Of a DNA stretch of 64,000 bases, positions 1 through 64,000 are shown piece by piece (position 1 is the first letter of the stretch; every line of letters starts with the position of its first letter). The notes under the pieces are model-generated. The model searched no databases. It saw only the letters and a program-made list of their open reading frames with translations, and was not told the DNA's origin. This DNA comes from a virus (taxonomy: Duplodnaviria; Caudoviricetes): the IMG/VR virus record IMGVR_UViG_2724679353_000001, positions 1 to 64,000 of that record. One strand, given 5' to 3'. The translations under genes were made by a program, and so were the position numbers.

Positions 1-31
1 CCGCACAGCCATAAGCCGAGGGATTTTAAAA
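1..31. repeat. att core, left copy (part of tRNA-Leu 3' half)
   Basis: CCGCACAGCCATAAGCCGAGGGATTTTAAAA identical to 41073-41103; nearby TCTTCCTAA (136-144) matches the arm-like repeats beside the integrase. Confidence 0.9.
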
Positions 32-159
32 TCCGTGTTTTATTTATTTAAATCATTACTTTATAGAAATAATGGGAACATGCTTACATTATGTGACATA
101 GTAATTTCAATAAGTTACACAATGGTTTTGTATCTTCTTCCTAAGCACCTTGTGAATAG

Positions 160-186
160 ACCGGGCCATTAAGCCCGGTTTTATTT
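160..186. terminator. Intrinsic terminator after the tail-fibre operon
   Basis: ACCGGGC-cattaa-GCCCGGT stem followed by a T-rich run. Confidence 0.6.
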
Positions 187-257
187 ATGCTTCAATTCAA
201 TAGGCGTCCCTGCCCACCTATCACATGCATGGACTATCGTCGAACAATTCTTATTAC

Positions 258-488
258 TTACTTTTTCTTCGTTGGGTATATTGGAACCGGCATCCCATCG
301 CGAGCAAACGCTGGCAGTGAATCATAATAAGCGATGTACCTTGGGTCATTTCCAAATACGGTACCCAAATTAGGATATACATTTGGGTCTTGCTGACAGC
401 AAAAATATGACCCAATTACTGTTTCGGTATCATCTGTAAACTGAGCATAATATTCGTCCACGTAAACCTCCTTAAAAGGTAAAACCAC
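258..488 (-). CDS. Small tail-fibre-associated protein (putative fibre chaperone)
   Basis: Overlaps the end of the tail fibre gene; last gene of the late operon. Confidence 0.5.
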   Translation of the reverse strand: MVLPFKEVYVDEYYAQFTDDTETVIGSYFCCQQDPNVYPNLGTVFGNDPRYIAYYDSLPAFARDGMPVPIYPTKKK

Positions 489-1614
489 TTACAACAATGC
501 TCATCGTCATTGTTCCCACGCTAGCTGTTGCCAAGTAATAAATAGTTTGCGGCGTAATAATAGGCAGGTCGAGAAATGCAATATGCATATCAAGGTTTGC
601 GGCGGCAGTTCCTCCGCTCATTGGTTGCTCTGCCAACCCAGACGCACTTGAAGCAACGTAGTTTTTTATAGCGGCCCCACCGCTAGTTGATGCGACGCCT
701 CTTGTTCCAGATACTGTTTTTGCATTGACAGGAACAATTGCCACCAAAGAAGTAGCTGCATATGACGCCTGTTGAGTATTGCCGTTAATCGCTATCGCAC
801 TAGTAAAAATAATCTTTCTATCCGTTTGATAGCCAATGATAAACTGACTACTCGCAGTTCTCCATATGCTAACTAGCGCTGATGCTGTGTAGCCAGATGG
901 CATATTAGCTCCGCCGTATACCTCTGGAGCCAATACTGATGTCGTATTTACCGCAAGGAGTGCAGATACTTGAGTGGTTGGGTTATAAATCGCATATAGA
1001 GCCACAAATCCCGCCGCAGGAACGGTGCCAGTATCCATGCCGCCCGTTCCAGTAGTTGCAAGGTTAATTGTCTTGCTGAAGCTGCTAAGTTTGTACTGAC
1101 GCCCACCTAAAGCCGCCTGCACTATTAATTCATCTGCCGTAAAAGTGGCTGTTGCTGATGCGGCAGTAACACTCATTCGGGAATTGCGGGATGTGCCAAT
1201 AACACCTGTCAAAAAAGCTGGTATTCCATCATTGACCGTTTTAACAGCTTTCGGCGTTGCTGCCGAAGTCTCATTTGAGCTGTTGATTGAGCTACTCAAC
1301 TGAGTTATTCCTGGTGTGGTAGTCGATGCGGCTGGTAAATTGCTATTGGCGTGCGTTTTAATCGCCAGTTCCAAGTTAGTTTGCAACTTTGCCGTATCAC
1401 CATCATCCAGAACATCCTGCCCCGAATGGCTTGCAATAAACTGAGCAAGCACAGAAGCCACAAATGATGACTGACGCCACACAGTATTAAGTTGTTCAGA
1501 CCTTGCCACCCCAGAGACAAAACCACCGCTACGAGCTGGAAGCGCCTCATAATCAGCATAAGGAATAACGTTTGCACCTGCACTGATCCCAAAAGGAAGA
1601 ATTTGATTAGACAT
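472..1614 (-). CDS. Tail fibre protein
   Basis: Follows baseplate genes; ASTTTPGITQLSS...AATPKAVK fibre repeat; T/A/S/G-rich. Confidence 0.85.
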   Translation of the reverse strand: MSNQILPFGISAGANVIPYADYEALPARSGGFVSGVARSEQLNTVWRQSSFVASVLAQFIASHSGQDVLDDGDTAKLQTNLELAIKTHANSNLPAASTTTPGITQLSSSINSSNETSAATPKAVKTVNDGIPAFLTGVIGTSRNSRMSVTAASATATFTADELIVQAALGGRQYKLSSFSKTINLATTGTGGMDTGTVPAAGFVALYAIYNPTTQVSALLAVNTTSVLAPEVYGGANMPSGYTASALVSIWRTASSQFIIGYQTDRKIIFTSAIAINGNTQQASYAATSLVAIVPVNAKTVSGTRGVASTSGGAAIKNYVASSASGLAEQPMSGGTAAANLDMHIAFLDLPIITPQTIYYLATASVGTMTMSIVVSGFTF

Positions 1615-2281
1615 TTGTTGCCCTTAATGGTGAACCCCAGGATGCACTATCGAATCCTCGGGAATATTCGTTATCTAAATCGAAGCCAAATAACGCGCCG
1701 GCCTCAGTTGAAATGATGTAATTCGTGACACCAACACCAGCCGGTTTAACGTCTAAATATCCTTGTGCAATAACCGCTCGCATCACTGATGAGATTTGCT
1801 CACCTGTAATGTAAACAGTCATGGTCATGTCGAAGTTATCGACGGCGAATATCTTGGTGCGCCCGTCAGGGAAAATACTTTGATAAATATCGCTGAGGGT
1901 TTCGACTGTACCGTCCCAGTGATTAGCCTGTATCTTTGCCCGAAGTATCGTGCGGTAAGTCTCATCGTCCAATCGAGTGAAGCCTGTTAACGAGTCATAT
2001 GGCCCTTTCCAACTCCCCAGATCAAATCCAAGCCCCTCGGTATCCAGCGAGAAATACACATCGGTGATTGGCGTTCTGATGTTTCGCCCAATACCTACCC
2101 ATAGCCCGACCGCATCCTCTTGATTGCCTATTGAGCTATCGAGGTCAAAGTCGTTTGTGAGTTGATTTGTCGTCTGCTGGATACCGAGGAACGGTGCGGT
2201 GATTAGGGATATATGATCGTAAAACTTCGGCTTCTTTTTGTGATATGGCGTGATGAGACGTTGATATTTAGTCTCGCTCAT
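1607..2281 (-). CDS. Baseplate wedge protein (DUF2612-like)
   Basis: Lies between baseplate J and fibre; LDDETYRTILRAKI..NHWDGT motif; probable start MSETKY. Confidence 0.75.
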   Translation of the reverse strand: MSETKYQRLITPYHKKKPKFYDHISLITAPFLGIQQTTNQLTNDFDLDSSIGNQEDAVGLWVGIGRNIRTPITDVYFSLDTEGLGFDLGSWKGPYDSLTGFTRLDDETYRTILRAKIQANHWDGTVETLSDIYQSIFPDGRTKIFAVDNFDMTMTVYITGEQISSVMRAVIAQGYLDVKPAGVGVTNYIISTEAGALFGFDLDNEYSRGFDSASWGSPLRATNV

Positions 2282-3468
2282 TAGGTCACCACTAAGGTTA
2301 TATTCTCCGGCACACAAGCTGCTGCGTTGTTAAATGCTATCTCAATGTTGTTTTCAGATAGCGCCACAGGAGAAATGCCGATTTCCAACAAAGTAATATC
2401 GTAAGTCAGCCGTTCAATGCTGCCATTTAATTGCGCAGGTAGATCAAGCCGCTTAATACGTACCGGCTCGCCAATTTCTATTTCATTAATATATTCCGCT
2501 ATTGAGTTTTTAATAGCGGTACCGATTGATGAGGTATAGCCCTGTAGCGCCTTAATTTCTAACCGTACGTAAACTATTACGGTACCTTTGCGGAAGAAGT
2601 TAATCGGGTGAACAATCCCATACTTATCCGTAATCGGGATTGTAGTGGTACCATACGTCCCTGAACCAGGCCCCTTTTTCAGTGCAATGGCTTGTGCAAT
2701 TTGTGTCGCGTCACCACCATCAACTACGATGGAGATCGAGTGACTGGGTATTCCATTGCCATCGGTAATGCTTGTGTCGTTCTCATAGCCGCGATACCGC
2801 TCAACGCCACTGATGCCCGCGATAGCCCCTAAGATACCATCCAGCACCGTGCGCGAAGGCAGCGCCACTGAGTCAGTTTGTCTGGCGCGTAATTCTGCAT
2901 CCCTTTCTACGGGCTTGCCCGGCGTGGCCCCGGTTGGGTTATTAACGCTTAACCAGCCCCGCGTCGGCGTCGCGATCTCTTTTACGGTATTGGCTAGTGC
3001 GACGATTGCACCCGGTTCCGAGCAAATTGCTGTCGCTGTTGCCGTTCCATCCAGACCAATAATCACGCTGGCCGGTAAATCCCAGCGGATACCATCAGCA
3101 TCACGCACAGCCCCGTTGGTAATCGCCAGCCCGACATTGCCGGTGATCAGTACATCAACGGTTGAATGGGTTTCCTTGCTGCGCTTAATACCATTAATTT
3201 TCACATTACTGGAAAGGCCATTCCCGACTGCGGTTGCCGGAGAGAATGAGTTATAAACAGCAATGGAGCTATTGTTCGCGTCGTGGATTGCCAGCGCATA
3301 AATACTGACCATCTGCCCATCCTTACTATCAGCATCCAAATAGCTGTCATTGCCGTAAATCTCTTGGAAATAACTGACCAGAGTGCTACGGATAGTCTCA
3401 AAATCGGGCGCAGTTATCCCCGTAGCGCTGACAATTGCATTCAGCCCTAACGTATCAAGGTTTAACAT
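2281..3468 (-). CDS. Baseplate J/gp47-like protein
   Basis: 395 aa; ERDAELRARQ motif; synteny. Confidence 0.85.
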   Translation of the reverse strand: MLNLDTLGLNAIVSATGITAPDFETIRSTLVSYFQEIYGNDSYLDADSKDGQMVSIYALAIHDANNSSIAVYNSFSPATAVGNGLSSNVKINGIKRSKETHSTVDVLITGNVGLAITNGAVRDADGIRWDLPASVIIGLDGTATATAICSEPGAIVALANTVKEIATPTRGWLSVNNPTGATPGKPVERDAELRARQTDSVALPSRTVLDGILGAIAGISGVERYRGYENDTSITDGNGIPSHSISIVVDGGDATQIAQAIALKKGPGSGTYGTTTIPITDKYGIVHPINFFRKGTVIVYVRLEIKALQGYTSSIGTAIKNSIAEYINEIEIGEPVRIKRLDLPAQLNGSIERLTYDITLLEIGISPVALSENNIEIAFNNAAACVPENITLVVT

Positions 3469-3822
3469 TTATGCCTCGCTGGCAACGGTGGTGGTGCCGT
3501 AAATAGTGTCTATTGTTGCGGTGAAAGTGACGCGCCGATTTTCGCCGGTATAGCTGGCTTCAAATTCCAGAATTGCGCTAACGCCCTGCGTATCAAGAAT
3601 ACGCTCACGGATAGCCAGGATATAAACATCAGACCGTTGCTTACCGAGTACCGACTGAATATAAGGTGTACCCTCAGTTAAATCTAAAAACCACTGGCCG
3701 CGCCATAATTCAAAGCGGGTTTTTACCGCCTGAGCGACCGCCTCCGGTGAGTTGATAAGGAATGTGTTATCACCCTGACCGAATGTGTAATCGCCGTTCT
3801 CGTCCTCTCTGCGATAGCGCAT
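3469..3822 (-). CDS. Baseplate wedge / sheath initiator (gp46/gp25-like)
   Basis: GQWFLDLTEGTPY motif; position between spike and J. Confidence 0.7.
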   Translation of the reverse strand: MRYRREDENGDYTFGQGDNTFLINSPEAVAQAVKTRFELWRGQWFLDLTEGTPYIQSVLGKQRSDVYILAIRERILDTQGVSAILEFEASYTGENRRVTFTATIDTIYGTTTVASEA

Positions 3823-3823
3823 A

Positions 3824-4561
3824 TCAATTTACCTTGCCTGAATTGCCGGTTCCTGGCTGCACTTCGTTGTGGGTGTGAGTATCGTCAATCGTCTTGCCGT
3901 TAGAGGTAAGGGTGCCGACAAACTCGATAGCGCCAGTGATTTTCGCAGAAACACCCGCCGCCGCACTCCCCACCAGCCCGCCAAGGAACGTGAACAACCC
4001 ATTAACCAGAACCTCGGCTGAGAATTCCGCTTTAGGTGTCACCACATCGAGGCCACCAGGTGCCACGATTTTAATTTTCTTGGTCGTCGGATTTATTTCA
4101 AAGTAGGTTGAGCCATCGTCACTACGGAACTGCGCGGCGCTGGTGCTGATGCCGCTAATTTTCTTTGCCTGTGACTGGGGGCCAATGATGGCGAATGCAT
4201 CCGATAAGTCATGCTGACGCTCATCAACGGTCTCCTGTATGTCACCTGATTGGTGCCAGAAATCAATGCACCGATCACCAAAAATCAATAAGCACTCATC
4301 CCCTGCTTTAATGGGGAATGTCATGGTGACGCCACCGCCACGCGGGAATACAACCGGAACGTTAGTTAGCACAGAGAGGTTTGTTGATTCCCCACCTGAT
4401 TCACCTTTAATGCCGATCTGAATGTCGCAAGTCACACTGTCAGCATCAAAGAACTGAACAATCCCCGGCATCGATACTCGCAATTGAGACGATACTGATG
4501 ATTGTAATGTTCGTAGTGTTTCGGCTAATTCTCCCGAGCGGGAGTCTGTTGATACCGTCAT
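3824..4561 (-). CDS. Baseplate central spike (Gp138-like)
   Basis: N-terminal OB-like region VPVVFPRGGG; C-terminal HTH (His-x-His) iron-binding tip. Confidence 0.85.
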   Translation of the reverse strand: MTVSTDSRSGELAETLRTLQSSVSSQLRVSMPGIVQFFDADSVTCDIQIGIKGESGGESTNLSVLTNVPVVFPRGGGVTMTFPIKAGDECLLIFGDRCIDFWHQSGDIQETVDERQHDLSDAFAIIGPQSQAKKISGISTSAAQFRSDDGSTYFEINPTTKKIKIVAPGGLDVVTPKAEFSAEVLVNGLFTFLGGLVGSAAAGVSAKITGAIEFVGTLTSNGKTIDDTHTHNEVQPGTGNSGKVN

Positions 4562-4575
4562 GAAAAAACTCCAAT

Positions 4576-4641
4576 AAAAAACCCAGCACTGAGGCTGGGC
4601 TATGGATTTCAGAAAGTAATAACCCGCCGAGGCGGGTTTTA
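4576..4641 (-). terminator. Two tandem terminator hairpins closing the HEPN moron
   Basis: CCCAGC..GCTGGG and AACCCGCC-ga-GGCGGGTT stems flanked by A/T runs. Confidence 0.6.
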
Positions 4642-4656
4642 TTGGCTAGTCTATAT

Positions 4657-5058
4657 TTACACGACTTTCGACTTTTTAAGCGTTTTCCACTCATTCAGAA
4701 AATCTTCTGCCGACTTTATTGCCACTTCAGCAATAGTGTCTGTTATATCTATTGATTGAAGGTCATAGTCAGCTTCATGTCTAGCTTTCCTTTGCTGATT
4801 TAATTGATAACCCAGCAGTTTCATTTTGTAAGCATCATAAGGCTCTAGTTTATTTTCAGCCTTACTTGCAAGATAGCCGATAAGATTTGAGTGCTGGCTA
4901 CCTGAATAACTAGGCAAACAAGTAAGTGAGGCCCGTGCCTCGTGATACATAGCATAATAAGATCGAGAGACTGAATTTCTAAAGTCCACTTCCGTGCTAA
5001 GCGCGAAGCATCTTTTGGCCGACTCAAGAAAGTCATTACTATTTATAGACATATGCAA
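4657..5058 (-). CDS. HEPN-domain protein (UPF0332-like)
   Basis: SRSYYAMYH and RHEADY motifs typical of small HEPN proteins; AT-rich moron. Confidence 0.75.
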   Translation of the reverse strand: MHMSINSNDFLESAKRCFALSTEVDFRNSVSRSYYAMYHEARASLTCLPSYSGSQHSNLIGYLASKAENKLEPYDAYKMKLLGYQLNQQRKARHEADYDLQSIDITDTIAEVAIKSAEDFLNEWKTLKKSKVV

Positions 5059-5809
5059 CCCCAGGCTTTTGGTTTCTATCTGGAGTAAATCGAGCTATTA
5101 AATTACAACCATCAAGACCATCTTCTAAACATATGGCCTCAGCTAGCTTCTTATTCATCTCAACGACCATATCAGCATCCTTAGTATCTATGTCGATGAC
5201 ATAGTCACCACCATTTCTACCGCTGACTTCAACCTTTGAACTAGGCATAGAGTATTGCCCCATAATCTTATGGGCAATCAAACCTATCAGTTCAAACTGC
5301 GCTGGGGTGCAACCTGATTTTTCGTATGCACTGTATAAATCATTCAATACATCTTCTTTATGCTTTACTGCCATATCTCTACCTTCATCGTCGGATATGA
5401 GCCTAATGTGCTTATCCATAAATTCACCGCACAATGATGTGTAACCAAAGCTGTAAGCAAATGAGGCGGCATTAAAGGTTAACCATTTAGAGCTGTACTT
5501 ATCTGCAAAATCATAAATTACACTATGAATCTTTTTAAAATCTTGATTACGAAATAAAAGAGAACAATAGAGTGTTGCAAAGTTAACATCTGCATACTGG
5601 AGCCATGACTCCATTGACTCAATTGCCATGTCCAATTTATCGAAAGTTGCGTAAGCAAGAGCCATGGTTGCAATAGCTTGCGGGGAGTTAATCCCTTTCA
5701 TTTCGTTCTTAATGGTATGAAAATGTATCTCATCAATTTCAAGTTTTGCGTGATACTTTTCTAAAAGCTCATCAAACCGCTCATCTACCTTCAGTCTCGG
5801 CGAGGCCAC
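5039..5809 (-). CDS. Uncharacterised helical protein, partner of the HEPN gene
   Basis: 256-aa AT-rich ORF overlapping the HEPN start; own upstream intergenic region. Confidence 0.7.
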   Translation of the reverse strand: MASPRLKVDERFDELLEKYHAKLEIDEIHFHTIKNEMKGINSPQAIATMALAYATFDKLDMAIESMESWLQYADVNFATLYCSLLFRNQDFKKIHSVIYDFADKYSSKWLTFNAASFAYSFGYTSLCGEFMDKHIRLISDDEGRDMAVKHKEDVLNDLYSAYEKSGCTPAQFELIGLIAHKIMGQYSMPSSKVEVSGRNGGDYVIDIDTKDADMVVEMNKKLAEAICLEDGLDGCNLIARFTPDRNQKPGVAYVYK

Positions 5810-6011
5810 TTGTCATACCTTAATCGAACAAAATTTGAGTTCAGTGTATTATCTAGATCAGATTCGATCAATAAAAATGCCAGCAAAAAAGGCGAGCAGT
5901 CATACAGTTTAGTCTATTTTGCTAGCATTTATTTCTTATAAAGCCTTATGAAGCTGCCCACAGCTTTGTTCTGCCAGCAGATATGATTAAAGTGCCAAAA
6001 TGAACCTAAAA

Positions 6012-6038
6012 ACAAAAAACCCGCGCATTGGCGGGTTC
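6012..6038 (-). terminator. Intrinsic terminator
   Basis: AACCCGC-gcattg-GCGGGTT with A-run (U-tail on minus strand). Confidence 0.65.
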
Positions 6039-6059
6039 AGGTGAGGCTAAGCTACTTAG

Positions 6060-6386
6060 CTAACTGACTTTCTTGCAGGGGAATGAACCTATAATTTTAG
6101 GTGCATCCATGCTGTTTTGTAGAAGTTGGACATTTAGAAAGGCTTTACCATCACGCTTGATAAACTGGAAGCCGTACATGTTGCCGTCGCGGGCAGGCAT
6201 TAAAGCCATATCCATTTTCATCTGCGTATCATCACCTTTAGCCCCAAGGTACGTGATTTTTTGTGAGGTAACAGTTTCACCATTAATTACTGTCATGCCA
6301 TCACCAGTGAGACGATAGCCGCCGCACTGAATAGCTGCTGACGCTGGTAACACGATGAATAATATTAGTACCCACAAAAATCTCAT
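6060..6386 (-). CDS. Small exported protein
   Basis: Signal peptide MRFLWVLILFIVLPASA; two Cys; start overlaps the hub stop. Confidence 0.7.
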   Translation of the reverse strand: MRFLWVLILFIVLPASAAIQCGGYRLTGDGMTVINGETVTSQKITYLGAKGDDTQMKMDMALMPARDGNMYGFQFIKRDGKAFLNVQLLQNSMDAPKIIGSFPCKKVS

Positions 6387-7399
6387 TACAGTCCCCTTTC
6401 TCTCGATGCATTAGTTACCAAATCCTTAGCCCCACGCGCCTCACACATCATATCCATATAAAATGGGTTGCCGCGCGTATCGCCAGTATAGCTAATACCT
6501 CTGACGATATACACTCCATCGGTCGCAATGCTGGCCGGTGGGTTAACAAGGCCGTTTACGGTCACGTTGCCATTATCGTTTTGATCTTCAAGCCTGCCGC
6601 CTGACATCTGAACATCGCGGCTGGAAAGCGTCGCGCGATAGACTGATTCCTGATTTAACTGAATAAGCCCATTTAACCGAATGTTAGGGTTGATCAGGCT
6701 GCGAGCGTTAACGCCAGATCCAATGGTTTGTTGTGGCATGCCAATCAATCCGGTGTTGCTGTTTAGCACAATAGCTTCATGCACATACTTATCATTTGGC
6801 ACCATATCAACTTTGCCATTCACAAACTGCCATGTGGATTTGCATTGCTTGGCGACGTTATCCAAATAATCCCGTGTCATGCCGTACATGGTTTTACCGC
6901 GTGGGAATACCGTGGGCGGCATTTCAGGCATGATCCCCTGTGTTATGCCGAACGGGGCAAGGTTGCGCATCAAAAGGTTATTGATATCGGCCACGGTATA
7001 ACCCGCCGCTACTGTTTGGTTTATGGTGGCGTTAATAAATGCGTTATGACCATCAATAGCCTGAATCAGGATAAAGGTATCCGTGGGACTATCTCTGCCC
7101 GTTATCGTGTACCGAATATCACCCGAGAAAATCTCACCGAAATTCGCCTCTTCTTTTTGCCCGTCTGGCGAGGTTGAACCATCATAACCGGCGATCAATC
7201 TTAACTTTGAAAACTCGGTGCCAGTGATCCGGTTCACGGTATTTTGTGACAGATTATAAATTTTGAAGATAGCCACGCGCGGGAATGAAGTGTTGTACCA
7301 CTCAATATTAAAGGTCACTTTAAAATCAGTGAAATTAATCCCCTTACCTTCGTTATCCAATAGCATCAATTCAAAGTGGCGAATCCAGTTCTTACTCAT
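6386..7399 (-). CDS. Baseplate hub protein
   Basis: 337 aa; IYNLS, LIAGY, TGLIGMP and GDTRG motifs; synteny. Confidence 0.75.
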   Translation of the reverse strand: MSKNWIRHFELMLLDNEGKGINFTDFKVTFNIEWYNTSFPRVAIFKIYNLSQNTVNRITGTEFSKLRLIAGYDGSTSPDGQKEEANFGEIFSGDIRYTITGRDSPTDTFILIQAIDGHNAFINATINQTVAAGYTVADINNLLMRNLAPFGITQGIMPEMPPTVFPRGKTMYGMTRDYLDNVAKQCKSTWQFVNGKVDMVPNDKYVHEAIVLNSNTGLIGMPQQTIGSGVNARSLINPNIRLNGLIQLNQESVYRATLSSRDVQMSGGRLEDQNDNGNVTVNGLVNPPASIATDGVYIVRGISYTGDTRGNPFYMDMMCEARGAKDLVTNASRERGL

Positions 7400-7452
7400 G
7401 AAAACCTCATAAAAAAACCCGCTCGATGACGGGTTAAGTTGCGTGAGTTGAT

Positions 7453-7761
7453 TTAGCTATTCTGCACAAAATATAAATGGCTACCGGTGCCAAGGTTGGC
7501 TTTTGTCGGGTACTCCTCGCGGCTATCATCGCTGAGCACAGCAAGAACGCCACTGATACCCAAATCAGGATATTGCTCCAGCAGGTCAACGCCGACCACC
7601 AGCGGAACGCCGCAAAGCAGATCAGCGCCGCCGCTATCTCTCACGTCCATTATCCAGCCCGCGACATCACGATAGACCAGGCGCAGGTTAAGTGAGATTT
7701 CACCAAGGGTGATATTGAAAAACTGATTATTGGCCGTTAACGGGATTTCTTGAACATTCAT
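7453..7761 (-). CDS. Baseplate plug-like protein
   Basis: GVPLVVGVDLLEQY motif; synteny. Confidence 0.65.
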   Translation of the reverse strand: MNVQEIPLTANNQFFNITLGEISLNLRLVYRDVAGWIMDVRDSGGADLLCGVPLVVGVDLLEQYPDLGISGVLAVLSDDSREEYPTKANLGTGSHLYFVQNS

Positions 7762-8339
7762 TTAAAGTTCTCCGTTACCCAATCAAGACCAGATTTTAAC
7801 AGTGAATTGTTTGCTGGGGCCGGTGCTTTGGTGCCGGTATTTTGCATAGCCGAAGTGCTTACCCCTTCCTGCATGTTTTCTTTGTCGGCCACTTTGACCG
7901 ATTCAGTTTGAGACATAATCACTTCACGCAGTGTTAGAACGCACATCAACACATTTTCACTGGTTTTATCGGTTGTGACCTCAATGCCACGGATCAGCAT
8001 GTTGCTGTACTTTCGCTTACCGGTAATGACATCGAATGGCTGTCTACTTTCCTGCAACTCACGGAGTTCTTGATAGACCTCCTCCGGGCTTTTGCCAAGG
8101 CTTAGCCCTATGGTTGAAGTATCCACGAAATCCAGTAATGAACCACCACCCGCAAAACCCACCTCCATTGTCACCTCAGCGGCACGTTTGTAGGCGTGAT
8201 CGTTAACTGCGGCCCCTACTTCAACGGGGTGCTCGGTTATCTCCAGTGCGTCTTGATGCTTTTCAGAGATAATCACACTGGGTACCAGCAACCCAATTTT
8301 TCGCGTTTGCTGCCGGAAGATGGCAGAAAGAATATCCAT
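7758..8339 (-). CDS. Distal tail / tube initiator-like baseplate protein
   Basis: ITEHPVEVG..VNDHA motif; directly after the tape measure gene. Confidence 0.7.
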   Translation of the reverse strand: MDILSAIFRQQTRKIGLLVPSVIISEKHQDALEITEHPVEVGAAVNDHAYKRAAEVTMEVGFAGGGSLLDFVDTSTIGLSLGKSPEEVYQELRELQESRQPFDVITGKRKYSNMLIRGIEVTTDKTSENVLMCVLTLREVIMSQTESVKVADKENMQEGVSTSAMQNTGTKAPAPANNSLLKSGLDWVTENFK

Positions 8340-8347
8340 TCACCCTC

Positions 8348-10354
8348 CTATCGGGTTGGTGTACTTAATTGCTGAGTGAGCCTTGCATTGACGTTGGTCT
8401 GCCTGCCAGCGACTTCATTACCTGCTGATACCGGATCAGAAACACCCGTGATGTAGATGTTCGTTTCCTGCTGCAATCCACCACCCGGCATATTACTGCG
8501 CACTTTGGGAATGTAATTGCGGGTTTCTCGGGGCATCAGGTCTAAGCCGTGCTTCTGAACATTGCCGATCCCCCAGTTATAGGAGGCCAGCGCCTTATCC
8601 AAATCCCCTCCATTCATCTTAAGGAGCATGCTGAGATATTTCGCGGCGGCTGCGGCTGATTTCTCTGGGTCGAAAACATCATTACCCTTAAGCCCCATAT
8701 CTTTTGCTGTAGGGTCCATAAACTGGAATAACCCCTTAGCTCCTGCACCAGAGATAGCGAACTGATTACCGGCAGACTCCGTTATTGCCACACTGCGCAA
8801 TAAACCCGCTGGCAGATTATTTAATGCCTCCAGCTTTGTAAGCGTGGGTTGCAGCCAGCCTAAAAGACTTGCGCCTGACGCTGATGCTGTTGGCCTTTTA
8901 ACTGACTGACCATATTGCACAGGATCTGTCCCGTTATTTTCACCGCGTAACCAGCGGCCAACGCTTCTCGGGTCAAAGCCAGTTTTATCTTTAACCCAAT
9001 CGGCAGCGCTATTCCCGAGGTCGGTTACGACTGGCATTGCATCCGGCTGATCACCGCCCTGACTAAGTAGCGCTTTTCCTATCCTGGACACCTCACCCCA
9101 ATTGCCCTCTTTCAATGCATTAATCAGATCGCCGATCATTGATAACATCTTGCCGAACTCGCCGAACTGCTTCGTCAGGTTCTCGATATCGCCTTTTAGC
9201 GTCCAGTTTTTCAGATTAATGTTGAGTAGCCGGGCAATCTCAACGCCGACACCTTTAATGGAATTCGTTAGCTCATCTATCCCCTTGAGCGCAGCGTTTA
9301 TCTCTGGTTCCCACTGACCCCAGTCAATCAGGCTATTCCCGCCCTCTTTCCATGCTTTATAGTCGTCGTACAGGGCAAAGAGCGCCGCACCCAGCGAGAG
9401 CACAATACCCACTGGTGACGTTAGGAACGCTGTATTGAGTAAACGCCATGCCACCAACAAGCCGCCAAACAACATAATGAGTTGCTGCGTTATCGGGTCT
9501 AGCTTTTTAAACCAGTTGATGACGTCACCGACCGCCTGACCGGTGCGCCATAATACGCGCGAGACGGCATCCCCCGCCCAGAGAATGCCCCTGATGACTT
9601 TCATCAATACCGCTTCAATTTTCGGCCAGTTATCCAGCAGCTGCTTGCGCAGAGAATCAATATCCCCTGCCAGCCCATCCGCCAGATTTGAACCGATTTT
9701 GTCTCGCGCCTGACCGAGTGTCATCGAAAGATCACGCATGGACGTCATGAAGCGGTTAGATTGTTTGGCAGCAACTTCAGCATTAAAGCCGATCTTTTTA
9801 GCGGTTAGCGCATACTCAGTGCTGAACTGCCCCAGCCCCTGGCGCATTGCCATCAGCGTGTTTTCATCAATACCCAACATCTGCGCGTATTGGTTGGCGC
9901 GGTAATACGGCATGCTGCTCAGTTTTGAGCTAAGGCCGGTAAAGATGGCCGATGTATCGCGCATACTGCCGTTCGCGCTACGGGTCTGAATACCCAGCCG
10001 ATTCAGAAAGCCCTCGGCCCCCGGACTGTTACGGATAAATCGGGCGAGGCTTTCGAGTGAGCCTTGCGCTGACGCGGCATCTACGCCCAGTTGCGAGGCG
10101 GCATAACCCAGCGCCTTAATACCCGCTACCGATGCGCCGGTGCGCTGAGAAGCGAAGTAAACCTTATCCAACCCACTGGCAATTTTGGTCGTAAAGCCAA
10201 CAACGGCCAGCGCCGCCCCTTCGACCACTGCGCCCATCTTCAGCACATTGGCCGTGACGCCAGCGACCACAGCGGAGAATTTCTTCTCCCCCGCCTCATC
10301 CAGTTCAAAGCCAAGACTGACCAGGAAATCCTTAATGGTTTCAGCGTTGCTCAT
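8348..10354 (-). CDS. Tape measure protein with C-terminal lytic transglycosylase (SLT) domain
   Basis: 668 aa helical; TES, GAKGLFQFM and ALASYNWG SLT motifs. Confidence 0.88.
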   Translation of the reverse strand: MSNAETIKDFLVSLGFELDEAGEKKFSAVVAGVTANVLKMGAVVEGAALAVVGFTTKIASGLDKVYFASQRTGASVAGIKALGYAASQLGVDAASAQGSLESLARFIRNSPGAEGFLNRLGIQTRSANGSMRDTSAIFTGLSSKLSSMPYYRANQYAQMLGIDENTLMAMRQGLGQFSTEYALTAKKIGFNAEVAAKQSNRFMTSMRDLSMTLGQARDKIGSNLADGLAGDIDSLRKQLLDNWPKIEAVLMKVIRGILWAGDAVSRVLWRTGQAVGDVINWFKKLDPITQQLIMLFGGLLVAWRLLNTAFLTSPVGIVLSLGAALFALYDDYKAWKEGGNSLIDWGQWEPEINAALKGIDELTNSIKGVGVEIARLLNINLKNWTLKGDIENLTKQFGEFGKMLSMIGDLINALKEGNWGEVSRIGKALLSQGGDQPDAMPVVTDLGNSAADWVKDKTGFDPRSVGRWLRGENNGTDPVQYGQSVKRPTASASGASLLGWLQPTLTKLEALNNLPAGLLRSVAITESAGNQFAISGAGAKGLFQFMDPTAKDMGLKGNDVFDPEKSAAAAAKYLSMLLKMNGGDLDKALASYNWGIGNVQKHGLDLMPRETRNYIPKVRSNMPGGGLQQETNIYITGVSDPVSAGNEVAGRQTNVNARLTQQLSTPTR

Positions 10355-10533
10355 TTATCGGATCTCCACTTGTCTATTTTCGCCTGGTTCTCAGCCTCCA
10401 GATCGAGGTAATCATTCAACAATGCGATATCGAGTAAGTCGATATTCCCGCTTTTGATTTCCCCCATGGTCGTGAGCTGATGCTTTACCGGGCGCAAGAT
10501 AAAATCCTCCCCACCCGGCAACGTATCCAGCAT
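10351..10533 (-). CDS. Tail assembly chaperone C-terminal ORF (lambda gpT-like)
   Basis: In the -1 frame of the upstream chaperone, just before the tape measure gene. Confidence 0.65.
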   Translation of the reverse strand: MLDTLPGGEDFILRPVKHQLTTMGEIKSGNIDLLDIALLNDYLDLEAENQAKIDKWRSDK

Positions 10534-10931
10534 TAAGCCGCTGGCGGTTCCGCTGGTGCGCTCTCTTGGAGTTCGTGCAAAAAATTTCCCATTGAATCAC
10601 CCACCACCCGACCGACGATTTGCAACATAGCCATCAGATCAATGTCATCAAACATCAGTTCGCCGCCAGTAAAGATCGGGTTATAGGCTTTGCCGTGCTT
10701 GCGTGTCACTATCGCCAAACAAGGGTGAATAATGGCGTTGCAGTCCTCGTCGCTGATATCGGAAAGTGACTGGGCGATACTGGGTAACGCCGTTTCAATC
10801 GTCACGGTACCGATTCGCAAATCTTTGAGGATGCCCGCCAGCAAAGGCAGCAACTTACGAGACACTTTCAACTGCGCAAATACGTCGAGTTTCTGAGAGC
10901 GGTACTCGATACCTTTAATCGTAAATTCCAT
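10533..10931 (-). CDS. Tail assembly chaperone (lambda gpG-like)
   Basis: Between tube and tape measure genes; slippery sequence near its 3' end. Confidence 0.75.
   Translation of the reverse strand: MEFTIKGIEYRSQKLDVFAQLKVSRKLLPLLAGILKDLRIGTVTIETALPSIAQSLSDISDEDCNAIIHPCLAIVTRKHGKAYNPIFTGGELMFDDIDLMAMLQIVGRVVGDSMGNFLHELQESAPAEPPAA
10578..10590 (-). other. Programmed -1 ribosomal frameshift site
   Basis: G GGA AAT TTT TTG in phase; the -1 frame is open into ORF 10351-10533. Confidence 0.7.
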
Positions 10932-10941
10932 TAATTACCCC

Positions 10942-11385
10942 TTAAAAAGTACCCAGCAGTTGGTCAGCCTTAATGACATCAAATACCCACGGCACCAGTG
11001 CGCCGTCTTTAGCATTATTGAAATCTGGCTGCTTTTGAAACGCACAGCCGCGCGCAGCTAATGTGTCACCGCTGGCAGTATTGCGAATAAGAATGATGTT
11101 ATTACCCCATGTCGCGCTCGATTGAGATTGCGTGTTATACATGACTGATAATTTTCGATTAACCGGGCTGGTTTTCAGTAAGTTAACTGTCACTGTTCCG
11201 CCGTTCCCCGCGTGGAGGCTATGCATGCCCTCTCCATCTGCACCAATAGTCATGGTGTTTTTATTCTCAACCATTGATACGGTTATGCCTTCCTCGGCGA
11301 CGGCGGCGCCATAACCCAGATCGAATGAACCGCCCACACCAGTAATAGAAGCGGTAATGTCCATAAAGCTATAAGTGTTTGACAT
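10942..11385 (-). CDS. Tail tube protein (DUF3277-like)
   Basis: 147 aa after sheath; IGADGEGMHS motif. Confidence 0.8.
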   Translation of the reverse strand: MSNTYSFMDITASITGVGGSFDLGYGAAVAEEGITVSMVENKNTMTIGADGEGMHSLHAGNGGTVTVNLLKTSPVNRKLSVMYNTQSQSSATWGNNIILIRNTASGDTLAARGCAFQKQPDFNNAKDGALVPWVFDVIKADQLLGTF

Positions 11386-11396
11386 TTATCAGTTCC

Positions 11397-12872
11397 TTAG
11401 CGGTTAACATTGATAATGACATCGGCGTAATGAACGGCGCCGGCCAGTTTGATTGCACACTGCATCACCGGCGCTTTACGCCCTTCACGGTCAGCCTGCG
11501 CCTGTGATGCCACTGGCGGTGCGTAGACGTAATAACCCTTGGTCAGAGTGTCGCCGGTTTCCAGCACGCCGAAGCTATCACCGCCCCACACACCCGGAGC
11601 CACCAGCGCATTAGTCACCGACTGATCAAATGATTTCTCTACATTGGTCAGTAAGCGAGTTACACCGGCGTCTGTCTGTGGAATTTTGGTGGTGCTGGTA
11701 TACAGCAGGTTATAAAGGTTGTTCTGTACGTAGTTCTGCAACCAATCGAGGCCGTGGCGCTCATCGAAGAAATCACCATTGCACATCACACCTTCCTGAA
11801 TAATGGCCGTGTCGTTGTCGTAATTGACAAACACATTGCAATTCTTCGCTTTCAGCGCATTGGCTTGCGACTGGGTAAGTGATTCGGCAGTAATGCCAGG
11901 CTGTTGTTTAAACTTCAGCGTGATGGTGGTGTTATTGCCGTTAAAATTCACGGTAAAGGCACGACCAAAGATAGAGGCGACAGCGTACGGGCTTGCACTG
12001 GAATACTGCACCAACGTACGAGCATAGTTCGCAGCCTTAAGCTTACTGGCGATATCGGTATCAATATCCGCATCCAGCGCCGGAGTCACTTGCGTGGTGT
12101 GTCCGTAAATCCGCGAAACATCATCACTCTGGATAAACGAGGCAATACTGATCACGTCTGTATCGCTTAATGATGGGTCGGCAATAACCAGCCCATACCA
12201 GCGGGTAGACATGTCAGCCAATTTATAAATGCATGCCTGAATAGTTTCACTCGCCAAACCTTGAACCGGCAGCGCACCAGCGCTCTCAATCAATCCCATC
12301 AGTACAGAAATATCGGTACCGGTGGTATTGGCAGAACCATAACCAACCGCCGATGCTGCACCCGTGGTTTTGGATGTGATGATGAAGCGAGAACCATTCC
12401 AGATAACGGTTGCAGTGGTGAGTTTGTCAGCCACGCGCGCGGCAACACCGTTTAGATTGGTTTCCGCTGACCAGTCAACACCGGTTACTGTCTTGACCGT
12501 GCCATCTACCGTGATTTTCATCGAACCATCTACCACGGCGGTAAAGTTAGCCATAAGCTGCTGAGTTGGGTTCAAAATCGCCCCCCGCAACAGTCCGGCT
12601 GCATCCTCTCTCACCCAGCGGCCGACATAGGAATCAATCGGTTGTGGGGATTGCTGATAATACAAATTAGCGGCTTTATACTCGGGCGCATCCAGACCAA
12701 AGTCAGATGCGATATCTGTCGCGCTTGAATAGCTGCGCAGACGTTCGTGAGCATCGATAACAGGCGACGGGCCAACCACCAGCAGGGAACCAAAGTTCCG
12801 CGCCATAGCAGCACGCACAGCCATATTCACCGTCACATTGACGATGTTAGAAACAGGTAATCCCTGCGACAT
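11397..12872 (-). CDS. Tail sheath protein (DUF3383-like)
   Basis: 491 aa; KIPQTDAG and LAGAVH motifs. Confidence 0.85.
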
Positions 12873-12874
12873 GG

Positions 12875-13435
12875 TTATTCTCCGAAGAATTTAACGGGGG
12901 CGGAGGTCAGCGATTTAATGCCGTACTCGCGGATCACTTTGCGGCGCAGGATTACGGTAATGTCATACCGCCGTACCCACTGGTTATTGATGAGTTCGGG
13001 GACGTTATACATTTTCCCGCATTGCCAGAGCGTGAGGCCGAGGCGCTTTAGCTCATCATTGTTTTGTGAGATGAATATCCCGGCACGAAAGCGTGTAGCT
13101 GTTTGCTGCCCGGCTGGACCATAAAAACAACATAAAATATTTAGGCTTTCATGATCCCATTGCTGGCTGCTTTCCTCCCCCGCAATAAGGGCGGGGTAAG
13201 CGTCCTGATTAAAGTCCGATATGCTAAAGCCACACCAGGTGGTTCCGTTTTGGGGTATCTGCGTTTGTGGATCAGTCATACGGGGAAAAACCATCTTGGC
13301 CGGTAATCCTGAGACCGCCCTGATCCACCTACTGATTTCCCGCTCCAGTTCCTCATCGTAGAGAGGCGGCGGCCCTGTTGGTGTCAGGTAGCCCGCCGTT
13401 GTGCTGTCGTTACTCAATCGGCGTTCCTCCGTCAA
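12875..13435 (-). CDS. Tail terminator / neck protein
   Basis: Position before sheath; [13 protein letters not shown]. Confidence 0.65.
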
Positions 13436-13796
13436 AGTCCATCAACTCGCAGTGGGCTTGGACAAACCCAGCACCATACGCGGTATAGGGATCGACAAAG
13501 GTCACTCGGTATTTTCTGCCTCGGTATGTAACCACGTCAGCATCAAGCCCTGGTTGCCCTTGGGTAAGCCGGAACTGAGTCACAATGAGAATGGCCCCGT
13601 TAATGTTCTGTCCCGCCTGCATGCGCTTGGCTTCCAGTGACCGGTCAACCGTCACAACACCGCTAAAAGGGGTATCCTGTGGTGTATTTGTCGTGAACCC
13701 ATCATCATCAACCGTTTGTAGTTGTCGATGGCATACCAGCGTGGTGTCTACGAAGTCCGGATCAAGAAGTACTTCTGTGACATCAAGAAATGGCAT
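13410..13796 (-). CDS. Head closure / head-tail adaptor
   Basis: Synteny; 128-aa beta-rich protein. Confidence 0.6.
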   Translation of the reverse strand: MPFLDVTEVLLDPDFVDTTLVCHRQLQTVDDDGFTTNTPQDTPFSGVVTVDRSLEAKRMQAGQNINGAILIVTQFRLTQGQPGLDADVVTYRGRKYRVTFVDPYTAYGAGFVQAHCELMDFDGGTPIE

Positions 13797-14302
13797 TACT
13801 TACTCCTTACAACGTAGGTGATTGAACGTAAAAGGAATCCATGAGCGTAGAGCGGTTTTTCACCGGGGATACCCTGCGCCCGTCTATTTTCGAGTGTTTT
13901 CTCTGATAGTGGATGCAGTCTGTCACCGTCTCCGATCACCTTTTTCGCCGCATCACGGGCAACCATCCCCGCCTTTTCCAATTCACGCTTAGCCGCATCC
14001 TGCTTACCCTCAAGTGCCAACTCTGCGGCGGCTTTCAGGTGTCCGGTAGTGATCTCCTGTGAATCTTCAATGCCCATATCCAAGAACGGGCGAGGCTCTA
14101 GTGTGACAGTCTGACCGCCAATCTGTATCGTGGCCCCTGTGGATTGCAGATAGCCAATTTCTGCGTTGTTCAGGGTTTCCCCTTCCTTTCGCGTCGCATT
14201 GGCCTCTGGAATTCCCACCAGCACATCCATTTTTGAAAGGGCGCGTAGAGAGGACAAAACAGACTCGGCATTGTCCTTTCTGACCTTAATCCCGCTTTTC
14301 AT
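13796..14302 (-). CDS. Neck / virion morphogenesis protein
   Basis: VLVGIP, NAEIG, PRPFL and LLRSITY motifs; start MKSGIK. Confidence 0.65.
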   Translation of the reverse strand: MKSGIKVRKDNAESVLSSLRALSKMDVLVGIPEANATRKEGETLNNAEIGYLQSTGATIQIGGQTVTLEPRPFLDMGIEDSQEITTGHLKAAAELALEGKQDAAKRELEKAGMVARDAAKKVIGDGDRLHPLSEKTLENRRAQGIPGEKPLYAHGFLLRSITYVVRSK

Positions 14303-14706
14303 AGGATTTGCCTTCCACCCGCGCCAAACATCGACCACCACCAGAAAAACTCGCGGCCATAATCGGTGTTATTCCAAAAACCGGCGTCAGGATTAATGAT
14401 GCCTGAGACGTCATAGCTGACGCTGACCTTATCAACCGACTTGGATGTCGCCACACCACCACCGGAGGTATTTACGCCCCCCAGTGCTGCTGATGCTGTG
14501 CGCTTACCTCGTAATTCAACGTAATGCGCCGTCATTAACTCAGCCAGATAGACAAACTTATCCCCAAACCTATCTTGATCCAGAAGGTCATCAGCCATGC
14601 TGAGGTAAAAGTTTATTGAGGTGTTGGGGTAGCGGGTTTCGTCAGTAAATTCGGGGAAACTGGCGCGGAACTGATCACTTGTTGGCAGTAGACTGTTTCT
14701 TGGCAT
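14299..14706 (-). CDS. Head-tail connector (DUF4054-like)
   Basis: FRASFPEF...WNNTDYG motifs. Confidence 0.75.
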   Translation of the reverse strand: MPRNSLLPTSDQFRASFPEFTDETRYPNTSINFYLSMADDLLDQDRFGDKFVYLAELMTAHYVELRGKRTASAALGGVNTSGGGVATSKSVDKVSVSYDVSGIINPDAGFWNNTDYGREFFWWWSMFGAGGRQIL

Positions 14707-15058
14707 TTGCGGATTCCTTCACGGCTTCTGCTGTCGCCTCATCGCCGTCACCTGATGTGGGTTCGCTAACGGTTAGGCTTAATACCTGTGCTTTCAGACT
14801 GGTGATTTCGTCGTCCTTTTCTGCCACCTGTGCTTTCAGACTGGTGATTTCGTCGTCAAGCAATTTGACTCGCGCAACCAGATCGAGGTTTTCTACCTCT
14901 TTAGCAAGGTCGGATTCATCGAGCGGTTTGGCATAGGCGCTAAATGCCCAGTGTTTTTTCACCTCGTCAGAAAATCCATCGTGGATGCCGGGGGTTAATG
15001 TGTAATTAGAACCATCAGCTAGGTTAAGAACCGAATGACCCGATACGATATATTTCAT
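14675..15058 (-). CDS. Small coiled-coil protein after the capsid gene
   Basis: Start MKYIVS; duplicated DDEITSLKAQV. Confidence 0.65.
   Translation of the reverse strand: MKYIVSGHSVLNLADGSNYTLTPGIHDGFSDEVKKHWAFSAYAKPLDESDLAKEVENLDLVARVKLLDDEITSLKAQVAEKDDEITSLKAQVLSLTVSEPTSGDGDEATAEAVKESANAKKQSTANK
14784..14857. repeat. 32-bp perfect direct repeat with 42-bp period
   Basis: ACCTGTGCTTTCAGACTGGTGATTTCGTCGTC at 14784 and 14826. Confidence 0.9.
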
Positions 15059-15096
15059 TTCAATACTCCATGAAAGGCGGGTTTCCCCGCCACAAA

Positions 15097-16044
15097 TCAA
15101 GCTGCTGGGACATCCAGGTAAGCGATGGTGTTCGAATATGGAGTTTCAACTTGCCCCAACTTGCCGTAGTACACAGTAAGCTGTTGCATACCACGATACT
15201 CAAGTGGGGTGCTCAGCAGCGGAACCATTGGGAAACGAATATATTTTTCGTCTTGTGTGTACGCAACGATACGATTAGCGCCACCAGCGCCACGGCCATT
15301 GGCAAATTTCATGGAGACGATCTCCAGCGGAACCCCGTTTTCTTGGAACGCGATGGTGTTGATTTTCACGTATTCAAGAACAGAGATATTCCCTGCGGAA
15401 GAAACCTTTTTGCTTGCCAGTAACCCGAATAAAGCCGGGGCCAGACCCAACTTGCTCGGGCAGACCGCATAACCAGACCGCACCCATCCGTCAGTAAGTA
15501 CCAGGTTAATATCCTGAACAATCACATCTGGATCGGTCGTTGCAGTCCAGGGCGCAGCAGCAGAAATAGCAGCGATGGATGGAAGGTTTAACAACCCCGG
15601 AACACCGATTTCTGTATCACCAATATAAACCTGCTCATCAGTGTCCATGTTCCATTTAAGGCGCATCCCTTCATACTTCTGCGTATCAACTGGACGCCCA
15701 ACCTGTTGCGCTGAGGCGAGTTCCAAAACAGTCCAACTCACCTCTTGCCCCCATGGGGTTAGATTGTTACGTGTTGGAGTGATATCAAGATTCATGCCCG
15801 GAATAGCGGTTGAGTTTTTCCCCAGCCAGTTTTTACCGGTCGGATTTGGCCCACCCACGCTAGCAAAGTCGGTGTTGGTGAAAGATGAAACTTCATCAGC
15901 GATAGAGATATCACTGCGTAAAGGCATGTCACGCGACCACTTCACAGAGGTTAGTGGCATGTTCAGTGTTTGATCCATGCGCTCCAGTTCGCCAATCAGG
16001 AACGTACCGGATGAATCGATAGTAGCTCGGTCAATTGTAAACAT
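15097..16044 (-). CDS. Major capsid protein (DUF2184-like)
   Basis: 315 aa; YIGD...PGLLN motif; synteny. Confidence 0.85.
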   Translation of the reverse strand: MFTIDRATIDSSGTFLIGELERMDQTLNMPLTSVKWSRDMPLRSDISIADEVSSFTNTDFASVGGPNPTGKNWLGKNSTAIPGMNLDITPTRNNLTPWGQEVSWTVLELASAQQVGRPVDTQKYEGMRLKWNMDTDEQVYIGDTEIGVPGLLNLPSIAAISAAAPWTATTDPDVIVQDINLVLTDGWVRSGYAVCPSKLGLAPALFGLLASKKVSSAGNISVLEYVKINTIAFQENGVPLEIVSMKFANGRGAGGANRIVAYTQDEKYIRFPMVPLLSTPLEYRGMQQLTVYYGKLGQVETPYSNTIAYLDVPAA

Positions 16045-16054
16045 TAATTATTCC

Positions 16055-16558
16055 TCAAATATTGAAGGCGATTTCAAGACGCCCATCAGCATCACCCGGC
16101 CCCATCGCCTCTGCGGTAGTCAGTTGCGGTGTGTTTGTGTCGGTTGCATCCTGAACAAGAACAAAAGAACCAACCGGGCTTTGTGTGGTGCCAGCCGCAA
16201 CACGCACATAAATTGGTGCGCCTTTTTTGGCAGTAGTAGCGTTACCCGCAGTGATCTTCACGCAGACATAACCACGCTTCAGATTATCGCCGACTGGGTT
16301 TGCGTTAACTTTGAGATACGCAAGGTCAGCTTGAGAGGTGATCGGGAAGGGGCGAATAAAAATACCTTTCACCAGATCAATAGTGTCACCACTTTCAAGC
16401 GGGACAAATTTATCGTCCACGTATTTACCCGATAACCCGTAGTCGCTAAACACCTTTTGGTTATTCAGCGTTACCGGCTCGATGGTCGATTCACGAGGAC
16501 GAGTGACTGCCCCGGCAATGCCCATAGGCATCCGGTATGTATAAGCATTTCCAGACAT
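16055..16558 (-). CDS. Capsid decoration / cement protein
   Basis: Between protease-scaffold and capsid genes. Confidence 0.65.
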   Translation of the reverse strand: MSGNAYTYRMPMGIAGAVTRPRESTIEPVTLNNQKVFSDYGLSGKYVDDKFVPLESGDTIDLVKGIFIRPFPITSQADLAYLKVNANPVGDNLKRGYVCVKITAGNATTAKKGAPIYVRVAAGTTQSPVGSFVLVQDATDTNTPQLTTAEAMGPGDADGRLEIAFNI

Positions 16559-16568
16559 GTTTATTACC

Positions 16569-17834
16569 TTATTTGTTTTTGGCCCAGTGAGCAGCGTAGA
16601 TTTTATTCAGCTCTGCCGGAGAGGCGTGTTTTGTATTAACCGCACCGTCTACCGTGTGAAGTGACTGTGGAGTGATTTGGTTTTTAGCTTTATTCAAAGC
16701 TGCCGCGCCATTGAAAACTGCATCTACAGTGGCTTTCGGTACCTTGGCGTAATCCTGAATGCCAAACGATTTCAAGTAGGCGCTATCACCCGTACGGATC
16801 GCGTTGTTCAACACCTGACGTTTCAATCCTTTATCACCCGTTGGTTTGAAACCAGGACAAATAATTTCAGCATCAGAGATGATATTTCGGCGATAGGCAG
16901 CATCAGCGGTGACTTTCGCGTCCTCTTCCTTATCTTCATCAGCCGTTAACACGTCAGGATCGGGTTCTGAATCCGTGGTTTTCCCTTCCAGCGCAGCAAT
17001 ACGTGCAATTAAAGCCTGCGCCCATGCGGGAACATCTTCATCACCCGTTTTGTTCTCGGGTTCAGGTGCGTTGTCCGTAGTGGTGCGTTCTGTTACGGGT
17101 AGCGCTGTAGCCTGTGACGGTACGTTAATGTTAATGGTGTGACCGGGGATTGAATTCATGCCATCAGAAGGCATATCCGGCGCTTCGTCGATAAGCTGTT
17201 GTAACGCAGCTTCATCTTTGGTTTTAATGGCTTTCGCCAGATTCTTAAGCCATGACATTGTAGGCTTCTCCTTTTTGATGTTTGGGGCTGAATCCCCGAT
17301 AGCACAACGGACACCGGCCCGACCGCGTGGAATGCCAGCAGCCAGGTGGTTTCCTGTAATTTGGTATTGATTGCCCTTGCCAGGGGCGATTTGTTCATAC
17401 AGCGCGTCATAGCCACAACTGACATCGGTCAGCCCTGAATTAACGGCATCAATGGCTTCCTGACGCTTGATCAGCACGTCAGCCAGCAGCAGGTCTGATT
17501 TATCACCAGTACCTCTGCGTACGTTCTGAATGTGTCCGTGGGCCAGTTCAGAGAAGTTGGAAGGGTTAACGAAAACGATATTGCCCTCATCGTCCTCTGG
17601 ATGTCCCAGTGTTACTGCGACACCTTCAAAGCTGGCTATCGTCTCTGGCGCAAACACTTCATCTTCAGTGCGATACACCAAAACCGAACCATCCGGCCCC
17701 GGAATAAGATCAACCTCTTCCGGTCGGTACCTTTGTGTGCCTGTTCGCGCAATGGCTACGTCTTTGCATAGCAGTGAGCCGTCAGCCTGAAGAAATCGTG
17801 TATTACCCAGTTTGGCAGTGTAGAAATATCTCAT
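16569..17834 (-). CDS. Prohead protease-scaffold (DUF2213-like)
   Basis: IARTGTQ, VTLGHP, SCGYD and NHLA..RGRAG motifs; acidic C-terminal half. Confidence 0.8.
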   Translation of the reverse strand: MRYFYTAKLGNTRFLQADGSLLCKDVAIARTGTQRYRPEEVDLIPGPDGSVLVYRTEDEVFAPETIASFEGVAVTLGHPEDDEGNIVFVNPSNFSELAHGHIQNVRRGTGDKSDLLLADVLIKRQEAIDAVNSGLTDVSCGYDALYEQIAPGKGNQYQITGNHLAAGIPRGRAGVRCAIGDSAPNIKKEKPTMSWLKNLAKAIKTKDEAALQQLIDEAPDMPSDGMNSIPGHTININVPSQATALPVTERTTTDNAPEPENKTGDEDVPAWAQALIARIAALEGKTTDSEPDPDVLTADEDKEEDAKVTADAAYRRNIISDAEIICPGFKPTGDKGLKRQVLNNAIRTGDSAYLKSFGIQDYAKVPKATVDAVFNGAAALNKAKNQITPQSLHTVDGAVNTKHASPAELNKIYAAHWAKNK

Positions 17835-18095
17835 GTGTTACCTGCTAAATTACGGGCATAAAAAAAGCCGCCTAAGCGACCATCCAGAAAAAGATAATTG
17901 TGCTCATTTAGTGACTTTTTAACATAAAGACCCTTAAGCGCACCGGTGGAACACCTCTCACTCAGTTAGCGTGATGAGAGGGCCGAAAGTTGGTATTAAT
18001 TACCGAAAAATGGGGAGATTTCAGCGATAACATTTTGATAACAAATCGAGCTAATGAGTGTTGAATTAAATTCGATACCGTAAGCCGTATTTTCC

Positions 18096-18824
18096 TCATT
18101 TTCTCGGCGCTGGCACCTGCACCTCTGGATGACATTTACAATTAGGCAAACACCCTGCATGCCCCGTCATACCGTCAAGAGTGGGTGGATTAGCCCAGAG
18201 AACAAACTTATCTTTCATTTTTCGGTGAGACTTCCTTGTCCCTGCCCCCTCAATGCGCCACCAGTAACCCTCCGACCCTACAGCCAGAGCGCGGGCTTGT
18301 GTTAGAGCACCTGTGGCCCTGCCTATTTCGGTGCGTGCTATGAGTCTCGCACGGCTTGCAGCAACATCACCGGACTGCATGATCATCTCGTACAGTTCGT
18401 CTGGCCGCTCGCCATTAATCATTGCCTGAATAGCGCGATCCTGAATATCTTTTACCCGGTCGGCAGCTTCCAGCGGGAGTGACTTCATCAACTGGATTTG
18501 CCGATAGACAATATCCTGTGTCACATGACCTATGGGGGTGTTTCCCACCACATCGCGCAAACCTTCGGAAATCTGTTGCGATACAGATCGCCATTGCTGC
18601 CACTCTTCGCGCTCAACTTGCAAAAACATCTTTTGGGCTGCCAGAGCGGCCCAATCATCAATAATCTGAGAGTAGTCGATAAGATGAGAAGCAACCGTGT
18701 CAGCGCTTGCCTGGGAACCATCGTAAGAGCCAGTTACTATCTGGTTTATCTGGCTGACTATCCCCAGTAGGCTTTTGTTGTAGAGGATTTCCGAACGCCG
18801 GTGGAGCGCTGGTTTCAGGTTCAT
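18096..18824 (-). CDS. Minor head morphogenesis protein (SPP1 gp7 / Mu F-like)
   Basis: RARLIARTE and GCLPNCKC motifs; start MNLKPA. Confidence 0.85.
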   Translation of the reverse strand: MNLKPALHRRSEILYNKSLLGIVSQINQIVTGSYDGSQASADTVASHLIDYSQIIDDWAALAAQKMFLQVEREEWQQWRSVSQQISEGLRDVVGNTPIGHVTQDIVYRQIQLMKSLPLEAADRVKDIQDRAIQAMINGERPDELYEMIMQSGDVAASRARLIARTEIGRATGALTQARALAVGSEGYWWRIEGAGTRKSHRKMKDKFVLWANPPTLDGMTGHAGCLPNCKCHPEVQVPAPRK

Positions 18825-20169
18825 CCTCCGACCACTCTTTCTGCGCATTCTCGATGTCCTCATCTGTTATTGAGCCACCGATGCCGATCACATCTGACAG
18901 GTTGCGAAGGTCACTCAAAGCGGCTGAAGGTGACATGCCAACATCACGCACTGCTGTAGCCAGAGCGGTAGTGACATTGCTTGCCATGGTTGCGCGGTCA
19001 GTGTCCGACATTTCCCAGAGCTTGTTGAACTCGAATGAGAAATCATCGGGTAATGGCTCGCCAAATTGAGAGCGCCAGGTAATATCCAGCAACCAGCGAA
19101 TGTGACGCCGCAGCCGTCTCTCCTGAAGTGAATTAATCCGGCTGTAGTAGTTTTCCAAATCACCGTCACCCGTACTAAATCCCGATGGCGATTGACCAAA
19201 TAAGCGAACTAATGGGATACCCGTTGCGCCAGAAACTTGCTCAGCAAAACGAAGAATGACGTCAGCAATACCTGCGAATGAGTAACTGTGCGTTTCAAAC
19301 TTATCGCTAGCATCCATGATGGTCATGCCTTCGATGGTCTGAAATTCGCGGATCTTATCTAGGTGTGTCATTATCGCTTTTTCAAGGTCACCACCCGCCG
19401 CCAGCGCCTTTCTTAACCCATCAATACTGTATGTGCGTAAGTGTGCTTTATGGATGAGTTGCGTAGTGCCTGCTGTAGCGGTATCAAACGCCTGGATACG
19501 TTCGAAGATGCGCTCAATAACCGACATTCCCCACCCGTTTTCTGTTATGGACTGCTGGAATGGTAGTGTGTCGCCCTCCATCCGAATGATGCGGGAATAA
19601 TGAATCTTCCAGTTGGGTATCCCCTGCTGGCTTGTGACTGTTTTATAGAACCTTGGCTTGCCGAAGTGAGGCCCATACTCTTTTACCAAATCGTTATATG
19701 TAGGCTTGACCATCCAGCGATCAAGGCACATCACACCCTTAAACTGATCTTTAGTGATGGTGTCCAAATTCAGCAGCGTTGACATGTCTTGACCGTCAAT
19801 CATTACCACCAAGAACGCGCCGCCATAGAGCCGAGACCATTTGATTGTGTCGTTCAACCCATCCCAAATAGCGGCTGAATCCCAAAAATTTTCGACTTTC
19901 CCTTTCTGTCCCGGCTGGAGTTTTGAGTTGATATTGATCCCCTTTCGGGTCATATCATCAGCAATAGCATCAACTGCGGCCCCAACCAGAAATGATGAGC
20001 GGTAAGCAAATTCCAGTATCACTCTATTGCGAGTGATGTATCCAGGAACATAGGTTCCCGCTGACTGGATGTTTTGCGTTTGAGCACCAATCTTTGCAGT
20101 AAAATTATTGTACCCGTCAGTAGTCCTAACGGGCTTACTCGCGCCGTTTCGGCGATTCTTACGGGCCAT
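18700..20169 (-). CDS. Portal protein (DUF1073-like)
   Basis: After terminase; WSRLYGG and GIPLVRLFGQSPSG motifs. Confidence 0.85.
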   Translation of the reverse strand: MARKNRRNGASKPVRTTDGYNNFTAKIGAQTQNIQSAGTYVPGYITRNRVILEFAYRSSFLVGAAVDAIADDMTRKGININSKLQPGQKGKVENFWDSAAIWDGLNDTIKWSRLYGGAFLVVMIDGQDMSTLLNLDTITKDQFKGVMCLDRWMVKPTYNDLVKEYGPHFGKPRFYKTVTSQQGIPNWKIHYSRIIRMEGDTLPFQQSITENGWGMSVIERIFERIQAFDTATAGTTQLIHKAHLRTYSIDGLRKALAAGGDLEKAIMTHLDKIREFQTIEGMTIMDASDKFETHSYSFAGIADVILRFAEQVSGATGIPLVRLFGQSPSGFSTGDGDLENYYSRINSLQERRLRRHIRWLLDITWRSQFGEPLPDDFSFEFNKLWEMSDTDRATMASNVTTALATAVRDVGMSPSAALSDLRNLSDVIGIGGSITDEDIENAQKEWSEDEPETSAPPAFGNPLQQKPTGDSQPDKPDSNWLLRWFPGKR

Positions 20170-20193
20170 ATTTCCTCACAGAACATTTTCGAT

Positions 20194-21816
20194 CTAAGAT
20201 TGTTTACCTATCGCAGCCCAAACATCCATCACAGTGACTTCCATTGGCGCATATAAGATCATCGCCGAATCTGCCAGGTTGGGTGACTTGGTGCCGTCAG
20301 GTTTTTTATCCACCACAATTTTCCCTACGCCATTAACTGAGTAGGTAGGTTGCGATAATTCAGAAGTTAATTTGGTCAGGTTTTTGAGGTTTTTCGGGAT
20401 AGAGATAATGTCATCAGGATTGAACTCCATGTTCTCTTTAACCGCTCGGTACGTTTTCTGGAACCGGGTACGCAAACTCCACCAGCCTTGCGCTTTGGCG
20501 TTCGCAAAGAAATCCTTGTTAAGCCGCCCCTGTTGACCGTTATCGCCGGGAATGGCCTCATCATCTGGGTCGGTTACGCCACCACTGCCACGGAATGGTG
20601 TGGCGATGATATGCCGTCTGCGTTGTGCCTCACGTTGTTCATTGATAACACGGGCATCACCACGCGCACCGGCTCCCAATCCATCGGTATCAAAACGGAA
20701 AGTTTCGAGGTTTTGTGCATCGCAAATATCAAAGGCTTTTTGTACGGTACCGAAAATATCATCGCCTTTACCCGACCACTCTTCGATGCTTTCAAGCAAG
20801 AAACCGTGACGACCGGCAAAGGAGTTGGTGTCCTTGCCCTCGTCAGCAATATCGAGAGCGCCTAAGCGCTGGCCAGTTGGCACAATACCCAACACCTCAT
20901 GCGCGTTGATTGCCGCCTGCACCCATGCGGACGGGATCAATACGCCCTCAACAGAGGCGCTGTAGTTGATATCAATTTCCTGCGCCACTGTTACCGGATC
21001 AAGCTCTTCAACTTGTTTAGCGTACCAAGCGTCGTCTTTGCGCGGATCATCACGCCAATGGAACGTAAACACGTCTACCTTGCCGCTGTGTCGGCGCTCG
21101 GCAAAGGAATTCGCCATACCATTAGGTGTCGAGATGTCTTGACGGCAGTTTGTCGTTGCTGAAAGTGAAGCATCAACCAGGTACGGTCGTTCCAAGTGGG
21201 AAGATTCATCGACGATGTAGAATGATGTTCGGTCACCGCGCCCTATACCGTCCCCCGCTTCTCCTGTCATTGCCGACTCAGTTTCAGGGAACAGGATTCT
21301 CATGTGTGGGGCGTGAGCCTTCGGATTCCAGCCGCCTCGAAACTCAAAAGGAAGTAACCCTACAAAGTTTCGTGCTTTATCAAATAAGGATTTCGGCGAT
21401 CCGATCTTGTCTACGTATTCTTCTTTACGTGAACCAAATCCAGCAATTATCCCTTTATTGAAAAGGCACAATGATGCAGCCATTCCCACAGTCAGCCACG
21501 ACATTCCCATATCGCGGGTTTTTTCAGTAATGCCGGGCCTCGATGTGCGCCAATGTTCTATAAACCACTCGATCCACTCTTCCTGCTTTGGGAATAATAA
21601 GAACGGGATACGGGCAGGCAATCCACGCTCAACGTTGCGCGGGTCAACTGTCATACCCCAATCAATGATGAACTGAGCCGGGTTATCTTTGTAGAACGCT
21701 TTCATAACCGGCAGTAATTCAGGCTGCTGACGAATGCGCTGCAATCGCTCCATTCGCCACTCAAAAACCTGCATATAGTCCGGATTTTTGAAGTCAAAAG
21801 GGAACGGCAGTGGCAT
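20194..21816 (-). CDS. terL: Terminase large subunit
   Basis: KTRDMGMSW Walker A-like, YIVDE Walker B, SPNLADS nuclease motif; RBS AAGGAGG before MPLPFPF. Confidence 0.92.
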
Positions 21817-21870
21817 AATCTTTTCCTCCTTACAAGGTTTTTGCTTGTTCACAGCTAAAAGGAACCACAC

Positions 21871-22182
21871 ATGGCAGTTGACGATGAAGTTTTAGCCGCA
21901 TTATTGGAACGTGACGTATTCGAAGGAAAAGGCGCGGCAGAAGGTATTGCACGCAGTGGTCGAGACCGAGGATATGCAGCCTTAAGTCAGGCGCAGAAAA
22001 ATGTCATAGACCCATTAATGACCTTACCATGCGATGGTGTTGAAGATCCCGGCGGCCATCATAATGAGTGCACTCATATTTTGGCTGACAATGAGTTGCT
22101 TACTGCTATTGGCAGCGAAGGTTACTATGATGCGCTACTCTGTACCGACTGCCGCGCTGACTATTACGAGTGGTATGAGTAA
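21871..22182 (+). CDS. Acidic Cys-containing hypothetical protein, antisense moron between terS and terL
   Basis: RBS AAGGA; fills the terS-terL gap; C..C..CxxC; followed by a terminator. Confidence 0.7.
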
Positions 22183-22192
22183 TTTGCCGTTA

Positions 22193-22218
22193 GTGGGGCT
22201 CATAGCCCCATTTTTTTA
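22193..22218 (+). terminator. Terminator of the antisense moron
   Basis: TGGGGCT-cat-AGCCCCA followed by T8. Confidence 0.75.
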
Positions 22219-22220
22219 GT

Positions 22221-23243
22221 TCAGCCCATCATTTTACGGTAGGCTTCGGCGGCTTCGTCTGGGGTCATATTTACCGTCTCAGTTTTAACCGGACCACCAT
22301 CAGGGCCGCTAATTTCTGTTTTGTTTTTCAGCATACCTAAATGCTGAGCAACCATCTTTAAAGCCTCATCCTGATTACGGGTAATGGCCTCAATACCAAA
22401 CTTACCCTCTTTCACTCCAGAGAACAGGCGACGAGCTGCACCGCGCAGATCCCGCGTATCGTGAAAGTGAGTACGTCCAACACCCTCACCATTGCATCGG
22501 GGGCAGTCAGGGTTAGGATCAAGCGTGGCATCAAAACCGTAACCGCCAACATCTAATGGTTCTCGCTTTTTGCTCTCCACCGCTTTCAAGCGGACTTCTT
22601 CAAACTCAACAGCATCGCGCCACTGGTACTGATAACCGAATCCCCAGCAATGTCGGCAACACAAGCGGCGTAGCTCAGTAATTTGGCTGGCATCAGCTGT
22701 GGCAATATCCCACCACCATTTCAGTACAGCATCTTGGGTTATTCGGGTGCGCCTTTCCCTAGCGTCCAATGCGTCGCGAATGGCCCGGCTAACCTTAGCA
22801 TTCCTGTACATGCGTGAAGCGTTCACGTAAGCCGTATTGCCCTCTCCTTTACCGCCAGACCTTTTATATGCCGCCGTACTATTCAGGTCGATCAAGTATT
22901 CACTCACAAAACGAGCCTGCATATCATTAAGCCCGTACTCGTCAGGGTTTAATATGAATTCTGGTTCGTCATTTCCATCTACCAGGTATTCTGAATCTAT
23001 TTCACTTTCAACGTGAACCGCTGGTTTTCTATGTTTGGTTCGCGGGTTCTTGTTTTGGTTCGCACTAATTGTCTGCGAACCTACATTATTGCGAACCTGT
23101 TCGTGTTTAGGCCATTCATCAGCCTTTGCCCTCTTTCTTACCGCTGTATCACTTACACCGTATTTCTTGGCAAGCTCTCTTATGGAAAGAGCGCCGGAAC
23201 GGTAGTCACGCTCTATGCCTCTCCAGTCAGTGTCTTTTGCCAT
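22221..23243 (-). CDS. terS: Terminase small subunit with N-terminal HTH and Zn-finger insert
   Basis: QARFVSEYLIDLN..AAYKR motif; EISGPDGGP tail; CRHC/CPRC. Confidence 0.85.
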   Translation of the reverse strand: MAKDTDWRGIERDYRSGALSIRELAKKYGVSDTAVRKRAKADEWPKHEQVRNNVGSQTISANQNKNPRTKHRKPAVHVESEIDSEYLVDGNDEPEFILNPDEYGLNDMQARFVSEYLIDLNSTAAYKRSGGKGEGNTAYVNASRMYRNAKVSRAIRDALDARERRTRITQDAVLKWWWDIATADASQITELRRLCCRHCWGFGYQYQWRDAVEFEEVRLKAVESKKREPLDVGGYGFDATLDPNPDCPRCNGEGVGRTHFHDTRDLRGAARRLFSGVKEGKFGIEAITRNQDEALKMVAQHLGMLKNKTEISGPDGGPVKTETVNMTPDEAAEAYRKMMG

Positions 23244-23306
23244 GATGATCCCTTAGTGTCATTACGCAGTAACCTTGTTAGGTTGCTCTGTGATGATATT
23301 TAGGCG

Positions 23307-23331
23307 TAAAAAAACCACCCGCAGGTGGTTC
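23307..23331 (-). terminator. Terminator after the GvpU-like moron
   Basis: AACCACC-cgca-GGTGGTT with A-run. Confidence 0.65.
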
Positions 23332-23351
23332 AGTGATTAAATAAAAATTAT

Positions 23352-23783
23352 CTATGAAGGCATTCCCAAATAGTACCCATCAATTTCTTCGATTTTTATT
23401 CGTAACAAAGAACCAGTACGGTAAACTAGGCCTCCATCATTTTTGTGGGTTGCAAATTGTTCTAAGTGCAGGAAGTTAAGTGGCAACTCTTTACTATCAT
23501 TGTCATCTTGGGTGTAAAGTGTTTTACCCGCATTCGAGAAGTATTCAGCCACCTGAATCCCAAGACCTCCAGTGCTAGCCAAATTAGATGCTATTGACTT
23601 GTAATACTCTTTACCAGAAGTCAAAGTGCCAGAGATAATGGTCCCTTTAATAAATAAAGTAATAGTTATACCAGCACCTACATTGGCTATACTCGCCAAA
23701 TACAGCAGATCCGCGTCTTTAATTTTATGGGATATGACGTCTTGAATTTGATTTTCATGATTGTCGCCAACAACATTGTCCAT
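23352..23783 (-). CDS. GvpU-like small beta protein (moron)
   Basis: GITITLFIKGTIISGTL..GKEYY and FLHL motifs; AT-rich. Confidence 0.6.
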   Translation of the reverse strand: MDNVVGDNHENQIQDVISHKIKDADLLYLASIANVGAGITITLFIKGTIISGTLTSGKEYYKSIASNLASTGGLGIQVAEYFSNAGKTLYTQDDNDSKELPLNFLHLEQFATHKNDGGLVYRTGSLLRIKIEEIDGYYLGMPS

Positions 23784-23870
23784 TTTAATCCCCTTAATAA
23801 ACCTACATCCAGTGCATAGGCTTACATTTATATATGGGTATTTATCTGAATACCAAGGGGGATTGATTAA

Positions 23871-24059
23871 TTATTCTGCTCTCACGATATCCACATTCGT
23901 TATCGTCAGCTTACGGATGCGGCGGGTTGCTTCGCGAGAAATGGCGCTCAGATTCTTGGGAGTGGCTTTCACCTTTGCATATTTGCGCAATAGGCTATCA
24001 GTTACCTCGCTAATCTGTTTCTCAGTGGGTGGGATAATGCTTACCTGTAGCTTATGCAT
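23871..24059 (-). CDS. Hypothetical protein
   Basis: RBS AAGGA; follows the spanins. Confidence 0.5.
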   Translation of the reverse strand: MHKLQVSIIPPTEKQISEVTDSLLRKYAKVKATPKNLSAISREATRRIRKLTITNVDIVRAE

Positions 24060-24080
24060 CTGCTGTTCCTTATTTGAGGG

Positions 24081-24341
24081 TTACGTTTTACTCCCTACTC
24101 TCTGCCGCCAGTCGATAACCTCATCAAGCCGACCTTTGCAGATTCGTAGTTCCCGCTTTAATTCCATCGCGTACAACCCGCCATCTCCCCATGTAGTACC
24201 GGTAAATTCTGGAACCTCACAAGGGGTAAGCGCTGACTCTGCGGGTAATAATAGGGCGGGTTCGGTAATGGGTGGTTTAACGGGATTATTCACGCATGAC
24301 GTTAATGACATCACCAGGCATAGGCTTGATAGCACATTCAT
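24081..24341 (-). CDS. o-spanin (Rz1-like lipoprotein)
   Basis: Lipobox LTSC, Pro-rich; overlaps the i-spanin end. Confidence 0.8.
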   Translation of the reverse strand: MNVLSSLCLVMSLTSCVNNPVKPPITEPALLLPAESALTPCEVPEFTGTTWGDGGLYAMELKRELRICKGRLDEVIDWRQRVGSKT

Positions 24342-24618
24342 CACTCGCCGCTGCTGCTTTAAACCGTGCAACCTGTAATTCACTTTCATTGCGTAGTTTC
24401 CTTTCGTTCTCAAGCTGACGGGTTGTAGCTGCTCGGTTGGCTGCGTCATTCACCTGGTATGCATCGATGATGTTGCCGAGGGCTGTGTTTGTGGCTTGCT
24501 CATCACTCAGCGCTTTTTCCGCTTTTTGGATATCATTTGAGAGGCGATAACTGTTAAAGAACAGAGCCGACACAATAACCACCAGCACAGCAATGACTAA
24601 TCCGATGGCCTTATTCAT
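24286..24618 (-). CDS. i-spanin (Rz-like)
   Basis: N-terminal TM plus coiled coil after the endolysin. Confidence 0.8.
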   Translation of the reverse strand: MNKAIGLVIAVLVVIVSALFFNSYRLSNDIQKAEKALSDEQATNTALGNIIDAYQVNDAANRAATTRQLENERKLRNESELQVARFKAAAASDECAIKPMPGDVINVMRE

Positions 24619-25144
24619 CCAGCCCCCAGCATGTCAGTTCACTTTCTTGCGCACGGCGTTCTATCTGCCCGTAACAGTTGTTGGAGCGAATGCGGCAATC
24701 TTTCCCGCCGTCCATGATCCAGCGCTTGATCTCAGCACATGCGCCTTTACGGTCGCCAGCGTTGAGTTTGTAATAAAACGTAGATGGTAGGCATTTGGCA
24801 GGGCCAATGTTGTAAGGACAGAATGAAGCTATACCGGCTTTCTGTGGTTCTGTCAGTGGAACGTGAACATTCCGTTCAACCCAGGCTATGGCAGCGGCTG
24901 ATTCTTTCTGGTTTAACTTGTCGCATTGAGCGGCGGTAAGTCTCATCCCCATTAGCACTGGTTTACCGTCGATATAAGTAATGCCACGACAAATAGTCGG
25001 CTTACCCTGCCCATCCCTATAAGCTGAAAGGCGATTCCCCTCTCTCTCATCAAGGTAGTGATCAAGAATTATCGATGCCGGTGCGCCAGCTAGCACAACA
25101 CCCAGAACGGTAGCGCTGAGCTTGCTCTTTGTTGATATCGACAT
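24611..25144 (-). CDS. SAR endolysin (GH24 lysozyme)
   Basis: Weakly hydrophobic N-terminus; E-x8-D-x5-T triad (EGNRLSAYRDGQGKPT). Confidence 0.88.
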   Translation of the reverse strand: MSISTKSKLSATVLGVVLAGAPASIILDHYLDEREGNRLSAYRDGQGKPTICRGITYIDGKPVLMGMRLTAAQCDKLNQKESAAAIAWVERNVHVPLTEPQKAGIASFCPYNIGPAKCLPSTFYYKLNAGDRKGACAEIKRWIMDGGKDCRIRSNNCYGQIERRAQESELTCWGLDE

Positions 25145-25410
25145 TAACGATCCTCCGACATCAATATGTGCATCTCTTCATCTGTCAGGTTTTTGTTTTT
25201 CCGATTAAGGTACTCTCTGAGGAGTTTTTGCCGCTGGCACTTAAACCACACGCCAGAAGCGCACCCGATTATCGTGGTGATGATGCCAACGATAATGCCT
25301 AAAATCATCCATTCGCTCGGGGCAAGGTAGTTAATCAAACTAAATAAAACTGAGCCGATACCGCCGCCATAAGTGGCATTGTCTGCAATCCTCTCCTGCA
25401 TGTTTTTCAT
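25144..25410 (-). CDS. Class II holin (pinholin-like) with dual start M-K-N-M
   Basis: Two TM segments, basic tail; upstream of a SAR endolysin. Confidence 0.8.
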   Translation of the reverse strand: MKNMQERIADNATYGGGIGSVLFSLINYLAPSEWMILGIIVGIITTIIGCASGVWFKCQRQKLLREYLNRKNKNLTDEEMHILMSEDR

Positions 25411-25473
25411 CCTCACCCCCCGGTACCGGTTGGCATAAAAAAGGCCACGCAAAAGCGCAGCCTGAAAAAGTAT

Positions 25474-25705
25474 CGCCACTTCTCGCAGTGGCCACGCTCA
25501 TGCCCTTGAGTCTCTGCCGCCTTAAGCCGCTAATAACCGGTGTTAGTGTGGCTTGCTAACTGCTTTACCGGTGCGATTTCTCCCATTAACCCTCACCAGT
25601 TCGCCCCCAGCTTTTTACCTGAGACTGGCTACCCGCAACTTTGGGTATTCGGGGTCGCATCATGACTGCGACATATACGTGCGGCCTAACCGTTTTGCTA
25701 CAGCA
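25474..25705 (-). ncRNA. Candidate structured RNA in the late leader
   Basis: Dense run of nested stems in the Q-holin intergenic region; no credible ORF. Confidence 0.4.
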
Positions 25706-25760
25706 TTTTCCTATCCTCCAGAAATGACAAAGCCCCACCGATTGGTGAGGCCAAAAATAG

Positions 25761-25790
25761 AAAAACCCGCACAGATGGCGGGTTTCTTTT
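25761..25790 (-). terminator. Late-leader terminator (tR'-like)
   Basis: AAACCCGC-acagatg-GCGGGTTT just downstream of the Q-like gene. Confidence 0.65.
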
Positions 25791-25849
25791 AATTTCGTCG
25801 CTTGCGTGTATAGCTCCGCGAGCTTATGTCTAAATCATATATTTTTTGT

Positions 25850-26422
25850 TCAAATAGTCAAAGTTTTTTTCTCGAATCTTTTTATGTCTTTATCAAAAGC
25901 GTCGCTCATGGGGCGATAAAGCATGTATTCGGCGGTATTAATCCATACATCAATACGGCGGCGACACGTTGAAATTGATAGGTCTGGGTGCGCTTCCTGC
26001 ATTTCTTCTGCCATCGTGTAGCGTTTCTTTTTAAAAATATAATGCTGTTGCAGTATACCAATTAACCCAGGGGTTGATTGTAGAACCAAGCCAACAACCG
26101 AATCCATTAGTAACCCCTCATCATCAGTGCAATAGATTAGATTACTGTGGGCCTTGGGGTTGTTAAGGTCTCCAAATATCTCGAACAGCTCCTCTCTGGA
26201 TAAGCCTGATTTTCTCAGTTGGCTAATAGCTGCTTTTAATGCGGCTTTAGTTATTTGTTGTTTAGCCAATAATCGGGAGAATACCCCCTGAGCACCACCC
26301 GTTTTTGCTATGCGAGACCAGCGCCCCCACATCTTCAGTTTACCCTTGAGCCAAATAAGCTCTAACGTATTTAAGTGTAACTCGTTGCCATCAGCCTTAC
26401 CGCACGTCGTTGGATAAATCAT
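25850..26422 (-). CDS. Late antiterminator Q-like protein (DUF1133-like)
   Basis: Last early gene before lysis; LKMWGRWS motif; C-terminal HTH. Confidence 0.7.
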   Translation of the reverse strand: MIYPTTCGKADGNELHLNTLELIWLKGKLKMWGRWSRIAKTGGAQGVFSRLLAKQQITKAALKAAISQLRKSGLSREELFEIFGDLNNPKAHSNLIYCTDDEGLLMDSVVGLVLQSTPGLIGILQQHYIFKKKRYTMAEEMQEAHPDLSISTCRRRIDVWINTAEYMLYRPMSDAFDKDIKRFEKKTLTI

Positions 26423-26703
26423 AATTTCCCTTCCTTTCTCAATATATTCTGTGTGCGCATAACGCCCTCGGCGTGATATAGCCGTGCCGTGTCACTATCA
26501 ATTAACCTGGTGCGCCGGTCGCATTCGTCATGGCATGCACTACACCCCCATGCAGCCTGTTCATCAGATGGTTTGATCCCGGTACCGCAGGTTCCTGCCA
26601 GTCGATAATGAGTGAGAACCACAGTTTCAGAGTTGCCATTGCACACACCAGGAATACGGATTTGGCACTCACGGCCCCTTGCCTCTTTGCGTAAATTAGC
26701 CAT
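26419..26703 (-). CDS. DUF1364/YbcO-like Zn-binding nuclease-fold protein
   Basis: ARGRECQIRIPGVC...CSACHD. Confidence 0.75.
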   Translation of the reverse strand: MANLRKEARGRECQIRIPGVCNGNSETVVLTHYRLAGTCGTGIKPSDEQAAWGCSACHDECDRRTRLIDSDTARLYHAEGVMRTQNILRKEGKL

Positions 26704-26711
26704 GACACCCC

Positions 26712-27305
26712 CTAAGCCGCGTAGCTCATTAATTGACTGGCAGCGTTCTCCGCCTCAGATGGATGACTGAATGATTTACTGAGAATGAAAGTCCACAGAA
26801 CATTCAGCACTGATTTGTATAAATCGTTGAATTCCAGCTCGTCCATTTTCGCGAATGAAATAGAGCGCGGTTCACGCAGCGTTGAGCCGTCCGGTAATTC
26901 GAACAGATCATAATGGCCGGATTCGACAGTTACCCAACGGCGGAAAGCATGGAATGATTTTGCGGTAGATAAGTTTGCAGCACGTTTACCGGCTACCAGC
27001 GCCAGATAATCGTCAGCTATCTCATAAAGTACGCCCTCATTCCCCACATAGGAAATAAGTTGGCTTACATAACCGCGCAGGAATTTAAGTTCGAATGGTG
27101 ATATCGCCCCGCCCTTTGGCTCCCAATATTCAAAGCCTAGGTTGAGCAACGAGAAGAATTTACGGTGAAATGGTGCATTACGCACACGTTTGAATTCGCC
27201 GGTGACAATAGTCCCCAGCTTGGTGTTTTTAACGAAATCCTCAGCATCCGGCGTGGCCGGTACTAAGATCCCACCTGTTGATTTAGTAAAACTATACTGT
27301 GCCAT
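26712..27305 (-). CDS. DUF1367 (NinB-like) protein
   Basis: RNAPFHRKFF and PRSISFAKMDE motifs. Confidence 0.75.
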   Translation of the reverse strand: MAQYSFTKSTGGILVPATPDAEDFVKNTKLGTIVTGEFKRVRNAPFHRKFFSLLNLGFEYWEPKGGAISPFELKFLRGYVSQLISYVGNEGVLYEIADDYLALVAGKRAANLSTAKSFHAFRRWVTVESGHYDLFELPDGSTLREPRSISFAKMDELEFNDLYKSVLNVLWTFILSKSFSHPSEAENAASQLMSYAA

Positions 27306-27430
27306 TTCCGCCCCCGGATGTATGGCACAGCAGCACGATATTTAGGTTGTCGGGTGTTCAGTCCGACACTCAAAATGATAATATACCCAAAAGTAAGGAT
27401 TACACTAAAAGAAAATATTAATTTTTCGCT

Positions 27431-27925
27431 TCAGTGGCTATTAATTCTTGCTAACTCTATCTGTAAATTAAGTATAGAATCATTAAATCCCTCTCTGAAA
27501 GAAATACTCCCCTCTAGTCTTGAGCCTATCGATTTGTTTTTTAAGAGCATTACACCTACGGATGAAATATTCCTATTTACACATAAACAAGTGAAATTTG
27601 CGTACCCATCAATGTAATTACCCTCAATAGTATAAATAAGCCTATTTTCTAATCCATCCCTTAACCCATTAAGTTGCAAATTCCCTGATATTTTATGTGC
27701 TTTTTGCTTTATATTAAGATAGACCGTTGTTATCGTTTCCCCCATCACTCCATTAATTTCGAATTTTTCTTTTGCACTAGTGAACCACTCACCGTCGATA
27801 ATGGCCCCCCTATACATAACTTGCTCATAAAAAGGAATTAGCCACTTTGTAAAAAGGATTTTTATTAAAAAAATTAGGGAGGTAGTTACTACCCCAGAAA
27901 AAACTCCTATTATAATTTCTAGCAC
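27431..27925 (-). CDS. TM plus beta-barrel protein resembling SMODS-associated/Cap15 effector domains (moron)
   Basis: N-terminal TM, IDGEW, LNIKQ..KISG beta strands; very AT-rich. Confidence 0.55.
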   Translation of the reverse strand: MLEIIIGVFSGVVTTSLIFLIKILFTKWLIPFYEQVMYRGAIIDGEWFTSAKEKFEINGVMGETITTVYLNIKQKAHKISGNLQLNGLRDGLENRLIYTIEGNYIDGYANFTCLCVNRNISSVGVMLLKNKSIGSRLEGSISFREGFNDSILNLQIELARINSH

Positions 27926-27963
27926 TTACATGCCCTCGTTAAAAATTCCCATATATCATAATA

Positions 27964-28317
27964 CTATATCGTTAACTTAGTCTCATGCCACCCAAGAGTT
28001 TGCCAGCATTTACTTTCACCGATAAATGCACAGCCTTGACTATCACCGGGCAAAGCATCACCACACTTACCGCATTTGCGTCCGGATTGCTCTTTGAGCT
28101 GCGCCTGTAGCTCTGCGTTATCTTTTCGTATCAGCATGGTGATGTATTCGTCCATGTCATACGGATCACGCTGCGGGCGACGTAAGGCGCAGTTCTGCTG
28201 TAACATTTCTTTTTCTTGCTGATCTATTGTCGCTATTAATTTATAGCTTCCACTATCTCGCTCTTTCTGACGCTGTAGGCGTTTACGGGCCGCAGCCCGT
28301 TCTTTGGTATCAGTCAT
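27964..28317 (-). CDS. Basic, Cys-rich putative DNA-binding protein (homolog of 49082-49438)
   Basis: RKRLQRQKER N-terminus; CGKCGD..C..CWQTLG C-terminus. Confidence 0.7.
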   Translation of the reverse strand: MTDTKERAAARKRLQRQKERDSGSYKLIATIDQQEKEMLQQNCALRRPQRDPYDMDEYITMLIRKDNAELQAQLKEQSGRKCGKCGDALPGDSQGCAFIGESKCWQTLGWHETKLTI

Positions 28318-29150
28318 GCAGATGCTCCCGTTTATCAATGTTAGGGCTGAACCATAGGCATTCTATTTTGGTGACCGTGCCGCCCATACCAGCGCTGGCC
28401 TGTGCTGATTTCGTTTCCTTACGCCATCCGGCCAGCATGTCGTTATACAATTCGCTGTCATAACCAGAAATGATCGACATCCCTTTCAATTTTCTGACCG
28501 GCTCGAGTAATTCAATATGGTCTTGCTCGGTCATTTCGTGGCGATATGAATAACCGGTTGGTTTCCAGCGTTGGCGCGTTTCTGGTAAATATGGCGCATC
28601 AATGTAATTCAAAGTGTTATCAGTATCATGATCCAGTAACACCTGAACGGCTGGGCGGTTCTCTATCAACACACCAAGTAAACGCGAACCAATGGCAGCT
28701 AAATTATCAGGATAAGACGCCCATAACTGCTGGGCTGTCGAATATTCTCTTTTGGTATCAGTCCTAAACCCTGATTTATTGGCTGTGGCCGACGCTGAAC
28801 TAAATCCCATTGTGGCCTTAATTACCGTCCTGCGGGCCTGTTCCAATTCATCATCAATAGGCTCATAGGCAAAGTTAAACTCTTCGCGGCTATACGGTGT
28901 CAGTACACATAAATCACGTAACCGTATATTCATTACTGGATCTTGCAGCACTCGGAATAGGTTCACGATTTCGCCATCAAGATCATTATAAACCTCCGCG
29001 TGGGAGCGGGCCTTTCTCAATAGAACGGATGCCGCCCCCCCCGAACGGCTCAACATAGCAACGGTGAGCAGGGAAAAAACTGGTTATCCATTTCGCTAAT
29101 CGGAATTTTCCGCCGTGATATCTGATGACCGGATGTTTTATCTCTAACAT
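28310..29150 (-). pseudogene. D12-class DNA adenine methyltransferase, frameshifted in a G8 tract
   Basis: MLEIKHPVIRYHGGKFRLA..YVEPFGG from 29150; continues in another frame after G8 at 29035-29042; motif IV reads DAPY. Confidence 0.8.
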
Positions 29151-29491
29151 CAGTTTCCCTCCTGCACAAAAAAACCAGCGGCTTGAATAGCCCCATGAAC
29201 TACAACTATTGGAATTACTTTGGCATCAGGCATAAATTCAGATGCAGCCGTGATGCCTATATTTGGCAACACGATAGGCTGGCGTAGCTTCTCTTCTACT
29301 GCATTATATTTCCCCTGCCACTCCAAACACTCCCGCTCGTAGTGCTTTGCTGTACGCCGGTTCTTATTGGCTGAGGCCACCAGCTCCGCTATACGATCAG
29401 CTATGCTGTTAAGCACCTCACTTTCACGCGGTTCTACTCTCTCGGCCGCTGAACGAATTGCAGCAATCATGCCATCGGTTGATATATTCAT
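29150..29491 (-). CDS. Hypothetical (Ead/Ea22-like position) protein
   Basis: Overlaps neighbours; preceded by AGAGGCGAGACCA box. Confidence 0.65.
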   Translation of the reverse strand: MNISTDGMIAAIRSAAERVEPRESEVLNSIADRIAELVASANKNRRTAKHYERECLEWQGKYNAVEEKLRQPIVLPNIGITAASEFMPDAKVIPIVVVHGAIQAAGFFVQEGN

Positions 29492-29739
29492 TTGGTCTCG
29501 CCTCTGTGGTCTCTGCGGTCGCGCCAGTAATTTAAGCGCTCTTTAAAAAATTCCCGGTAATGCACCGGCACCCGTTCAATCGCTTCAAGTACCTGAGCGC
29601 GGTTGGTCCTGCGCTCGTACAGGTTTTTGATTAAGCCGCTGGCTCTCAAATCAAGATTTAGCTTTTCTTGGTATTCCTGAGGCCAGAGGCAAATGTTGTA
29701 CGGGAGTCCGGGCGGGAGATAATCCGATTGCCCGGTCAT
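29488..29739 (-). CDS. Hypothetical protein
   Basis: RBS GGGAG; in the early right operon. Confidence 0.65.
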   Translation of the reverse strand: MTGQSDYLPPGLPYNICLWPQEYQEKLNLDLRASGLIKNLYERRTNRAQVLEAIERVPVHYREFFKERLNYWRDRRDHRGETK

Positions 29740-29743
29740 GGTA

Positions 29744-30124
29744 TTAACTCCCCATGCCTACCGTGCTCATCAGTTGATTTATTCGGGATACTCGCAAGCA
29801 GTACGCCAGCTCCTTGTCATCAAATGGCATTCTGGCGGGCTTGGTTCGGGGTTCGCTTTTGTTGCGTTTTACTTGCGTGTCAGAGAATCGGAAAAAATCC
29901 TCTGAGATACTGTTGAGGGTGTATTGAGTCTTTCGACCATTGCGGCGGGTAATGTCTGCGTGGGGTGATCGAACCATACCCTGCACTCGGTAGCGCAAAA
30001 CGCTAATCGGCATTTCAGCATTAGGAAATTTTAAAGTAATAGCCTCGATAATCTGGCTGTAGTTCATGCTTTGGCCCAGCATAACCTCTGCCAATTCACG
30101 GGTAGTTAGTTCACGTTTTTTCAT
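29744..30124 (-). CDS. Hypothetical basic, winged-helix-like protein
   Basis: After the helicase; preceded by AGAGGCAAGACC-ATG. Confidence 0.65.
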   Translation of the reverse strand: MKKRELTTRELAEVMLGQSMNYSQIIEAITLKFPNAEMPISVLRYRVQGMVRSPHADITRRNGRKTQYTLNSISEDFFRFSDTQVKRNKSEPRTKPARMPFDDKELAYCLRVSRINQLMSTVGMGS

Positions 30125-30168
30125 GGTCTTGCCTCTTTTGGGGTGACTTAAGCGCTGGTCAGGCGCGC

Positions 30169-31542
30169 TTAAAATTTTGGTGTTGAATAGTGTTTTTCTT
30201 TGGCCGGTGGCCTTGATGCCTCTTTTGCCATTCGGCTGGCTTCTTTTGCCACCAGTTGATCCACCGGTAGAAAGTGGCCGTTTTTAAATTCCTGATAAAC
30301 GGTACCAGGCTCGCCAAATCGGTTTTTGGTTACTATGGCCTCAGCAAATCTTGCTGCCGGACTATCTGCGTTATAAACCGCTTCTCGATACAGCATGATG
30401 ATGCTGTCGGCGTCCTGCTCGATTGAACCTGAGTCCCTGAGGTCGGAACTGATTGGCCTGCGGCTACCTGGTGGCCGTTCATCCACTTTTCGCGACAACT
30501 GGCTCAGTGCAAAAATCGGGGTATTTATCCGACCGGCCAGCGTTTTTAATCCGCGTGAAATGATGCCGATAGACAGGTCATTACGCTCCGCCTTTGGCTT
30601 GGTAATCAGGCCAAGATAATCAACCATCACCATTCTCAGCTTTGGGTACCGGCGCTTGTGCGTTTCTGCGATAGCCCGTATCTGATCGATGGTTAGCTCA
30701 CTGGCATCAACGATCCAAATATCACGACCATTCAATGCCTGTAGCGCGGAGTTAATACGCGCCCAGTCCTCATCACATAACGTTTTAGGGTCGCGTAATT
30801 TAGACACTGGCAAGTTACCAGCACCGGCAACGGAACGTTCCACCATCTGTAGGGAAGCCATTTCCATGCTGAATATCAGCGCACCACCGCCGTTCTGTGT
30901 AGCACCCTCAACAATCTTTAATGCAAACTCAGTCTTACCCATACCCGGCCGACCAGCGATGACAACCAAGTCCTGAGGGTTAAAGCCGCCCGTTATTGCA
31001 TCCAGCTCGACAATGCCGGTACGCAGGTTCATTGACTCAACTTCGCCATTCATCCGCTTATCTAGCGTATCCATGAAGCCGGGCAACAAGTCATTTAGGT
31101 GAACAGGGATGATGCCGCCACTGTCTGCCGTCATATCGATCAGTTGTGTTACCGCACCCTGTATCACCTGATCGCGCTGTTCCTGATTGTTAGCCCCTCG
31201 GATGCCATCAGCAGCGGTCTGGAATAATGCGGTCATAGTTCGGCTGTACCAGGTCTTACGGGCATGCGCGGCATAGCCTTTTAGGTTCGCTACGTTTCCC
31301 GGCATACGGACAATTTCAGACAGAGTGGCCAGACTATTTCCGCCCAACGCCTCACTGACAAACAGGACATCGATCAGCCCTTTAGTCAGTGCCTGCTTTT
31401 TAATTTCCGCATACGCAGAACGGTATATTCTTATGCTGAATGCTTCCTCTGGTAGCGTGGCTATTACCTCCAGCGCATCAGGGGTAGAGCCGCCATAGAG
31501 CAGACCAGATAAAATTGCCGCTTCCAATTCTTGAGGCTTCAT
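30169..31542 (-). CDS. dnaB: Replicative DNA helicase
   Basis: AGRPGMGKT, FSMEM, VDYLGL, LSQLSR and SGSIEQDAD motifs. Confidence 0.95.
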   Translation of the reverse strand: MKPQELEAAILSGLLYGGSTPDALEVIATLPEEAFSIRIYRSAYAEIKKQALTKGLIDVLFVSEALGGNSLATLSEIVRMPGNVANLKGYAAHARKTWYSRTMTALFQTAADGIRGANNQEQRDQVIQGAVTQLIDMTADSGGIIPVHLNDLLPGFMDTLDKRMNGEVESMNLRTGIVELDAITGGFNPQDLVVIAGRPGMGKTEFALKIVEGATQNGGGALIFSMEMASLQMVERSVAGAGNLPVSKLRDPKTLCDEDWARINSALQALNGRDIWIVDASELTIDQIRAIAETHKRRYPKLRMVMVDYLGLITKPKAERNDLSIGIISRGLKTLAGRINTPIFALSQLSRKVDERPPGSRRPISSDLRDSGSIEQDADSIIMLYREAVYNADSPAARFAEAIVTKNRFGEPGTVYQEFKNGHFLPVDQLVAKEASRMAKEASRPPAKEKHYSTPKF

Positions 31543-32585
31543 AGCGCACCATCACGAGTTTTTCTCAAGACTTCCGGTCTCATCAGATAATCGAAATTTG
31601 CACACCAGTGCGAACCATCATCACCACCGAAATAATACTCTGACGCACGTTCGCGAAATGCCTCGAAGTAGCCCTGGAATGCCTCGAGGTCTTGGGTTTT
31701 CAGGTATTGGAGTAATTCGCGGATAGCGTGTTTACGATCCTGATCAATTTCGGCCGGTGGTAAAACATCGCCGAATACACGGTTATACGCAGCAATGACC
31801 GCATCACAATCAATCCGCCCGGCAGACTCAGACCATGCGCTGGCATCAGCCAGATAACCATCGAATCGGTTTACACGGCAGATATTCGCAGGTTTGGCAT
31901 ACTTGCCGTTGCGGGGTTTCCAGGTGCTGACCACCCAATGAGTCACCAATTGCAAATCAGCCAATGAGTAGGCTTTCCGTGATTTGGTGGCATGCAACAA
32001 TATTTCGTACGGTCGAGGGTCTTTGCACCGGGTATGGGTGAGTTCGTTGTAATACGCCAAAGCCCTTTCAGCATCAGCGAGGATGTTTTCCGTTTCCCCT
32101 TGAGGGGTAAGGGGTGTTTTATTCTTTGTAGTATTCTTTGTAGTATTCTCTTGTAACATTTGGTCATTCTGACTAGATGTGATCTTGTCATTCTGACCTG
32201 CTCCCAATTGGTCATTTTGACCAGATGCATTTGTAGAATTAAGCAACTCCAATTGGTCATAATTTATCGAATACCACTTAGTGCGGTTATAGGGATCACT
32301 GAGTAACACTTTATGTAACTGACCAACTGAAATTAGTTTCATTTCCAGCAGGTTTGCCAACGTGCGTTTAATCGTACTATCAGACCAAAAGCCTAATTCA
32401 TCGGCCCATTCAGCCGCCGATTTATAAAACCACTTCCGGCCTTCATGACGGTGATCCGACCGACATAGCCAATAATGAATTTGCTGAACGAGTATGGCTT
32501 CATTGAGGCCAATCTCTTTTGCAAGCGAGGGTAGTACTTGCAGCGGAGGTTCATTAATTAACAGCTTGGAGCTATTCATCTTCAA
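31539..32585 (-). CDS. Replication initiator (lambda O-like)
   Basis: N-terminal wHTH (IGLNEAILVQQIHYW), internal iterons, NFDYLMR C-terminus. Confidence 0.85.
   Translation of the reverse strand: MKMNSSKLLINEPPLQVLPSLAKEIGLNEAILVQQIHYWLCRSDHRHEGRKWFYKSAAEWADELGFWSDSTIKRTLANLLEMKLISVGQLHKVLLSDPYNRTKWYSINYDQLELLNSTNASGQNDQLGAGQNDKITSSQNDQMLQENTTKNTTKNKTPLTPQGETENILADAERALAYYNELTHTRCKDPRPYEILLHATKSRKAYSLADLQLVTHWVVSTWKPRNGKYAKPANICRVNRFDGYLADASAWSESAGRIDCDAVIAAYNRVFGDVLPPAEIDQDRKHAIRELLQYLKTQDLEAFQGYFEAFRERASEYYFGGDDGSHWCANFDYLMRPEVLRKTRDGAL
32119..32262. repeat. Replication origin iterons inside the O-like gene
   Basis: GTCATT(C/T)TGAC units with 24-bp period near 32160, 32184 and 32208, partial copy at 32253, plus AT-rich TATTCTTTGTAG x2. 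Confidence 0.75.
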
Positions 32586-32806
32586 ACCCCCAGCGCTTCC
32601 GCTATTTGCCGACAGGCAGACTGATAATCGTCGGGCGATAGATTTAATTTACGCAGCTCTGTTTTTTTCTGTTCGTACTGCTCCCAGATACTCATAGCGG
32701 CAACCAGGCGCCCTTCAAAAATTGGCGCAACATCAGCTTTGCTGGCTGGCTGTCCGTTCAACATGAACCCGTTGCAGTACGTGATTTTATCGATAGATGT
32801 AAGCAT
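32582..32806 (-). CDS. Hypothetical protein upstream of the initiator
   Basis: Coupled to the O-like gene; preceded by AGAGGCAAGACCA. Confidence 0.7.
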   Translation of the reverse strand: MLTSIDKITYCNGFMLNGQPASKADVAPIFEGRLVAAMSIWEQYEQKKTELRKLNLSPDDYQSACRQIAEALGV

Positions 32807-32822
32807 TGGTCTTGCCTCTGTT

Positions 32823-33287
32823 TTATACGGTGGTCAGCCGTTGGTGTTGTGGTCTGATTGCGTGAAGTGCCGCAACAGCGCCCGATATTCTTTGTGACAT
32901 GTCACAGCCATCTAATAGAACCGCGCTAATTGCTGCGGCAAACTCTCTGCTGGCAATCGAAACCAAATAATTAACGGTCTCGCCATTCACTCTGGCCCGC
33001 CGTTCTGCCGGGAGCGCAGCTTTAAGTACCGGTGATAATTCCAAGACCTTTCGCATTGATGCTTTTGAATCCCCGCGCAGCCAACGAAATAACTGCTGCC
33101 GGTTGTTGTTGATAGACTTCCAATCAGCGTTGCCCTGCTCGTCTTCAATGGGAGTGAGGCGTACTGAATCCGTATTGATACTAAGCAAGAAAAACATTCT
33201 GCTGATCTCGATAGCTACATGCTCCTGCCCCCGTTCTGCTGCCCATGCCTGTACTTCAGCTTTAAGGGCGTTAACTTGTTGTTCCAC
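32823..33287 (-). CDS. CII-like / YdaT-family regulator
   Basis: Downstream of cro; NNRQQLFRWLRG motif; GTG start with AGGAG RBS. Confidence 0.75.
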   Translation of the reverse strand: MEQQVNALKAEVQAWAAERGQEHVAIEISRMFFLLSINTDSVRLTPIEDEQGNADWKSINNNRQQLFRWLRGDSKASMRKVLELSPVLKAALPAERRARVNGETVNYLVSIASREFAAAISAVLLDGCDMSQRISGAVAALHAIRPQHQRLTTV

Positions 33288-33324
33288 GTTGCGTCTCCTG
33301 TCGCAGGAAATTGATTATTGATAA

Positions 33325-33579
33325 TCAGATTTGTGTGTGGGGTTTGTTTAGACTAACTTCAGGTTCCGGATGCGGAAATAAGTCAGGTAAATCAGGGCGA
33401 ACTTGATGCGCTTGTACCTCACCATTGGTAGCTTCAACGAGGAATTTAACATTTCTCGGGGCTACCTTTGCTTTGCCGCATAACCATTTTTGAACGGCCG
33501 CCTGAGTAACGCCGCATGCCTCCGCTAGTCTCTTTTGAGTGCCAACAATTTGAATTGCCGTCTTAATTACATTATCCAT
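33325..33579 (-). CDS. cro: Cro-like (YdaS) regulator
   Basis: GTQKRLAEACGVTQAAVQKW HTH; RPDL motif; divergent from cI. Confidence 0.85.
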   Translation of the reverse strand: MDNVIKTAIQIVGTQKRLAEACGVTQAAVQKWLCGKAKVAPRNVKFLVEATNGEVQAHQVRPDLPDLFPHPEPEVSLNKPHTQI

Positions 33580-33583
33580 TTCA

Positions 33584-33674
33584 ATCACCTTTGTTGTATT
33601 TAATTGCAAATATACAACCAAGGTTGTTTTTAAGCAACAACAATAGTGATTTGACCGGGTATAACTAAGGTTGT
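33584..33674. promoter_or_regulatory. OR operator region (pR/pRM)
   Basis: ACAAC-N4-GTTGT-like sites at 33584, 33614, 33637 and 33661. Confidence 0.8.
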
Positions 33675-33691
33675 ATTTTGCGAGGATGGGA

Positions 33692-34405
33692 ATGACACTT
33701 GCACAAAGATTGAAAGTAGCCATGAAGGAATCTGGGCTAACTCAGGCTGCACTAGCTGAGAAGGCTGGAGTTTCACAAGCTGCTATTCAAAAAATAACAT
33801 CCGGTAAAAGCCAGAGCACCACTAAGCTACTGGAAATTTCCCGCGCACTCCAGGTACGCCCGGAATGGCTTGGAGAAGGGATTTTGCCGATGAAAGAATC
33901 GACTAAAACAATAAATCAGGAATCAAATATTCCTTCTGAGAATGATTGGGGGAATATTATACCTTGGGATAGTCAGTGTCCAATTCACGAAGACGAGGTC
34001 GAAGTGCCATTCTTACGTGATATTGAACTTGCTGCCGGTGATGGTAGCTTTTGTGATCAAGACTACAATGGTTTTAAACTTCGCTTTTCGAAATCGACCT
34101 TGCGGCGAGTTGGTGCTCAGAAAGAGAATGTCATTTGCTTTCCAGCCCATGGAAATAGCATGGAGCCGATTCTACCAAACGGTACGACAGTAGCTGTTGA
34201 TTGTGCAAATAAAAAAATTATCGATGGTAAAATATATGCAATCAATCAAGACGGATTAAAACGTCTTAAACTTTTATATCGTATGCCAGGAAATAAGCTA
34301 AGTATCCGCAGCTTTAATAAAGCCGAGCACCCAGATGAAGATGCTGACGGAGAAACCGTAGAAATTATTGGCCGCGTGTTTTGGTGGTCAGTTCTGGATT
34401 ATTGA
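33692..34405 (+). CDS. cI: CI repressor (HTH + S24 peptidase)
   Basis: HTH; LAAGDG cleavage region; GNSMEP serine and LKRLK lysine; exact start uncertain (33686 or 33692). Confidence 0.92.
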   Translation: MTLAQRLKVAMKESGLTQAALAEKAGVSQAAIQKITSGKSQSTTKLLEISRALQVRPEWLGEGILPMKESTKTINQESNIPSENDWGNIIPWDSQCPIHEDEVEVPFLRDIELAAGDGSFCDQDYNGFKLRFSKSTLRRVGAQKENVICFPAHGNSMEPILPNGTTVAVDCANKKIIDGKIYAINQDGLKRLKLLYRMPGNKLSIRSFNKAEHPDEDADGETVEIIGRVFWWSVLDY

Positions 34406-34472
34406 TAGCTCTAACTTCTAAGTAGTCCAATGAGGGTAGGAGTGTCACTCAACCTAAGAGTTAAAGGAAAAT

Positions 34473-35629
34473 ATGAAGATATTCGCTGAGAAATTAAGAG
34501 CGCACTCTGATCACGTAAAAAAAGTAAGCCATCATTGTTCTACCGAAGAAACGACTAAACAAGCATTAATATTGCCAATGTTAGATATTCTTGGCTTTAA
34601 CTCTTATGACCCAACGAAAGTTAAAGCAGAATATGGCGCTGATTTCCCTGGTGTTAAAGTAGGTGAACGAGTCGACTATGCCCTATTTTGCCATGGTGTT
34701 CCTGTCATGTTTATTGAGGCCAAGGGCTATAATCAGAAACTTGATAACCATTGCCCTCAGCTTTCTAGATACTTTAACGCGACACCTGAGGTCACTATTG
34801 CAGCTATAACTAATGGCACCCATGGCGTTTCTTTACCGACCTTAAGCAAAGAAATATTATGGATGCCTCTCCATTCCTACAGATTGATGTAGATGAAGCA
34901 TCGGACTCTGATGCTCATCAGCTATATCAATTCCGTCACGACCAGTTCCAACCAGAAGCACTTCGAACCTTAGCTGAAGAAAGCATATACTTATCAGCAT
35001 TTACTGATGTTATCAGTGATAGTTTAAGGAATGTTGATGCTGATTTTGTCCGCTATGTTGCAAGTCGCTCTAGCGTACAACGACAGTTGAACCAAAAGTT
35101 TCTCGACACAATTACACCACTAGTAAAAATGGCAGTAGAACGAGCTGTTAGTGCAATGGTAGTTTCTGGGCTATCAATGGCTTCCAACAAAGACAAAGAT
35201 GTTGAAGTCTCACTAGCACCAGAGCTGAAAAAAATAGATGAAACAGCGTCAGTCGTGGATCCTGAAAATTCAAATATAGTTACTACGCATAACGAAAGGT
35301 TATTTTTTAGTAATATTCAACTATTACTTGGTGAACAGGCTGATATTTCAGCAAAAGACACAGCCAGTTATTACAATATTCTTTGCCAGGGAAAATCAAA
35401 CCGTTGGGTTGTACGCTATTTTGATAGTAAACAGCGACCATCGATAATTTTACCAATTGAATTAGATGAAAAAGCTATTGCAGAAGTTGAGCGAGCGGGA
35501 CTTGAGCTAGCTCCAGGCAATCAAATTATAATAGATCGCCCTGAAAATATTTTGCGATTATCCGGGCTAATCTTGGATTCATACAATTACTGTATGGACG
35601 ATGATAATTTCAGAAACAAGAAAAAATAG
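34473..35629 (+). pseudogene. HsdR N-terminal (PD-(D/E)xK) domain protein split by a 1-bp deletion
   Basis: EETTK..LILPML..LGF, VDYAL, FIEAK, QLSRYF, ITNG; adding one base near 34822 restores ITNGT-x-WRFFTDL into ORF 34859-35629. Confidence 0.75.
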
Positions 35630-35798
35630 TAATCCATTTCCTGCCCCTTCTCATTGGAGGGGCGCATACATGAATCCCTACGTCATAAACGCCTACCTAA
35701 ATTCAGCCTTCATTACTTGATTAACCTCTAAAAAATTCAAAAAAGCACAACCAAACTAAAGCTAAGAAAACACAAATAAAACCAATGCGCCATAAAAT

Positions 35799-35840
35799 AC
35801 AACCAAAGTTGTTGACACAAATACAACTAAAGTGTTTAAT
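35799..35840 (+). promoter_or_regulatory. pL promoter with OL operators
   Basis: TTGACA (35812)-17 bp-TTTAAT (35835); ACAACCAAAGTTGT at 35799 and ACAACTAAAGTGTT at 35823. Confidence 0.85.
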
Positions 35841-35869
35841 TGTTTTCATCAACACGGCACAGCAGCCGA

Positions 35870-35932
35870 TGCGAACAGGCAGGACGCCCACGAAGTAGCT
35901 GCCGGTGGCATACGAAACACCGGATGATTCGC
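35870..35932 (+). ncRNA. Structured pL leader (three-way junction candidate)
   Basis: GCGAA/TTCGC closing GGCAG/CTGCC and CCGGTG/CACCGG stems. Confidence 0.45.
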
Positions 35933-35987
35933 AATTTAGGTTTAGTACGTTCTGACAGCCCGGAAAGACGGCACCAAATTACAGACG

Positions 35988-36016
35988 TAAAAAAACCCAC
36001 CGAAGTGGGCTTCTTT
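35988..36016 (+). terminator. tL1-like terminator
   Basis: CCCAC-cgaa-GTGGG followed by CTTCTTT. Confidence 0.65.
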
Positions 36017-36132
36017 ACCCCGGATCACCGACCAAAGTTAACCGGGAATTGCTAACGGGGACCAACCCGTTAACAGAGGCAAGACCAACGGCTTACGCCA
36101 CCAATCTTACAACCAGTATATCAGGAGTTGCT

Positions 36133-36468
36133 ATGACAGCACTACAGATAACCACCACGCTCTATATCCATGTTAATCCGCATTCAGCATTGAAAGATAA
36201 TCGCTTTATCGTGTGTACCTGTGACATGTCACAGTCCGCGCCAGCCTATGCGTTACTCGAAACCCGCGAAATCACGTTGGCGTTCGACGAACCCGATCCA
36301 TTTGAAATCATCGGTAAGCAGGTTGATTCACTACGCGCTCAGAAAGAACGTGTCGCGGCGGAATCATATCGGCATCAGTTGCTTATTGATGATCAGATTC
36401 AGGCGTTGCTCTGCATCGAGCACACCATGCCAGCAAACGTCTCTGACGATAGCGACATTCCTTTTTAA
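36133..36468 (+). CDS. Hypothetical early protein with SSB-like acidic tail (DDSDIPF)
   Basis: AGGAG RBS; first gene of the pL operon. Confidence 0.7.
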   Translation: MTALQITTTLYIHVNPHSALKDNRFIVCTCDMSQSAPAYALLETREITLAFDEPDPFEIIGKQVDSLRAQKERVAAESYRHQLLIDDQIQALLCIEHTMPANVSDDSDIPF

Positions 36469-36523
36469 TTAGCCCTACATCAAAGACCAAGATCCGCTTA
36501 AAAACCAAAGAGGCAAGACCAAC

Positions 36524-38725
36524 ATGACTGTATTTATTTGCTTATTCAAGCCGAAAAAAGCGGCCGTCAAAAATGGGGCTATCCCACTGGTTATAGCGCT
36601 GGAGGCCATTAATAAGAAAATGGCATCCGCACTGGCCATCGCTAAATTGTGGGAGGCCTACCCCGCCGCTGGCGATAACTTCGCTGATCCGAAAATCTGT
36701 GAGGATTCAGTCGGGCAACCGCGCCCTGTGGTCGGTGAATTCGACGAACAGTTCGCCCAGGAGAATACTTTTGATGGCAAAGTATGGACGCCAAATACCG
36801 CGGCATCGCCAGAAGATGAGGACGATAACGACGGCGACGAACAAGGTGATGATTCTGGTTTAGTGAACTACGCCAAGCTGGGCATCGATGTCAAAGTTGG
36901 CAAAATCCTAATGTATGACTTACGTGACATCGATACGCACGAACTATCACTGGTATATGACCTGGTTAACGACGATGAGGGCGATGCCGGGCTACGTTCC
37001 ATTATAACCGCATTAGCAGGCATACCGGCTATAGGGGCAATGTACCAAGAATCGGTCAAAGAGCTGATCGACGCTATCAATGTGAAATTCCCGAACACAC
37101 CTCAATTCCCAGAAGTTCGAAAATTCGCTCAAAAATGGGTTGATGAACCCAATAAGCGGGACGAGTTAACCGGGACGAAAAAAGTCACCCGCATAGATAC
37201 ACCGGCCCCTGATGCGCCAATTAAACGCAGCTTTGAACACACATATAAAACGCTTGATCTCGAAGTTGCTCTCGCCTTGGTACCGGCTGATTTTAACTGC
37301 TGGGAAATCCATTCAGCAGAAATGAAGCAAGCAAAAGAGTTGATGGACAGTAATGATGATGCCTGGCGCAAATGGTCAACCGAATTACGCGTTCGTAGCG
37401 ATGCGTTGTCTATTCCGCGTGAAACCATCTTTGAGATCATTCGCGTGGGTAAAAAGAAACCTATCTTCCTCACCAATGCCGCCGCCAGAAAAGAATTTAT
37501 CGCACAATGTATCGCCGCCAAAGGGCCGCAGCCTGCGGTTAAAAATTTGGGTGACGGTAAGTTCTCTATTGATGGTCTGATCGGTGGTGAACCCCAACCG
37601 GCGGCAAATAGTGAAACAAAACTGGCTCTGGTTGCTAATTCTGAACCAAAAACTGAAACAGAACCGCCAATTGTTGCAACAGAACAGGAAAAACCCGTAC
37701 AGGAACCCATCACCGATAACACCGCTCAACAGGCTAAAGAGACGTTGGATCAGTTGGGTTATGGCGTTTATGCATCGGTTGATGAGAAGCCGGCAGAGGT
37801 TATTGAGACGACGCAACCAAGCACGGTTGCTAGCGTAGAAGTTACTGTTGATGAGTTCCAACACCGTGCCGGGTTGATTGAACAAGAGATTGCGCAGAAG
37901 TCCCCTCAGGAACAAGAAAACCTGCATATTTGGAAATCGGTACAACGCACCGACCCGCGCTTTACCAAACCTGTAGAGGGCGCGGGATATGTCGCTACCA
38001 GCATTAACGCTGAATATATGTTTATGCGGGCCACGGAAGTATTCGGCCCCATCGGTGAGGGTTGGGGCTATACCATTCTTGAAGAAAAGATGCTGCCAGG
38101 CGCGCCAATGTCCGAGGCTATTTACGACGATAACAAGAAATACATTGGCAACCGGCTTATTCGTGATGCCGATGGCACATTGATATGCGAACAGAATCAC
38201 TCAATCAAAATTCAATTCTGGTATTCAATGGAGGGAGAAATACGTGGCGAGATCGAAAGCTACGGAGCCACCCCTTACATGTATAAAACCAATAAAGGAA
38301 TTAAGGCTGATAACGAGGTAATCAAAAAAAGCCTCACGGACGCCATTAAGAAAGCGCTATCTATGCTGGGCTTTAGCGCTGACGTATGGCTCGGCATGCA
38401 CGATAACCCCGAATATATGGCAGAAAATAACATTGAGTTTGCTATTAAAAATGCCAGTGAAAAAGCCGGTGACTCAGTACGTCTGCGCAAAGAGCTGGAT
38501 GATAAATTAACCAAAGTCGGCAATACCATTTCGAATGCCGTCACCACCAATGAAGTGAATAAGATATATAGCACCATTACGCGAGAAATCGACGTACACC
38601 GCAAAGATGCCGACGCCAAAGCTGACAAAGAATACGCCAACTACCTCAAAAGCCGCCTGCTTGCATTACATCGCTTAACCGAACAACGGGTTGCCGAACT
38701 TAACGCACAGGAGCAAACAGCATGA
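36524..38725 (+). CDS. Recombination protein: RecE-like N-terminal region plus Rad52/Sak-like annealase domain
   Basis: C-terminal RATEVFGPIGEGWGY...KKSLTDAIKKALSMLGF; acidic P/E-rich linker. Confidence 0.65.
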   Translation: MTVFICLFKPKKAAVKNGAIPLVIALEAINKKMASALAIAKLWEAYPAAGDNFADPKICEDSVGQPRPVVGEFDEQFAQENTFDGKVWTPNTAASPEDEDDNDGDEQGDDSGLVNYAKLGIDVKVGKILMYDLRDIDTHELSLVYDLVNDDEGDAGLRSIITALAGIPAIGAMYQESVKELIDAINVKFPNTPQFPEVRKFAQKWVDEPNKRDELTGTKKVTRIDTPAPDAPIKRSFEHTYKTLDLEVALALVPADFNCWEIHSAEMKQAKELMDSNDDAWRKWSTELRVRSDALSIPRETIFEIIRVGKKKPIFLTNAAARKEFIAQCIAAKGPQPAVKNLGDGKFSIDGLIGGEPQPAANSETKLALVANSEPKTETEPPIVATEQEKPVQEPITDNTAQQAKETLDQLGYGVYASVDEKPAEVIETTQPSTVASVEVTVDEFQHRAGLIEQEIAQKSPQEQENLHIWKSVQRTDPRFTKPVEGAGYVATSINAEYMFMRATEVFGPIGEGWGYTILEEKMLPGAPMSEAIYDDNKKYIGNRLIRDADGTLICEQNHSIKIQFWYSMEGEIRGEIESYGATPYMYKTNKGIKADNEVIKKSLTDAIKKALSMLGFSADVWLGMHDNPEYMAENNIEFAIKNASEKAGDSVRLRKELDDKLTKVGNTISNAVTTNEVNKIYSTITREIDVHRKDADAKADKEYANYLKSRLLALHRLTEQRVAELNAQEQTA

Positions 38726-39222
38726 GCAATACAGCCATCGCATTAGCCGCAGACCTTTTCAAACTGCAACAATTAGTTGAGTCCTCAGAGGAACTCACGC
38801 CAGAAATGATCGCCGATACGCTAGAGGATTTAGAGGGTGCTTTGGGGGATAAGCTGGATGCAACCTATGTCTTTGTTCGCAACCTTGAAGGCCAGGCTAA
38901 GACCTGTGATGAGGAAGCTAAACGCCTGGCTGAGCGGAAAAGGTCATTCGAGAATCGGGCCAAATCGATCAAACAGTATGTCCTTAACTGCTTATTGGCC
39001 GCAGATAAGAACACACTTAAAACACCGTATAACACATTCACCGCGCGTAAAGGTGTGGCCAGTGTGGTGATCGACAATGAAGACTTATTGCCCAGTGAAT
39101 TGGTGACAGTGCAAACCATCGTAGCGCCCGATAAAAAGGCCATCAAGGAAGCCATAGAAAATGGTGTTGATGTTAAAGGTGCGCATATTGAGATAGGCAA
39201 TCGTAGCCTGCAGGTTCGCTAA
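38722..39222 (+). CDS. Siphovirus Gp157-family (Gam-like) protein
   Basis: IADTLE, EAKRLAERK, PDKKAIKEAI..G..VKGA motifs. Confidence 0.85.
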   Translation: MSNTAIALAADLFKLQQLVESSEELTPEMIADTLEDLEGALGDKLDATYVFVRNLEGQAKTCDEEAKRLAERKRSFENRAKSIKQYVLNCLLAADKNTLKTPYNTFTARKGVASVVIDNEDLLPSELVTVQTIVAPDKKAIKEAIENGVDVKGAHIEIGNRSLQVR

Positions 39223-39267
39223 TTTCATCCCGCCCCAAACCAACGGGGCATTACTGAGGCAACACCC

Positions 39268-39450
39268 ATGCTAAAGCGTACTCACAAACGCGGTGAAAAG
39301 TCCTATATCACGCTCCCCGATGGACGAACGGGAACTATCCACACCGATCGCCGTTGTGATGTTCACTACGATTTTCCGGTAGATGTTCGAATTAGCAGCA
39401 CTCAACCGCAAGAAGTCGCTGAAAAGTTGATTTTGCATAATCAGAAATAA
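39268..39450 (+). CDS. Divergent CsrA-like protein
   Basis: 60 aa; ML..T...GE...I and (F/A)P..V pattern aligns with CsrA; CsrA Arg44 position not conserved. Confidence 0.5.
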   Translation: MLKRTHKRGEKSYITLPDGRTGTIHTDRRCDVHYDFPVDVRISSTQPQEVAEKLILHNQK

Positions 39451-39499
39451 TCAACCCGCCCCGCTAGCATGGTGGTAATCCAACACCAGGGAAACCACT

Positions 39500-39706
39500 A
39501 TGCAGCCATGGCAACCGGGCAAGCGCCTATTAACCGACTTCGATATTAAGATCGGCAAGTTATCAGCCAGTGTACGGAAACAACAACTCACCGACCACGA
39601 TATACAGCGGGCCTGTTCTGCGACCGACAGAGCTATAACCCAAATGATACAGGGGCAAGACCATGAAAAACGACCACGACATAATCACCAAAGAGGAGAT
39701 GATTGA
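39500..39706 (+). CDS. Hypothetical protein
   Basis: 68-aa ORF in the pL operon before xis. Confidence 0.55.
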   Translation: MQPWQPGKRLLTDFDIKIGKLSASVRKQQLTDHDIQRACSATDRAITQMIQGQDHEKRPRHNHQRGDD

Positions 39707-39899
39707 GTTGACCGGTCATCACTACAAAACCAAACAATGTGACTCTTTACGCCGCTCGGGGATCTTTTTTATCCGACGTCCGGACGGACACCCGAAAACC
39801 ACTTGGGGCCATTTTTTGAATCCAGTCAGTTTGCGCGGTAAGCCGCTGGAGCCGGAAAAAGAAGAACCCAATTTCGAGGCCATGAACAGTGGCCGGTAA
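39663..39899 (+). CDS. Excisionase-like protein (DUF4224)
   Basis: ELTG....KQ...L...GIFF..RPDGHP; EPNF tail; overlaps int. Confidence 0.8.
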   Translation: MKNDHDIITKEEMIELTGHHYKTKQCDSLRRSGIFFIRRPDGHPKTTWGHFLNPVSLRGKPLEPEKEEPNFEAMNSGR

Positions 39900-40905
39900 A
39901 CGCAAGAACGCCGCCGATAACTGGATGCCCTCACGGGTATTCCGTGGCCCCAGTGCTTATAACTTCAAACACCCGGACGGACGCACGATTAGACTGTGCG
40001 CACTTAACGCTACACAGGCAGAAGTCTGGGTTCATTATGAGAAGTTCATTAATGAGAAAAAAGACAAATCAACGTTAAATACCTTAGTTGAGTCTTTTTT
40101 CCGATCCGTTGATTTCATTGATCTGGCAACCGAGACACAAAAAGACTATCGAAAATACGCCTCAAAATTATTACCGGTTTTCGGTGCCATGCACCCCGAT
40201 AATATAAAACCTGAACATGTCAGAAAGTATATGGATAAAAGAGGGTTGAGCAGCAGGACACAGGCAAACAGGGAAAAAACGTTTATGTCGCGGGCCTATA
40301 GATGGGGATATGAACGGGGATTAGTGAAAGGCAATCCCTGCAAGGGAGTTAAGCAATTTAAAGAGGAATCGAGGGAACGCTATATTACAGATGAAGAATA
40401 TAACGCTTTATATCAGACTGCACCCGACATCGTACGAGCAGCAATGGAAATAGCGTATCTGTGTCTGGCGAGGCAAGCCGATGTGCTTTCATTGCGCAAG
40501 GATCAATTTAGAGAATCGGGGATATATATCAGGCAGGGTAAGACAGGGGCAAAACAAATCAAGGAATGGTCACAGCGCTTACGTGACGCTATCGCACTGG
40601 CAGAATCCCTGCCCTTACAACCCGGTATCAGCAGTGTATACATCATCCGCCAACGCACCGGACTGCGGTATACGCGCGACGGCTTTAATAGCCGATGGCG
40701 CAAGGCCAAAGAAGCAGCAAAAGAGGCACACCCTGAATTGGATTTTAATTTCACCTTCCATGATCTGAAAGCCAAAGGTGTTTCTGATCTTGAGGGTTCA
40801 CTCAGTGAGAAGCAGGCGATATCAGGGCATAGAAATATGGGGCAAACGGCGCGATATGACCGGAAAATAAAAGTTGTGCCGGTGGTAGGCAATCAGAAGA
40901 AGTGA
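39889..40905 (+). CDS. int: Tyrosine integrase of prophage 1
   Basis: ARQADV, FHDLKAK, GH..M..T.RY catalytic motifs; adjacent to att. Confidence 0.93.
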   Translation: MAGKRKNAADNWMPSRVFRGPSAYNFKHPDGRTIRLCALNATQAEVWVHYEKFINEKKDKSTLNTLVESFFRSVDFIDLATETQKDYRKYASKLLPVFGAMHPDNIKPEHVRKYMDKRGLSSRTQANREKTFMSRAYRWGYERGLVKGNPCKGVKQFKEESRERYITDEEYNALYQTAPDIVRAAMEIAYLCLARQADVLSLRKDQFRESGIYIRQGKTGAKQIKEWSQRLRDAIALAESLPLQPGISSVYIIRQRTGLRYTRDGFNSRWRKAKEAAKEAHPELDFNFTFHDLKAKGVSDLEGSLSEKQAISGHRNMGQTARYDRKIKVVPVVGNQKK

Positions 40906-40929
40906 TTTTTTATGCGTTAGCTGGATTTT

Positions 40930-40965
40930 ATGTTCCTAACGCATCTTCCTAACATCTTCCTAAAT
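40930..40965. repeat. Putative integrase arm-type sites
   Basis: TTCCTAA x3 (40933, 40946, 40957); same motif near the left att. Confidence 0.6.
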
Positions 40966-41048
40966 GTGATTTCAGGCACAAAAAAAACCCGCCTCACGGC
41001 GGTTAACGACATACTCATACTACTTTGTTTTACTTATACTATTTTCCA

Positions 41049-41103
41049 TGGTGCCCGGGGCGGGACTTGAACCCGCACAGCCATAAGCCGAGGGATTTTA
41101 AAA
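41049..41103 (-). pseudogene. 3' half of tRNA-Leu(TAA) = att junction between the two prophages
   Basis: Minus strand TTTAAAATCCCTCGGCTTATGGCTGTGCGGGTTCAAGTCCCGCCCCGGGCACCA; anticodon, long variable arm, T arm and CCA present, 5' half absent. Confidence 0.88.
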
Positions 41104-41219
41104 ATTTGATGCTACTTTTTAAAATCAATAAGTTAAGTGTATTCAATAAGTTATAAATGCGCATGTTTAGCTATATTTGCGCAGGGTTTGTTTTTGCTGC
41201 CACTAAAATTCACTATTTA

Positions 41220-42224
41220 TCATTCAATAACTAGCTTGTCGTAGGGGTTTAATGCGATGGCCGCATCCAAGTGGTTAGGGGCAAAATGTGCATATCTCAT
41301 CGTCATTAAAATAGTGCTATGACCAAGAATTTGTTGCAGCACTAAAATGTTTCCGCCGCCCATCATAAAGTGACTAGCAAAGGTATGTCTGAGTACGTGT
41401 GTGCGTTGCCCTTTAGGCAACTCAATAGCCGCCCTTTTCAATGCATGTTTAAATGCATCATAAGATGGAGTGAATAAAGCGCCGCGATTTTTTGGTATAC
41501 GCTTAAATAGTTTTTCAGATATCGGTACGGTTCTGTTCTTTTTGCCCTTAGTATTAATATAAGTCACACGGCTAGGCAATATCTGCGACTGTTTCATATC
41601 CTGCGCTTCTCCCCACCTAGCACCTGTAGCCAAGCAGAGGCGAACGATAGTTCCCAAACTTTTATTTTCCGAATCATCACAGGAGACTAAAAGCCGCTTG
41701 ATTTCATCTTGGGACAGAAAGGCCAGTTCTTGATCGCCCTCGCTAAATTGCCGGATACCATCAAGCGGGTTACTTCCCTCCCACTCACCAAGGCGTTTTA
41801 ATTCTGAAAATACAGCATGTAGGTATGATTGTTCGCGGTTAACAGTGGCTTCTTTTACAACAGTACGTCCTTTTGCTTGCCATTCACCATTCAGCCGCCG
41901 TTCCCGATAAACAGCAAACATATTTTTATCGACATCTGCCGCTAAGGGTTCCCCCATTCGCTCGCAAATAGCCAATAATTTAGTTTTACGGGACTCGCCA
42001 GAAGATAGGGTCTTACCGTGCATTTCATACCAGCGCTCAACTAATTCATTAAGTGTTACCGCACTAACACCCAGCCCCGTATCTTGCTTATTCACCATCA
42101 TGCGGCGTTCGTATGAAAGTGCTTCGCCTTTAGTGGCAAATTGTTTACGTATCCGTTTACCGTCACGGCCATAAGGGAAGCATTGGCAAAGCCATTTTCC
42201 TGAAGGGAGCTTACTAACTGCCAT
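41220..42224 (-). CDS. int: Tyrosine integrase (P2/186-like)
   Basis: TGARWGE, HVLRHTFASHF, LGHS...TMRY; ATG overlaps the upstream TGA. Confidence 0.93.
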   Translation of the reverse strand: MAVSKLPSGKWLCQCFPYGRDGKRIRKQFATKGEALSYERRMMVNKQDTGLGVSAVTLNELVERWYEMHGKTLSSGESRKTKLLAICERMGEPLAADVDKNMFAVYRERRLNGEWQAKGRTVVKEATVNREQSYLHAVFSELKRLGEWEGSNPLDGIRQFSEGDQELAFLSQDEIKRLLVSCDDSENKSLGTIVRLCLATGARWGEAQDMKQSQILPSRVTYINTKGKKNRTVPISEKLFKRIPKNRGALFTPSYDAFKHALKRAAIELPKGQRTHVLRHTFASHFMMGGGNILVLQQILGHSTILMTMRYAHFAPNHLDAAIALNPYDKLVIE

Positions 42225-42604
42225 CAGTCCTGCACCCACTTCATCATAATCATTAGCATCATGGCGGTTGATTTAACACTTTGATTAGTAAAAATTTCTT
42301 TATTCTGAATTGGATCTGATTCTGGGGCAAAAGCATCATCAAGCTGTTTAGCTAGTTCACTCGCGTAAGGCTTAAAATCATTTACCGATTTTATTTTCCT
42401 ATTAATCTCAGGCGCTAATAGCTCTTTGCTGTATACCCCAGCGATAAAGTCAGCACAAGTTGCAAGTTTGTTTTCCGGCGTGGCTGTCTGCCATGTAAGC
42501 GCATTGGCTTCATGCAGGGTTCCTCCCGCATACCAATTTTCAGCAAATGCGTTATTTGTGAATAAGGCAAAAATAAGAAACGTCAGTGACAATATCTTTT
42601 TCAT
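42224..42604 (-). CDS. Exported / periplasmic protein
   Basis: Signal peptide MKKILSLTFLIFALFTNNAFA; coupled to int (TGATG). Confidence 0.75.
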   Translation of the reverse strand: MKKILSLTFLIFALFTNNAFAENWYAGGTLHEANALTWQTATPENKLATCADFIAGVYSKELLAPEINRKIKSVNDFKPYASELAKQLDDAFAPESDPIQNKEIFTNQSVKSTAMMLMIMMKWVQD

Positions 42605-42672
42605 CGCTAGCCCTCGATAAGGTTAAGAAGATAATTAATTAAGTATCACAATGTAAATAATTTGAGCTTAAG

Positions 42673-43311
42673 TTATTTACTAAATGTAACTATTAAAAAA
42701 GAAATTAAAAAACCTGAAGCAAATACACTCCCAGAAAATATCGGGTAGTGGCGAAATAGTTGCTGCCACGATAGGCGTTTTTCTGAGAGCGTCACTGTCG
42801 AAGAAGTTGCCTCTAAATATTGCTTTTCATCCAGCCACGAGAGAGCCTGTTGTAATTGCAAGCGCGTTAATTCAGTTAAACGCCCTGAACCAAACTGAAT
42901 ATGACAATATCGAATGAGTTGCTGCCTTTCCGATTCTTGTTGGGTATTTTTCAGGAGCAAATGTATTAAAGACTTGCTCGCCTCTTTCTCGCAATAACGA
43001 TCACGTAAAGCCTGAAGATAACTATATGCAGCCTGATAGTGACTTACTGTCATTTCCTCAATGCTGCTAACACCAATCTCAGCATGAACCTTTTGCCAGA
43101 TTGAAAACCCCTCTTCATGCCCGGTCTCAATAATTTCTTTTACTAGCTGATTTAACTGTTTTCGCTGTGCGGGTACTAGCGGGCGATTATCTATCTCTGT
43201 TGTAGGGATGGCGATATTCACAAAATCCCGACTAATGAAATTATCCGCAGTGATATTTTTCTCATGAAAATCACGGCCCGCCACCCTATTTTTCTCACCA
43301 CTAGTCTCCAT
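42673..43311 (-). CDS. Membrane-anchored protein with N-terminal AGRDFHE motif and two helical repeats
   Basis: C-terminal TM; GGAG/GGTAGG RBS region 18 bp after the repressor stop. Confidence 0.75.
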   Translation of the reverse strand: METSGEKNRVAGRDFHEKNITADNFISRDFVNIAIPTTEIDNRPLVPAQRKQLNQLVKEIIETGHEEGFSIWQKVHAEIGVSSIEEMTVSHYQAAYSYLQALRDRYCEKEASKSLIHLLLKNTQQESERQQLIRYCHIQFGSGRLTELTRLQLQQALSWLDEKQYLEATSSTVTLSEKRLSWQQLFRHYPIFSGSVFASGFLISFLIVTFSK

Positions 43312-43329
43312 GCCTACCGCTCTCCCACT

Positions 43330-43722
43330 TTACTTTTTGTTCTCGTGAAAATCTCTACCAGCGATCCGCTGACCGGTACCACCTGTAACCTTAACTGTTG
43401 TTCCTGACTCAGGAGGATTACCCACGCTTAGTGCGGCAAATACAGCTTGCTTAACTGCAAGAGGCGCAGAACGGTAATAGCTGATCAGCTCCTCCTCATC
43501 CTTTGTTAGCGCCGCCACGGAACGAACACCTGTGACAACGAATTGAACATCAACACCCACTCTTGAAATAGCCTCAAGGTAGAGAGCATCAGGCGCACGT
43601 CCCCCTTGTTCGTACTTAAGCTGTGCTAATTTTTTAACGCCACCAATCTCGCCAAAGGCCATTTGGCTAAGACCAATACGTTCTCTTTCCTCTCGAATCC
43701 GCTCACCGATATTTGAATGCAT
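43330..43722 (-). CDS. Immunity repressor (XRE HTH) with C-terminal AGRDFHE motif
   Basis: IGERIREERERIGLSQ...YEQG.R.PD; divergent from the early operon. Confidence 0.85.
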   Translation of the reverse strand: MHSNIGERIREERERIGLSQMAFGEIGGVKKLAQLKYEQGGRAPDALYLEAISRVGVDVQFVVTGVRSVAALTKDEEELISYYRSAPLAVKQAVFAALSVGNPPESGTTVKVTGGTGQRIAGRDFHENKK

Positions 43723-43762
43723 ACAAAAACCCTTGACAGATATTCATTTGAATACCAAAATA
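43705..43762 (+). promoter_or_regulatory. Early promoter/operator switch region
   Basis: TTGACA at 43733, CAAAAT 17 bp later; palindrome TATTCAttTGAATA; ATTTGAAT repeated. Confidence 0.65.
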
Positions 43763-43799
43763 CAACTCACAGACACTTAGTGGATCACAATATACCATT

Positions 43800-43991
43800 A
43801 TGAAACAAGTCGAACATGATCAACGCTCGCGATTACCGAAAGGAATCGCCTCAAAAAATCCTACCCCCATGCGTTTATCTGATGGTGAACGCTCTGAATT
43901 AGAAGCACTTGCAGCAAAAGAAAGTCGTTCAATTTCCAGTATGGCCCGCCTAGTTTATTTGCGCGGTATCGCTGCTATTCAGGCTGATTGA
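43800..43991 (+). CDS. Ribbon-helix-helix (Arc-like) regulator
   Basis: PMRLS....SELEALAAKESRSISSMAR pattern. Confidence 0.7.
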   Translation: MKQVEHDQRSRLPKGIASKNPTPMRLSDGERSELEALAAKESRSISSMARLVYLRGIAAIQAD

Positions 43992-44003
43992 TAAGGGGAA
44001 ATT

Positions 44004-44207
44004 ATGGGTAATGTCACCATTAATATCACCGTACCCACGGGCTATGTCTCTCTGAAAGAGTATGCCGTAATGACTGGTATCCCTTTCGCTACCTGCCGGG
44101 GAATGGTGCGTGATGGCCGGATTATTATTCGTCCGAAAATTAAGGCTGGTGACAAAGTTGAAGTTAATTTGGTCGCTATGTTGAAAGATGCCATAGCCAA
44201 TAGTTAG
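44004..44207 (+). CDS. Cox/Apl-like excisionase-repressor
   Basis: YVSLKEYA..TGIP..T.R.M...GRI..RPK; VEVNLVAM. Confidence 0.75.
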   Translation: MGNVTINITVPTGYVSLKEYAVMTGIPFATCRGMVRDGRIIIRPKIKAGDKVEVNLVAMLKDAIANS

Positions 44208-44218
44208 GGGAAAATACA

Positions 44219-44425
44219 ATGTACGCCTTAACCATTATTAGCCGCCATTCATCTGCCTACCGTGGCTTTGTAATTACTCATCGCCCAAGAACAGTTATTA
44301 ACCCTATTGCTCGTTATGAAGTATTTCTGGGTGAACAATCTTTCGGTTTACTTGACGCCCAAGCACTTGCAACGGGCTTTATCGATCAGTTGTACACCGA
44401 ACGTGAGACGGGAGTAGCAGCATGA
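44219..44425 (+). CDS. Hypothetical early protein
   Basis: GGGG RBS; operon context. Confidence 0.65.
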   Translation: MYALTIISRHSSAYRGFVITHRPRTVINPIARYEVFLGEQSFGLLDAQALATGFIDQLYTERETGVAA

Positions 44426-44736
44426 AATCACCTTGCCTACAGATAGCTAACGCCATACTGCAAACACACAGTGCTGATATGGCCGAGTTAATCAATCGCT
44501 CAGTAGGGAAAAATGGAATTTATTCATTAAGAGAAAATCTCCACGCCCGCGAGAAAAAAGCTATTACCAGCAATACCATTGCGGGCTTAAGCATGATTAC
44601 CGCCATAGCGTGGCAGTTAGGTGAGAACGAATTAGCCACTTTCCATCAACTGAATGCCGCAACGCAGCAATTTCGTGAGTCAGGCGTAATACCTCAATTT
44701 TTCAATGAAGAGGTGCTGACATGCCGGGGCAACTAA
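44422..44736 (+). CDS. Hypothetical early protein
   Basis: GGAG RBS; ATGA overlap. Confidence 0.65.
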   Translation: MKSPCLQIANAILQTHSADMAELINRSVGKNGIYSLRENLHAREKKAITSNTIAGLSMITAIAWQLGENELATFHQLNAATQQFRESGVIPQFFNEEVLTCRGN

Positions 44737-44873
44737 TTGAATTGACCGGAGGGGCATTAGTCATGCTGATAGTGCTGGTCTGGATTGCAGTGTTGTCTGT
44801 CCGCGCCGTAATTCGTGATCACCGCCACCGCACCAGTATCAAAAAAGAAGTAGCACGCAAAGCGCGTCTGTAA
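44721..44873 (+). CDS. 50-aa single-TM protein (not in the ORF track)
   Basis: GAGG RBS; MPGQLIELTGGALVMLIVLVWIAVLSVRAVIRDHRHRTSIKKEVARKARL. Confidence 0.55.
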   Translation: MPGQLIELTGGALVMLIVLVWIAVLSVRAVIRDHRHRTSIKKEVARKARL

Positions 44874-44913
44874 GTTTAAACCGCATTAATTGTTCTCCCG
44901 TGAGGTGCGAATA

Positions 44914-45219
44914 ATGGAGCAAATAAATACCGATGAATCACCACTCGCAATGCAGGAATGGAATCAAAAAGTAGGTTTACGGCATTTAGACCGCATAAAG
45001 GAACTATTTAAAAAAGATCCAGATGAAGAGTTTGAGCGACGTTTGGAATCATTAAGTCGGGGAAAAACCAAAGGAATTATTTATTATGCAGCAGGGATAA
45101 AGAAAGACAGTCACGAAAGAAAATTTCGTGAGTTGGAATATCACGAAAGAAAAGCAGTGCGTAAAGCTGCTTTGGATTTATGGGTTGATTTAAATTCAAT
45201 TCCAAAAGACTTATTATAA
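44914..45219 (+). CDS. P2 gpB-like replication accessory protein
   Basis: GAGGTG RBS; I.Y.AGI....H...F.EL...ER motif. Confidence 0.55.
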   Translation: MEQINTDESPLAMQEWNQKVGLRHLDRIKELFKKDPDEEFERRLESLSRGKTKGIIYYAAGIKKDSHERKFRELEYHERKAVRKAALDLWVDLNSIPKDLL

Positions 45220-45296
45220 ATAACTTTTAGCGGGTTATTAAATATGGCGCATTTATCGCGTCGGGATTCCTATTATCTAAAGTTAAGGACTCGAAT

Positions 45297-45494
45297 ATGA
45301 CGAGTAAGAAAATTGAAAACGCTGATTTACTCAATGATGCCCTGATAAATGAACGTAGGAAACAAGCAATACTGACCTCTGAGCTTCTGGAAAATCTGGC
45401 GAATGTCATTATTGCTCGTGCTTTATGCGTTAAAGAATCGGTGGAATTGCTGCGCCAGGAATCCGATAAAATCCAAAACCAAATAAATGAGTAA
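45297..45494 (+). CDS. DUF2732-like early protein
   Basis: ESVELLRQES.KI motif. Confidence 0.65.
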   Translation: MTSKKIENADLLNDALINERRKQAILTSELLENLANVIIARALCVKESVELLRQESDKIQNQINE

Positions 45495-46326
45495 GCGGCC
45501 GATGACAATAAATCGCTCCCCGCTGAAATGGGCAGGTTCAAAGGCTCGTATTATGCCAACCTTACTTCAACATTTGCCAACCGGTAAACGACTGGTAGAG
45601 CCGTTTGCTGGTTCCTGTTCTGTAATGCTGAATACAGATTATGATGAATATTTGATAACGGATATCAATGATGATCTGATTAACTTCTATGAAATCGCCA
45701 AAAGAGAAACGAGCGACTTAATCAATGTAGCTTCCTCACTGTTTCTTACGGCTAATTCCCACGAACAATATTATATTTTCCGCAAAATATTCAATGCACG
45801 AAACCGTGATGATATATCCAGAGCAGCAATCTTCCTTTACCTAAATCGCCACTGTTTTAATGGTATTTGTCGCTATAACCAACAAGGGCAATTTAACGCC
45901 CCCTATGGCAAGTACAAAGCGCCCTATTTCCCCGAAGCCGAGATCCGTTTCTTTGCTGAAAAATCCAAGAAAGCGACCTTCTTATGTTGTGATTTTTCCG
46001 AAGCACTGGAAATGGCTGTTGCGGGTGATGTGATTTATTGCGATCCGCCTTATATCCCAGTATCCAGCACTGCTGAGTTTACCCATTATCACACCGATGG
46101 TTTTAGCGCTGATCAGCAATTTCGTTTAGCCCGCCTACTGGCAAGGGCCGCTGAAAATGGTTGTCACGTTGTTGCATCCAATAGTGAAACCCCTATCACC
46201 CGCGATCTCTATAGCCGCTACACTCTCCACTCGATTACGGCTCCGCGCTCTATCAGTTGTAAAAGTAATGGCAGAAAAAGCACCGGGGAAATTATTGCGA
46301 CGATTCCGGCACAATTAGATGAGTGA
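45487..46326 (+). CDS. dam: DNA adenine methyltransferase
   Basis: LKWAGSK, LVEPFAGS, FNGICRYN and YCDPPY; intact. Confidence 0.93.
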   Translation: MSKRPMTINRSPLKWAGSKARIMPTLLQHLPTGKRLVEPFAGSCSVMLNTDYDEYLITDINDDLINFYEIAKRETSDLINVASSLFLTANSHEQYYIFRKIFNARNRDDISRAAIFLYLNRHCFNGICRYNQQGQFNAPYGKYKAPYFPEAEIRFFAEKSKKATFLCCDFSEALEMAVAGDVIYCDPPYIPVSSTAEFTHYHTDGFSADQQFRLARLLARAAENGCHVVASNSETPITRDLYSRYTLHSITAPRSISCKSNGRKSTGEIIATIPAQLDE

Positions 46327-48874
46327 GCGCGCTAGTAACCTCATGGCTCCCACATCACCGCTGCCTTATCCGGGCAGCGGTGATGTTTCTATTAAATGGG
46401 CATATCCGTGGAATGCCCCTCGCCCCGCGATTGGTGGCTACCAATCTTTAGCGCCGGTCGCCGTGGTAGAGAAACCAAAATCGCACCCACTGGTTATTCG
46501 CTATATAAAACGCCTGAATGCACTGGGCTATACCGAACTACGGGAGCCTAATCAAACCTTGCTCAAGATGCGTAGGGAGCGCTCCGAGCTTGAACGCGCA
46601 ATCTACTTCCGCGATAAACAGCAATGGGCGGATTCACCACAAGGCATAGAAGCCCGTATTGACGAGCAGCCTATTTTTATTAAGTCTCACTTTCAAAATA
46701 AAATTAGATGGTTACGTGAAAATCATGGCGATAAACATACCAATGCATTCTTAACCGGCACCGGCAAGAATGCATTGGTACGTCTGGATACCGTGCGTGA
46801 ATATCAGGGCGTTAGCCAAGGACATATTTCTGAGCTAATGGCTTATTTTCAGGGTATCTATAGCCACCTTGCCGAACTGAGCAAGCGCCGGGTTAAGTCA
46901 CTGGCGAATGATGTTGCTGGCCGTATCAATGAGATGTTCTGCACTGAGGTATCAACACCCACCGAAGAAACGCGCACATTATCTGATGCCGAGCTATTGA
47001 CCATTTATCGCAATATTGCGCTTGAGGTGTGGTCTTTGCGGGTCAGGCCGCCGCACTGGCGCGAGTTGGGGCCGAAGCCCAACCAACCAGATGAGCCAGT
47101 GGATCGCACGATTTACTATTCCGCTATTGCCCGATTGATAAACCCCGACTGGTGGGAGCGTAAATTGTGGCGGCTGCGTAATGATTGGCGAGAGAGTCAG
47201 TTACGCGCCGCAGGCATGATCCACAAACGGGCCGCACCTTATGTCAGCAAAGAAGCATTGGCCGATTGGATAGAGCAAAAACGCCGCAACCGTGAATTCT
47301 TCAAGCGGCATGAATTGATTGATGATGAGGGTAACACCGTTTCTTTAGAGGCAATGGTGGATGCCAGTATCAGCAATCCGACTATTCGCCGTCATGAGTT
47401 AATGGCACGCATGAAAGGGATCGAACTGGTCGCGCAGACGCGTGGTGATGTTGGGGTGTTTTACACCATTACTTGCCCGTCTAAATACCACGCCAACAAC
47501 CAAAGCGGCCACGCTAACCCAAAATGGAATCACAACACGCCACCACAGGCGCAAGCCTATCTTACAAAGTTGTGGGCTAACATCGGTTCAAAACTGGGCC
47601 GTGAAAATCTGCGCGTTTATGGTTTTCGTGTTGCCGAGCCGCATCATGACGGTACACCGCACTGGCACTTACTGCTATTTATGAAACCGCAAGAACGCCA
47701 CGCCATCACTGAGATTATGCGCGCCTATGCCGTCAAAACTGATCGCGCCGAATTAGGTAAGCGCACCAGCGCCCGGTTTACCGCTAAGCGGCTGGATCCT
47801 AAGAAAGGCAGTGCTACCGCCTATATCGCTAAATACATTAGTAAAAACATTGATGGTTACGCGCTGGATGGCGAACTAGACCATGAAACCGGCAAGCCGC
47901 TGAAAGAAACGGCCCGCTTCGCTATGGCTTGGGCGTCACGCCACCGTATCCGCCAATATCAGCCAATAGGCACGCCACCGGTTACCGTCTGGCGGGAGCT
48001 GCGCAAGCTGAGTAATCAACTGGTCACTACGCTCAAGATTTCCGGCACCTATCAGCGCGGTAAGCCGTTATTAGTCGATCCGGCAATGGATGCCGTCACC
48101 GCCGCCGCAGATGCGGGCTGCTTTGCTACCTACATCATGAAGCAAGGCGGCGTACTGATCCCGCGTGAGGATTACACCGTGCGCATTGCCTATCAGGACA
48201 ATGAACAACCCAACGCCTACGGTGAAATCACCGAAAAGATTTTCGGCATCTATTCCCCGCTGTTAGGGGAAGCATCCCGCATTTGTACCCGCTTAAAAAG
48301 CTGGAAGATTGTCGCCTGCAAAAAGGCGAAACCCGCCGTTGCCGTGGGGGTTGATGTTTTTCAGGACGGCCCCGCCGTCCCTTGGAGTTCTGTCAATAAC
48401 TCTCCGCTAGAACAAAAAACAAGCGAACCGGATGAGGTAATAGACAGAACATTAGAAGAAAAAATAATCGATTTCACCGCGATCACCGATGCAGAACGCC
48501 GGGCCTTGCTTCGCAGGATAAAAAGCGCGCCTGTAACAACAGTTAAAACTAACGCATTGACGCTAGCCGAGGAATTGTCACGCCAAGCATCAGCCGAAAA
48601 AGCCGCTCAACGGCGAGAAAAAACCGCACGGCTGGCACCTGTGACAACAAAAATCCGCGATTTTGCGGAGTCAATTGGACTTTCCATCAGCGAACAGCAG
48701 GCGCAATCACTGGCTTGCGGCGCAACGTTGACCATCGGCGGCCAGAACTGGCGGGCAAGAGAGGATTGTTGCTTGTATCAGTGCCAACCAACCACCGGCC
48801 AACGGGCATTTAGCGTGATGAGCCGGGTAGCAAGATTACGAGAGGGAATAATCAGTGAAAGCCACCAACATTAA
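46319..48874 (+). CDS. gpA: Rolling-circle replication endonuclease
   Basis: TITCPSKYH, EPHHDGTPHWH (HUH) and YIAKYISKNIDG. Confidence 0.95.
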   Translation: MSERASNLMAPTSPLPYPGSGDVSIKWAYPWNAPRPAIGGYQSLAPVAVVEKPKSHPLVIRYIKRLNALGYTELREPNQTLLKMRRERSELERAIYFRDKQQWADSPQGIEARIDEQPIFIKSHFQNKIRWLRENHGDKHTNAFLTGTGKNALVRLDTVREYQGVSQGHISELMAYFQGIYSHLAELSKRRVKSLANDVAGRINEMFCTEVSTPTEETRTLSDAELLTIYRNIALEVWSLRVRPPHWRELGPKPNQPDEPVDRTIYYSAIARLINPDWWERKLWRLRNDWRESQLRAAGMIHKRAAPYVSKEALADWIEQKRRNREFFKRHELIDDEGNTVSLEAMVDASISNPTIRRHELMARMKGIELVAQTRGDVGVFYTITCPSKYHANNQSGHANPKWNHNTPPQAQAYLTKLWANIGSKLGRENLRVYGFRVAEPHHDGTPHWHLLLFMKPQERHAITEIMRAYAVKTDRAELGKRTSARFTAKRLDPKKGSATAYIAKYISKNIDGYALDGELDHETGKPLKETARFAMAWASRHRIRQYQPIGTPPVTVWRELRKLSNQLVTTLKISGTYQRGKPLLVDPAMDAVTAAADAGCFATYIMKQGGVLIPREDYTVRIAYQDNEQPNAYGEITEKIFGIYSPLLGEASRICTRLKSWKIVACKKAKPAVAVGVDVFQDGPAVPWSSVNNSPLEQKTSEPDEVIDRTLEEKIIDFTAITDAERRALLRRIKSAPVTTVKTNALTLAEELSRQASAEKAAQRREKTARLAPVTTKIRDFAESIGLSISEQQAQSLACGATLTIGGQNWRAREDCCLYQCQPTTGQRAFSVMSRVARLREGIISESHQH

Positions 48875-49085
48875 TTACACCGACACCATTTGCACATTAT
48901 TAACCGATGAACAGCAGGTTGCTCAAATGCTGGGTGATGCATGGAATCAATACTTACTGCTTCCGATTGAACATCCATCTGAGCGTGATGAGTTCTGCCG
49001 AGCCATTCATGATTGCCAGAGAATCATATTAGCCCGCCCGGCAATTCGTGGACTGGCGGAAAAAGGTTCGGGGTACAAAAAATGA
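48855..49085 (+). CDS. Hypothetical protein
   Basis: AWN.Y..LPIEHP....EF..AIH.CQ.II.AR; GTG start. Confidence 0.65.
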   Translation: MKATNINYTDTICTLLTDEQQVAQMLGDAWNQYLLLPIEHPSERDEFCRAIHDCQRIILARPAIRGLAEKGSGYKK

Positions 49086-49438
49086 CAACAGCAAGCGAAC
49101 GTAAACGCGCCCAGCGCCAACGCGATAAAAAATTTGGCATAACTACTCTTACTCTGCGTTTGGATGCGCAGGAGTTGGCTATGGTGCTGGAGGGATGCGA
49201 ACAGCGCCGCATTGCTCGCCAGCCTTATGAGGTGACCGAGTATTTAACCAGCCTAATTCGCCAGGATAATAAGCTACTGCATAAACAACTTACCGAATTG
49301 AGGAAAAGTAGCTGTAAGCGGTGCGGGGATACGCTGCCAGGTGATAACGCTGGTTGCTGCTTGCAGGGGGATTCGGAGTGTTGGCAGACATTGGGGTACA
49401 GGCGATTGATGTTGGATACATTCAATTCATCTGGCTGA
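49082..49438 (+). CDS. Basic, Cys-rich putative DNA-binding protein (homolog of 27964-28317)
   Basis: MTTASERKRAQRQR; CKRCGDTLPGD..GC...G.SECWQTLG. Confidence 0.7.
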   Translation: MTTASERKRAQRQRDKKFGITTLTLRLDAQELAMVLEGCEQRRIARQPYEVTEYLTSLIRQDNKLLHKQLTELRKSSCKRCGDTLPGDNAGCCLQGDSECWQTLGYRRLMLDTFNSSG

Positions 49439-49698
49439 TAACTGTATAAAAAAACATGTTTTTATTGTGGCATTAAATGTATTAACCGTTGCTTCACCTG
49501 ACGGAATACTGTGGTGGAGCACGATTAAATCTGACAGTCGGTTAAGATCGGGGTGCGGATGTACCTCTGTTTGAGATACACAAGAGTAAAATATTTTTAA
49601 CGCCTCATATAGTTAAATTAATTACATCTAAAGGATTAATTTCCATGGTGGAATAGTGGTAATATATGTGGCTATTCCTCACATTTATAGGACAGGGT

Positions 49699-50640
49699 AT
49701 GAGTAAAGAAACTTTAGATACAGCTCATGCAATTTTGGAATTAAAACAACCAGTTGGTATTTTTAAGGACTATTTATTTCCTATAAGTATGTCACTTTTC
49801 TCTGCACTTGTTGGTGGTTCTGTTGCATTGATAATTAACGCAAAACAGGATATACGAAGGTTAGAAAGAGAGAAGTTTTATAATGCCAATCGTCTTATTT
49901 TTAATGTTTTTGAAGGTCTTGGAAACCTAGTTACAATTAAGTCAAATTATTATGAATTAAACTCTGACAATCCTTACCTTCGTGTTTTTGAGTTTCCTGA
50001 AATTCTAATAAACTGTCACCCAATTAATATTGATCTATCAAATTATGCTTTTATTCGTGATACTCAGACTTGTAATTTTACATTATCGGAAAAGCTGTTG
50101 CGTTATTTTTTTAACAGGTTATTAAGGAGACCTTTCAAGACACCAAGTAAAGAGGAGTTAGGTAAAACATGGCGCAATTTATCTAGAATTGGCGCAATGT
50201 TATCTAACTATAATACAATCCTTCATCATATTGAAAAACGTAATAAACTTGATGATGTGGCGCGCGAAAAGTTGTTAACTTACCTTGAATCTCATCCACC
50301 CAAAAGTGAAGAAGCATTAACAGCCGCTTTTCAGGCATGTTTAGGTAAAAAACAATCTCTAAATCTTATTGATTTAACTGAGTTAACAATATCACTTATT
50401 GACCATGTTATATTAGAAATGGATAGTTTTATTAAAGACTTTCCCAATATAGCAGAAAGTAATATTGAATTATCCAAAGTCGAAATGAAAAAAAGATTAA
50501 TGAGAGTCCATAATGATCGTCCAATGTATATTCAATGTTTGAAGCCGCTGCTAAAACCTAACTTCGCTGAGCTTGCAGTAACTTTCGGCCAAAGCTTAAA
50601 AACAATTGAACACAGATATACACTATCACAATGGTACTAA
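49699..50640 (+). CDS. Cargo protein with N-terminal TM, unknown function
   Basis: AT-rich, in the A-cos hotspot; start 49666 or 49699. Confidence 0.75.
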   Translation: MSKETLDTAHAILELKQPVGIFKDYLFPISMSLFSALVGGSVALIINAKQDIRRLEREKFYNANRLIFNVFEGLGNLVTIKSNYYELNSDNPYLRVFEFPEILINCHPINIDLSNYAFIRDTQTCNFTLSEKLLRYFFNRLLRRPFKTPSKEELGKTWRNLSRIGAMLSNYNTILHHIEKRNKLDDVAREKLLTYLESHPPKSEEALTAAFQACLGKKQSLNLIDLTELTISLIDHVILEMDSFIKDFPNIAESNIELSKVEMKKRLMRVHNDRPMYIQCLKPLLKPNFAELAVTFGQSLKTIEHRYTLSQWY

Positions 50641-51052
50641 TAGTTTATTAGATTAAATAATATTAACTTAGGTACTAAGATGCATAAAATTATTGTGTGG
50701 TTTTATTAGCTCTTAGGTTGAATCTAAAATTATATTAAGAATGGTGGAACTATATTTAATGAAGTGAGGAGTATCGCAAGCTAAAAAATGCGTGAATCCA
50801 GAATTGGCTTGTTACCGCATCGTAGGACAAGGGTATGGCATTAATCTGAACTATTTCTCGATCGCAGCAATGAGCGAAAAACGGACCTAATATTGTGTGT
50901 GTTAATCAATAGGGAGTCAGTCATTCCAGCCACAACCCTAAACAGCTTTGACCTCAGGCCCCCAATTGAAAGCTAGCATCCATTAGCCTCATACTAGGAG
51001 TTAAGCATAAATGGGGGGTTCTAAAAAACGTCCTAACAGGAATATTAATCAT

Positions 51053-51709
51053 ATGAAAGTAAAGTACTTGTATGGAAAATATGAGTTTCTTGCTGAATTA
51101 ATTGAGGGTAGATCGGGTATTCGCTTCAGTGATCTAAGTCACTACTCCAGATTAGAAAATGAAAAGATGCGGGATGATGAGATGAATAAAGTATTCATCC
51201 CGAGAAAAGAAGAATTAATCATTGAAATCAACGGATATCGACTCGACAACAATGATTTTGCAAGCGACCCTACATTCAGCGTTACACCGAGGCATTGCTA
51301 CTGCCTTTGCATGAGCAACACAGGAAATAATGAAGGACTTTACCGAGATTTTAAAGCCGATACATGCATAGCATTCCATGTAGATGAGTTAGAAAAACGC
51401 ATAGCTACTAGCAATGAAAAATTCAAAGGCTCCCATATTGTAGGCAGTGACATCACTTACTACGACCAAAAGACACTGCATGGGTTAGATAAATCTCCTG
51501 AAAAGCTAGTATTTTATAAGCCTGATTTTTTTGCACATGAGTCAGAGTACAGAATTGCATGGTTCTATCCTCTGAATAAGACTGGATTCTTATCTGATGG
51601 CAGAACAATACCTTTCCGGTTTGAAAATGAATCATCCCACCTGTTTTTCTTCCACAAAGAGAAAAGTTTTATTACAGACTGCATAGTGGATGTGTACAGG
51701 AAAAGCTAG
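51053..51709 (+). CDS. Cargo protein, DUF2971/ART-like motif pattern
   Basis: YCLCMS and FYK...F..ESEYRI; start 51011 or 51053. Confidence 0.65.
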   Translation: MKVKYLYGKYEFLAELIEGRSGIRFSDLSHYSRLENEKMRDDEMNKVFIPRKEELIIEINGYRLDNNDFASDPTFSVTPRHCYCLCMSNTGNNEGLYRDFKADTCIAFHVDELEKRIATSNEKFKGSHIVGSDITYYDQKTLHGLDKSPEKLVFYKPDFFAHESEYRIAWFYPLNKTGFLSDGRTIPFRFENESSHLFFFHKEKSFITDCIVDVYRKS

Positions 51710-51811
51710 CTAAAGGCTGATTATAAGATGCGTAACGCCATTTAAGCCGAAAAAATCTGAGTACATGCGTTTATGGGGGGTAATGCCACATATGTGGATA
51801 CATGACGTTGC

Positions 51812-51885
51812 CAACCGCCCCCCGTTCCGCGCGCTCCCCCGCCCGCGCTTTGTGTGACTAAATATTCAGTTTTTATGCAGTTAGA
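51812..51885. other. Probable cos region
   Basis: GC-rich GCGCTCCCCCGCCCGCGC followed by TTTTATGCAGTT, resembling P2 cos context, between cargo and portal. Confidence 0.5.
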
Positions 51886-52057
51886 AAAATGCTAAAAACC
51901 CAGTATTGGCGCGGCTTAGATAATGATTAAGGGGTGAATAGAATGATGCGGATTGTTGCGTCTTGAACTTGCAGGGCTGTAGTGGCCAGCTTACTAAACA
52001 ATTTGAGTAATTATCACAGATTTTCGAGGTGGCCGTAGCGGCTTGCTCTTTTAAAAT

Positions 52058-52135
52058 CGTGACATGGCACAGAAACAAAATCAAGAGCCTTGTGACATGT
52101 CACAGAAAGGAAAATCCGTGGGATGTGACAGGCAG
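52058..52135. repeat. Cluster of GTGACA palindromic boxes
   Basis: CGTGACATGGCACA (52058), TGTGACATGTCACA (52091), TGTGACAGGCA (52124); 33-bp spacing. Confidence 0.75.
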
Positions 52136-52193
52136 TTCGGGAACACTTAGTATAAAATGTTGGGCAATTATTATTTTAAAAGGAATCTGACAA

Positions 52194-52880
52194 ATGGCAT
52201 CAATACTCTTTTCACTTTTAGGTGTACTTATAGGAACTATTGTACCTTTTGTTGTTTATCGACACACGGTGTGGAAAGATAAATACAAATTGGACATCGA
52301 ATTAATTTCTGAGTATGAAAAAAAACCATGTAATAAATATCTGGTTGAAAAGCTGTTTTTCTGGTTAACAAGAGCGCAAGGTGTCACATTTAATGAAATT
52401 TGTTCATTATTAAACTCACAACATCCATCAAGATCTGTCTCGTTTTTTGAAAGTGCACGGTGTTATTTAAAGACTTGCCATATAATCAATGAAAATTCCG
52501 CCGTATATGCAAAGGGTTTTGAATCTAAAAGAGAGAGGATATTCCAAAAAACAAGTTATGTTGTTTTATATCTAATTAGTTGTTCTGTACTCGTCACTGC
52601 TTACACATTCATAACCAAAAATAAAATAATAGCCAATGCAGATATTTCTTACTCAAACCTAACTTTAATTAATGAAAGTGGAAGTATTATACTTTGGGTG
52701 TTTTTATCACTTCTCTTTCTTGCGATTGCATTTCGCAGTTTATCTATTTGGAACAGCATTAATATGGCTGAAAAATTCATCGAATACTTCAACAACCAGC
52801 CCAATGAACTTCACAGCCCTATCGAGAATGAATCACCTATCAGCACAGAGCTTGATAGCGCTGAAACATCCCCGAACTAG
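52194..52880 (+). CDS. Three-TM membrane cargo protein
   Basis: AAGGA RBS; AT-rich; convergent with and abutting the portal stop. Confidence 0.75.
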   Translation: MASILFSLLGVLIGTIVPFVVYRHTVWKDKYKLDIELISEYEKKPCNKYLVEKLFFWLTRAQGVTFNEICSLLNSQHPSRSVSFFESARCYLKTCHIINENSAVYAKGFESKRERIFQKTSYVVLYLISCSVLVTAYTFITKNKIIANADISYSNLTLINESGSIILWVFLSLLFLAIAFRSLSIWNSINMAEKFIEYFNNQPNELHSPIENESPISTELDSAETSPN

Positions 52881-53921
52881 TTAGCCCGCAGAAACCAATA
52901 AATCATAGGGGCGGAACCTCACCACTTCCTCCCCAACCCAGTCATTAATTTCCATCAGTCGCTCTTGCAAGGGGGCCAGTTCGTTGATGGCAAATACCCG
53001 TGCGGCTTTTTCCACATCACCAAAGCCGCCGGTGTTATTGGGTAAAATACCCATCAGTTGCGGTGGTACTCGCTGCATAGCGAGCTGGTCGTCGCGGGTG
53101 ACATTCTTAATGCTGGCAAACTCATCTTTAGCCGCCACTTCTGCCAGTGGGATCACTTGTATCCCATCCTTTTTACCGGCTGGGGCGTACATAAACAGAT
53201 TGCGGAAATTGCCCGGCCCTTTGGACTCTTTTAGCGCCTTGCGTAAGGCGTCGATATCCTCCTGTTTGTGGGCGGCGTCGTTCATATACAGGATAAATCC
53301 GGCGTGACTGCCATTCAGGTAATATTTGCGGCGAAAGAGTGTTGCGGCTTCATTCAGCCAAGTGGAGTTTAGCGAGGCGAGATATTCAGGAACGCCGTAG
53401 ATCTCTTGGTTAATATCTGGGTCTAGCAGGTGAAAAACGCTATTTGCTTCAAAAGGGTGTGGGTTGGCATAGGATGAGACATACCAATAGGTGTCCGCCT
53501 CCACGCCTCGGCGGGGGTATTTGGCCGGGCTGGGTACCAGTTTCATGATGCCGCCCAGCCGATTATAGCGGGCCTCTAAAAACGAGTTGGCGAATACCAA
53601 AAAATCCAGCGCATAGCGGCTAAAATCTTGCTTTGAAAGCAGGCGGTGCGGCTCAAACAGGCTAACCAGTACATTACGTTTCATATAGATAGGCGAGCTG
53701 TGATGCACTGCCGCACGAAAGGATTTAGCCAGACCATTAAATGATACCGGCGGTTCATACCAGCGATCCATCACTGCGCATTCCAGATAATCCAGAATAT
53801 CGCGCCGATCCATCATCGGGATCGGGTCGTCAAAAGTAAACGCCTCAGCTTGTGGGGGGCTATTGCTCGCCATAGCTGTTGTCACCTTGGCCGAGCGGGT
53901 TTTCCTGTTGCGTTTACTCAT
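52881..53921 (-). CDS. gpQ: Portal protein
   Basis: WYEPP, HHSSPI, QEIYGVPEY, YYLNGSHAG. Confidence 0.95.
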   Translation of the reverse strand: MSKRNRKTRSAKVTTAMASNSPPQAEAFTFDDPIPMMDRRDILDYLECAVMDRWYEPPVSFNGLAKSFRAAVHHSSPIYMKRNVLVSLFEPHRLLSKQDFSRYALDFLVFANSFLEARYNRLGGIMKLVPSPAKYPRRGVEADTYWYVSSYANPHPFEANSVFHLLDPDINQEIYGVPEYLASLNSTWLNEAATLFRRKYYLNGSHAGFILYMNDAAHKQEDIDALRKALKESKGPGNFRNLFMYAPAGKKDGIQVIPLAEVAAKDEFASIKNVTRDDQLAMQRVPPQLMGILPNNTGGFGDVEKAARVFAINELAPLQERLMEINDWVGEEVVRFRPYDLLVSAG

Positions 53922-55684
53922 TAATATATCTCCATCACACTGGTGTTATTGCTGTTAATGCCCTCAAGAGGCTCATGGAATAAGGCGTGCATAATGGCCC
54001 ATGCCACGTCGCCGTGGCTGACGTCTTTGGAGCGGTCAGTGACAAAGGTGGCGTTGCGGCCAGTGGCGGTCATGGTTTTGCGGATCGACATAAACGCGGT
54101 GGCGATATCAATGCAGCCTGCATCAAACTCCAGGCGGCCGCCCTGAATAATATTTTTGGCCTTATAAATCAGGTCAGCTTTCATTTCTAAGCTGTAGTGA
54201 ATGGCGTTCACCGCCGGGAAGAATTGCCGTACTAATTGCGTCACGGAACGGCCCAGACCGGTATCATCAATACCGATATAAGTGACGTTATAGCGCTCGG
54301 TGATCTTTTTGATATTGCTGGCCTGATCGGCAAAATCCATCCCTTTCCACTGGTGGCGCTCCAACACCCTGAACTTACCGCCTGCCACCACTGGCGGCGC
54401 AATGACGGCGCAACCGGCACTATCACCGGTGCTGGCTGGGTCGTAGCCAATCCACACCGGCCGATCGCCAAACGGGCGCAGCGCCAGCAGTTTAACGTCT
54501 GTCCATTTTTCCCAGCTATCGACCATACAGCGCTGCATTTCGGCCAGTTTGAATGTGGAGGTGTTATCGTCAATAAAGCCGCACATAAACAGATTTTCGA
54601 AATCTTCCTCACTGTTTTCATTGCGTAATTCATCAATATCAAACAGGTCGCAGCCACCTTTCAGTGCATCTTCTATAGTGACAATTTGCCGGTATTGCTT
54701 GTCCTCACATAACCGGCCAGCCGCCAATCGGGGATAGCTAACATCAATTTCAATGCGTTTCTCTTTGGCCTTGCCTTTGTTAAACAGCGTGCCAGCCCAG
54801 AACGGGTAAGCCTCATGTGAGGTGCTGGACGGCGTAGAAAAATAGGTGGAGCGGTATCTTTTCTGCGAGGCCATGCCCGATGCGGCGCGGCGCAATTTTT
54901 GAAAGCCGGGTATCCAAAAATATTCATCCAGATAGAGATTGCCGGGGCGGCCCTGTGCGGTGCTGGCGTTGGTGCCGAGAAAGTGCATTTCCGCGCCATT
55001 GGGTAAAATAATCACCTCACCGCGCAAATCAACATCCACTTGGCGCGCTGCCGCGACAATATAGTTTTTAAACTGGTGCGCCTGCGCTTTGGAGGCGGAA
55101 ACAAACATCTGGTTGCGGCCAGTGTCGAGCGCATCAAGCAGCGCTTCCCATGAGAAAAAGTAGGTTGCACCGACTTGGCGGGATTTTAAGAAGTTACGAA
55201 TACGGAAATCAGGCGATAAACCGGCTTCATACCAGTTACGTTGGTAGTCGAACATGGATTCATTGAAAATATCTTTCAGCTTGGCAACCTGCGCCTCACT
55301 GAATACATTTTTCTGCGCAGCCTTGCGCGTTCCGCTGTTGCGCTTCTCAATATTGGGATTGAGATCGGCCTCATTGCCGCTATCATTGTATTTACCAATG
55401 CGGGCGTGGCGTTCGGCTTGTCGGCCCAGCAGATCAATCTCTTTGTAATCTTTGGCCTCCTTGACAGGTTTCATGATCAGGCGGCAATATTCCGCTGCCG
55501 TGGTCAGTTGCATCTGATCCAGTGGCCCGTAGGCGTCCCACTTGTCGCGGCGCTTCCAACTGTGTACCGTGACCGCTTTCTCACCGATCATTTCCGCAAT
55601 TCGGGCAATGCGCAGCCCTTGCCAGTAGAGATACATGGCTTGACGGCGGGGATCTAAATCGGCATTGATAAGAACGCTTTCCAT
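53921..55684 (-). CDS. gpP: Terminase ATPase subunit
   Basis: LKSRQVGAT, LYLDEYFW, GYDP, HGDVAWA. Confidence 0.95.
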   Translation of the reverse strand: MESVLINADLDPRRQAMYLYWQGLRIARIAEMIGEKAVTVHSWKRRDKWDAYGPLDQMQLTTAAEYCRLIMKPVKEAKDYKEIDLLGRQAERHARIGKYNDSGNEADLNPNIEKRNSGTRKAAQKNVFSEAQVAKLKDIFNESMFDYQRNWYEAGLSPDFRIRNFLKSRQVGATYFFSWEALLDALDTGRNQMFVSASKAQAHQFKNYIVAAARQVDVDLRGEVIILPNGAEMHFLGTNASTAQGRPGNLYLDEYFWIPGFQKLRRAASGMASQKRYRSTYFSTPSSTSHEAYPFWAGTLFNKGKAKEKRIEIDVSYPRLAAGRLCEDKQYRQIVTIEDALKGGCDLFDIDELRNENSEEDFENLFMCGFIDDNTSTFKLAEMQRCMVDSWEKWTDVKLLALRPFGDRPVWIGYDPASTGDSAGCAVIAPPVVAGGKFRVLERHQWKGMDFADQASNIKKITERYNVTYIGIDDTGLGRSVTQLVRQFFPAVNAIHYSLEMKADLIYKAKNIIQGGRLEFDAGCIDIATAFMSIRKTMTATGRNATFVTDRSKDVSHGDVAWAIMHALFHEPLEGINSNNTSVMEIY

Positions 55685-55778
55685 GTGAAATAGCCTGTTT
55701 TTTTGCTTAATCGCAGTTAATTACCGTTGATTGCAGCAAGGCTACCTATCCGCACCTCCCCCATCCCGCATTACGCTT

Positions 55779-55796
55779 TGTGCCAGCCATAGCACA
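55779..55796. promoter_or_regulatory. Ogr-family activator site of the P/O late promoters
   Basis: TGT-N12-ACA (TGTGCCAGCCATAGCACA). Confidence 0.75.
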
Positions 55797-55872
55797 AGAG
55801 CGCCTGATTGTTCCGTTTGCCGCCGGTCGCCAACATAGGTCACTACTATCGAATCAGACCGGAATCAATCAC

Positions 55873-56685
55873 ATGCCAATATCTAAGTTTTTCCGTGCCG
55901 TGGTGGAGGGAGCGACCAGTGATGGCCGCCATGTTCCCCGCGCCCACATCATTGAAATGGCCGAAAGCTACAACCCGGCATTTCGTGGCTCGCGTGCCAA
56001 TCTGGAACATATCAAGAGCGTTTTACCTGATAGTCAGTTCCGCGCCTATGGCGATATCACAGCAGCTAAATATGAAGAGATCAGTGACGGGCCACTGAAA
56101 GGCAAATTAGCGCTGCTTGTCCAAGTGGATGCCACTGACGATTTGGTGAAACTGCGTCAGGCGCGGCAAAAGGTCTACTCCAGCATTGAATATATTGAGA
56201 AATTCGCGGATACCGGCAAAGCCTATCTGACCGGCATTGGTTTTACTGACACTCCCGCCTCATTAGGCGCTGAAATGCTGACATTCTGTGCGCAAAGCGA
56301 ACATAGCCCGCTGGCATCACGCAAAAGTCAGTCTGACGCCATTTTTACCGAAGCTACCGAAATCAATCTGGAATTTGAAGCCGAGCAGGAATCGAAAACC
56401 AACCTGCTTACCACCATTAAAACCATGTTCACCAAAAAGCAAACCGGTGATGACGCACGTTTTAACGATGTGCATCAGGCGGTTGAGTTGGTGGCGCAGC
56501 AGGTTGAGGGGAAATTTAGCGCCCTTACCGCGCTGGAACAGCGGTTTTCTGAGCTAAAAACCGCCAATGATGCGACCCAGCAAGAGCTTGATGAGCTGAA
56601 AACCACGCTCAGTAAAACAGATGGCAACTTCTCCCAGCGCGAAAAATCAACCGGCAATGACAGCGCCATTCTGACTGATTGCTAA
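55873..56685 (+). CDS. gpO: Capsid scaffold/protease
   Basis: EGATSDGR, NLEH, KVYSSIE, TDTPASLG. Confidence 0.93.
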   Translation: MPISKFFRAVVEGATSDGRHVPRAHIIEMAESYNPAFRGSRANLEHIKSVLPDSQFRAYGDITAAKYEEISDGPLKGKLALLVQVDATDDLVKLRQARQKVYSSIEYIEKFADTGKAYLTGIGFTDTPASLGAEMLTFCAQSEHSPLASRKSQSDAIFTEATEINLEFEAEQESKTNLLTTIKTMFTKKQTGDDARFNDVHQAVELVAQQVEGKFSALTALEQRFSELKTANDATQQELDELKTTLSKTDGNFSQREKSTGNDSAILTDC

Positions 56686-56721
56686 CTCATTTCGCTTGCT
56701 ACGTTAAGGATTTAATTTCAC

Positions 56722-57777
56722 ATGAAAAAAACCACCCGATTAAAGTACAACCAGTACCGCCAGCAGGTTGCTAGCCTGAACGGTTTGGACAATAAAGAGG
56801 ATATCAGCGCGAAATTTACCGTTGAGCCGTCCATTGCGCAAAAACTGGAGACCAAACAACAGGAGAGCAGTGTTTTCCTGTCCAAAATCAACGTGTATCC
56901 AGTGGATGAGAAAGAGGGGGAAAAGGTTGGCTTAAGTATTGATCGCCCGATTGCCAGCACCACGGATACCTCGAAGCAAGAGCGTGAAGCCTCCGACCCT
57001 AGCGGTCTGGATGGGACAAAATACAACTGTACCCAGACCAACTTTGATACCGCGCTGCCTTATATCAAATTGGATATGTGGGCTAAATTCCCTGATTTTC
57101 AAACCCGCATCCGTGATGCCATTGTGAAGCGTCAGGCGCTGGATCGCATCATGATCGGCTTTAACGGCACTCATCGCGCGAAAACCTCCGATCATACCGT
57201 CAATAAACTACTGCAAGACGTCAACATTGGTTGGCTGCAAAGTATTCGCGACGATGCCCCAAGTCAGGTGATGGATAAAGTGGTCGATGAGCAAGGTAGC
57301 GTGATTTCGGCAAAAATCCGCATCGGCAAAGGCGGCGATTTCCACAATCTGGATGCGCTGGTGATGGCGGCCACCGATGAGCTGATCCAACCGTGGTTCC
57401 AAGAGGATACCGAACTGGTGGCGATTGTGGGCCGTCAGTTGTTGGCGGATAAATATTTTCCGATCGTCAATCAGGAGCAGCCCAACAGCGAAGCGCTGGC
57501 GGCGGATTTAATCATCAGCCAAAAGCGTGTTGGTGGTCAGCCCGCCGTGCGCGCGCCCTCTTTCCCGGCGAATGCCATCCTTATTACTCGTCTGGATAAC
57601 TTGTCTATCTACTGGCAAGACGGCACCCGCCGCCGCCACATTATCGACAATCCAAAACGGGATCGCATTGAAAACTATGAGTCTGTCAATGAAGCCTACG
57701 TGGTTGAAGATTTTGGCTGTGTGGCGTTGATTGAAAACATTGAATTCGGTGATTTTTCCGTTCCGGCTGAGGGTTAA
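56722..57777 (+). CDS. gpN: Major capsid protein
   Basis: ALDRIMIGFNG, LLQDVNIGWLQ, NLSIYWQ. Confidence 0.95.
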   Translation: MKKTTRLKYNQYRQQVASLNGLDNKEDISAKFTVEPSIAQKLETKQQESSVFLSKINVYPVDEKEGEKVGLSIDRPIASTTDTSKQEREASDPSGLDGTKYNCTQTNFDTALPYIKLDMWAKFPDFQTRIRDAIVKRQALDRIMIGFNGTHRAKTSDHTVNKLLQDVNIGWLQSIRDDAPSQVMDKVVDEQGSVISAKIRIGKGGDFHNLDALVMAATDELIQPWFQEDTELVAIVGRQLLADKYFPIVNQEQPNSEALAADLIISQKRVGGQPAVRAPSFPANAILITRLDNLSIYWQDGTRRRHIIDNPKRDRIENYESVNEAYVVEDFGCVALIENIEFGDFSVPAEG

Positions 57778-57783
57778 TCCATT

Positions 57784-58440
57784 ATGAGCAACCCTGTCCG
57801 CCGCCATCGGCTATTTGTGGCGGCTCAGCAATCGGATTCACTGAGCGAGGCGGCTAGCCTGAGCCATGCCAGCAACTACGAGCTGTTGTTATTCAAGTTG
57901 CAACAGGATATGGCCCAATTGGGCCGTATTGAGTCGATCGCCCGTAAAGCCGAGGTTAAGCAAGGCATGTTGCCCACCTATCAGCCGTGGGTGGCGGGTG
58001 TGCTGGCGAAAGATAGCGGCGAGCAGGATGACATTCTGATGCGCATGTTGATTTGGCATCTGGATGTGGGCGATATCACCCGCGCTCTGGATATTGCGGA
58101 GTATGCCATCAAGCATGATTTGGTGACGCCGGATAGCTTTAAGCGCACCACCGCGTGCCTGATTGCCGAGGAAGTGGCCGCCATTGCACAGCGCACCTTG
58201 ACCGACCAAAAACCGCTGGATACCCCGCAGCTATTACGCGCCCAGCAAATTCTCACCGGTCAGGACATGCCAGATATGGTTTGCGCCCGCCTGCTTAAGT
58301 TTGTGGGTTATGCCCTGCGTCAGGACGCCGACAACGTTCTCGCACTGGCTAACCTGAAAACGGCGCTGCAACTGGACGATAACAGCGGTGTGAAAACCGA
58401 TATCAAGAATCTTGAGAAGCTGATTAAAGCCGCCTCATAA
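57784..58440 (+). CDS. gpM: Terminase small subunit
   Basis: YQPWVAGVL, QDMPD, GVKTDI. Confidence 0.9.
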   Translation: MSNPVRRHRLFVAAQQSDSLSEAASLSHASNYELLLFKLQQDMAQLGRIESIARKAEVKQGMLPTYQPWVAGVLAKDSGEQDDILMRMLIWHLDVGDITRALDIAEYAIKHDLVTPDSFKRTTACLIAEEVAAIAQRTLTDQKPLDTPQLLRAQQILTGQDMPDMVCARLLKFVGYALRQDADNVLALANLKTALQLDDNSGVKTDIKNLEKLIKAAS

Positions 58441-58538
58441 CCTTACGCCCCGGCGAGGGCGGCACGCTGACTAACCCAGAATATTGATTACTCTGGCAAA
58501 GCCAACGTCCACCGCCCGTTTATTTTGCGAGTGTCAGC

Positions 58539-59030
58539 ATGGAAATCGTGATCAACGGCAATCAAAAACCAGAAGCGCCAGAACCGGTGGAGCCAATGGA
58601 AAGCACGGTTATCAAAAATGAGGGTTTCTGGCCGGATATCGATCTGAAACAGTACCGTGAAGAGTCGCGCCAAGACGGCACTCTCACGCAGCCGCGTGTT
58701 ATTGAGGCGGCGCTGTTTGCCATCAATGAGGTCAATAATCGGCTGACGCTCTGGCGCTTAACCCAGCAACAGCGGGGCTACCTGTCACTGGCTGAGGTAC
58801 CGGCGGAAAAACTGAACGAAGAGAGCACCCGTATTCAGTTGTACCGTACGGCGGTGTTTTGCCTGATGCAAGCCCGTTTAACTGATCGTTTTCGCGGTTT
58901 TGATACCACTGGCGCGGGCGGCAAACGGGCCGATTCACTGGAACCCACTATTGATAATTTGCGCCGTGATGCTGCGTGGGCGATTAACGATATTCAGGCG
59001 ATCAACCGCATGACGGTGGAGCTAATTTAA
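58539..59030 (+). CDS. gpL: Head completion protein
   Basis: FWPDI...YRTAV...MTVELI. Confidence 0.9.
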   Translation: MEIVINGNQKPEAPEPVEPMESTVIKNEGFWPDIDLKQYREESRQDGTLTQPRVIEAALFAINEVNNRLTLWRLTQQQRGYLSLAEVPAEKLNEESTRIQLYRTAVFCLMQARLTDRFRGFDTTGAGGKRADSLEPTIDNLRRDAAWAINDIQAINRMTVELI

Positions 59031-59233
59031 TGCGCATTCTGGCCCAGCAGTACGACACCGTTGACGCCATGTGCTGGCGCTACTACGGCCGCACCGAGGG
59101 GGTGACAGAAAAAGTGCTAGCGGCCAATCCGGGATTATCTGCTATCGGGCCAGTGTTACCGCACGGTTATCCGGTGGAGATGCCCGAAGTCAGCGCCGCT
59201 GTCACCACGCAAACCCTGCAACTTTGGGACTAA
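59030..59233 (+). CDS. gpX: Tail protein X
   Basis: DTVDAMCWRYYG..ANPGL..QLWD. Confidence 0.92.
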   Translation: MRILAQQYDTVDAMCWRYYGRTEGVTEKVLAANPGLSAIGPVLPHGYPVEMPEVSAAVTTQTLQLWD

Positions 59234-59263
59234 TTGCACAATTCCCCATAGGGGGTAACGGAT

Positions 59264-59650
59264 ATGAAAATGCCAGAAAAAGATCCAAGTTGGATAGGTG
59301 CGCTATTGGACTTTTATTCTACTCACTCCACGACAATAAACGGCTTTCTAGTCGGTTCCATTGTGGCGTTTCGGCGCGTGATCTGGGGGGGTGGTAAGTT
59401 GCGCGAAGGCATTGGTGAGGGGGTGGTGTGTGGGCTGGTCGGCGTCAATATCGGCCCGGTCATCTCCCCGATGCTGATCCGCGCCATTGATGCCATTCCG
59501 TGGCTAAACGGCGCGTTAACCGAAGTTGCCGCCGGAAAAGTGGAAATCTTTATCAGCTGCTTGATCGGGCTAATCGGCTTGCAGGCTATCCGTGAGTTGG
59601 TGTTTAAAATTGTTAACAAAAAGGCGGGAACCTCTGATGCCAAACCATAA
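59264..59650 (+). CDS. Lambda S-family holin with Met-Lys-Met dual start
   Basis: Begins MKMPEK like lambda S107; three hydrophobic segments; basic tail. Confidence 0.85.
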   Translation: MKMPEKDPSWIGALLDFYSTHSTTINGFLVGSIVAFRRVIWGGGKLREGIGEGVVCGLVGVNIGPVISPMLIRAIDAIPWLNGALTEVAAGKVEIFISCLIGLIGLQAIRELVFKIVNKKAGTSDAKP

Positions 59651-60032
59651 ATTTATCTTCGGCAAGGCCAGCGAAAGCAACCTGAACGGCGTACATCCTG
59701 ATTTGGTCAAAGTGGTGCGCCGCGCGCTGGAGCTGACCCCGATTGATTTTAAAGTGATTGAGGGCCGCCGCACACTGGAGCGCCAGCGCGAATTGGTCAA
59801 GGCCGGAGCCAGCCAAACCCTGAACAGTCGCCACTTAACCGGCCATGCGATCGATATCGTACCGCTGCCAGACGGTAAGGTCAGTTGGGAGTGGAAATAT
59901 TTCTACCCGATGGCCGATGCGATGAAACAGGCCGCCGCCGAGCTGGGGATCACCGTGGAATGGGGCGGTAACTGGACCACCTTTAAAGACGGCCCGCATT
60001 TTCAATTGCCTGCCCGTCAATATCCGGGCTAA
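59637..60032 (+). CDS. Endolysin, M15 (L-Ala-D-Glu-type) peptidase
   Basis: GVHPDL, EGRRT..RQ, SRHLTGHAID, WGGNW..FKDGPHFQ. Confidence 0.88.
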   Translation: MPNHKFIFGKASESNLNGVHPDLVKVVRRALELTPIDFKVIEGRRTLERQRELVKAGASQTLNSRHLTGHAIDIVPLPDGKVSWEWKYFYPMADAMKQAAAELGITVEWGGNWTTFKDGPHFQLPARQYPG

Positions 60033-60036
60033 CACC

Positions 60037-60462
60037 ATGCCACTCTTCAACACCGCCCCGCTCGCATGGGCGATTACCGCCGCCTTACTGCTTGCCAGTG
60101 GCGTACAGACCTACCGCTTGTCTGAGGCTCGGCAAGTGGTGATTGACCAGCTGGCAGCCGAGGCGGCCAGCAAAAACGGCCAGCTTATCGCGCTGGCACT
60201 GACCGCCAATGCCAACAATCAGGCGCAGGCACGATTGCGCCAACAGGTTGCCAGTACGGATCAGTTGTTGGCGCAACGCAATAGCCAAATCAAGAGGTTA
60301 TACCGTGAAAATGAAACCTTACGCCGCTGGGCTGATGCTCCCCTGCCTGATGATATTATCCGGCTGCGCCAGCGACCTGCCTTTACCGGGGCCGCAGATT
60401 ACCGCCAATGGCTGTCCGAAGGTCACAGCCTGCCTGTTTCCGGCAGCCAGCCCGCGCACTAA
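60037..60462 (+). CDS. lysB: i-spanin
   Basis: N-terminal TM, coiled coil, ENETLRRWADAPLP. Confidence 0.88.
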   Translation: MPLFNTAPLAWAITAALLLASGVQTYRLSEARQVVIDQLAAEAASKNGQLIALALTANANNQAQARLRQQVASTDQLLAQRNSQIKRLYRENETLRRWADAPLPDDIIRLRQRPAFTGAADYRQWLSEGHSLPVSGSQPAH

Positions 60463-60574
60463 CGGCGATTTGAATGACGACATTGACCAGCTAGAGGCGG
60501 CTTTGCACGCCTGCGCGGCGCAGGTTGATACTGTACTGGCTTGCCAGCAAGGGGCAGCCAATGTTAAAGCCTGA
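60311..60574 (+). CDS. lysC: o-spanin lipoprotein
   Basis: Lipobox LSGC; CPKVTAC..P...P.TNGDL..CAAQVD. Confidence 0.88.
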   Translation: MKPYAAGLMLPCLMILSGCASDLPLPGPQITANGCPKVTACLFPAASPRTNGDLNDDIDQLEAALHACAAQVDTVLACQQGAANVKA

Positions 60575-61028
60575 TTCGCTGCGCACCGCCATTTTAAAGG
60601 CGGTGCCGTACATCAAGCAAAACCCAGACTGCTTACATGTCTTTATTGATAAAGGGGCGATTATTGCCACGCTGGCCCCGTCATTATCGTTTGAGTATCA
60701 GTACACCTTAAATCTGGTGGTGACCGATTACGCTGATAGCATTGATTTGATTGTGGTGCCGATCCTGCATTGGTTGCGCACTAACTAGCCGGATATTATG
60801 GCAAATCCCGATAAGCGTCAGGATGGTTTCACCTTTGAAGCCGACTATCTGGATAATAAGGTTTGTGATATCAGTTTCGACATTAAACTCACTGAGCGAA
60901 CCATTGTTAAGGAGCAGGACGGAACGTTAACCGTGACACATATGGAAGAGCCGGTGCCGCCGGAATATTTTGTCAAAAGTTACAAAGTGAATGTTGACGG
61001 TAAAACCGTGGCGGAGTGGGCCGCATGA
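60561..61028 (+). pseudogene. gpR: Tail completion protein R interrupted by an in-frame TAG
   Basis: MLKPDSLR..SLSFEYQY..WLRTN*PDIMANPD; TAG at 60786-60788, same frame continues. Confidence 0.85.
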
Positions 61029-61471
61029 ATGACCTGCATGAGCTAGACCAAACCCTATCAATTTTACTGGCGCAATTATCCCCACAGGCGCGTGGTGCGT
61101 TTATGCGTCAGGTATCCAAAGAGTTACGCCAGCGCCAGCAAAAGCATATTCAGGCACAGCAGAACCCGGACGGCTCACCCTTTGTACCGCGCAAGAAGAA
61201 ACGCCGCGATAAACAAGGCCGCATCAAGCGCAAGATGTTTACCAAGCTGCGCACCGCCCGTTATATCAAAAATGAATCCAACGCCGATGAGGCCGCCGTC
61301 ACCTTTAGCGGTAAGGTCAATAATCTGGTGCGAGTGCATCACTACGGCTTGCGGGATAAAGTCACAAAAAACGGGCCAACGGTGAAATACGAGCGCCGCC
61401 AGTTGCTAGGCTTTACTGACGGCGATAGTGAATGGATTGGGGATCTGGCGTTGGAGTGGCTTGGGAAGTAA
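61025..61471 (+). CDS. gpS: Tail completion protein S
   Basis: QQNPDGSPFVPRK, MFTKLRTARY, RVHHYG, RQLLG. Confidence 0.9.
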   Translation: MNDLHELDQTLSILLAQLSPQARGAFMRQVSKELRQRQQKHIQAQQNPDGSPFVPRKKKRRDKQGRIKRKMFTKLRTARYIKNESNADEAAVTFSGKVNNLVRVHHYGLRDKVTKNGPTVKYERRQLLGFTDGDSEWIGDLALEWLGK

Positions 61472-61473
61472 TT

Positions 61474-63015
61474 TTATCTATTACTGTTAAATGAAGCTAT
61501 TTCCTTATTCACAATTTTATCAATCCTATTATTGATTTCATTGATAGTATTGCTGCCTAGCCCATCTTTAGTTTTTTGAGAGGCAAATACGCGGATAAAG
61601 AATTTTATATGATGATAAGATTTTAAAACATCTTCATAATCGGACAGCTTAATGACATCATAACTATTCTCAGGCTTTTTCTTTAAAATCCTTGCATCAC
61701 TTTTCTCAATATCTTTAAAATTATCCTCCATTTGAAAATCTAGCGCCCACTGCTCTCCAGAAAAATGCTCACTTAATACATCATTTATTAGTTTTGTTAG
61801 CTTTGTTTTTAATTTTTTACATTCCACATCGAATATATTTAAATTTGAAAATGTATGTTTTTTTTCATATATTTTTTTCCAAACATTTCTTTTAATAACA
61901 TCATCAATAATATTATTGGCTGGTTCTCCTTTTGTTTTTTCTAATAGGTGAGCTAAGAACTTTTGATCTGAATGAAGTACGTAGAAATTTTGCATATTTT
62001 CAATGATAGTATTTTCATCTTTCAGTTCAATTGTATTTTGTAGCTTTGCTATTTCACATGCTTTATTTAGCATGGCTGATAATGCTCTATTGGTCTTATG
62101 AAAATAAACTTGGCTATAAAGACTACTTCTAGCATTAGTAAATTCCAATATGGAGTCCAATCCACTTTCTTTATAGGCTAAATGGACACGATCATTTATT
62201 TTTACAGGGATAAATGACATTAATAATCTTCCATAATCATAAATGCCATATTTTACACCTGAAAAATAGCTATCCCTTAATAAATAGTCCATTCTATCTG
62301 CATCGATGGGTGAGGATGAAATGATTGAGCCTAATAAAGGATAAATATTTGAATTACTTGGTTCATCTTTAAATTTATATTTTTTCTCAACAATTTTTAT
62401 AATACTATCTGTACTTATTGATTTTATATTGTCCTTGTAAATTTTATCATCATCTAATTCACTATCCTTTTTTAAATCCTCGATTATTTTTATGATAAAA
62501 ATACAGGATACTTGTTCATGCGTTAATATATCATCATCAGCATCAGCATCAAGGGATAGTATTCTATCATACTTCTCTTTTTCTTCATTAGTGCACTTAT
62601 CTCTAAAGTCTTTTTTTTGCATTGCGAAACTATCAAATTGATGAGCTAGAGGGCCATGCCCTACATCATGTAGTAATGCAGCGATACGAAGTTCTTGAAT
62701 AGTGTTACTTTGCAGATCTTGGATATCTAAATATAAGGTTACGTTTTCTTTTTTTCTCACATATATGGATGCATTTAATTGCATGGTTTTTATTATTTCG
62801 TATGCTAAATGCATTACACCAACAGAGTGCTCAAATCTTGAGTGCATAGCTGATGGAAATACTTTATACAAAAACGTATTTTGTCTAACATCTCTTAATC
62901 TTTGGAATAAAGGGTGATCTATTATTTTTTTTTCAAGTTTAGTAATCCTGATAACCCCATGGATTGGATCAAGAAACTTGCCTAAAAGTAGCTCTTCAAA
63001 ATTACTCAGTCCCAT
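61474..63015 (-). CDS. HD-domain phosphohydrolase, SAMHD1-like dNTP triphosphohydrolase family (moron)
   Basis: DPIHG, FQRLR..RQ, HSRFEHSVG, LLHDVGHGP..H, DADRMDYLLRD, LYSQVYFH; very AT-rich; antisense between S and V. Confidence 0.88.
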   Translation of the reverse strand: MGLSNFEELLLGKFLDPIHGVIRITKLEKKIIDHPLFQRLRDVRQNTFLYKVFPSAMHSRFEHSVGVMHLAYEIIKTMQLNASIYVRKKENVTLYLDIQDLQSNTIQELRIAALLHDVGHGPLAHQFDSFAMQKKDFRDKCTNEEKEKYDRILSLDADADDDILTHEQVSCIFIIKIIEDLKKDSELDDDKIYKDNIKSISTDSIIKIVEKKYKFKDEPSNSNIYPLLGSIISSSPIDADRMDYLLRDSYFSGVKYGIYDYGRLLMSFIPVKINDRVHLAYKESGLDSILEFTNARSSLYSQVYFHKTNRALSAMLNKACEIAKLQNTIELKDENTIIENMQNFYVLHSDQKFLAHLLEKTKGEPANNIIDDVIKRNVWKKIYEKKHTFSNLNIFDVECKKLKTKLTKLINDVLSEHFSGEQWALDFQMEDNFKDIEKSDARILKKKPENSYDVIKLSDYEDVLKSYHHIKFFIRVFASQKTKDGLGSNTINEINNRIDKIVNKEIASFNSNR

Positions 63016-63213
63016 AGTTACTTCCTTATTAAATTTATAGTTATCAATTTTAATTATTAGCTTGATAACATTATTGAGGTGAAACCATCTGCTCATCAAT
63101 TGAGCGGTTAATTACAATTAAGCATAGGTAATGTAACTATAACTTACAGATTGTAAAAGATAATAAAATACTAACCAGTAACAATAAAATATTCTCCATT
63201 AGTGTATTTCCTT

Positions 63214-63231
63214 TGTGCCATCCCTCACACA
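63214..63231 (+). promoter_or_regulatory. Ogr-family activator site of the V late promoter
   Basis: TGT-N12-ACA (TGTGCCATCCCTCACACA). Confidence 0.75.
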
Positions 63232-63277
63232 AAACCCATCACATGCCGCGCGCGCCCGTAGGCGGCACACTGGCCGC

Positions 63278-63913
63278 ATGAATATCCTTATTGCTGGCCT
63301 TAAACGCCTGTTGGCTAACATTATCCGCATTGGCATCGTCTCAGACGTCGATCTTGCTAACGGATTGTGCAGAGTCAAGATAGGCAACCTTGAAACCGAT
63401 TGGCTCAATTGGTTAACCCTGCGCGCCGGTCGGGTGCGTTTTTGGTCTGCGCCATCAAAAGGTGAGCAAGTGATGGTACTCAGTATTGGCGGTGAACTCA
63501 CCACCGGCTTTGTGCTGCCTGCCATCTTTTCGGATGCCAATCCAGCGCCGTCACAATCAGCGGATGGCATGGTGATCACCTTTCCTGATGGTGCGCGATT
63601 TGAGTATGAGCCGGAAACCAGCCACCTAGCGGTAACCGGAATAGCCACGGCAGTGATTGAGGCCAGCGAGGCAGTCACTGTCACCGCCCCCAATATCACC
63701 TGTACTGCCTCGGTCAAAATCACACTGGATACACCAGAAGTGGAATGCACCAATAACCTGACTACCGCCACCTTAGAAGTGAAACAAGGCGGCAAAATGA
63801 GCGGAAATATTGAGCATTCCGGCGGCCTGTTCTCATCCAATGGGGTGGTGGTTGATAAGCATGACCACGGCGGCGTGCAGCGTGGTGGCGATTGGACTGA
63901 GGGGGTTAAATGA
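63278..63913 (+). CDS. gpV: Baseplate spike
   Basis: TDWLNW..RAG..WSAPS.GEQV; C-terminal HDHGGV. Confidence 0.93.
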   Translation: MNILIAGLKRLLANIIRIGIVSDVDLANGLCRVKIGNLETDWLNWLTLRAGRVRFWSAPSKGEQVMVLSIGGELTTGFVLPAIFSDANPAPSQSADGMVITFPDGARFEYEPETSHLAVTGIATAVIEASEAVTVTAPNITCTASVKITLDTPEVECTNNLTTATLEVKQGGKMSGNIEHSGGLFSSNGVVVDKHDHGGVQRGGDWTEGVK

Positions 63914-64000
63914 CCAGCGATAAATATAGCGGTATGAACCGCAACACTGGCTTGCAGATCGACGATATTGACCATATTCGCCAATCAATCAGCGACATTC
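63910..64000 (+). CDS. gpW: Baseplate wedge protein W, 5' part only
   Basis: YSGMNRNTG....DHIRQSISDI; ATGA overlap with V. Confidence 0.8.
   Translation, partial: MTSDKYSGMNRNTGLQIDDIDHIRQSISDI

Follow-up and report, generated by a model that had tools for sequence, protein, structure and literature searches.

A ZF40-like temperate phage of Yersinia, present as a prophage in the 64,000 nt of DNA analysed here (the window), raises the question of why one and the same short tag heads several early genes of both early operons, each initiated independently, and of what might read it. The 13-mer AGAGGCAAGACCA occurs in the window in four exact copies and two copies with one mismatch, all confined to 29493-39663 and each on the transcribed strand. 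At up to two mismatches ten matches are found, compared with 1.22 ± 1.13 in shuffled sequences (maximum 4; 0 of 100 shuffles reached 10). Within the whole 74,757-base record, GGCAAGACC is present only at five of these six exact and one-mismatch sites, and GACCA followed by ATG precedes long open reading frames in the early region only. The copies and the genes next to them are as follows:

29493-29505, minus strand: tag with one mismatch (A7 to G, wobble-compatible), 1 nt before the ATG of a 113-aa gene (29150-29491)
30124-30136, minus strand: perfect tag, overlapping the ATG of a 126-aa gene that follows DnaB (29744-30124)
32807-32819, minus strand: perfect tag, directly before the ATG of a 74-aa gene (phrog_2465, 32582-32806)
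36075-36087, plus strand: perfect tag without a start codon (ACG follows); its complement is the anti-tag of a predicted minus-strand sRNA
36509-36521, plus strand: perfect tag, 2 nt before the ATG of a 733-aa exonuclease/recombinase gene (36524-38725)
39255-39267, plus strand: degenerate tag with three mismatches, directly before a 60-aa gene
39268-39450, plus strand: the 60-aa gene (phrog_2482), by its family profile a remote CsrA-superfamily member
39651-39663, plus strand: tag with one mismatch (A3 to G), overlapping the ATG of a xis-like gene (DUF4224, 39663-39899)

Six copies lie 0-2 nt from a start codon, while the copy at 36075 precedes ACG instead, the actual gene start nearby being ATG 36133 with its own AGGAG. 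The number and positions of the perfect and one-mismatch copies, the existence of the degenerate copy, the start-codon register with its single exception and the confinement to early genes had all been noticed in the preliminary description of this DNA, and all of them held. The 74-aa gene is translationally coupled to an O-like initiator and DnaB, and the tag at 29493-29505 sits within the 3' end of a theta-like gene. According to our analysis, the 13-mer is best read as a private ribosome-binding tag, consisting of the Shine-Dalgarno (SD) element GAGG, a lineage-specific 3-nt spacer and GACCA.

The tag is common to relatives in Yersinia, Rahnella, Rouxiella and Rosenbergiella and to the laboratory phage ZF40, generally in about 4-8 copies. 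It is always in sense orientation and near-uniform inside one genome. AGG-N3-GACCA stays constant, and the spacer variant is particular to each lineage. Among 33 viral loci, 27 carry 2-8 copies at no more than one mismatch, and five of the remaining six contain a variant of their own five to seven times (AGAGGAAAGACCA, AGGAAAGACCA or GAGGTATGACCA). ZF40 has eight copies of AGGCAAGACCA, all at 1.8-10.9 kb of its 48 kb genome. The degenerate copy at 39255-39267 corresponds to a one-mismatch copy, TGAGGCAAGACCA, in at least 15 relatives. Conserved tags often stand beside unrelated flanking sequence.

The start-less copy at 36075 falls within a conserved, structured RNA gene on the minus strand. 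Because this copy lies in the opposite-strand gene, the predicted RNA carries the exact complement of the tag. Its elements are:

35989 to about 36108, minus strand: predicted antisense sRNA, about 118-120 nt long, related to IsrB but larger (Rfam match, own model and fold)
36115-36123, minus strand: candidate extended -10 element of the sRNA, TGATATACT, conserved as TATACT or TATAAT
35989-36009, minus strand: intrinsic terminator as judged from the sequence, with a 5-bp G+C stem, a 4-nt loop and then seven T

From 5' to 3', the RNA is predicted to consist of a stem H0 in which the UUGGUC half of the anti-tag is located, an anti-SD stretch that is exposed, a hairpin H1 with a UUGGUC loop, a hairpin H2 whose loop includes UUUGGUCGGU, and the terminator. 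The Rfam model RF01386 (isrB) matches 35990-36071 on the minus strand with 38.4 bits (gathering score 35), the terminator being the best-aligned part, and our own model (R1) scores 134.7 bits on the gene. The alifold consensus energy is -29.9 kcal/mol for the minus strand versus -3.8 for the plus strand, the single-sequence minimum free energy of the window's sRNA is -60.1 versus -35.9, and canonical pairs fill 157 versus 100 of 170, 142 versus 122 of 153 and 175 versus 142 of 187 cells. Compensatory changes are seen in 9 of 30 pairs and also accompany the conservation of the terminator (alignment A1), and the anti-tag is the most invariant section of the alignment. The gene was found in every tag-bearing lineage. 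Full-length matches were obtained in 26 of 26 sources in one search and 14 of 20 in another, including L025 from outside the training set (73 bits) and L026, L027 and L042 (57 bits); four loci with the exonuclease and no tags (L030, L037, L038 and L043) had no full-length match.

The 5' end of the sRNA was placed by the position of the putative -10 element, and in all ten lineage representatives the anti-tag is preceded, at a distance of 24-30 nt, by TATACT or TATAAT. The -35 of this candidate promoter is poor (2-4 of 6). Against the antisense reading proposed below, a consensus promoter scan listed no minus-strand promoter at the gene, and the predicted fold pairs the UUGGUC half of the anti-tag in H0, leaving about 5 nt free.

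We posit, with a probability of roughly 0.5, that the predicted antisense sRNA masks the shared start sites of the tagged early genes. The RNA would be transcribed, as IsrB is in Salmonella lysogens, and its exposed anti-SD stretch would nucleate pairing with a tag, upon which the weak, G-U-rich 5' stem would open and a duplex of 13-16 nt would form from the SD to the start codon. Initiation would thereby be blocked jointly at the exonuclease, xis, the 74-aa/O/DnaB unit and the 126-aa and 113-aa genes, and in cis the sRNA would also be antisense to the leader of the leftward operon. Predicted cofolding energies (ddG) are -13 to -30 kcal/mol at six good tags versus 0 to -8 at 13 non-tag starts, which is expected from the complementarity and is thus not independent evidence. 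The individual values are -30.4 kcal/mol at 32807-32819, -21.0 at 39651-39663, -20.5 at 36509-36521, -20.4 at 29493-29505 and -13.3 at 30124-30136, and only -8.6 at the degenerate tag 39255-39267.

The most widely fixed internal deviations of the tag speak for this pairing, as A3G at xis (27 loci) and A7G at the 113-aa gene (29 loci) are both A-to-G changes, after which a G-U pair with the sRNA would be retained. Against it, the tally over all deviations is mixed, with about six compatible and five disruptive events, a disruptive C-to-G in Rouxiella separates the sRNA copy from all targets, and four of the eight tags of Rahnella L040 have a spacer mismatch to the sRNA. The ACG after the 36075 copy is replaced by ATG in L009, L021, and the L024, Rahnella and Rouxiella lineages, so that the complementarity to the other tags could be a by-product; judging from these sequences, this copy serves, or once served, as an ordinary start.

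A second, sense-strand feature of the early region are hairpins with CTGACCA, GACCAA or ACCGA loops. Between 29001 and 40000, eight hairpins with RACCR loops were counted, all on the strand of the local operon, compared with 2.4 ± 1.6 in a first-order Markov control (maximum 7 in 200 simulations). Five upstream hairpins had been described before, and all five are in place, although the stem at 32827-32841 has only 4 bp and the sequence at 36053-36072 folds far better as minus-strand RNA; the hairpin at 29595-29616 is an addition to them.

29595-29616, minus strand: GAGCGC-AGGACCAACC-GCGCTC, a sixth hairpin, within the theta-like gene
30148-30172, minus strand: core GCGC-CTGACCA-GCGC, at the DnaB stop codon; the loop is invariant and the stems vary among relatives
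32827-32841, minus strand: ACGG-CTGACCA-CCGT, before the tag of the 74-aa gene
39232-39249, plus strand: GCCCC-AAACCAAC-GGGGC, before the 60-aa gene; the loop of relatives has GACCAA, and a G-T closing pair in two loci is workable on the plus strand only
39615-39633, plus strand: GTTCTG-CGACCGA-CAGAGC, before the xis tag, with a plus-strand T-G wobble; L024, L033, L025 and L036 retain the ACCGA loop on a different stem

The CTGACCA heptaloop is kept while its stems change (GCGC/GCGC, ACGG/CCGT, CGAGC/GCTCG and GCAC/GTGC). For the hairpins with all three kinds of loop, either the CsrA-superfamily protein or the UUGGUC loops of the sRNA may be the reader.

That the 60-aa protein binds GACCA in loops and at start sites and so co-regulates the tagged genes was the proposal of the preliminary description, and we now regard it as unlikely. 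One part of it stands: the data agree with a single phage-private reader that acts on RNA where translation of replication-linked, recombination and excision genes begins. CsrA/RsmA targets likewise combine a loop motif with one at the start site, theirs being GGA rather than GACCA, and the 60-aa gene itself has both hairpin and tag. CsrA-like character is borne out at the level of the family, whose profile yielded 34 matches among 1.84 billion representatives, three of them above the Pfam CsrA cut-off (43.8, 36 and 49.3 bits), and the predicted structure has five beta strands (mean pLDDT 75). The window's own protein, on the other hand, gave no Pfam match at E up to 10 and has Ser in place of the Arg of the conserved R(E/S)E segment, an Arg that its CsrA-positive relatives possess. 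Among hairpins and tags, only the CTGACCA-loop hairpins follow the distribution of the gene (31 of 33 loci with it, none of the seven tag-bearing loci that lack it), which amounts to a single independent evolutionary contrast. The expected co-occurrence of box and gene failed: seven loci without the gene (L026, L027, L031 and L039-L042) keep 4-8 tags each, and it is likewise absent from two virus records and from the whole genomes of three hosts, where the best match (E 0.0015) covers 27 residues inside a 418-aa frame. Of the two observations that had been named as speaking against the proposal, boxes in relatives lacking the gene and stems lacking covariation, it is the first that was found, in these seven loci. 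A reading of GACCA alone would also leave the uniform 3-nt spacer unexplained. The better candidate reader, on present sequence comparisons, is the predicted antisense sRNA whose gene includes the 36075 copy. Very improbable, in our view, is that the hairpins serve the early transcripts as antitermination signals (nut- or boxB-like) or as signals for RNA processing and stability, the tags being unrelated ordinary starts. With short G+C stems and loops of 6-7 nt that are conserved, in sense orientation in both early operons, they resemble boxB-type hairpins, one of them lies directly at the DnaB stop, and an N-like gene is not evident after the leftward promoter; yet a phage has five to six of these sites rather than a single one in each operon, a boxA-like partner does not come in support, relatives in Rahnella and Rouxiella keep the operon layout without hairpins, and neither the tag nor its lineage variants would be explained.

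A more serious rival, to which we assign a minor but real chance, is that the tag is a portable start-site cassette with no dedicated trans-acting reader. With or without a hairpin, it would be an efficient ribosome-binding site at module boundaries, both spread and kept uniform by recombination within one phage gene pool, and the sRNA would act on the leftward leader in cis only. Tags coincide with mosaic junctions, and recombination alone could be a sufficient cause of this pattern: four sequence clusters occur upstream of the exonuclease start, two alternative genes follow the post-DnaB tag (20 and 7 instances), and the ACGG-CTGACCA-CCGT hairpin with its tag heads the 74-aa gene in the window and the 60-aa homologue in ZF40. 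Tag variants also follow host groups. Thirteen nucleotides are, however, a very short stretch on which to base homologous exchange, several lineages conserve start-less copies in their leftward leader, and the cassette gives no reason for an invariant GACCA at the start codon across lineages with different spacers; a perfect 13-nt complement of SD and start on an expressed RNA would be hard to maintain without effect. We see next to no chance that the 13-mer is instead a DNA operator for a phage repressor, as are the oriented 13-bp stoperators of mycobacteriophage L5-type phages. It is asymmetric, repeated and always oriented with transcription, but its fixed register to the start codon and the SD inside it point to translation, its invariant and variable positions match the logic of SD and spacer, and no candidate protein co-varies with it. 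Both 13-bp repressor sites and short conserved boundary sequences, the latter proposed for mosaic phages, appear in the part of PMC3029335 available; lambdoid boundary sequences likewise lie at gene boundaries where modules are exchanged, the tag differing by its strict start-codon register, its SD and its complementary RNA gene.

Among known RNAs, IsrB-1 and IsrB-2 of Gifsy-2 and Gifsy-1 in Salmonella (RF01386) are homologous over the 3' two-thirds (hairpin, UUUGGUCGGU-containing loop and terminator) and share the antisense position just upstream of an exonuclease gene in a lambdoid prophage. IsrB was detected as an 88/94-nt RNA antisense between sbcA and its neighbour in both Gifsy-1 and Gifsy-2, and the accessible part of PMC2330248 states no function for it. 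At its 5' end the predicted sRNA would extend about 30 nt further, and it is this extension that holds the anti-tag; our model matches Gifsy-2 over positions 64-120 only. Since the early genes of Gifsy-2 are without tags and IsrB works there nonetheless, the older role of the family may have been cis-antisense only, which counts against the masking of tags in trans and is in line with the cassette.

The c4 RNA of P1 and P7 (immI) is processed from its own target transcript, and it is not homologous to the sRNA; no Rfam C4 match was found in 29000-41000 at E up to 1. According to the sections of PMC12197685 at hand, c4 pairs around a ribosome-binding site and blocks translation, as is proposed here, its target being the ant mRNA as opposed to five to eight genes in two divergent operons. 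P22 sas and BTP1 STnc6030 are likewise antisense RNAs encoded by prophages, with control over phage genes or superinfection, listed in a table of that review as acting in cis on one overlapping gene, unlike the multi-target trans action posited for the present RNA. Our literature search found no paper describing a tag-complementary sRNA.

With the tag shared by the early genes and its complement lying in the sRNA gene, one RNA probably represses recombination, excision and replication-linked genes jointly. Differences in c4 sequence lead to heteroimmunity between related phages (PMC12197685, in part). As the spacer of the tag differs between lineages and is near-uniform within a genome, it may here, too, define the specificity of an RNA-based immunity.

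The 13-mer ribosome-binding box at early-gene starts (AGAGGCAAGACCA, hereafter the tag) occurs in the immunity and early region of a lambda-like prophage, which is arranged as follows:

33671-34405, plus strand: S24-type repressor
Minus strand: YdaS/Cro-like gene; YdaT gene
Minus strand, next in order: 74-aa gene, O-like initiator, DnaB, 126-aa gene, theta-like gene, 113-aa gene
Plus strand, in order: two insert genes, 500-nt non-coding stretch, phrog_2479 gene, 733-aa exonuclease
Plus strand, after the exonuclease: Gp157/Gam-like gene, 60-aa gene, 68-aa gene, xis, int

Between the repressor and the leftward promoter, the two insert genes (34473-35629) encode an HSDR_N-domain protein and a phrog_4225 endonuclease; they occupy the position held by rex in lambda and are possibly a defence insert. 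The 733-aa exonuclease (36524-38725) looks like a fusion, its N-terminal part matching RecE/ExoVIII-type proteins and residues about 464-700 matching annotated RAD52-like annealing proteins of Pseudomonas and Vibrio phages. A DNA polymerase III theta-like protein is encoded at 29488-29739 (Pfam, 39.4 bits), and Pectobacterium phage ZF40 carries two such genes.

The preliminary description had reported four perfect and two one-mismatch copies of the tag, and our counts agree, with all six lying within 29493-39663 on the strand of the local operon. Allowing up to two mismatches, 10 sites are found in the window against 1.22 in shuffled sequences, and the core GGCAAGACC occurs at five sites in the whole 74.8-kb virus record, all of them tag sites. 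The short distance to the start codon also held up, being 0-2 nt in six copies, while at 36075 the tag has ACG after it instead. GACCA directly 5' of the ATG of a long ORF is seen in the early region only. All copies are oriented with transcription, the feature on which they were compared with stoperator-type sites.

In order to follow the tag across relatives, 33 viral loci were collected through the exonuclease gene. By record name the relatives belong to Yersinia, Rahnella, Rouxiella and Rosenbergiella, and the closest cultured one is ZF40. Two to eight tag copies at no more than one mismatch are present in 27 of the 33 loci, often with flanks that are unrelated between loci, and five of the other six carry a variant of their own (AGAGGAAAGACCA, AGGAAAGACCA or GAGGTATGACCA) in five to seven copies. 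ZF40 has eight copies of AGGCAAGACCA, all inside the early 11 kb, where they mark the ZF40 counterparts of xis, of the 60-aa and 74-aa genes and of the genes following DnaB and theta. The constant part of the tag is AGG, three variable letters and GACCA. From lineage to lineage the three letters change, and among the copies of one genome they hardly vary. Such uniformity requires either a reader of the whole tag or homogenisation driven by recombination. Pairing of GACCA with rRNA as an extended Shine-Dalgarno sequence was dropped because it leaves the lineage-specific spacers unexplained. No description of the tag was found in the papers searched, those listed for the string GGCAAGACCA being unrelated, and the ZF40 genome paper uses none of the terms ribosom, Shine, motif, intergenic, hairpin or stem-loop.

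The non-coding stretch upstream of the exonuclease contains a predicted small RNA (sRNA) gene on the minus strand, to which the start-less tag copy at 36075 belongs. The Rfam model of IsrB (RF01386) matches 35990-36071 of that strand over its full length (model positions 1-87 of 87) with 38.4 bits, above the gathering score of 35 bits. According to the available text of its description, IsrB is an RNA of 88/94 nt detected in Salmonella lysogens, antisense between sbcA and its neighbour (PMC2330248). The position of our sRNA, judged from the map of the window against the IsrB table in that paper and the Gifsy-2 region, corresponds, since it lies antisense beside the sbcA/recE-type exonuclease gene of a lambdoid prophage. 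When the region was aligned for 17 distinct relatives, no part proved more invariant than the complement of the tag (the anti-tag). The consensus fold has -29.9 kcal/mol on the minus strand versus -3.8 kcal/mol on the plus strand, single-sequence energies agree in direction, and compensatory changes occur in nine of 30 pairs. Canonical pairs fill 474 of 510 pair cells on the minus strand versus 364 on the plus strand, a difference that stems from numerous G-U pairs. This count is biased towards the minus strand, where the structure was predicted; the independent plus-strand fold given above is the fairer control. At the 3' end of the gene, a G+C stem precedes a run of seven T. In all 10 lineage representatives the anti-tag is preceded, at 24-30 nt, by a TATACT/TATAAT hexamer, with an upstream TG beside this -10 element in the Yersinia types and in those of relative L024. 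The -35 element is weak, and a generic promoter scan did not list the promoter. From the fold, the terminator, the IsrB match and the conserved -10 element we infer an RNA of about 118-120 nt, extending from about 36108 to 35989.

A covariance model of this sRNA gave full-length matches in all 26 further Yersinia-type loci and in 14 of 20 sources of a second set, the 14 including lineages outside its training (73 bits in locus L025; 57 bits in L026, L027 and L042). No full-length match was obtained in four loci that carry the exonuclease and are tagless (L030, L037, L038, L043). One rearranged locus with a truncated exonuclease (L032) has retained two tags and lacks the RNA gene. In Gifsy-2, where IsrB resides, the model matches the 3' part only (positions 64-120), and the early genes are without tags; the anti-tag extension is therefore particular to the window's phage group. 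A BLAST of the region against near and distant sequences (phages, E. coli genomes) returned nothing beyond ZF40 and a 62-nt stretch of the leftward leader.

This stretch (35871-35935) lies just 3' of the leftward promoter and shares 85-95% identity with unannotated DNA of 21 phage records, among them ST64B, SfII, phiNP and YeP1-3; it also matches 1044 of 5426 complete E. coli genomes and has no Rfam match. Partial RNA reads of another strain (4+1, from three runs with the same species label, in which the prophage is absent) end near 35871-35932, and in the contig run of the same comparison only the right arm was alike, at 95-99%; these runs are uninformative on expression. The stretch is possibly an RNA element conserved in leaders. 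In many relatives the leftward leader carries a second tag, mostly lacking a start codon (L003:9366-9423, L006, L015, L024:9395-9440, L036:9070-9118), preceded by a conserved hairpin, CCACA-GCG(A/G)GAAA(A/G)-TGTGG, where the window has the 62-nt element instead.

The best explanation, with a probability of roughly one half, is in our view that an antisense sRNA of the IsrB type acts on the tag shared by the start sites. The sRNA is a perfect 13-nt complement of four tags and a wobble-compatible complement of two more. In its predicted fold a weak 5' stem rich in G-U pairs (-10.5 kcal/mol) holds the UUGGUC half of the anti-tag and leaves the anti-Shine-Dalgarno letters free. These letters would meet the Shine-Dalgarno sequence of the tag as a toehold, the 5' stem would then open, and the duplex would extend to the start codon and block initiation. 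When the sRNA was cofolded with start regions, the six good tags reached -13 to -30 kcal/mol versus 0 to -8 kcal/mol at 13 other early starts and -8.6 kcal/mol at the degenerate tag of the 60-aa gene; these energies follow from the complementarity of tag and anti-tag and are not independent evidence. It counts against the sRNA reading that some relatives use the tag copy within the RNA gene as an ordinary start, with ATG for ACG in L009, L021, L024 and the Rahnella and Rouxiella lineages. Where the ATG is present, a short upstream ORF begins behind the tag at 36075; most Yersinia loci have ACG (polymorphism, 36088-36135), and the main gene that follows has its own AGGAG and an ATG at 36133. 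The two most widespread tag deviations are wobble-compatible A-to-G changes. The wobble test of tag variants against their cognate sRNA copy was mixed and is not used as strong support. Two lineages also count against the sRNA: in Rouxiella its copy differs from its targets by a disruptive change, and in Rahnella locus L040 half of the tags differ in the spacer.

The main rivals to the sRNA reading are a start-site cassette maintained by recombination and a CsrA-like protein that reads the tag and its hairpins. The cassette has the placement of the tags in its favour, as they lie at mosaic junctions, one and the same tag being linked to several different partners upstream or downstream; such placement is expected of mosaic boundary sequences according to the available text of PMC3029335. 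We regard the cassette as a serious but rather unlikely alternative. The protein was the reader favoured by the preliminary description, which proposed that a CsrA-like phage protein, encoded by the 60-aa gene (39268-39450, plus strand, phrog_2482), recognizes GACCA in a hairpin loop and at the start site. The observation behind this proposal is confirmed and the proposal itself is partly supported: a remote relationship to CsrA and co-distribution with hairpins speak for it, and the persistence of tags where the gene is missing speaks against it. The 60-aa gene is present in 33 of 44 loci, and is absent from seven tag-bearing Rahnella/Rouxiella loci as well as from three whole host genomes and two virus records. 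The tags are therefore independent of this gene, and we judge it improbable that its product is their reader.

The relationship to CsrA emerged through intermediates. Neither the window protein (Pfam, E up to 10) nor five homologues, four from our loci and that of ZF40, matched any Pfam family, including CsrA (PF02599, cut-off 27 bits). A profile of 15 family members retrieved 34 matches from 1.84 billion representatives, and three of these (P0036, P0040 and P0048; library-wide E 2.8e-5 to 8.1e-4) pass the CsrA cut-off with 43.8, 36 and 49.3 bits. This homology places the 60-aa protein as a remote branch of the CsrA superfamily. Its AlphaFold2 monomer model has five strands (mean pLDDT 75). 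Searches with the monomer model, which are uninformative for an intertwined dimer such as the five-stranded beta core of CsrA forms, gave no Foldseek match at E <1, a best VIA-align Z of 3.9 and no CsrA chain among the matches listed. The conserved Arg after the last strand of CsrA has a role in GGA binding. At this position the Yersinia and L024 branches have Ser, and Arg is kept in L025, L036, P0018, P0036, P0040 and P0048.

All five GACC-type hairpins of the preliminary description were recovered, and a sixth lies at 29595-29616. The early 11 kb holds eight hairpins with RACCR loops against 2.4 +/- 1.6 in simulations, all on the sense strand. In the hairpins with a CTGACCA heptaloop the loop is invariant and the stems change; of the 33 loci with the 60-aa gene 31 have them, and all seven tag-bearing loci that lack the gene are devoid of them. 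This single contrast provides a lead that the 60-aa protein may act on these hairpins; equally possible partners are the UUGGUC loops of the sRNA. Rahnella and Rouxiella loci (L031:12900-12945, L040, L042:12530-12570) have a perfect hairpin of 12-13 bp around CCGGTCAGC...GCTGACCGG, which precedes the tag after the Gp157-like gene, where Yersinia phages have the 60-aa gene.

A bolder combination, which we hold to be quite improbable, is a phage-private post-transcriptional switch in two layers, a barcode anti-start-site sRNA and a CsrA-family protein retargeted to CUGACCA heptaloops instead of GGA. Through the lineage-specific 3-nt barcode the sRNA of the first layer would be an RNA immunity determinant, silencing the recombination, excision and replication units of the resident prophage and of incoming phages with the same barcode. 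Sense leaders, through their GACCAA loops, would be in competition with the UUGGUC loops of the antisense sRNA for these partners.

The nearest working analogue of the sRNA is c4 RNA of phages P1 and P7, an RNA that acts by pairing in the region of a ribosome-binding site and is the basis of heteroimmunity, as stated in the available text of a 2025 review of phage sRNAs (PMC12197685). The likeness lies in mechanism, as complementarity to the ribosome-binding region, and not in membership: at E up to 1, positions 29000-41000 gave no match to the Rfam C4 model, only isrB and sub-threshold rsmX and sR39. IsrB does not occur in the available text of that review (PMC12197685), and no function for it was found in the papers searched. 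The sRNA reading, if true, gives the IsrB family a function, and it is directly testable in the cultured phage ZF40, which has the same tag and RNA gene. The CsrA-superfamily branch without the conserved Arg, travelling together with CTGACCA hairpins, is a candidate for a retargeted RNA-binding protein. If one sRNA masks a shared tag on five to eight early genes, it would provide a compact lock on recombination, excision and replication, a post-transcriptional lock acting on top of repressor control in temperate phages, and a lineage-specific tag would then amount to a second, RNA-encoded immunity specificity.
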